NCBI RefSeq assembly: GCF_001194135.2
Contig: NC_068984.1
Coordinates: 91,339,128-91,403,082 of the forward strand
Reading direction: 5' to 3'
DNA length: 63,955 nt
From: Octopus bimaculoides
Lineage: Eukaryota
A model generated the notes under the pieces. It had not been told where the DNA came from. It did no database searches and saw only the letters and a list, made by a program, of their open reading frames with translations. Shown here one piece after another: positions 1 through 63,955 of the stretch (positions are counted from its first letter, which is position 1; every line of letters starts with the position of its first letter). Position numbers and translations under genes: made by a program.

Positions 1-27134: not shown

Positions 27135-27830
27135 TGCATCATCATTTAATGTCTGTTTTCCATGCTGACATGGGATGAACAATTTGAGAGAAGCTGACCA
27201 GCCGAAGGACTGTTCAGGCTCCATGTCTGTTTTGGCATGGTTTCTGCAGCTGGATGCTCTTCCTAACACCAACCACTTTACAGAATGTACTGAGTGCTTT
27301 TATGTGGCACCGGCACAGGTGCTCTTTACATGGCACCAGCACCTAAAAGCCTGCAAGATTAGGGATGCTCAGCTGGGGAAGGTTGCATGGGATGAGCCTG
27401 TATACAAGGGCAACCACGCTTTTACTTAGCTTGATGTGTCTTTTCATGCACAGCAAACCACCAGAAGTCTCAGCCTCCTGTCATCTCCTCTGTGAGTCTC
27501 AACATCTGTAGATCCTTTCTCACCAATTTGTCCCACATCTTCCTGGGTCTGTGTGGTCAACCCCTTTCGCATGTTACCTCTACAATTAGATCAGCACTTC
27601 TTGATGCAACTGTCATCATTCTAACGCATTACATGGCCATACCAGTGCAGTTTGCTCTCTTACACACTGCATCTGATACTATGTATACCCAATTTTTCTC
27701 TCAAACCACTTACACTCTGTCACATATGCACACTGACATTGCCCATCCAGTGAAGCATATTAGCTTCATTTCTTGAGTCTTTGCATATCCTCATTAGCCG
27801 CAGCCCATGTCTCACTGCCATGCATATATA
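27135..27830 (-). mobile_element. RTE LINE 3' fragment with SINE-like tail
   Basis: Tail catcatcatttaatgtctgttttccatgc is contiguous with the reverse complement of an RTE C-terminal coding segment (PRKMWDKLVRKDL). Confidence 0.75.
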
Positions 27831-27846
27831 TATATATATATATATA

Positions 27847-28005
27847 GGGAGAATTCACAAAAAAACAACAGACGAAGACAGGTGGTGTAGATAACAAATG
27901 GATGTATTAGTATAACGCTTGGGAATAGAGAAAGTCTTTAACGTTTCGAGCCTACGCTCTTCAGCAGAAAGAAACAGAAAGAAACAAGGAGAGAAAAAAA
28001 TGTGT
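27847..28005 (-). mobile_element. Short non-autonomous repeat with a Penelope-type hammerhead-like end; second copy at 63455-63610 (+)
   Basis: The two copies are mutually reverse-complementary over ~150 bp and share ctttctg(c/t)(t/g)gaagagc-loop-gct(c/t)gaaac. Confidence 0.55.
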
Positions 28006-28873
28006 GTAGTGGTCAGCGACCTATCATGGCAAAAATGGATATATATATATATCATCGTCATCATCATTTTAACGCCCACTTTTTGCTACTTAGAGTTTAT
28101 TTAGGTAGATTTTCTACAGCTGGATGCCCTTCTTGTCACTAGCCCTCACCTGTTTTGAAGCATGATAATATTTCCCCATGACCAGACATGCTTGTGCAGA
28201 ATATTAGAAATGTATGGCATTGCTTGCATAACAGTAATACTCATTTACAACTATCACATGATGTCAAGATAAGGAGACATAAACATACACACACTCACAT
28301 ATATATGTGTGTGTCTGTGTGTGTGTACCAAATCCATTCACAAATTTTTGGTTGACCAATGGCTATAGTAAAAAAAACATTTGCCCAAGGTGCCATGCAG
28401 TGGGACTGAAATGGCGAGTGACGTAAAGTCATGTGGTTCACAAGCAAACTCCTTAACCACATAGACACAAACAAATATATATCTGTTGGATCAGGAAGGA
28501 TTGGCAGTGTTATGACCCTTTAAAGGGCCTCTGAGGCTGGTGGTGTTAACAGGGCATAAAATAAGGCTACCACCAAAGTAGGTCATGAGGGGATTTGAAC
28601 TTAGAACACAAGAAGTTTCAACTATCAATAATCAATGAAGACCATGACAGACTATGCAGCACTTCAACAAGGGACACAGTCACGTGGTGAGGACTAGACC
28701 ACTGCCATGTGCCTTAAATTATGGAAGTCATAATATTTCATTGTTGCTGAGGTGCAGAATACCACAAGACTATTTGATCCTTAATTGGAAGTCCATGCTA
28801 TGCAATGTTACTTGCTAAAATGTCGATGCTAGACTAGTGGATGATTCTTTTTAAATGAGAAAGAGCTGCATAG

Positions 28874-28904
<31 letters not shown>

Positions 28905-29207
28905 TCAAACTCATTCTTTTGTTCTCACACAATATGCCCAGTGGTAAGATAAAGTCACATATATAAACACACAAATACATATCTAATTGCCTTATATGAA
29001 AAAACAATTTCTGTGATGACTAGCAACTATGCAGAAGCAATCTCCAGTCCAGTTTCTACCAGTTTCTTTATGAAATATGTGTGTGCATGAGAGAGAGAGA
29101 GAGAGTTGTGTGTATGTGAATACACACTTTTAATACATGTGTGTGTTAGCACACTTTTATTGAAACCAAGTAGATCGTGCATGTACAAAAGCAAAAATGT
29201 GTCTTGT

Positions 29208-29868
29208 TACTCAGCTTATTAGAAACAGCAGCCAAATCACTCTTGGATCACACTTTGTCATCTTAAAAAAAAAGACAAATAATATGGTCCTGCTGTTTCT
29301 GTTGGGTTACTGTTTTAAAACGGACATTGAATTATGTAGTCCTGGTAGCTATATGAATATTTGAGCTGTTACAAACAGCTGGTATAAGTTACAGCCTGTT
29401 GTCTTATGTTTAAATGTAGATATACTCAGTAGCCATATTTTCCACAAGTAACACTCTGCTAAGAAAAGGAGGGATGATGATATGGTCTTGGGTTCACTAT
29501 GAAAACAATAATTGGTTGTGACTGGAATACCTTTTATCAAAGGTCTGCTCCATTAGGAGTAGGGGTGAAACTACAACAACAAAAACAACAACACATACCA
29601 GCAATCACTTTACTACTTAGAAATTGCAGCTAAATCTCTCTCAGATCACACTCTGCCATCTAAAGAAGGACACATGGTATAATGTAGCCCTGGTTTCTAT
29701 GTGGTCATTTGATATGTTACAAATAGTAACATCTCACTTATATCATAATCTACTATCTTATGTATGTTTACATAGTAGGCACACCTGCTAGAAATAGCAG
29801 CCATATCTCCTTCAAATCAAAACTTACCATCTTAAAAGAGGACATGTTTGATAATGTGATCTCTGGAT
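29208..29868 (+). repeat. Three dispersed ~85-bp direct repeats
   Basis: Units at ~29208-29290, 29611-29695 and 29782-29868 share tagaaa..gcagc(c/t)a(a/t)atc..atca..c.....catct(t)aaa. Confidence 0.6.
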
Positions 29869-31725
29869 AAAACTAAAATCATGTGGTGGAAACAATTGCA
29901 ATATCTTTTATTATATATAAATATATATATAAATATANNNNNNNNNNNNNNNNNNNNNNNNNNNNNNNNNNNNNNNNNNNNNNNNNNNNNNNNNNNNNNN
30001 NNNNNNNNNNNNNNNNNNNNNNNNNNNNNNNNNNNNNNNNNNNNNNNNNNNNNNNNNNNNNNNNNNNNNNNNNNNNNNNNNNNNATATATATATATTCAA
30101 GTTCATATTTTGAGACAGAAGGTTTAAAAGGTCTTTACAGTGTATCTTGTCAACAAACCTATTTCACTTTACTGCTTTAATTTGGTTATAACATACTATG
30201 CAATAACTACAATCAGTAATATTTTGTATTTATGTGTGTATGTTTATATACATCTGAATACAAGTACTTTATCTTTGTGTGTTTATCTGTGTGTATGTAC
30301 TTTGACAAGAGCTACTAATAAACCTTCAATTAGCACAACTGTATTTTGCCCAAGCAGGAGAGTAACAGTTATTTGTAACACATAATTTGGTCTGTAGTCA
30401 GCATCGCTACTACGTTGATTTCTTGAGCTAAAATCATTTGTGTGTACTGTTTATAAGATAACTGGATGTAAAAATAGATGAATACGAAAGAAAATATGAA
30501 TGAAATATAATAAATAACAACACTCATTCCAACAGATTGCATGTCCTAATATTTCAGTAAAGTTACAGTGTAATTGTAAGTAGCTAACGTTCAGTCAATC
30601 TTTCCATGGCAGCAGCAGTAGTTTCGATAGAAATGTTAATGAACATTTAAACATTTGCAGTAAATACTTAACAGCCAGTGCCAGCAAGAACTTCAAAAAC
30701 CATTCTGCAGGAGACTGGTTATGCAAGACAGTTTCTGCTGTCTGTCACCTGATACAGTCAGCTGGTTACTGGCAAGCATTGCTAAGCGGATAACTATGTA
30801 AGTGTAAGCAACTCTGCAGAAGAGTGAGAAAGAAAGAGAAAGTGGGAGAGACTGAGTAAAAGACAGATACAGGCAGATACACAAATATACAACAAAAGGC
30901 TGAAATAAAATAAGATTAAAATAATTGGGAAAAAGAAGTTAGCCAAAACTAAAAGGGAAATAAGAAAACATGAACAAATAAGACAGTGGGAGAGAATATT
31001 AGAGATATACATAGACAGAGGAGGAAAAAGTCAATTACAGAGAAAGGAATGAAAAGATATAAAAGCTTTATAGAAAACAGGAAGCAAAATATGCACATAC
31101 TCCCCCACCCCCACCCNNNNNNNNNNNNNNNNNNNNNNNNNNNNNNNNNNNNNNNNNNNNNNNNNNNNNNNNNNNNNNNNNNNNNNNNNNNNNNNNNNNN
31201 NNNNNNNNNNNNNNNNNNNNNNNNNNNNNNNNNNNNNNNNNNNNNNNNNNNNNNNNNNNNNNNNNNNNNNNNNNNNNNNNNNNNNNNNNNNNNNNNNNNN
31301 NNNNNNNNNCAAAAACCACAAACCAGATAAGACAATGATAGAGAATTACACAACAGATGGAGAAAAGTAAGTACAACAATTGACAGAAGACAATATACAG
31401 CAGCAAACAGCAAGCTAAATATACTAGAGATACAACAGCAAAAAAAAAAAAGACTGAGTATACTAGAGAACAAATAAAGTACATCAGTATACAACAGATT
31501 GAGTATACTGGAGAGGAAATAAAGTACAACAGCATCTAACAGACTGAGTATAGAGAGAAAGTAAACTTCTTGCTTGATATAAAAAGCCAATGTATGCAAT
31601 GTAAAAGTTGAAGCATGTTAGATCAAAGATGAAGTGCAATGTTGAAGAGGAAAGACAAAAATTAAGCAGGTGTTCATAAGTATCTTTTTCTTTATAGTTT
31701 AGCCACTGAATGTCCTTGTTCAATT

Positions 31726-32375
31726 CCATCATCATCATCATCATTTAACGTCCATTGTCCATGCTGGCATGGGTTGGACGGTTTGACTGGGCTGGCATGC
31801 TAGAAGGCTGCGCTAGGCTCCCGTCTAATTTGGCATGGTTTTCTACAGCTGGATGCCCTTCTTAACGCCAACCACTCTGAAAGTGTAATGGATGTTTTTA
31901 CGTGTCACCAGCACGGGTGCCACGACTGCAATTTTGCTCAGCCTGATGGGTTTTCTTCTCAAGGATGACATAATGCCAAAGGTCTTGGTCATTGCTTCTG
32001 TAAGGACCAACACTTGAAAGGAAGACAACCATTTTGTCCTCATGGGGTCCAATGCTCGAAAGGAACTCAGCTACCTTGCCTTCGTAAGGCCCAACACTCG
32101 AAAGGAACTTGACCACTTGCCTCCATGAGGCCCAACACTCAAAAGGAACTCAGCTGATTTGCCTCCATGTTGTTCAAAACTAGAAAGGAACTCAGTCGCT
32201 TTGCCTCTGTGAGGCCCAGGTCCCTCACTCAAAAGGAACTCAGCCACTTGCTTCCATGAAGCCCAATGCTCAAAAGGAACTCAGCTACTATGCCTCCGTG
32301 AGGCCCAACACTTGAAAGGAACTCAGCCATTTTGCCTCTGTGAGGCCCAACGTTCAAGGTTGATTTTCTTATGTG
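31726..32375 (-). mobile_element. RTE-tail SINE-like repeat containing a ~42-bp minisatellite
   Basis: (cat)n-ttaacgtcc..catgctggcatgggttggacgg tail plus about nine units of aggcccaacactcgaaaggaactcagccactttgcctccgtg at ~31999-32358. Confidence 0.8.
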
Positions 32376-32736
32376 CCACCAGCACAATAACCCTCCATGG
32401 ACAATAACTTCCCCAAGGACAACAGATGATGATTTAAAACTTCTTAATATATTAGAGAGGGGGTAACTGTCCTAGGGGGTAGTTGTCGTCGGCGGAATTG
32501 TCCTATGGGGGTGGTAATTGTCCTGATATGCCCTCAGACAACACTCAACTACTCTCTGAAAAGGTTACTGGAAATGTGAAACAGCACACACTAATTATGA
32601 GAAGACAAAGAGAAAGGAATATAAATGGTTTTAACAATTCTAGCTTAATATGATTAGAACATGATAAAATTAGTTGGAAAGAAATGAACCAACAAAAGAT
32701 TTAAATACCTACAACATGAAAAAGTACTTGAAGATA

Positions 32737-32804
<68 letters not shown>

Positions 32805-33226
32805 GTGTGCTTATCTGCATTTAATAATTTTTATGTAAGAGTGGTAAAGAATTATTTCATAGATGATTTAGCTTAGAACATAAGTGTGATAGTGTTTATT
32901 GCATTTCAAAAATAATTTTGAATTGCTGAGTTGCAGACTTAAACTTTTGCATTCATACAAAAATATATAGATGTAATTAAATAGTTCAGAGTGGGTAAGT
33001 CAATGACAAAATCTTTAAAAGTGTGTGTGTGTAATAGTTTTTGGAATGTCATGCATAAAGAAAAAAAAACTTAAGAAATTGCATTATTAAATATTAGTTT
33101 CATTTGAATAGATGCAAGAAAATATTTTGGGAAGGTAAACTGAGAGGTTTGACATTACTGCATTCCTCAACAAGGACAAAACTCTTTTATTCTTCTTTTC
33201 TTAGGAACAGCATTCCAAAAATCACC

Positions 33227-33271
<45 letters not shown>

Positions 33272-34389
33272 GTGTGCATGTACACACGCACATACACGAA
33301 TTTCATAAAGTTATGATCAAGAAGACAGATGTTACTAAGCAACCAGTGTTCTTTATTTTCCAACAATTGGCATACTTACGAATTAATCAGTAAATGTGAG
33401 AATGAAATATTATAAAACTGTGTTTAAATTCATTGGCAGGAAACAATATTTCCCATTTAGCCATCAGGAAGAATATAGTTTTGAAAGGTAATCTAATTAG
33501 CATGTAAAAAAAAAGCAACTTTCTGTGGATTGAAATGATTAAAATGAGAACAACTAACAAATCACAAAATTGTTTTAATAGTCAAAAATAAAGGACTCCA
33601 AAACTGAGAAAGCAGTTGACACTGAACTGCAAACAAATATTCTCCTCACTTGTCTGCTGTATATTTTTGAAACAAACTTGTGTAGTGGAGGAAAAAAACA
33701 ATTAATTTGATATCAAAGATCACATACAGTACGAGTAAGGGAAAGAAGTAGAAGGAAATTAGCTAATTGAAGTCATATTTGGAGAGTCAGACAGGTCACA
33801 AAGAAATGAATGAGTTGTAGATATAAAGTCTACTGTAAAATCCAGTAATAATATCACAACACTACAGAAAATTGGATTCTTCTATTATCAAGATGGTTAC
33901 AGGCTGTAGTAAGAATGAGAACATGTGGGAAAGAAAAAATGAAATGGCGAGTGACGTAAAGAGTGAAGTATTAAAGTGCAAAACAATAAAGTAAAAGTGG
34001 CTTTTAGATTAAAATCCAAGCTCAGCAATTTAGAAATGAAGGTATAAGGAGAAACAGCAGGATGTTATGAAAAAGAGTGAGGAGATGGGGAGAAAATGAA
34101 ACAAAATCAAAGAGTAGGAGAAAAAAAATCAATAACAAGTAATAAGGACAAGTATCTTAAAAATCTGTAGATTTTTGAAAATGAAATTTTATTGGAATAT
34201 TTTTTGATACACGATATATGAAACTTCCTCATATTTGTGATAAAACTGAGAAAATGAATGAAAAATTATTTGAAATTTAAAAAAAAAAGGAATAATTTCA
34301 ATTACTTCATAGATTCAAATAATACCACTATTATCTTTTACTAAACTAAGGTAAGGCCAACAGAGAATAGATTTAAAGTCAGTTTGGCC

Positions 34390-34428
<39 letters not shown>

Positions 34429-35544
34429 TCTTTGATTTTACCTATTCTACAAATACTTCAAGAAGTTTCTTAAAAGGAACATATTTCAATGAAAATTATT
34501 TCTGGTCAACCAAGTTCTAGAATGCTATAAATGTACTATTAAACTTTTCTAAATATTTGTATATCATTTCATTCATAATATCTTAATGTTATGTATAGTT
34601 AATAGCTTTTGAAAGAAAATAGACAGGAATCCTGTTATCAACATCCTAGTTTACATAATTTCCATTAACAATTGGATACTTAGCCTAAGATCTTAGCTTA
34701 TTTATACATGTTCTTATATCTGTAAATAGTCTTCTCAAATTTAAGTAGGACAGAGTAATCTATGAAGTACACAAAAAAAAAACTAGTAAGACATGCTTTC
34801 AATGTCTTTGTTATTATATAATGATGGACATCTATGATATATGCCACATCAACATTCATTCATAAACAACATTCAACTACATTAATAATAGAATGTACTG
34901 TGAGAAAATCAAAAATCAACTTTAGGTCTGTTAGTGAAACAAGAACAAAGTACTCACAAGAGAAGTTTTATTAAAATTTAATGACACACAAACATTCAAA
35001 GTAAGCTGTTTTTCTAGTAAAGTATTCTGAGAAAAGAAGATATGCAAGTTGCCATTTCCAAACTTTACTGAATAGAATTGATAGACATTAACACCCCCAC
35101 CTCCACCCTCTCTCTCTCTCTCTAACACTATAAACATGAAGCAGAAATAAGAAGGACAACTAAGTAAATATAAAACTTACGGACATATAAAGAAGAGTTT
35201 AAAATTGAAAAGCAAGTTGTTATGTAATTTGAAGGCATGTAAAGCATGCAGTACTACAAGGTTTTATGCTATTACAAATACCAACAATCTGAAAGCAACA
35301 GTAAAAGCAAAAATAGATCACTCAAGAGCCCACAGTAGACAGACATTTTTTTCATTCATGATCAGCTTTATGAGCATCTTGACACAGATGTTGAAATCTA
35401 GGTATTTGACCATATATGCTTTAAATTTTATTCTAACAAATTTATATTCAGCGGTATAAAAATCATATTTCTTTCATATAATTAGATCTTTATTTTCACT
35501 TACTTCCATTGTAGAGATTCTTTTTTTTTTTCTTTCTTAAAGGA

Positions 35545-35830
35545 GAACATACACTTGATGCAACTCCATTATGAAAACATTTTTCCAGCACAGGGATACC
35601 TATAAGTAAACCTGGTATACAGATACTTTGGGACAGAAGTCATGACAGATTTTGTTATTGTTTCGGTTATCATTTCATTCTGTGCTGGATATTCATGCAA
35701 AGAGAAGGACTGAGCTGTTAAATGATCACCACCTAGTTGTTTGCAACCTGAGACTATCAACAGCAGGGGAGAACTCACAAAACTGTTAAGTCCAGTGAGA
35801 AGCTTTGGCAGGTAATGGGATTAGAAACAA
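35545..35830 (+). mobile_element. Degraded RTE LINE endonuclease fragment
   Basis: Translation TWYTDTLGQKS..DFVIVS..SVLDIHAKRRTELLNDHHLVVCNLR matches the APE C-terminal TW..DY/F..SDH motifs. Confidence 0.75.
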
Positions 35831-36809
35831 AAATGTGGACACTATTGCATCCAGATTAGAGATTGTTTTGGTTAGCAATTTCTTCTTCGGTTGGACAATG
35901 CTGTGGACAAAATTGGGTTTAAAATCCCTTTGGATAGGAAAAGTCAAAGGTTTGTTCCATCCAAAGGCCTTTTAACCCAATATTTACACGCTGTTATTTA
36001 TAGCTTTACCTGCCCAGACATACATACATACATATATATTTATATGTATGTGTTCACATGCACTTACACAGATTTATATATATATCATCATCATCATCAT
36101 ATAACATCTATTTTCCAAGCTGGCATGGATTGGATGGTATGACAGACACTGGCAACTCAGAAGACTGCACCAAACTCTGTTGTCTGCTTTGGCATGGTTT
36201 CTATGACTGGATGCCCTTCCTAATGCCAACCACTTTACAGAGTGTACTGAGTGCTTTTTACGTGGAATCAGCAGCAGTGAGGTTACCAAGTAATTTGCAG
36301 GACAAGACTCCCTCAACTGAGGCGGGGAGTAGTATTGAGGAACAGAAAAGTGTCTTGCATTAGAAGAGAAACATGGCTACATCAAATAGAGAGAAACTAG
36401 TGAAAATGTGATTGGGAAAGGCAAGGGCCATACATCCAAGTTATAGGGAGGTGTATATAGTGAAGTGTATGGGGAATTGGAGAAGGTGAGCAAATTCACA
36501 AGATAGTGAAAGGAGAATGAGAGATGGCAGTAAGGGGGAGTAATGAGTGGACATAGGTAGAGGGAGGAGTATTAGGAGGATACATTGTGGAGAAGAGATT
36601 TAACAAGGACATACTGTGTGCAGGTAAGTACGTGAGAGAATGGAGGGGGAATATAGTGGTGGTTGGGTGGAGGAAGAGAGAAGTGTCAGGAAGATGAGTT
36701 GCAGGGGAGTGGGGTATGGACATAAAGGACACACCTTTATGTCCTCAAGTTTACTACACTAGGCAGGTCCTCTCCAGCACAGCAAACTGCCAATTATCTC
36801 AGTCATTTG

Positions 36810-37663
36810 TCATTTCAGGCTAAATTTGATGATTTTTTTTAATACCTCCTTTTATCAGGAACAGCTTGATGTATTGGTGAACAGTCTGTGGCATTGGACA
36901 GCATACATATTAAAGTTATAGCTGCAAAAAAGTTAGCTGACATAGAAGACTAGAAGCCATCTGAATATTGATAAAAAGTTACCTATAACATTATGACTTA
37001 TGCTGGGTTCAAAGACTGCTGCTCAATGCTGTGAACACTGTAAAGGTTGAAAGACATGACATGGATAGCTGCAACAGTGACTACAAAGTCATGACCAGCA
37101 GGTCTTTGACTGCATCTCCAGTGAGTATGACATCATGCCATACCACATCTTTGAACATGGCCTCAATTCAGGTGACTATGTGAAATTGCTGGAGACTATG
37201 GTCAAACCCTGGCTAGAGAAGGTTGCTGCTGGAAGGCCATATGTGTGGCAGCAGGATTCAGCTCTTTGCCATACCTCCAGAAAGAGTCAGAAGTAGTTGT
37301 TGGAAAAATGCTATGACTCCACCAACTCCAATTCTTTCAATTATAATCCTATGGACTACTATGTGTGGGCAGGGTTGAGAAAGACACCAACTGCTCTGCC
37401 TGCAACATCAAGGTTGAGCTGATCATTAAGATCAAGGAGGTGTTCAAAGATTTTCCCAGGGGCACAGTAAGGAACACATGTGCCAGGTATTGAAGCCATC
37501 ATGAGGACATGGTTGAAGCTGAGGGCAGCTACTTTGAATAAACTGATATCTCTGTCATAATCTAGTTGATATTTTTTTGAGTTTTTAAAAATACTTTCAC
37601 TTTTGGATGGGATGTGTTTTCTTTCCTTTTATGCAAACTGTCAAATTTAGCTAAAGCACCCTG
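36810..37663 (+). mobile_element. Tc1/mariner-superfamily element of maT/DDD type, degraded
   Basis: Translation VKPWLEKVAAGRPYVWQQDSALCHTS..NPMDYYVW..VEAEGSYFE* (stop at 37539-37541). Right end ctaaagcaccctg, with a partial inverted match ggctaaatttga near 36818. Confidence 0.8.
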
Positions 37664-38189
37664 TTTACATGTATGTGTGTGTGTGTGTGTGTGCGCAGAC
37701 GCGCGTGCATGTAATAGAGTAACATGATCCAAAAAGATTTTGGTATAAGAAGTTAGTAAACATCAAACATATACACAGCTTGTATGGATGATAAAAAGTG
37801 GATAAAACACAATCAACAAAAGTTTATTAACTGGCATATATTCAATATGGCACTTGGTCCCATAATGAAACATGGAAATTTCAATAAGATAACAGCTACT
37901 TTATAACTCATGGTTTAGCAATGAAAATTGTTAATTATGCAAATATAAATTGAAGAGTGTGAGGAATATGTAGTCTTGATTTACCTTTTCTATCCCTCAC
38001 ACCATTCGATTTATATATATGTACATTCATATGTATACATATATGTATACAGATATGTTTATATGTCTATATATATATGTGCATTTTCGATTTCCTTTCT
38101 AAATTTATGCATATGTAAAAAAATTATTTTCATAAAACACACACACACACACACACACATACAACATGGTAGTGGAATGATACAGTTGA

Positions 38190-38660
38190 TAGGGCAGTAA
38201 AAGCTAAAAGACAGGCTTGAAAAACCTGGAAAGAAGGTGATAGTAGGGAGCATTATCAAATGGCTAAAAGGGAAGCAAAGCAACGGGTACACTTGGCTAT
38301 GGGTGAAGCAAGAGAGGAAGAGATTTGCACATGATTGGAAAGAAATGGAACATGCTCTGTAGGATGTGCAATGTAAGTGTGTGTGAACAACATAGTGCAA
38401 ATGTACTGAGAAAAAAGTAAGGAATCGAATCAGATGTAGTGTACAAGAAAGAAGAATGTGCCAATATGAACATGCGAGGCATACAGATAAGAACAGCTAT
38501 ACAAAGTGCCAATCATTTAATGTGGGTGGAGCTTGGAAAAGAGGGAGACCCAGGAAGACACAGGTCAATGCTGATCTCAGGACCCCGAACCTCACAGAGA
38601 TAACAAAGGACCAGGATGGTTGGTGATAAGTGGTTCTCAGGAAGACCTGCCAATCTCTGC
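38190..38660 (+). mobile_element. Internally deleted RTE LINE fragment
   Basis: AVKAKRQA*KTWKEGDSREHYQMAKREAKQ is joined to a C-terminal KCQSFNVGGAWKRGRPRKT segment. Confidence 0.7.
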
Positions 38661-40284
38661 AAAACTGACTTCTGAGAGCACTATGTGTGTATATCTATGC
38701 ACAAATGGGCCCTTCACCCATTCTCCTCCTGAATCACCCCTATCACTAACGACCATCATTTCTCTTACTGCAACACTCCTTTGATACCACTTATTTTTAC
38801 TTGCTACCCAGAACCATTTCACTTTTTATCCATTTTTGATCCATTAATACTGTTCTCTCCACCCATGTTTTATGTTGGTCAATACCCCACAACTACTGAG
38901 CTAAATTATCTCTTTCTCCCCTCCCACCACCACCACCATACATCAGAGACCTGACAACCCAAGACTTACTACTAATAACCATGTAAACCAGTGCAACCCA
39001 TTGATGGTTGAGCTATTGATAGCTTATCTGGCAATCCTAAAAACATGCTTGATGAAGAAGGTAATTTTCGAACGCTCTGTTGAATGGAAAACCTTTCAAA
39101 TAATAGATGAACTTAGAAAAGTCAACGGCTATCCAATAGTGTGTGTACATATACATGTACATATAAATGCCTATGAAACTGCAAACGGTAGGTGAATACA
39201 CTCATTTGAAACCTTCAGTGTTTAGAGACTCTGGCCAACATGCTGCTTTTTCACTTTTTTGCTTGTTACTAGCTTCAAACATTTAGAGAGTGACACTTGT
39301 GTTTGCACAAACAATTATCATAAAATTTAATGTGTTGGTATTTTCTTCATATTTTTTTTCCATTCTTATTGTAATTGAATTCCTTGAAACCATAAACAAG
39401 TAATTGACCCCTCATTGTGGCACATCTGCAACAATGAAAAACCTCTACTTCCATAATTTTCTAATTCATGAGAGCACATGGAAGATATAATATAGACATG
39501 AGCAGTCATAATATTCTGGCCACCTACTTAGCTGTGTCCTCTGCTAAAGTACAGTTGGTATCTATGAGGTGGAGTCTTGGTCTTGTCATGCTAGCTTCGC
39601 TAGTGAGACCTTTTGACTCTGTGACAAGGATCATCTTTAAAAAGAAAGTAAAAGGATGTACAAAAGGTTGTCAAACAAGAAAAAGTACTATGAAAGGTAG
39701 TCAAACAAGAAAGCACTCATGTGTTGAGTGCTTTGTTGCTTGGATACATATATGTAAATAAACTGAAAACACCCACTCACATACACGTGTCAGTCTATTT
39801 AAAAACATGCATACAAACAAGAAAATGCCCAATACATAAAATACTGTTTCTTTATTTATTAAAAAATCAAATTTTCACTTTGTCATTACTCTAAATTTCC
39901 TGGATTATGCTATTCATGGTATTGAATATCTGACTGTAATTCTTGACATTTTGAAAAATTAGAAAACATGAATTTTACACATTCTCTCTCTCTCTCTCTC
40001 ACCCACACACATCTTTAACCCTTTAGTGTTCAGATTAATCAGTCAAATGTAATGCTTATTCGTTCACAATATGTTGAATTATTCAGGTTCAAGAGGGCTG
40101 TCCATAATATTTGCTTACAACTTTGCTTACTTTTTTACACACAGACATGAAATTTTGTCATGGGTGCTTATATACCAGTAGATTATAGTGACGTAATTTT
40201 AGCAGATCTTGCTGATTAAATTTGACTTTTATGGGTAAGTAGATTTAATTCACAGGTGTAAAAGCAATAACATTATGGATAAAC

Positions 40285-42405
40285 ACTAAAATTGAAATCA
40301 AAGAACATGAGAAAATGTATACGGCATTTGAAGCTTGTGGCCAGTTATACCAGTTTTGTCATATACCCTCTGGAGTAACCAATGGAGTTGCATGTTTTCA
40401 AAGAGTAACGGATTCAATCATTAAAGAAGAGAAGCTCAAGGGAACCTATGTGTACATAAACAATATTACCGTCTGTGGTACCAATTGCACAGAACATGAC
40501 AAGAATTTAGAATATTTCCTTGCTGTTGTGAAGAAGTATGGACTTACGTTTAATGAAAGTAAAAGCATCATTGCTACTGATCGGATAACTCTGTTGGGGT
40601 CCGAGATTTCTAAGGGTAACATCAAACCAGATCCAGAAAGATTAAGACCCCTTGTAGATTTACCACCCCCAACAGATATGAAAGCTCAAAAGCAGGTTGT
40701 GGGAATGTTTGCTTATTACTCTCCATGGATCTCTCATCTTTCCAACAAAATTCATCCATTCGTTCAGAACACGACATTTCCCCTTCCTGAGAGAACCAAA
40801 CAAAGCTTTGAAAACCTGAAGAAGGAACTTGAGCATTCCGTCATAACCACAGTGAAGCCTGACATTCCATTAGTGGTTGAAACAGATGCTTCCGACATTG
40901 CCACTGCTGCAACTCTAAACCAAGAAGAGGCTTTCTTCTCAAGGACTCTAACTCCCAGCGAGCAACATCACTCTGCCGTTGAGAAGGAAGCTTATGCTAT
41001 TGTGGAAGCAACAAGGAAATGGAGACACTTCCTATTGGGAAACCATTTCAAACTTATCACTGACCAGAAATCAGTTGCCTTCATCTATGACACCCATCAA
41101 AAGGCTAAAGTCAAAAATGACAAAATACAAAGGTGGAAGATAGAACTCTCCTGTTTTAGCTATGAAACTGTTTACCGACCTGGGACAGATAACAAGGGAC
41201 CCGACTGTTCGTCTCGTGCTTATTGTGCAGCATCATTATTGGTAGATTTGAAAAGGTTACATGAAACATTAAGTCATCCAGGTGTTATGAGAATGTTTCA
41301 TTTTGTCAAATCAAAAAGGCTCCCGTTTTCACTGGAAGATGTTAAGACAATGACATCTAACTGTAAAGTCTGTGCTGGACTAAAATCAGCATTTTTGAAG
41401 CCTCCCCAATCTCATCTGATCAAGGCTACTCAACTGTTTGAGAGACTCAGTCTGGATTTCAAGGGTCCTCTATGATCAGCGACACTTAAAATACCTGCTA
41501 ACTATTGTTGATGAATACTCATGTTTCCCGTTTGCACTTGCCTGTGCTGATACTTCTGCCTCTACTGTCATTTGCTGCCTCTCTTAACTGTTTGCTATTT
41601 TTAGAATACCATCATACATCCACAGTGATAGAGAACCTGCATTTATGTCAGAAGAGTTGAGATCTTTTCTACTACAGAAAGGAGTAGCAACAAGTCGCAC
41701 AACTCCATACAATCCTTGTTGTAATGGTCAGGTGGAGAGGCTGAATGGTATGCTTTGGAAAGCCATTACCCTATCCCTCAAATTTCGTGCTTTGCCAATC
41801 AGTCATTGGGAGCAAGTACTTACAGACGCTCTGCACAGCTACAAATGAAACTCCACACGAGTTTTCCTACAACCGCAAATCTACAATGGGAACAACACTC
41901 CCCAACTGGCTTCTGACTCCTGGACCTGTGAACTTGAAATGTAATGTCAGATCATCCCAAATATGACCCCCTGTTTGATGAAGTAGAACTTTTAGACTGT
42001 AACCCTCAATATGCACATGTACGTTTATCTGATGGACGGGAAACAAGTGTGTCACTGAGACAGCTGGCTCCAATCCTTGAGACTTTGACCGATCAACAAA
42101 ATCATGAAGAGATTGTGAAAACTGATGAAACTCCTAACACGTACTTTGAAACTACGAACTATGAAATCATCTGAAAGTAATGAGGTAACCATTGAACATA
42201 CTCCCCAAGACACTCCAGAGACTGATAATATTAATCCAAGTGTTGAGCAGCAGAAACAACAGACACCTCATGAACTGCATGTTCGGAAAAGAGAATCTAT
42301 CAGTTACTTCAGAACCAGAACATATAATCTATGCAGTAGAGAAGTTTGAAACATTCTGTGCTTATCCATTCAACCCCTGGACTTCAGTTTTCTAGTGGGG
42401 GAGAA
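40285..42405 (+). mobile_element. Ty3/Gypsy LTR retrotransposon, 5'-truncated pol (RT-RNase H-integrase)
   Basis: ORF 40315-41475 contains YTAF, YINNI (degenerate YxDD), VETDAS, EKEAYAIVEA, LITDQK and an HHCC finger. Integrase motifs LSLDFKGP, VDEYS, HSD and NGQVERLNG follow with stops and frameshifts. Polypurine tract at 42394-42405. Confidence 0.95.
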
Positions 42406-42666
42406 TGTTGTGAGAATGCAATGAACTGTGTGTATGCATGTTTATGTTGTTTGCGTATACATGTTTATACGAAAATATACATGCTGTTCATGTATGTATT
42501 TTTTATACATAAATATTTTGGCTAGCTTTTCATTACCAAACCGCATCATGTGATTGCCGTTAACTCATTCTCAACTTGCTGGTGAAAATTATTATTTGTC
42601 TACTGTATCTGTCAAAGAAGTTGAATAAAGCCTTATTTCCAATACGGCGATTCTGTTCTCCTTACA
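42406..42666 (+). mobile_element. 3' LTR of the Gypsy element
   Basis: Starts TGTTG immediately after the PPT agtgggggagaa, ends ...cttACA, and contains AATAAA at 42624-42629. Confidence 0.75.
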
Positions 42667-42717
42667 AATGCTCATCAATCTGAAATTGTCCATTCTGTAC
42701 TCTGGTATTTATGTTTC

Positions 42718-45077
42718 AAGGGTTTATGATCTGCACAGAAAGAGAGGTGTAGATGTATGAAGTTGAAAAAAAAACAAGATTTCTTATCTGAGCATCTTCT
42801 GGATTTGTATTCTTTCGGTGGAGTTATTAAAATGAAATAGTGGAATCCAAGTGCGTGCGCTAGTTTATATAAGGTCGGGTGGTGGAGGTGGGGGAAGTGT
42901 TGGAGAAGCAAGTGGTTATCAAAACAGAGAGTGAGACAGAGAGAGAGGGAGCCAAGGTTAGGCTGATGAAAGATAGAACACAAGGGAAAAAAATATTCTT
43001 TTGGGATTTTGGGTAACATAATTTAATGAAACAGCAAATGCTAATAATTTTTTCTTTTTTTTTGTCTTTAACCCTCCAACACGGAGTATAGGCCACTTAT
43101 AATTGAATTCCAAGTCGCATAATTTTTCGCTTCTGTACTTATACTCTGCCATGAATGTCCCCCTTTCTCTAGTTCCTTTTGTGTTGATCTACGCCACGAG
43201 TTCTTAGGCCTACCCCTCTTTCTATATCCATCCGGATTCCACTGTAAAGCATTTTTCGCTGCATTTGGTGTGTCCTTTCTAATTGTGCTACCAATCCACT
43301 TCCACTTTTTCTTAAATATTTGCTCCCTAATCGAAACTTGATTTGTTCTTTGCCATAGCTCCATATTGCTTATGTGTTCGGGCCATCTAATTTTAAGTAT
43401 ACTACGCAAGCATCTGTTGATGAATGATTGTATTTGCTCATTTGTCTTAACTGTTGTTCGCCATGTCTCAGCCCCATACAATAACATCGCTTTTATGTTA
43501 GTGCTAAAAATTCTTATTTTGTTCTTTATTGAAATTACACTTGCACTCCATACTTTTTTTAAGAGGTGGAAAGCGGTTCTCACTTTACTTATTCTCGTCT
43601 TAATATCTTCATCGGTGCCACCTGAGAACATTATCTTACTACCTAAATATGTAAACTCGGCTACATCCTCTAGTTCACCGGTTTCGACAAAGGATTCCAC
43701 GAGGTTTGGTGCATGGAATGTTCGAACAATGTTTGCTGCTGGAAAGTGTGAAAATATTAGCAAAGAAATGGACAATTACAAATTGGAAATTTTGAGTTTG
43801 TGTGAAACTAGGTGGATTGATAATGGACAAACTAAGCTAGCTTCAGGAAAAACAATTATATACTCAGGACACAAAGATGACAAGGCACATCACACAAGGG
43901 CCATAGCTCTGATGCTGACTAAGAAAGCAGCTAAAGCATTAATAGAATGGCTACCCATAAACGAAAGATTGATACTAGCGAAGTTTAGAACGTCTGATAA
44001 GCGGATTTTCCTAACAATCGTTATGTGCTTCGCCCCAACAAATGAAGATGATGAATGCTGATAATAGTGAAACAGAATTGAAAAATCTTGGAATTTTCGG
44101 TCAACGAATCTGTGACAAAATTAGAGAAAAAAGTGACAACGTGACAAAATTGAATAAATGAATAGGTGACGAATAGTAAATGCGTGTGAAAGGAACTTAA
44201 GTTTGTTTTAAAACAGCAGCAAGGAAGACGAAACTATGTTTACATGGTAATGAATAGATAGAATAATGAAAAGAACTAATAAGGGGTTTATGATCTGTGC
44301 AGAAAGAGGTGTAAATGTACGAAGTTGAAAAAAACAAGATTTCTTATCTGAGCATCTTCTGAATTCATATTCTTTTGACGGAATTATTAAAATGAAGTAG
44401 CGGAATCCAANNNNNNNNNNNNNNNNNNNNNNNNNNNNNNNNNNNNNNNNNNNNNNNNNNNNNNNNNNNNNNNNNNNNNNNNNNNNNNNNNNNNNNNNNN
44501 NNNNNNNNNNNNNNNNNNNNNNNNNNNNNNNNNNNNNNNNNNNNNNNNNNNNNNNNNNNNNNNNNNNNNNNNNNNNNNNNNNNNNNNNNNNNNNNNNNNN
44601 NNNNNNNNNNNNNNNNNNNNNNNNNNNNNNNNNNNNNNNNNNNNNNNNNNNNNNNNNNNNNNNNNNNNNNNNNNNNNNNNNNNNNNNNNNNNNNNNNNNN
44701 NNNNNNNNNNNNNNNNNNNNNNNNNNNNNNNNNNNNNNNNNNNNNNNNNNNNNNNNNNNNNNNNNNNNNNNNNNNNNNNNNNNNNNNNNNNNNNNNNNNN
44801 NNNNNNNNNNNNNNNNNNNNNNNNNNNNNNNNNNNNNNNNNNNNNNNNNNNNNNNNNNNNNNNNNNNNNNNNNNNNNNNNNNNNNNNNNNNNNNNNNNNN
44901 NNNNNNNNNNNNNNNNNNNNNNNNNNNNNNNNNNNNNGGGGGGCAGAGAGGGAAGTGTTGGAGAAGCAAGTGGTTATCGAAACAAAGAGACAGAGAGAGA
45001 GGAGGGCCAGAGTTAGGCTGGTCAAGGATAGAACACGAGGAAGAAAAATATTCTTTTGGGATTTTGGGTAACATAAT
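42718..45077 (-). repeat. Two diverged LTR-like direct repeats (42718-43022 and 44281-45077)
   Basis: About 300 bp colinear. The minus strand begins TGTTACCC and copy 1 has a TATATAAA motif; copy 2 is interrupted by the N gap 44411-44937. Confidence 0.6.
43049..44053. mobile_element. RTE LINE insertion with inverted 5' segment, flanked by a 12-bp TSD
   Basis: Minus strand 43049-~43680 encodes the ORF2 C-terminus (FTYLGS..LLYGAETW..KRGRPKNSWRR) plus A-rich tail. Plus strand ~43680-44053 encodes the endonuclease N-terminus (GAWNVRTM..LCETRW..FAPTNE). TSD AATGCT(A/G)ATAAT at 43037-43048 and 44054-44065. Confidence 0.9.
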
Positions 45078-45179
45078 ACTTTTTATATTTTGTCTGCACA
45101 ACGCATTTGCCAATTAAAGAATTCTGGTCCACCGTCTAATGTCACTATCATTGAAAAGCCATTTTGACAACAATCTCCA

Positions 45180-46052
45180 AAGTGAAACAACTCATTGTTG
45201 ATGCTTCTGAATTTGCAGTAGTATGCAATAATGTCTCAAAACAGAAAGTCTATATAGCATCTGTAAACCATTTCTTCACAGTTCATTAGAAGGACTTGAT
45301 AGTACTCAGAGAAATTAGAGCAATATTGAACATGAAGTCTATGTGATGGTGTGACATGCTGAAAGATTGAGACATTTTCTATTAGGGAAACCTTTCACAG
45401 TACAGATGGATCAACTATTGCAGTTTTTTTTTTCAAAAAGATCTCAATGTTTTCAGATTAGTTTCTTAATGGATTACTAGATGAATCCTCATATACTTTT
45501 GATCATGCCCTGTCCCCTCAATCACCATTGTATTTCCACACATTCACAATGTTTGTCCTGTTTTTGTTTTTGACTGCGGAACAGTAAAAAGATCAAGCAA
45601 AAAGTGGGATTTTGTGTCCTCAAACTGTGCTTGTTACCCTTTCTACAGAGCTCCAGAATGATGCCTAATATAATTTTATCTGATTGATGCTAGCAGAAAT
45701 ACAGCCTGGATTAAGGCTGAATATTAAAAGATCCAGCATTAATTGAACAAATAGTTAAATATCCTTGCCCAAGTATATTTATAATCATGATAATATTATC
45801 AAAGGGCTAAAATCATCAATTTCTCTGTTTCCTATAGAGCCAACATTTGATCATGTGATCCCCTGTAGTAATATTTCTAACAGGTCCAAGTCACTAATTT
45901 TTCTATCGACTGCTGCAAATATTGGATCCATACTCCCAACACTGCAGAATCTTGCTAATTCTCACAACAATTTAATGAGCGGCAGAACACCATCACAAAG
46001 AAGATGCAGAATGACAAAAAGAATTCAGAAGCCACAAAGATATAATAATTAA
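45180..46052 (+). mobile_element. Second, highly degraded Ty3/Gypsy pol fragment
   Basis: LIVDASEFAV and TQRN*SNIEHEVY..ERLRHFLLGKPFTVQMDQ (RNase H), plus terminal RRCRMTKRIQKPQRY resembling a Gypsy integrase tail. Confidence 0.7.
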
Positions 46053-46779
46053 CAGGATTTATCTTTTGCAGTTGGAGTTATTTAATGTTTATAGTATTCT
46101 ATTATTAATATGTGAATATATCTAATCAACTCAAACATACTGTATCTATCCAGTTCATTTGTTACATCATTGTTATGCTAATTTTGTTGCATGTTTGGCA
46201 TAAGTACACCTGATTGTGACTACTAAAAGTCAATGTCAAACAGTTTCATGCTCTATTGTTTGAATAATATTGAGCTGCAATATTTAGTTATAACACACAT
46301 GTGAAATTTGGAACTTACTTCAAAGTCACAGACAATTTCATTTAATCCAGTATTAGTAGAGACTTTCATTGCATTTGTGATTGCCAGGATTTTGCCATAT
46401 TTTTGCAAGCTGGATGCTCTTCCTATAACCAACCACTTTACATGGATGGGTAGATTTTTATTATATCACCAGCACTAAAAAGCTTGTTTACCAAAGCTAA
46501 TGTGTCCCCTCTACACTGTATCAGTTTTTATTCATTTTCTCCTAGATAGCTTGCCTTTGCTGCAGCTTATAGAGTCCATGTCTCTTATGTGAAGGTTTGT
46601 ATTCAAGGTTACACTCTCCTAGACAGGTTGCTTATGAGGTTTGAATAGCTCTTGCCTACTCATGTGCAGTCTTTCAGGCTTATAATGCTACAGAAAGTGC
46701 TCACAGTGTATGTTGCATAAAATTACAGTTATAGATCTATTGGTAAGGCAAAAGAAATGGAATGTTGGAGATAAGGACA

Positions 46780-48250
46780 AGTAAAAGAGAAGGGAATTGA
46801 AGAGTTGTCGTATCTAATCATTATCAACTGCAACATTGGCAAAGGTGATGTTTTACTAAGGAGTCACTTCAGATGTATCAAGCTAATGGATTAAGCTATG
46901 AAGAAAGAGTTATACACTACTGATAAGGAAGAGAATTAACTGAGATGAGATTTGGATTTGTGCCAGGAAAGGGTATTATTGATGCCCTCTTCCTAGTGAA
47001 GCAACTACAAGAGAAGTTTTTAGATAAGAGTAAGCTGCTAAACCTAATATTTGATCTAGAAAACGCTTTTGATAGGGTACTATGCACTATAGTCTGATGG
47101 TCTCAAAGAAAACTACATATAGCTGAATGGCATGTAGAGCTGTGCATGTGATGTACAAAGATACTTTCAACAAAGTAAGAGTTGACAAGGAGTTCAGCAA
47201 TGAATTTAGTGTGCAAGTGGGTGACTATGGAGGCTTGGTTCTCAACTTCATCTTGTTTACCATAGTTCTACAGGCGATAACACAAGAGTTTAAGATCACT
47301 AATCCATAGGAACACCTGTATGCTGATGACTTAGTTCTGATAGCTGAATCTATCAAAAGATATAGAGAAAAAATTCTAAACATAGAACCAAAGCTTAGAA
47401 TCAAAAGATCTCAGAGTAAACATTGCAAAGACAAAGTTTAAAAAGGAGAGAAAGCAGAACTTCACTGCTATTTGAGAAGTACTCATGCTTGCTATCAAAT
47501 GAGTAGATAGGAATTCCATACAGTGTGCCCAATTTAAACTACAAACACACAAGGTGTAGCAGGATCACAAACAGACCAATAGTAAAGAAAAATTTCATGT
47601 GGCAGATGCAGAAGAGTAATTAATAGTAAGAGCAGCCATGAAATAATTTTTTTTTGAATGCACAAAGTGATAGCTTCAGTTACCTAAGTGACACAATTAG
47701 TAGTAGGGGAAGAGCTCTGAAAGTATAATAGCCTGAGTGAGAATGTTGTGGAAAAAGTTCAAAAAGCTACCATCTCTGCTGGTAACAAAAGAATTCTCTT
47801 TTCAAATGTAAAGTAAATTGCACAATACTTGTGTACAAAGTGTAGTGTCTCATGGTAGTGGAACATAGGCTTTGAATGCAAAGGGTTTATCAAGGCTAGA
47901 AAGAATTGAAGCAAGCATGCATCATTGGATGTGCATTATAAGTGTGCATAAATGACAAACAACTGAGGTGAAAGAAAAATTATATAAGAAGAATTGGAGG
48001 CAGTGTACAAGGGTAGAGACTATACTGATACAAACACGCAATGTATATGGCGGATGACAGTTGGGTAAAGAAGTGCCAAGCAATCCAAGTGGACAGGACC
48101 TATAGAAAAGGAAAACTGAGCAAATGTGAAAGAATACATTGTCGCCCACCTATCAAGGAGATTAGTAACTCTAGATAAGAACTGGCTCAGCCTGTGACAA
48201 CCCAACTAACCTATGCCAGCATGGAAAAATAGATGTAAAATAATGATAAC
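46780..48250 (+). mobile_element. Degraded RTE LINE (RT to 3' tail)
   Basis: FVPGKGIIDALFLVKQLQEKF..DLENAFDRV, LYADDLVL and SFSYLSD motifs, ending in the SINE-like tail; many disablements. Confidence 0.85.
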
Positions 48251-48815
48251 TATGGAAGTTTCAAGGTTTTGTTAGATATAAATTAAAATGATTCTTCTGA
48301 GACCTAAATGAGATACTGTATAAAATAGGTGTATTTCTTTAGCCCAATTTAATATTTGTTTTACTGAAACATGATAAAGACATGTATAGCAATAAGTGCT
48401 ATTTACCTGGCATATGCTATACATCTTACTCAAATGGTCAAATGGTGCTACATATATATATATATATATATATATANNNNNNNNNNNNNNNNNNNNNNNN
48501 NNNNNNNNNNNNNNNNNNNNNNNNNNNNNNNNNNNNNNNNNNNNNNNNNNNNNNNNNNNNNNNNNNNNNNNNNNNNNNNNNNNNNNNNNNNNNNNNNNNN
48601 NNNNNNNNNNNNNNNNNNNNNNNNNNNNNNNNNNNNNNNNNNNNNNNNNNNNNNNNNNNNNNNNNNNNNNNNNNNNNNNNNNNNNNNNNNNNNNNNNNNN
48701 NNNNNNNNNNNNNNNNNNNNNNNNNNNNNNNNNNNNNNNNNNNNNNNNNNNNNNNNNNNNNNNNNNNNNNNNNNNNNNNNNNNNNNNNNNNNNNNNNNNN
48801 NNNNNNNNNNNNNNN

Positions 48816-48874
<59 letters not shown>

Positions 48875-49915
48875 GAGAAAACTGTTGCTATTACTGCCTC
48901 TAGTATTAATAATACATATTAATCTTTCACTATGTTTTCATTTTTGTTGTTGTTTTCATTGTTACCCAGTTTATTTTCAGATTGCACCACTTCATTTATG
49001 TAACTAATATCTCTGGGAAAGGCATGCTGTGGGTTAAAGACACATATCAGTATATATCTTCATGGTCAGAAGAAGAGAGATCAGCAAGACAAGTTTTAAT
49101 CCTGAATATCCTCGTTAATTGTCCAAAGTGAATCAGATAAACTGGTTTCCATATATAAGGCATCTGACAGTTAGTTTTATTCATAATATATTATGTAGGC
49201 AAACACGCTAATATATCGCTCATATATAAAACTTAGTCGAAGGAGTAAGGGCAGCACTCAGCCATTGAAGAGCCTCCAAAACTGGTAGAAAAAAGAAGCA
49301 AGGAAAACTCCTCATTACAGTTCAGAGAGGCAGTTTCCGTCTACTCAGTTTCCCACACAATGCTTGGGGTGACCTAAGATTATGGCAGAAGACACTTTCC
49401 TAAAGTGCTTAGAGTAACGGGGGCGAACCCGGAAAAGTAACCACTAGTATGACATTAAACTCACGGACGTACACAAACGCAAATTTTACATATATGAAAT
49501 ATAATGACTTCTTACACTAGAACAAGCTATACATTTCAAGGTGACAAACAACTGAATCAACCACAGTACATGACTATTATTTATTTTATCGAACCCAGAG
49601 AAAAAAAAAGGTAGTTGACACCGGTGGAACTCTAACTCAAAATAGTTCAGAGCTGAGGCGATAAGCTTAAAATTTGTTTAACATAAATAAATAACAGTAA
49701 GTTGCACAACTGAGGTAATATGAAGAGTTTAAAAAAAGGACTGTAATTATTTTCATAAATTAGATAACGAGTTAAAAGTTAAAGAAAACAAAAAATATCT
49801 TTTCCTAGAGAAGGCAGAGAAGAATAACACTCTATCCACTACTTCACTCGATAATGAAGTAACAGCAGCAGCAAGACAGGGAAAACACCCATGTGACTTC
49901 TCTGGCACACAGCTG

Positions 49916-49952
49916 ATGACGTCATGCAACAAGGCGTTCGGTAATGACGTCA
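49916..49952. promoter_or_regulatory. Two perfect CRE/ATF palindromes (TGACGTCA)
   Basis: TGACGTCA at 49917-49924 (within ATGACGTCAT) and 49945-49952, inside unique CpG-retaining sequence spanning ~49.4-51.5 kb. Confidence 0.5.
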
Positions 49953-52098
49953 ACAAGGTGACTAAAGGGAAATTCTCATAACTTCACACTTAAAACATTT
50001 ACATTCCTTTTTATATATAAAAAATCCATCCTTAAGAATAATTATAATGTTCTCATTTTATTAACCATTAGAGAACTTAATACATCTGACAGGCATTACC
50101 TTAACGTTCCGAACTATTTTTATCTTCAAGAGTTGTTCTTAATTATTCCAAGGAAAGGAAACAAAAAAACAATACTAAGAATAAATCATAAAATTAGCTT
50201 AGAGAAGGGAAAAAAAACCTACCCACTAAAACAGTTTACATTCGGTTCCTGTGCAAGCAATCAAGCTGTCAATCTAAATCAAACAACTCCACAAACACAA
50301 TGAAGAAAAAACTGGGAGCGGTGAATAGATAAATAAATACAATTTAGGAATATAAAATAGCATCAAAATAGAATACAGAATCTAGATCTAGGAGTGGTGA
50401 AGTATCATTACGTAAATAAATATTTTAAGACAATTAAAGCAGTATTAATAGAGAACACATGTACAGATAGTACATATTTACGTATATATATCCTTTTATA
50501 TCCTTTCTATTAGTTTCTGTCAATCATATTGACAGCGTTATTTATTTCATCCTGGTACTTATCGATCTCTATTTATTGAACTGTTGAAGTTACGGGGCAT
50601 AAAGGACTACAACAAAAAAAATAAATAAACAAGATAAACACTGGTACAAACACCGACACACGCACGTGCACATATATATTAGCATGCTAAGAATCATAAA
50701 CGAAACTTTCAGTTCTTGAATCACTTGTGTAAGTTTACAACGATTATATATATGTGTGTGTGTAAACAAAAATGATGTAAGAGAAATAATCCAGTAGCCA
50801 ATGGCATCTACACGAACAAAATAGATAAATACAGGTAACAAGAGCATACGTATCTGGGCTTTCAACAGTTGTTTATTCTGAGTTTCGCATTACCCATTTC
50901 AAAACATTTCACCTTTAATAATAAATAGCGTTAAACCTTCAAATCTCATTCCTGACGCATGTCTTGGTTATCAACTTGAGATTATGGGGAGTAAAAAACA
51001 CGAAGTATCGTGACGTGCGAAAGAAGCCGGAACTAAATGACAGCGACGAGAGCTTCTTAACCACACAGCTATGGCTACACCACTACAGTTTATATACAGG
51101 TTTATAATTGAATGTCCAGAAATCCTGGAATGGTGTCCGGCGGCTATTCAAGCCACAAAGAGTGAGGCGCTCCTGAGCATTCGTAAATGCATATCACTAG
51201 ACGATATACAACTCGTTGTGCAGTCTTGATCATTTGGTGGATCTTCAGTTCCAGATCTTTTATTGATACCAGCTTATTTCAGGATCATGTCAATGGGATA
51301 AAGAGGGTTTATGAAGTGTTGCACAAAGCCTTACTGGACGAACATTTTTTTTTTTTTATTGCGCAAACATTTTTTATTAAATCAGTGATCGGACACATGT
51401 GGACAGGTATTTTAAATGTGTGCACACGCAAACCGACAAGTGGGAGAATAGAATGTTTGCGTAATTCACATAAGTTACACGAAGATATCCTTCCTTATAA
51501 GTTTATACAATCAATATACATATATAAAGATACGGAATAAGAAATAAGAATAAGTTACACAAATATGTTGTATACAGACTGAAGAAATTGTTCCACATTT
51601 AACTTAAAGTATAGTTCATAACAAAAAATGCTTTGTTTTAATAATATAAAGTTTGGACTTCCAATAAAATCAGAACGAAAAAAAAAATCATTACTAAGGA
51701 AGAGTTTATATAGCTTACATAGCTATTTCAATTGTAACAGCAACCGCCTATTATAAGTTATGTTGTTGGATACAACTGTTGTGTTGTTTTGACTCTTGTA
51801 CGGTAATTTGGTTTCGTAATATTAGAATTCTAGAAACAAATAGGTCAACATTAACGCGGTACTTCTGACCTACAATACGTCATTCAAATTAAAGTATAAG
51901 CACAAATGCGAGCTTGACAATGAGAAGCAAATAAATAAATGCATTACCACTATCGTTATTATATGGAATAAAGTTCACTGATTATACACTTATGAAAGAC
52001 ATCGGTTAGGAAATGAATTCCAACATTATTATATATATAATATAAATTATATATATGATACATATATATATATTCTATACATATATAAATATATGTAT

Positions 52099-52130
<32 letters not shown>

Positions 52131-52959
52131 NNNNNNNNNNNNNNNNNNNNNNNNNNNNNNNNNNNNNNNNNNNNNNNNNNNNNNNNNNNNNNNNNNNNNN
52201 NNNNNNNNNNNNNNNNNNNNNNNNNNNNNNACATAGTATGTCATAAGTGTCTGTATATTGTCTTTATTGTCATTTTGGTTGTACAATAAACAGATTAATC
52301 AACAGAGTACAGTGTCTGCAGGTTGATGAGTACCTCATATTCCCCTCCATTTTGCTATATAAATTTAGGGTAAAAACCCCCTTTTACCTGCACCCACTTA
52401 TTGCACTTGGTATAACACTAGTGTAACAATAATTGGGTACCCTCCCATCAGTATATTGGATAGATATTATCCCTTAGTGGGTTGGATCCTCAGCCCCTAA
52501 CTCTCTTGGGTTATATATATACACACACATACATGCACATGCACTTACACACATAAACACACATACCCATACACATGCACAAGTACATACATACACACAT
52601 ACACATACAAAAGCACATGTACACATACATAAATATACATGCATATACATAAGGAACACCTACAAACATACAAGCATATACATATATGGAAAGAGAAGTT
52701 GTGAAGGGAATGCTAGAAATTTGAAAATGCCATTGAGGAAACGCTTCATAGGGTGAGAGAAGAAGAAAAGGTATAGAGGAAGAAAGATGGAATGAAAGAA
52801 CATAGTTAAATGGAGAAAGGAAGGAACGAGCAAAAAGAGAATAGATGATAGATGGAAAGAAAAGATGAAGGAAAGAATATGGGTTAAGGGAAGTAAGAAT
52901 AACGATAAGTTGCAGAAATTATTATGAGGCGAGGGATAGATATTATTTTAAAAAAGCAA

Positions 52960-53500
52960 AAGAGTGTTTTTTCCAATATAAATGCCTGTAAACTTGTTCA
53001 TTAACGGTACTTACCCGTTTATGTTTAGAAAAGAGGATAGATAGTTGCTCATCCATACAGAGAGGACAAAAAGATTTTTCCCTTTGTCATAGGGGAATGA
53101 TCTAGATAAAATTTTCCAATCTAAAGGGAAAAAGCTTGTTAGAGTCTTTAAGGTGCCAAATTAGCTTATTAAGTCCTGTAGAATTATGCTGAAGACTGTA
53201 TTTGAAGGTTGAAAGATGGTTCACTATATGGGATTTCAACTCCAGAGGAGATAATCCAGAGGTAGATGTACACACAACACACACACACACACACACACAC
53301 ACAAGGAACAAATTTTAAATGGACTACTGTTATAAAAAACAAATTGAATGCTCACAACTTCAATTATTAAACAATTTTTTGAAATATAATGTCACATAAC
53401 AAGGATAATTGGCATTTGACATGTATTATTGCTCTGGCTTAGAAGCTTTCCTGGTAATTTCCTTTTGCTTGATGCCAAGAGGCATGAACATATATATGTT
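52960..53500 (-). mobile_element. Penelope-like element GIY-YIG endonuclease C-terminal fragment (degraded)
   Basis: NHLSTFKYSLQHNSTGLNKLIWHLKDSN, then WKILSRSFPY in a shifted frame, matches the nH..sF...nsT.Ls..iW.LK..W.Il pattern of PLE GIY-YIG domains; interrupted by (CA)n. Confidence 0.65.
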
Positions 53501-53646
53501 TCTGTAGGATTTATTTATGATTTTACCTTTGCAGAATTCCAGTCAGTCACATACAAAACTCTTTGAGTTTGTGGTTTTCTGAATTGGTTGATGTGTGAAT
53601 TGTTTGATGTGTGCACTCAAGTTGTTGATGTGTATGTCACATTAGC

Positions 53647-53680
<34 letters not shown>

Positions 53681-53769
53681 CATTACTGTTTATGTGTCTG
53701 CATATTCTGTGACTGTGTGCATGTGCTCACATAGGAAACTCAAATGGCATATCCCTGAAATGTTTTACA

Positions 53770-55650
53770 AATTTCCACTGTATTTGGGGAGTGTGAATTA
53801 GTTTGCTCCGTTCTTTTGTAGAGATACCTAGCACTTCTAGATTTTTATGATCTAGATATGTTGTTAAGCAGTATACAAATGAAAATCTATAGCCTGGATA
53901 CAGATTTCTTATGAGTTCTTTTTAGATGTTCTTATCCCCAATTTTTGACTAGGTATTCACATCTTCTGGGCAGCTGATCCCTTCAACAGTGCCTGACTCC
54001 TTGTCCTGTACAACAATATCTGACCTGTTGTACTGCGACCTGGTTGCTGATTTTATTGGAATGTTCCACCTGTATTCTTTAGTTTAAAATTATGGATACC
54101 TTCTGGTTCTGATGTGCCTTTGGCATGGCCATCATGACAATCTTTCCTGTGTATAACATTGGAAACAATTTTATTAATAATGTCATGTCTCATAGGGAGA
54201 GAGTACATTGCAGACTTTGGGTAGCTGCTGCTGATATGAGTGGTACTTTCCACACTGGTATGGCACAAGTGAATATCACTGATGTTTAGGTTTAGAGACA
54301 TTCCGTATTTAGTAGTTATCTCCTGTTCTTTGACCATAAAGGTGTAGCCTTCTAGGTGAGATGTGATGTATTTATTGCAGTTCCAGGGTAAGCTATAATT
54401 CCTGTCATTGTTGTTGGTATCCTCTAAAATGTGAGATATATGCTCATGCATTACTTTCTATTAGTATTATGAATACTTCTCCTCCAAGTCTTTGTTTATG
54501 TTGGTCTGTTCAGCCACCTTTGGTTCACATTGAACCACTGTAACTTAGAGCACCTGTTTAGAAGTTCTTCAGTAATCTTAAAATGTTATTAAACTTTATA
54601 TTGAGTAAGCACTTGATGTACTAATTTCTCTCTATTGTTTTTTACTTTTTAAGTTACATGATGCTGCACTGAAAGGCTGTCTGGGCTAATTTTATGCCTC
54701 TACTTCCCCTTTCCATTTAACATAGATCCTGCCAGTGTTGCTGTTAATGTATGGCACTATGCACGTATTGTGGGATATGAGTTTATTGAATGAGGAACAG
54801 AGTTGGATGACGTCATCTAGTCTAAGTATACAATCTGCAGGTTTTGGTGGTGCTGATTTGCTTCATTAAGGGCAGTTTTGTTGATGAGGAGTTGTTCAGT
54901 ATAGCCCCAGCACCCCTTTTTACTTTCTGTCTGTGCTTCAGTCACTAACTTGTGTGTATTGCAGTGATCCAACCTATGTATAATTCAAGAACACTGTGGG
55001 CCTGTAGTTTCCGGTTTCATGCATCTTCTGATTTTTTAGCTACTAGTGTTTTAGGTGCAACTGCTAACCAGTCTGGTTTATCAATCTTAGCATTTGTTGT
55101 TCTTTTGAACAGATTAAAGAGGCCTAGTCTGTAGAATGTTAGCTTTCTATACAAATAAACTCCCTCCCAGGTGATTTTCTGTTTCTGTAGTCTTGCAACA
55201 ACCATCAAGAAAATTTTACTGTTGATATTTCACTATTGGTATAAATTTTGGGAAAGATGTTTACACAGTATTCACTCACTCATCTGGCCACATTACATAA
55301 CAGTTGTGTTGTTTGTTTACATCCCTGATAACCTCTCCAAAATGACTTTAGATAATCTTCGGGAGGAGCTTTTATGACCTTGATAGTATGGTCTTTCATA
55401 CATCAATACACTGCTTGTAAGTTTAGTACAAATTTAGATTTGACAGTCTTGCATTCTGGTAACTCTTTTAAATTGCAAAATGTTTTCACTTGCTGCTCAA
55501 GTTCATGTGTGTTGGGGTTGGGTGGGTACATGCATGCAATCATGTATGTTAGATCCTGCACAAGAGAAGCTTTAATTGATTTAAGATCTAAAATTTTTCT
55601 TCTCTGTTGTTGATTACCAGAAAAGTTTAATGTAATGAAAAGCAACTGTT
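53770..55650 (-). mobile_element. R4/NeSL-like non-LTR retrotransposon with restriction-like endonuclease, degraded and 5'-truncated
   Basis: Minus-strand motifs KKGCWGYTEQLLINKT..VYLD*..SVPHS (RT), EQEITTKY and LCHTSVESTTHISS.PK..LPMRHD (knuckle), and NRSDIVVQDK..EGISCPEDVN (PD-(D/E)xK-like). Confidence 0.8.
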
Positions 55651-55733
55651 TCTGCCATAGAAAATATTTTGATGTGTAAAGAAGACAAATTCTTCTCTTT
55701 TGGAATTAGTGAATATAAATGAAAAATAATATA

Positions 55734-55991
55734 AGAGTTATGCAGTAGCAGTATGATAAAGTGATGATTTGTTGCCAACTTAATGTGGCAATCCCAGGAA
55801 AGGGAAGAATGCTACTGCTATTTTAGCCCCAGGAAACACCATTTCTAGTTGTCTATGTGACACAAGCATTTTGTGTCCTTAAGTTTTCAAACAGAGGAGA
55901 TAAGCACTTCCACCCAACAAAGCCAGCATCCAGAGACTAGTTTCAGAGTCATTGTTCTTCATCAGTCTGGAGTAGCTTGGCTTTGCTAGCT
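55734..55991 (-). repeat. Hammerhead-containing tandem repeat (retrozyme-like), copy 1, partial unit
   Basis: Colinear with 57865-58107 and 62930-63089, and contains the intact ribozyme core. Confidence 0.85.
55915..55987 (-). ncRNA. Type I hammerhead ribozyme with minimal palindromic stem III
   Basis: Minus strand reads GCAAAGCCAAGCUAC-UCCAGA-CUGAUGA-AGAACAAUGACUCU-GAAAC-UA-GUC^-UCUGGA-UGCUGGCUUUGU. Stem I is UCCAGA/UCUGGA plus the AAAGCCA/UGGCUUU extension; stem II has only 3 clear bp. Predicted cleavage is between 55935 and 55934. Confidence 0.8.
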
Positions 55992-57747
55992 TGATTCTTT
56001 ATTACAGGCACAAGTTCTAATTACAGAGGGGACATACAAAGACATATGAAGGATCAATGAGAAATGAATAGAATTACAATGCAAATGAGATGGCCATTTC
56101 GCTTCCGCTGCGAGATGAAACCGTGGATTCCTTTTTCTTAAACTTCTACACAACCTCTAGCCTCGCACCGAGGCAAAACCGCGACCTCCCTTTTCGCTTT
56201 TGCCTTAGAATTACACACCTTTCACACAATTGTTCATACAAGATTTACTTCTTATTTTTCCTTTTCTTTTTAAAACTAAAGTTAACCAAATGTATAGTAC
56301 AATATTTTTTTACAAACATTTTGGAAACCTGTTCATTCAACAATTACAAAATTTACTTGTTTTTCCTTTTTTTTCCCATTAAAAGTTCAAACAAATATTT
56401 TCCTCAGTCACAGTCTTTACAAGATTACATCGACTTACCTCTTCTGTCTCTCACAATGCCTTTCACTTTTACAATCTTTTACATTGGGGTGTCCCATCTC
56501 ACTATAATTTTCTTTTTGTTTGTGTTTTACATGTTGTCTCTTTTTGTTTCTGTTTTCCTGCTGTTTTGTGTGTTCTTGTATTTTTGTCTCTAAGTCTGTG
56601 TGTTTGTTTGACAGTAACTTTATGTGTTTTGTCTGTGTGTCTCTGTCTTTATGTTTCCGTAATTCTGGGTTGTCTTGTTTCTGGTCTGAATGACTCTGTA
56701 CTTGTAATTCCTTTGCTGGTACTTTCACTGGTAAATTTTCTCCATTTCTCGTCGTGGGTTGGGTTTCTTCTTCCATTCCTTTAGTCTTTTTCAAGTCCAT
56801 TGTTGTCGGTGACTTTCTTCTCTCTTGTTTCCTGGGTTTTACCTCTGCAAAATTACCATCATATTCTGTTTTCTGCTTCTACTTTTTTTCCCACCACTAT
56901 ATCTTCCTGCACACTCTCTTCCACCATTTCCACTGCTGCTCTAGGGCATTTCCTTCTCATGTGCCCTCTTTCACTACACCCCTAACATTTTGGGGGGGTC
57001 TCCCCTCCAACATTACTCCCAGTTTTTCACCATTTGGTAATTCCAAAGTTTCCGCCATTTCATCGTAATATTTTGGGCTTATCACACAGATTATTTCAAT
57101 ACCATAGCCCCTTCAATTCAATTGTTGTGTTCTACTTATTATGCCAATCCTCAGGTCTTCTCCATTCTTCCTCAGCTCTGAATTAAACATTGTGGATATT
57201 ACCCATTCTGGGTCTATCAACGGTGGGATTCTTCCCACCTTGACCCTGACAATTCTTTTGCCCCAACAGTTCGGCATCAACGTCCATTTCTCTCCACGTA
57301 ACATCATGTTGCCGGATTTTTTCGCCTCCTCTTCTGAAAGGTTACTACTATAGTTCCATATCTTCTTCCTCTTGTAAAAAACATCTCTTCTCCCATGTTC
57401 ACAACCAACATTTCCTCTATCTCTTCCTGCGGCACGTGTTCTATTCTCCCATTTTCATTCGAAAATGTTCTGAATATTATCGTCTTGCTTTCCATTTTTC
57501 TTTTTTCCTCCTCTGGCAGGGTCATTTTTATGTTTGACCCTTTTTTCTTTACATTCTCACAACATTTAGTTATCTTCTCTTCATTCCACTCCATCATCTC
57601 CAGCTTCAGCACACATGGGTCCATGGCATCTCTACCTCCAGCAGCTTCTGCATAACTCTTCATTTCTTCAATTGTTTCACTTCCACCCAAAAATGGCAGC
57701 TTCGCTCAAAAATTTCACTTCAAATTCCTCAAAACAACAACAAAAAG
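55992..57747 (-). mobile_element. ORF1-only (half-L1-like) Tx1/L1-type non-LTR element with TSD
   Basis: Disrupted ORF1 from ~57690 with a CCHC knuckle C*GCSERGHMRRKC (56987-56946) and a basic tail; no EN or RT seen. The 3' end reads cctgtAATAAAgaatca. TSD gcttggctttgctagct (55975-55991) / gcttggcttgccagct (57748-57763). Confidence 0.75.
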
Positions 57748-58136
57748 GCTTGGCTTGCCAGCTGTCAGTGCTAAATCGCTGTTGAAAACTTATAGAATTT
57801 CAAGTGAAGTAAATTCACTGATCTACAAAATTAGAAAGATTGCATTTCTAAATCTCTCAGAGAGAGAGTTATGCAATAGCAGCATGATAAAGTAATGGTT
57901 TGTTACCAACTTAATGTGACAATCCCAGGAAAGGGAAGAATGCTACTGCTATTTAACCCCAAGAAACACTGTTTCTAGTTGGCTACATGACACAAGCATT
58001 CTGTGTCCTTAGGTTTTCAAACAGGGGAGATAAGCACCTCCACTCAGCAAAGCCAGCGTCCAGAGACTAGTTTCAGGGTAGTCTGGAGTAGCTTGGCTTT
58101 GCTAGCTTTCGGTGCTAAATCGCTGTTGAAAACTTA
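57748..58136 (-). repeat. Hammerhead-containing tandem repeat, copy 2 (one full unit plus start of next; ribozyme core deleted)
   Basis: 57748-57790 recurs at 58091-58136 (period 343 bp). The core region reads ccagactaccctgaaactagtc and lacks CUGAUGA and stem II. Confidence 0.85.
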
Positions 58137-58582
58137 AATGTAATATTCATTTGCTTAAAAAGACGAGAACTGCTAATACTGAAAAAATTTGGACAAAAAT
58201 TTTCTTGACAAAATGCTTGCTACTAAATGAACTTCTTTTAGAGATTTTGCAGAATTTGTTTATCTTTTAATATTTATTCAAATTTTTAAGTTGAAAAATG
58301 AAAAGTGCTTGAAGCTGTTCTCTTTGTAAAAATATGGCCTGAAATGACATGTTAATGCTGCAAAAATTATTAAATTAATATTGTCACAGCAGACTCAGAA
58401 ACAAGCAAGCAATGATGGATATACTGAAGTATTCAATGATTTAGCAAATTTGTTAGATACTTTCAGATGTATTAGGAAAGATTTAATTTCTGTGCTTCTT
58501 TTGAAATAAAGTAACTTGAATTATTTTTTCATATTTTGAACGTTTTAGCTTTTCCTAACACTTTCTTTTTTATTCTTTTTTG

Positions 58583-58923
58583 TATGCTTCAATCATTTGA
58601 CTGCACCCATGTTGGAGCACCACCTTTAGTCAAACAAATCGACCCCCGGACTTATTCTTTGTGAACCTAGTATTGTATTTTGCTGAACCACTAAGTTAAG
58701 GTCACATAAGCACACCAACATTGGTTGTCAAGTGATGGTGAGGGAACAGACACAGGCACACAAACATATACATATATACGAGTTTCTTTCAACTTCCGTC
58801 TACCAAATCCACTCACATGGTTTTGGTTGGCCCAAGGCTATAGTAGAAGATACCTGACTAAGTTGTCATGCAGTGGGACTAAACCCAGAACCATGTCGTT
58901 GAGATGCAAGCTTCTTACCACAC
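58583..58923 (-). mobile_element. tRNA-head SINE, near full length
   Basis: Reverse complement of the 58960-59430 copy; the two are head-to-head. Confidence 0.8.
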
Positions 58924-58959
58924 AATTTATCAGTTTAAAAAAAAAAATCTATCAAACTA

Positions 58960-59134
58960 TAGGCGTAGGAGTGGCTGTGTGGTAAGTAGCTTGCTTACGA
59001 ACTGCGTGGTTCCGGGTTCAGTCCCACTGCGTAGCACCTTGGGTAAGTGTCTTCTGCTATAGCCTTGGGCCAACCAAAGCCTTGTGAGTGGATTTGGTAG
59101 ACGGAAACTGAAAGAAGCCCGTCGTATGTATGTG

Positions 59135-59166
<32 letters not shown>

Positions 59167-59204
59167 TACACATATACATAGCCGAACCGCTATATACACA
59201 TACA

Positions 59205-59254
<50 letters not shown>

Positions 59255-59430
59255 NNNNNNNNNNGCTTGACAACCGATGCTGGTGTGTTTACGTCCCCGT
59301 AACTTAGCGGTTCGGCAAAAGAGAACGATACAATAAGTACTAGGCTTACAAAGAGTAAGTCCTAGGGTCGATTTGCTCGACTAAAGGCGGTGCTCCAGCA
59401 TGGCCACAGTCAATTGACTGAAACAAGTAA
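58960..59430 (+). mobile_element. tRNA-head SINE, full length, with internal microsatellite
   Basis: A box tggctgtgtgg (58972-58982), B box ggttcagtcc (59015-59024), CORE-like caccttgggtaagtgtc, internal (TA)/(CA)n, and a tail ending gactgaaacaagtaaa. Confidence 0.85.
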
Positions 59431-60339
59431 ACTAATAGTCATTTGGCAAGACTACTCTTGAAACAAGTCCTCAAAATGAATAACTTCTGTATTGTGCCCT
59501 TTGTTTTTGGATATTGTGTGAAGCAGCTGTTGGCCTGATGTCGATGCTGATGGTGAGTGCCTTAAGATCCAGCCTGCAAATATCTTTATAGCGTTATTGA
59601 TCATTCTTGATATTTATAAAACAAATTTTTGTTTTTAATGAAATGTAACCAGCTTTCATTCAGGGACATGCCCGATCCAACACAGTAATCACTATATGAA
59701 GGGCATAATTGGTTGACGCTTCCGATTTTGCATACATTAATAACTTTTTATCAGGTGAATTTCAATTTATGTCGTAAGTAGTGCATGTAAAAAGTGTCCA
59801 AACCTTTTTATTTTATTTTATTTTATAGTAGGAGCACAAGTTTCTGTCTTCGCTGTTGTATACAAATGGGAGCAGAATTCATAGTTTGTACTCCTTTAAA
59901 TCTTGATACGTTTCATTTAATTTCTTGTAACATGCTCAGTAAGTTTGTTTAATAAGCTAAATTTGGAAACCAATATATTAAACATGTATATAACGATTTC
60001 CTTCTTCGCACAAGATCAGATATTTTGGGAGGGGTTACAACTGAAATGATGGATAATTTTAATAAATTTCGGTTCTGTAATTGAAAGTAATTACGAACTG
60101 CAAACACATTTGTTTTTCTCTCGGCAATGAGTTAAACTGTCGTCCTTCTCAAACTGTATGCATCATCTCTACATTTAATTCCCTTGCTTGTCAGACGGGG
60201 TATATTAGTTAATAGTGCTATTTACAATACATAACGTCATGTGGGGGCGTCAGCAATTAAACTGTTAATATTTCTCCAGATTGTAGTCAAGCAAGGGATT
60301 ATTGTTGTTTTTTCATTTCCACCATGTTGATACTGATTT

Positions 60340-60500
60340 ACGTTCTCCCTCCCCCTAAATTTCCGCTGATATCAGTGTACGTTTCTTTCAGTTCTGAGCA
60401 CTTGATGGCGGTGAGGAGACGATGACATTCCGACTTCCTGCTTTCTTTTCACTCTAGGCCTTCTCTTCGCTTATCTGACTGGTGGGATTCTAGGTCACCG
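60340..60500 (+). promoter_or_regulatory. Candidate gene start: ATGGCG followed by a GTGAG donor in CpG-retaining sequence
   Basis: ATG at 60405, donor at 60411, and polypyrimidine-AG acceptors ending 60391 and 60457; elevated CpG across ~59.5-61.4 kb. Confidence 0.3.
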
Positions 60501-61974
60501 TGAATTTCTGTTTGCTATTTATAAATACACTTCAGCCTTTCTTTCTTTTTCTTAAATGTTAGCAGTGGACTGTAACAGTAGTATCTGTTAAGATATACGT
60601 GTTGCATAGAGTTGTTGGTTACTGTTAATTGATTTTTTATTTTTCTCCTTTCTGTGTTCTTTTTAGTCTTTTACTTCAGTAGAACATCTACTGAATTGTT
60701 CAAAACAGACTATAACATGTTGAGGCAAGGAGTTCTCTGGCACTCCTTTTCCTCACAGATGTTATTGCTAATAATAACGTTTGTATGTTAGGTCATTAAA
60801 TGCAACTGATATTTAGTGAATGAGAATTTGAACAAGCCTCGCTATGAACTCACGTTGTTAAAGAATTTATTGTTCAAGGATCCATTACAAGTTTCCACTT
60901 GTTTTGGTTTCACCGTGCCTCCTCTTTTTGTTAACATAAATGTTATAAACTTCACATTGTCACAGTAAATTTATTCACATAAGCGAAGTACACAGTAGTT
61001 GATCTTGTATGCTATATATATTTCAGTACTCTCACCGTAATGTGAATCGATTTTGTAAGCAAATATAATTCAATGCCTTACTATACGCAGACTTCAGCTA
61101 AAAATTACCTACTTTCTTGTCGTTTGTTTTATTGTAGGTTATATTTTGTTTGTTTTCCGTTTCTAAGAAACGGAACACCTGTCCCTCGAATGCCTATATC
61201 TCATGGGAAATTAACAGTACAGAACTTGGAGTCGGGTAGATGTAAAAAAATCGAAATTTTGTAGTTTAAGCGACAACATAGAGAAGTTTCTTCGTCGGCG
61301 GAGTACTTTATTAACTAAGTACAACTTGTTACATGTTCGAGCTATAATCGAGTACAACATGATACATTGTTAGTCGGCGGCCAAAGCCCGCACCACAACC
61401 AGCCTGACTTGGTGAGGAGAGTTCTTTATTCCTTTGACAATATGCAGTTTGCAAAGAAAATATCCGATTGACTCTGGCCGTAGCAAGACACCCATTTCTG
61501 TTCCTCTATCATACTTTAGCTTCTCAACTGGTATACAACTACCTCCCTCAATACCATGCCCTATTTAGTCGAGAGGTCTTGTCTTGCTGGTTACTTGATG
61601 ACCTCACTAGTAATGGTGTGAAGAAAAAAGAACTCAGTACTCTAAAGTGGTTCTATCAGGAAAAGCATCCAGCTATAGAAACCATGCCAAAACAAGCATT
61701 AGAGCTTGATGCAGTCTTTTGATCCTGTTGAACCACCCAACCTATGCCATCATGAAAGACAGATGTCACACTCCGGTCATGTTGGTAGATGAAAATTAAA
61801 ACAACAAAAGGATTGGAAGTGAGATGTTAAATGCAGGTAAACTGTAATGAGAGGTTTTGCTCTGCAGTAGCTGATATTTCAATCAAAATGAAACAGCAAA
61901 CTGTTATCATAAGTTTTATTTGATCTATATGTGTGTGCATATATACACATACGCGTGTGTGTGTCCTTGTCCTT

Positions 61975-62815
61975 GTTAACCTTTGCTCCTGTCACCGCTT
62001 CGTATCCTCGGAGAGCATCTTCTACACGAGGTAGTTGTGCTTCGTTAGACGTGATGAGGGTGATGTCGTCCGCATAAGCAGAAGTGAACTTAACACATCC
62101 AATCTCATTAGGGTTGCCACCTAACTTCTCCAGCCTCCGTAGCAATGGCTCCAGGGCCAAAACATACAGAATCGGAGACAAGGGACACCCTTGACGAACA
62201 GACTGCTTGATCAAAAATGGCTCCGTTAGGTAACCGTTTATCTGGACAGTGGACTTGATGCCGCTATACATAGCGGAGATCCACCCACGAAAGCCAGGAC
62301 CCAGCCCAGCCGCCTTGAGGACAGCCCCCAGGTATTGGTGGTCTACCCTATCGAATGCTTTACTTTGGTCTAAATGGACCAATGCCCCTCCTTTACCAGC
62401 TATTTTCCCTACCCTATCTAAGGTGTAGCGGAAAAGATGAAGATTGTCTTGGATCAACCTGCCTGGGAAGAAGCTTCCCTACAACAACCGTCAACCTTTT
62501 TACTAACACCTTGGCTGAAATCTTTAACTCTACGTTAAGTAGAGTTATGGGCTAATAGTTGTGAATGCTATCCCCCTTGCTTGGGTCTTTCTGGACTAGC
62601 GTCACTACTCCCCAACTTATAGAGCTGGGAATACTCCCATTCTGCTGCCAGTTTGCATAGACGCCAGCCAGGACATCCCCAAACAAGTCCGGTTTTAAAC
62701 AGTAAAACTCATAGAGCAGACCATCCAGTCCCCGAGACTTTTCCCCACCACACTCAGCCAGCACCTCTCTTACCTCTGCGGGAGTGATCGGCCCTTCACA
62801 GCATCCAGCTTCACT
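61975..62815 (-). mobile_element. Tx1/L1-clade LINE reverse transcriptase fragment, 5'-truncated, 3' end lost
   Basis: CEGPITPAEV..KSRGLDGL..NY*PITLLN..LDQSKAFDRVDH..VRQGCPLSP..AYADDIT..GAKVNKDK, with one stop and one frameshift. Confidence 0.9.
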
Positions 62816-63089
62816 CTTAGCTTGCTAGCTGTCTCTGCTTATTCGCCTTTGTAAACTTATAGAATTTCAAGTGAAATAAATTCACTGATCTACAAAATTA
62901 GAAATGTTGCATTTCTAAATCTCTCAGAGAGATTTATACAGTAGCAGCATGATAAAGTGATTGTTTGTTGCCTAGTGAATGTGGCAGTCCCAAGAAAAGG
63001 AACAATGTTACTGTTATTTAGTCTCAGGAAACATCATTTCCAGTTGGCTATGTGGCACAAGCATTCTGTGTCCTTAAGTTTCGAAACAG
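62816..63089 (-). repeat. Hammerhead-associated tandem repeat, copy 3 (partial, no core)
   Basis: aaacttatagaatttcaagtgaa..tcactgatctacaaaattagaaa..gcattctgtgtcctta is colinear with 57786-58025 and abuts the Tx1 RT fragment. Confidence 0.8.
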
Positions 63090-63609
63090 TACTTCTTGAT
63101 ACACAGTAAACATTTCAGTTGTTTTCGTTACGCAAGCGCCTGCACTATGAGCACCAACAATTTGACCTCTTTGAAAGTCTGAGAGATCTGTCATTTTAAT
63201 GAATTTTAATTACTTTTTTCTGATGATATCTGAAAAGAAACAGCAATTTTAGCAAAGCATATTAAGCAACACTAACAATAAATAAAAAATAACATAAAGA
63301 TAAAGAAGATTTTGATGGTTTTCTTGATATTTCAAAATTATGATGCTGTGATGCTAGGTGTTTCCATTATTTTGTCCAATGCTTGTATATATAGATGTCT
63401 ATACATATATGTATATATATCTGTCTACATATATATCTATATATATAGATCGCTAGCCACTACAGATTCTTTATTTTCTCTCCTTGTTTCCTTCTGTGTT
63501 CCTTTCTGTGGAAGAGCTTAGGCTTGAAACATTAAAGACTTTTTCACTTCCCAAGCGTTAAACTAATATAGCTGTTTGTTGTCTACACCACCTGTTTTTG
63601 TGAATTCTC

Positions 63610-63690
63610 CTCTCTATATATGTGTGTGTGTGTACACATATATATGTGTGTATGTGTAGATATATATATGTATATATATATATATGTGTG

Positions 63691-63745
<55 letters not shown>

Positions 63746-63816
63746 GTATTTATATATGTATGTCTACATATATATGCATATACGTATGTGTATGTCTATA
63801 TATGTATATGTATATT

Positions 63817-63853
<37 letters not shown>

Positions 63854-63955
63854 TTATGTATATATATGTATATATATATGTATGTATATATATGTATATA
63901 TATATGTATGTATATATATTTATATATATGTATATATATATGTATGTATATATAT
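63610..63955. repeat. Compound (TA)/(TG)/(TATG) microsatellite
   Basis: Directly visible and runs to the window end. Similar tracts flank most N gaps. Confidence 0.95.

Follow-up and report, generated by a model that had tools for sequence, protein, structure and literature searches.

We analysed a stretch of 63,955 nt from Octopus bimaculoides (the window), and all coordinates below refer to the whole of it, with the repeat and LINE features on the minus strand unless stated. It holds three copies (A, B and C) of a repeat with a unit of 344 bp, and two LINE pieces joined to them. The features are as follows.

55734-55991, minus: repeat copy A; 55734-55973 is the remainder downstream of the insertion (ribozyme and body)
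55914-55991, minus: minimal type I hammerhead of copy A, from motif and fold
55974-55991, minus: target-site duplication, 3' copy, AGCTAGCAAAGCCAAGCT; doubles as the distal 5' strand of hammerhead stem I
55992-57747, minus: ORF1-only LINE element, 1756 bp, from frames and protein homology
57747-57763, minus: target-site duplication, 5' copy, AGCTGGCAAGCCAAGC(C); 3 differences from the 3' copy
57748-58091, minus: repeat copy B, complete (344 bp), upstream of the insertion
58090-58136, minus: unit-to-unit junction, with the unoccupied site 58090-58107 and the final 29 nt of the unit before
58960-59431, plus: tRNA-derived SINE copy holding the assembly gap 59255-59264; outside the LINE/repeat system
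61966-62815, minus: reverse transcriptase (RT) fragment of an L1/Tx1-type ORF2, 3' limit about 61966; RVT_1, E 1e-23
62816-63089, minus: repeat copy C, truncated, unit positions about 68-342; ends at the site AGCTAGCAAGCTAAG, where the RT fragment starts

The repeat, its ribozyme and the insertion site

Copy B is followed by 45 nt from the start of the next unit, which take the array to its end at 58136, while in copy C the repeat sequence stops before the ribozyme part, which is missing. The sequence AGCTAGCAAAGCCAAGCT occurs exactly at 55974-55991 and 58090-58107 (chance expectation 0.03), the latter being the empty site; variants with one indel plus substitutions are found at 57747-57763 and 62816-62830. 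The ORF1 element is bracketed by a 17/18-nt duplication, and its removal in silico together with one copy of the duplication restored a continuous array of 1.8 units. The four repeat/LINE junctions claimed in the original prediction were all found in place, within 1-2 nt. The duplicated sites around the ORF1 element, the empty site with its exact sequence and the shared ribozyme orientation of both window insertions, all on the minus strand, were likewise confirmed.

The assembly gap lies within an internal (AT/AC)n microsatellite of the SINE, from which about 20 nt are absent; the head (58960-59140) and the tail (59265-59431) are collinear with intact copies at two O. vulgaris loci described below (L001 and L002) and with an inverted copy in the window. 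The gap touches no reading frame and no LINE junction, and is without effect on the LINE/repeat finding. The two LINE pieces flank it on opposite sides, and no inference rests on their adjacency.

In the hammerhead of copy A, a long stem I (55991-55966 paired with 55934-55914) is followed by a core formed by CUGAUGA (55965-55959) and GAAAC (55944-55940, with GAAA at 55944-55941), by helix II (55958-55945) and by a helix III of one A-U pair with the palindromic loop CUAG as cap. The predicted cut follows C55935 and is 57 nt past the LINE 3' end. The insertion point lies 8-12 nt upstream of CUGAUGA, within the distal 5' strand of stem I. As the duplication restores this distal arm, a complete ribozyme remains downstream of the insert. 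Among the window copies, only copy A has an intact core; the ribozyme of copy B is dead, since a 14-nt deletion near 58075 took out CUGAUGA and half of helix II. The hammerhead fold of copy A has a z of -3.1, the minimum-energy fold being a competing structure. Rfam gave no hammerhead call, at the gathering score or at E<=10, even with 111 nt as query. The presence of a hammerhead in the repeat, as originally predicted, was upheld, with its strand corrected to minus. Comparison with the L002 copy showed 45/50 identical positions in the ribozyme segment, with differences confined to N7 and helix II/loop 2, against 141/200 in the remainder. In general, the arrays seen are short (1.25-1.9 units) and most ribozymes have decayed. 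We propose that the repeat is a retrozyme or a Penelope-derived repeat.

The ORF1-only element and the RT fragment

The ORF1 element has a 5' UTR of about 57 nt (57747-57691), an ORF1 (57690-56435) disrupted by two frameshifts and one stop inside the CCHC knuckle, and a 3' UTR (56434-55992) with AATAAA at 56003-55998, 6 nt from the end, and no poly(A) tail. A protein search showed that the Octopus proteins P0121-P0124 are 42-83% identical to this ORF1, with P0121 (257 aa) and P0122 (404 aa) being intact. The octopus ORF1 is also homologous (E 9e-10) to that of a full cuttlefish LINE encoding ORF1 (CCHC), an AP endonuclease (Exo_endo_phos), RVT_1 and zf-RVT, which is an L1/Tx1 architecture; this element carries a 17-bp duplication and its 3' end is also AATAAA without a tail. 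The homology suggests that the octopus element is a derivative of an L1/Tx1-type LINE, the full architecture being seen in the cuttlefish relative only.

The RT fragment corresponds to residues 450-737 of human L1 ORF2p, its best match among solved structures, and carries one frameshift and one stop. The sequences of the two LINE pieces do not overlap. On its 5' side the RT fragment is truncated at the repeat site, and its junction with copy C (62815/62816) is 2 nt short of the position of the ORF1 element/copy B junction. At the 3' end it is broken after ...GTTAACAAGGACAAG, followed by a (CA/TA)n microsatellite. This breakpoint is common, within 9 nt, to an O. sinensis locus (L007), where the RT is fused to the repeat body at a microhomology between LINE AAAGGCAAG and repeat AAATAGCAG. 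The RT copy of L007 reaches at least 200 bp further 5' than the window fragment and lacks the repeat site on that side; the 1-2 kb around a more distant RT piece (L008-L011, 68%) are free of the repeat. The common breakpoint and the fusion to the repeat body indicate that rearranged LINE-plus-repeat pieces were copied as units at least once.

The RT fragment had been taken for an independent insertion at the site. Its 5' junction does lie at the site in a third repeat copy, but given the 3' breakpoint shared with L007 it is not a clean independent event. It is possible, if doubtful, that the junction is a rearranged relic, produced by deletion or recombination of a LINE-plus-repeat composite and perhaps unrelated to the ORF1 element family; the whole 3' half is missing, and likewise any downstream duplication, and both the breakpoint microhomology at L007 and the lack of overlap with the ORF1 element fit such an origin. 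Nevertheless, a random deletion would have had to stop no more than 2 nt from the ORF1 element's 5' junction, target-primed reverse transcription of one template yields copies with a shared 3' limit and different 5' limits, and the orientation relative to the repeat is as expected in the window and in L007.

Probable separate insertions at one position of the repeat

Further loci were picked by ORF1 protein homology alone, blind to the flanks, which led from two O. vulgaris genes to L001 and L002, both on chromosomes of that species. The 1.75-kb ORF1-only unit is present in both. In L001, the element (9311-11054) is bounded on each side by the 14 bp ACCTCTAGCCGAAC, a perfect duplication, and CTGATGA follows 12 nt downstream. 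In L002, the 5' junction of the element (9913-11706) is 5 nt off the homologous point; a neighbouring copy of the repeat, inverted and uninterrupted, has kept its ribozyme intact. The repeat copies that hold these two elements are diverged, and the insertion is at the homologous position in each, immediately 5' of CUGAUGA. The site and the orientation are therefore common to the three ORF1 elements sampled (3/3), and one of the two informative RT pieces is also at the site. Altogether, the four junction sets are within about 7 nt of one homologous position, the LINE having the orientation of the ribozyme in every case examined, and the duplications measure 14-18 bp across loci. The diverged repeat subfamilies are scattered over chromosomes and their target sequences vary (AGCTAGCAAAGCCAAGCT, ACCTCTAGCCGAAC and ...TAAGCCATGCTACTC), so recognition must be loose, structural or RNA-guided. 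The original idea of a fixed target in the distal stem I arm is partly supported by the two new copies and by the discordant divergences presented below.

The shared junction could also have been inherited, if one ancient LINE insertion had been multiplied with its flanks, whether in the course of mobilisation of the repeat itself (via circular RNA or Penelope-type machinery) or through segmental duplication. In agreement with this, every copy is flanked by repeat on both sides, L001 resembles a single composite unit with about 90 nt of terminal redundancy, and the RT breakpoint is shared with L007. However, the elements of the window and L001 are 83% identical and their flanks 66%, whereas for the window and L002 the values are 65% and 73%. 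The corresponding Jukes-Cantor flank/element ratios, 2.43 (95% CI 1.97-3.02) and 0.70 (0.57-0.85), differ 3.5-fold with non-overlapping intervals, although gene conversion among repeat copies could distort them; the non-coding 3' UTR alone gave the same ordering. This discordance argues for separate insertions and not for one insertion co-amplified with its flanks. In addition, a normal unit-to-unit junction with an empty site is found next to the occupied one in the window array, the duplication varies between loci in length (18 nt, 14 nt) and sequence, that of L001 is perfect despite old flanks, the extra nucleotides at the 5' ends differ as in fresh integrations, and the 5' truncation of the RT piece falls exactly on the site. 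The repeat arrays start and stop at different unit positions between loci. The loci are not orthologues, because only SINEs are shared outside the repeat. We thus consider inheritance of a single old junction unlikely.

Far less probable is that an ordinary LINE without sequence specificity inserted in an abundant repeat, either randomly or with some loose preference for the region or the structure. Resemblance among the target sequences of the three subfamilies is only loose, and the site is within one arm of a long inverted repeat; L1-type endonucleases are known to respond to DNA structure (PMC1950540). Against this stand the four closely placed junction sets in one orientation, two of them from loci chosen blind to flanks. 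Finally, that the repeat is the element's own UTR monomer or terminal repeat, a reading the original prediction had named as its own possible refutation, is very improbable: direct-orientation repeat does occur on both element sides at all three loci, but repeat without element is found at the 58090-58107 junction, in copy C and in the inverted copy of L002, the flank overlap of only 14-18 nt fits a target-site duplication and not a full terminal repeat, and the histories of element and repeat are discordant.

Proposed integration and comparison with known systems

On the basis of a very small sample, three ORF1 elements and one informative RT junction, we propose, with a probability of roughly two in three, that an L1/Tx1-type LINE lineage in octopus genomes integrates at one fixed position of the ~344-bp hammerhead-bearing repeat. 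The lineage would be present mainly as the 1.75-kb non-autonomous derivative with ORF1 and two UTRs only. Integration would take place by target-primed reverse transcription, with a bottom-strand nick just 5' of AGCTAGC... and a top-strand nick 14-18 nt further on, both probably made by an autonomous partner through its AP-type endonuclease. A relic of such a partner may survive in the RT fragment; among the sampled loci, no full-length autonomous copy with endonuclease was recovered from octopus. A promoter would hardly fit in a 5' UTR of only 57-88 nt, so the element may rely on transcription from the repeat, and the ribozyme might then process the LINE transcript.

Systems to be compared are R2 and other LINEs that are transcribed together with their target and then freed by a self-cleaving ribozyme, which in R2 is HDV-like and situated at the 5' end (cited in PMC4494074). 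R2 and the proposed octopus element are site-specific LINEs with a very short 5' UTR, a transcribed multicopy target and a self-cleaving ribozyme near the element boundary. In R2, however, the ribozyme is the LINE's own and cuts its 5' end, whereas the octopus ribozyme belongs to the target and its predicted cut lies 57 nt past the LINE 3' end. As for the loss of ORF2, the mammalian HAL1 (half-L1) kept ORF1 and the ends and became a multi-copy family of its own. The octopus derivative similarly occurs in three copies of one architecture, with intact ORF1s among its relatives, but it belongs to another LINE lineage and host, and is site-specific.

Regarding the target, metazoan non-LTR retrozymes and the terminal repeats of Penelope-like elements carry minimal type I hammerheads (PMC7229834; bioRxiv 10.64898/2026.07.22.740005). 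The octopus unit is within their published range of 170-400 nt, and its type I hammerhead, with a one-bp helix III under a palindromic tetraloop, is like that of amphibian retrozymes (same sources); its diverged, dispersed subfamilies are a further likeness. On the other hand, the octopus arrays are short and their ribozymes mostly decayed. Cephalopods are not mentioned in PMC7229834.

The closest parallel is found in the target-specific LINEs of the Tx1 clade, such as Tx1L, Tx1-Mar, Keno, Kibi/Koshi and Mutsu (Kojima & Fujiwara 2004; Kojima 2015, PMC4494074). Families of this clade target DNA transposons, LTR elements, satellites, snRNA and 5S genes and microsatellites, and their co-transcription with the target has been proposed (PMC4494074). 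Furthermore, L1-Tx1 is the sole L1-group superfamily listed among the recently active LINEs of O. vulgaris (PMC13282606). The octopus element resembles them in being of an AP-endonuclease lineage with ORF1, in occupying one position and orientation of a multicopy sequence, transposons and satellites included, in having non-autonomous passengers with the same target, and in the dependence on target transcription proposed for them too. It differs in that its target is a hammerhead-bearing repeat, which no report in the literature searched describes for Tx1, and in that its lineage is placed by the L1/Tx1-type architecture of a cuttlefish relative. Since Tx1 elements that use other transposons and satellites as targets have been described before (PMC4494074), the novelty lies in the target, not in the principle. 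The octopus element likely joins the target-specific LINEs, with a target that the papers searched do not describe, and its landing pad would be the ribozyme of another mobile element.

LINE pieces at one position of the repeat

Copies A, B and C of the hammerhead-bearing repeat and the two LINE pieces lie in the window as follows.

Repeat copies and LINE pieces in the window
55734-55991, minus strand: repeat copy A by alignment to the 344-bp unit, ribozyme core complete
57747-55992, minus strand: ORF1 element, 1756 bp, a 57-nt leader, then an ORF1 in decay, about 418 codons long and containing a CCHC knuckle
57748-58091, continued to 58136 by the first 45 nt of another unit, minus strand: repeat copy B, CUGAUGA missing through a 14-nt deletion
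62815 to about 61966, minus strand: RT piece, a reverse-transcriptase fragment matching RVT_1 at 1e-23
62816-63089, minus strand: repeat copy C, truncated, stopping ahead of the ribozyme part

On its two sides the ORF1 element has AGCTAGCAAAGCCAAGCT (55991-55974) and AGCTGGCAAGCCAAGC(C) (57763-57747). The first of these, an 18-mer, recurs without an insert at 58107-58090, where it represents an empty site (chance expectation 0.03). Removal of the ORF1 element together with one copy of the duplication leaves a continuous array of 1.8 units. The RT piece begins 2 nt ahead of the equivalent point in copy C (...AGCTAGCAAGCTAAG|AGTGAAGCTGG), and its reading frame, SEAGCCEGPIT, is identifiable from the first codon. 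Like the ribozyme, both pieces read along the minus strand. The original prediction had placed the two LINE pieces at a homologous repeat position and in the orientation of the ribozyme, with an empty site visible, and the junctions agree with it on each of these points.

The search with the ORF1 protein returned four Octopus proteins, the only protein relatives of the window ORF1. Two of them were traced to O. vulgaris chromosomes, giving the loci L001 and L002, which were chosen blind to their flanks. The same ORF1-only unit of 1.75 kb is present at both loci, which indicates a family instead of a deletion peculiar to the window; the three copies contain the LINE ends and ORF1, measure 1744-1794 bp and have the same limits. 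In L001 perfect 14-bp duplications, ACCTCTAGCCGAAC, enclose the unit (9311-11054); the CTGATGA of a decayed ribozyme follows 12 nt further on, and a diverged subfamily of the repeat flanks the unit on both sides. In L002 the 5' junction is 5 nt off the homologous point (...GCCATGCTACTC|TTGATTTTTG), and the 3' end and the ribozyme are deleted. The sampled ORF1 elements are thus found at one homologous site and in one orientation in 3/3 cases. With the RT piece counted by its 5' junction, all four insertions lie no more than about 7 nt from one homologous position and follow the orientation of the ribozyme, in a sample too small to give a frequency. The duplication is 17/18 nt long in the window and a perfect 14 nt in L001. 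Kojima's criterion for a target-specific LINE refers to more than 20% of flanks (PMC4494074); on this sample the target and the position are the same, the orientation is constant and the duplication length is nearly constant.

Separate integrations or a copied composite

One ratio of flank to element divergence would be expected of a composite unit that evolved as a whole. The two ratios obtained disagree, and the same ordering is given by the non-coding 3' UTR alone.

Identity of element and flanks between loci, with the Jukes-Cantor flank/element ratio (95% CI)
Window and L001: element 83%, flank 66%, ratio 2.43 (1.97-3.02)
Window and L002: element 65%, flank 73%, ratio 0.70 (0.57-0.85)

Furthermore, the repeat arrays of these three loci begin and end at differing unit positions, and outside the repeat only SINEs are common to them. 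Untemplated 5' nucleotides and duplication lengths also vary among the insertions. The discordant divergence, the array limits, the empty site, the duplication lengths, the 5' nucleotides and the 5'-truncated RT piece together favour separate integrations into different subfamilies of the repeat, a reading to which we assign a probability of about 0.7. That a single insertion was instead multiplied by hitch-hiking together with its flanks appears quite unlikely, the disagreeing ratios and the differing array limits speaking against it; nevertheless, some composite copying took place, as the RT pieces of the window and of the O. sinensis locus L007 have a common 3' breakpoint.

This locus was reached by a HMMER scan with the window RT ORF, which returned the O. 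sinensis protein XP_036359418.1 (P0126), 78% identical; the same RT segment is present in the DNA with 77% identity. In L007 the RT continues 5' for at least another 200 bp and enters a SINE array, where the repeat site is absent. The LINE homology halts at the same spot in L007 (10407) and in the window (61966), within 9 nt (...GTTAACAAGGACAAG). The breakpoint of L007 is fused to the repeat body in the expected orientation, with microhomology between LINE and repeat (AAAGGCAAG versus AAATAGCAG), and that of the window is followed by a (CA/TA)n microsatellite. Both pieces may go back to a single 3'-deleted derivative that underwent further copying, in agreement with a fixed 3' limit and varied 5' limits, the signature of target-primed reverse transcription. 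Alternatively, the purine-rich spot may be a hot spot of recombination, with which the microhomology at the L007 joint is consistent. Under either reading the RT piece is weaker as independent evidence than had been assumed, and its family tie to the ORF1 element is a candidate one.

Other observations concern the RT piece and its relatives. Its first codons (62790-62815) contain CTGGATGCTG, a perfect 10-nt match to the 3' strand of stem I, TCTGGATGCTGG (55925-55934), which may be due to chance (about 0.002, a post hoc estimate) or may be a trace of template switching. An internal RT piece, 68% identical, occurs without repeat flanks in loci L008-L011 (P0145), and an apparent RT homology past 61966 in the alignment with P0148 was discarded as a microsatellite artefact. 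In the independent loci L002 (11700-11710) and L007 (10408-10454) the LINE 3' end, the duplication and the hammerhead core are all gone and the LINE is joined straight to the repeat body at about unit positions 120-150, so that this segment has been lost more than once. For annotation, it should be noted that several octopus "genes" are pieces of this LINE/repeat system; XP_036359418.1, named "secreted RxLR effector protein 78-like" (L007 10001-10453), is a LINE RT fragment running into the repeat, i.e. an annotation artefact.

The SINEs of the window are 85-93% identical to those of the O. vulgaris and O. sinensis loci. A tRNA-derived SINE is present twice, head to head, at 58555-58950 (minus) and 58960-59431 (plus). 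The second of these has the assembly gap (59255-59264) in its microsatellite, with a head and a tail that remain collinear on either side; the gap is without bearing on any junction. In L007 (18600-20453) the tRNA-like head of the same SINE has given rise to a tandem array of more than 20 units with a period of about 87 bp.

The putative hammerhead and the kind of LINE

In metazoan non-LTR retrozymes the tandem units measure about 170-400 bp, and every unit carries a type I hammerhead. The repeat unit here is 344 bp long and shows one unit-to-unit junction; in the window and the sampled loci the arrays have at most 2 units and most ribozymes are decayed. By motif search, the minus strand of copy A reads AGCUAGCAAAGCCAAGCUACUCCAGA-CUGAUGA-AGAACAAUGACUCU-GAAA-CUAG-UC/UCUGGAUGCUGGCUUUGUUGG, in which the core of a type I hammerhead is complete (CUGANGA ... 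GAAA ... UH site, with helices I and II). Its stem I is long and takes in the entire 18-nt site (fold z -3.1, with a competing fold at the energy minimum). A lone A-U pair forms helix III, and the palindromic tetraloop CUAG caps it; exactly such a one-pair helix III and palindromic tetraloop are present in the hammerheads of amphibian retrozymes, which act as dimers (PMC7229834). A second complete core was found in an inverted repeat copy of L002, whose 50-nt ribozyme segment is 90% identical to that of copy A, against 70% for the remaining unit. The five differences are confined to the free core position N7 and to helix II/loop 2, which is the pattern expected if the putative ribozyme is under constraint. 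The Rfam hammerhead families gave no match to the window ribozyme, at the gathering score or at E<=10, even with 111-121 nt, probably because the one-pair helix III and the weak helix II cost score, and a metagenome scan with the ribozyme as query gave 0 matches. From the motif and its conservation we call the motif of copy A a putative minimal type I hammerhead.

Two further motifs were noted. Another octopus repeat carries the core-like CTGAAGAGCGTAGGCTCGAAAC (window 27943-27964, minus, and 63509-63530, plus; L002 13542, plus). It is probably not a ribozyme (fold z +0.3, two surplus nt before GAAA), and its CUGAAGAGC...GAAAC was rejected as a second hammerhead on account of these two extra nt and of the absent fold signal. 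In the cuttlefish LINE locus L005 a clean minimal hammerhead-like motif, CTGATGA-GCTGTGATACAGC-GAAA-TAGTC (14800-14900, minus), lies about 1.7 kb from the LINE, on the opposite strand, and adjoins a tRNA-like GGGTTTCGATCC.

Regarding the LINE, the ORF1 element has a 3' UTR of 440 nt that terminates ...AATAAAGAATCA, without an A tail. Intact ORF1s are found in P0121 and P0122 (the AlphaFold model of the former has a mean pLDDT of 35), and no RT or endonuclease similarity was found inside the three ORF1 elements. Judged by what its copies in the window, L001 and L002 contain, it is a multi-copy ORF1-only, HAL1-like LINE derivative; a metagenome scan with its 3' end gave 0 matches. The RT piece aligns to residues 450-737 of human L1 ORF2p (E 2e-24), its best solved relative, with R2 just behind. 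The RT protein search yielded relatives of at most 61% identity, mostly from ENA contigs, and a locus obtained from one of them (L004) has nothing in common with the window flanks.

The cuttlefish locus L005 contains a full-length LINE of about 7 kb, a single copy sampled, with the order ORF1(CCHC), Exo_endo_phos, RVT_1 and zf-RVT. The RT piece of the window shares 46% identity with the RT of this LINE, and the cuttlefish and octopus ORF1s are homologous (E 9e-10). This LINE is bounded by a perfect 17-bp duplication, TAGCAGCGACAGTACTA (6060-6076 and 13107-13123), and terminates AATAAATAT, a tail-less AATAAA end as in the octopus element. L005 ties the ORF1 element and the RT piece to one kind of LINE, the parts of which are seen separately in octopus. 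Its architecture (CCHC ORF1, AP endonuclease, RT, C-terminal zinc-binding domain) is, on domain content, that of the L1/Tx1 group, and L1-group LINEs of O. vulgaris have been annotated as L1-Tx1 (PMC13282606). No endonuclease-bearing octopus copy was recovered among the loci sampled, where Exo_endo_phos occurs only in the cuttlefish relative.

Possible mechanism and meaning

The insertions combine a fixed site, a fixed orientation, a duplication of 14-18 bp and a preserved downstream ribozyme, preserved because the duplication provides the distal arm of stem I. The endonuclease of an autonomous partner would introduce staggered nicks at both ends of the duplicated segment. The leaders, of only 57-88 nt in the window, L001 and L002, suggest that the ORF1 element may be transcribed from the repeat; R2 is known to be transcribed from its target, and Tx1-Mar/SINEU has been proposed to be (PMC4494074).

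A more speculative idea, which we consider unlikely, is that the LINE makes use of the hammerhead of the repeat through cleavage of a co-transcript, with a target-derived tail guiding priming, and so borrows the ribozyme of another mobile element for 3'-end formation and homing. The intact downstream hammerhead would cut the co-transcript 57 nt beyond the LINE 3' end, and the upstream ribozyme, where one exists, would cut as well. By pairing with the nicked target, the target-derived 3' tail would prime a precise reverse transcription, and the processed RNA might circularise, like retrozyme RNA. Since the duplication keeps the ribozyme and there is almost no 5' UTR, the locus offers a natural test case of whether a foreign self-cleaving RNA can process the transcript of a LINE that relies on it.

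It is established that some target-specific Tx1 families insert into DNA transposons, LTR elements and satellites (PMC4494074), and in the literature searched we found no paper connecting Tx1 with hammerheads, retrozymes or Penelope repeats. The system is best filed as a target-specific LINE with an ORF1-only passenger family, with a target class unreported in that literature. If true, three layers of parasitism would be superimposed, namely the ORF1-only passenger, its LINE and a non-autonomous derivative of Penelope-like elements, and a ribozyme-bearing retroelement would join the safe-haven targets of site-specific LINEs. No part of the repeat is better conserved than the ribozyme, which would serve as a durable landing pad, as the rRNA sites do for the R elements.
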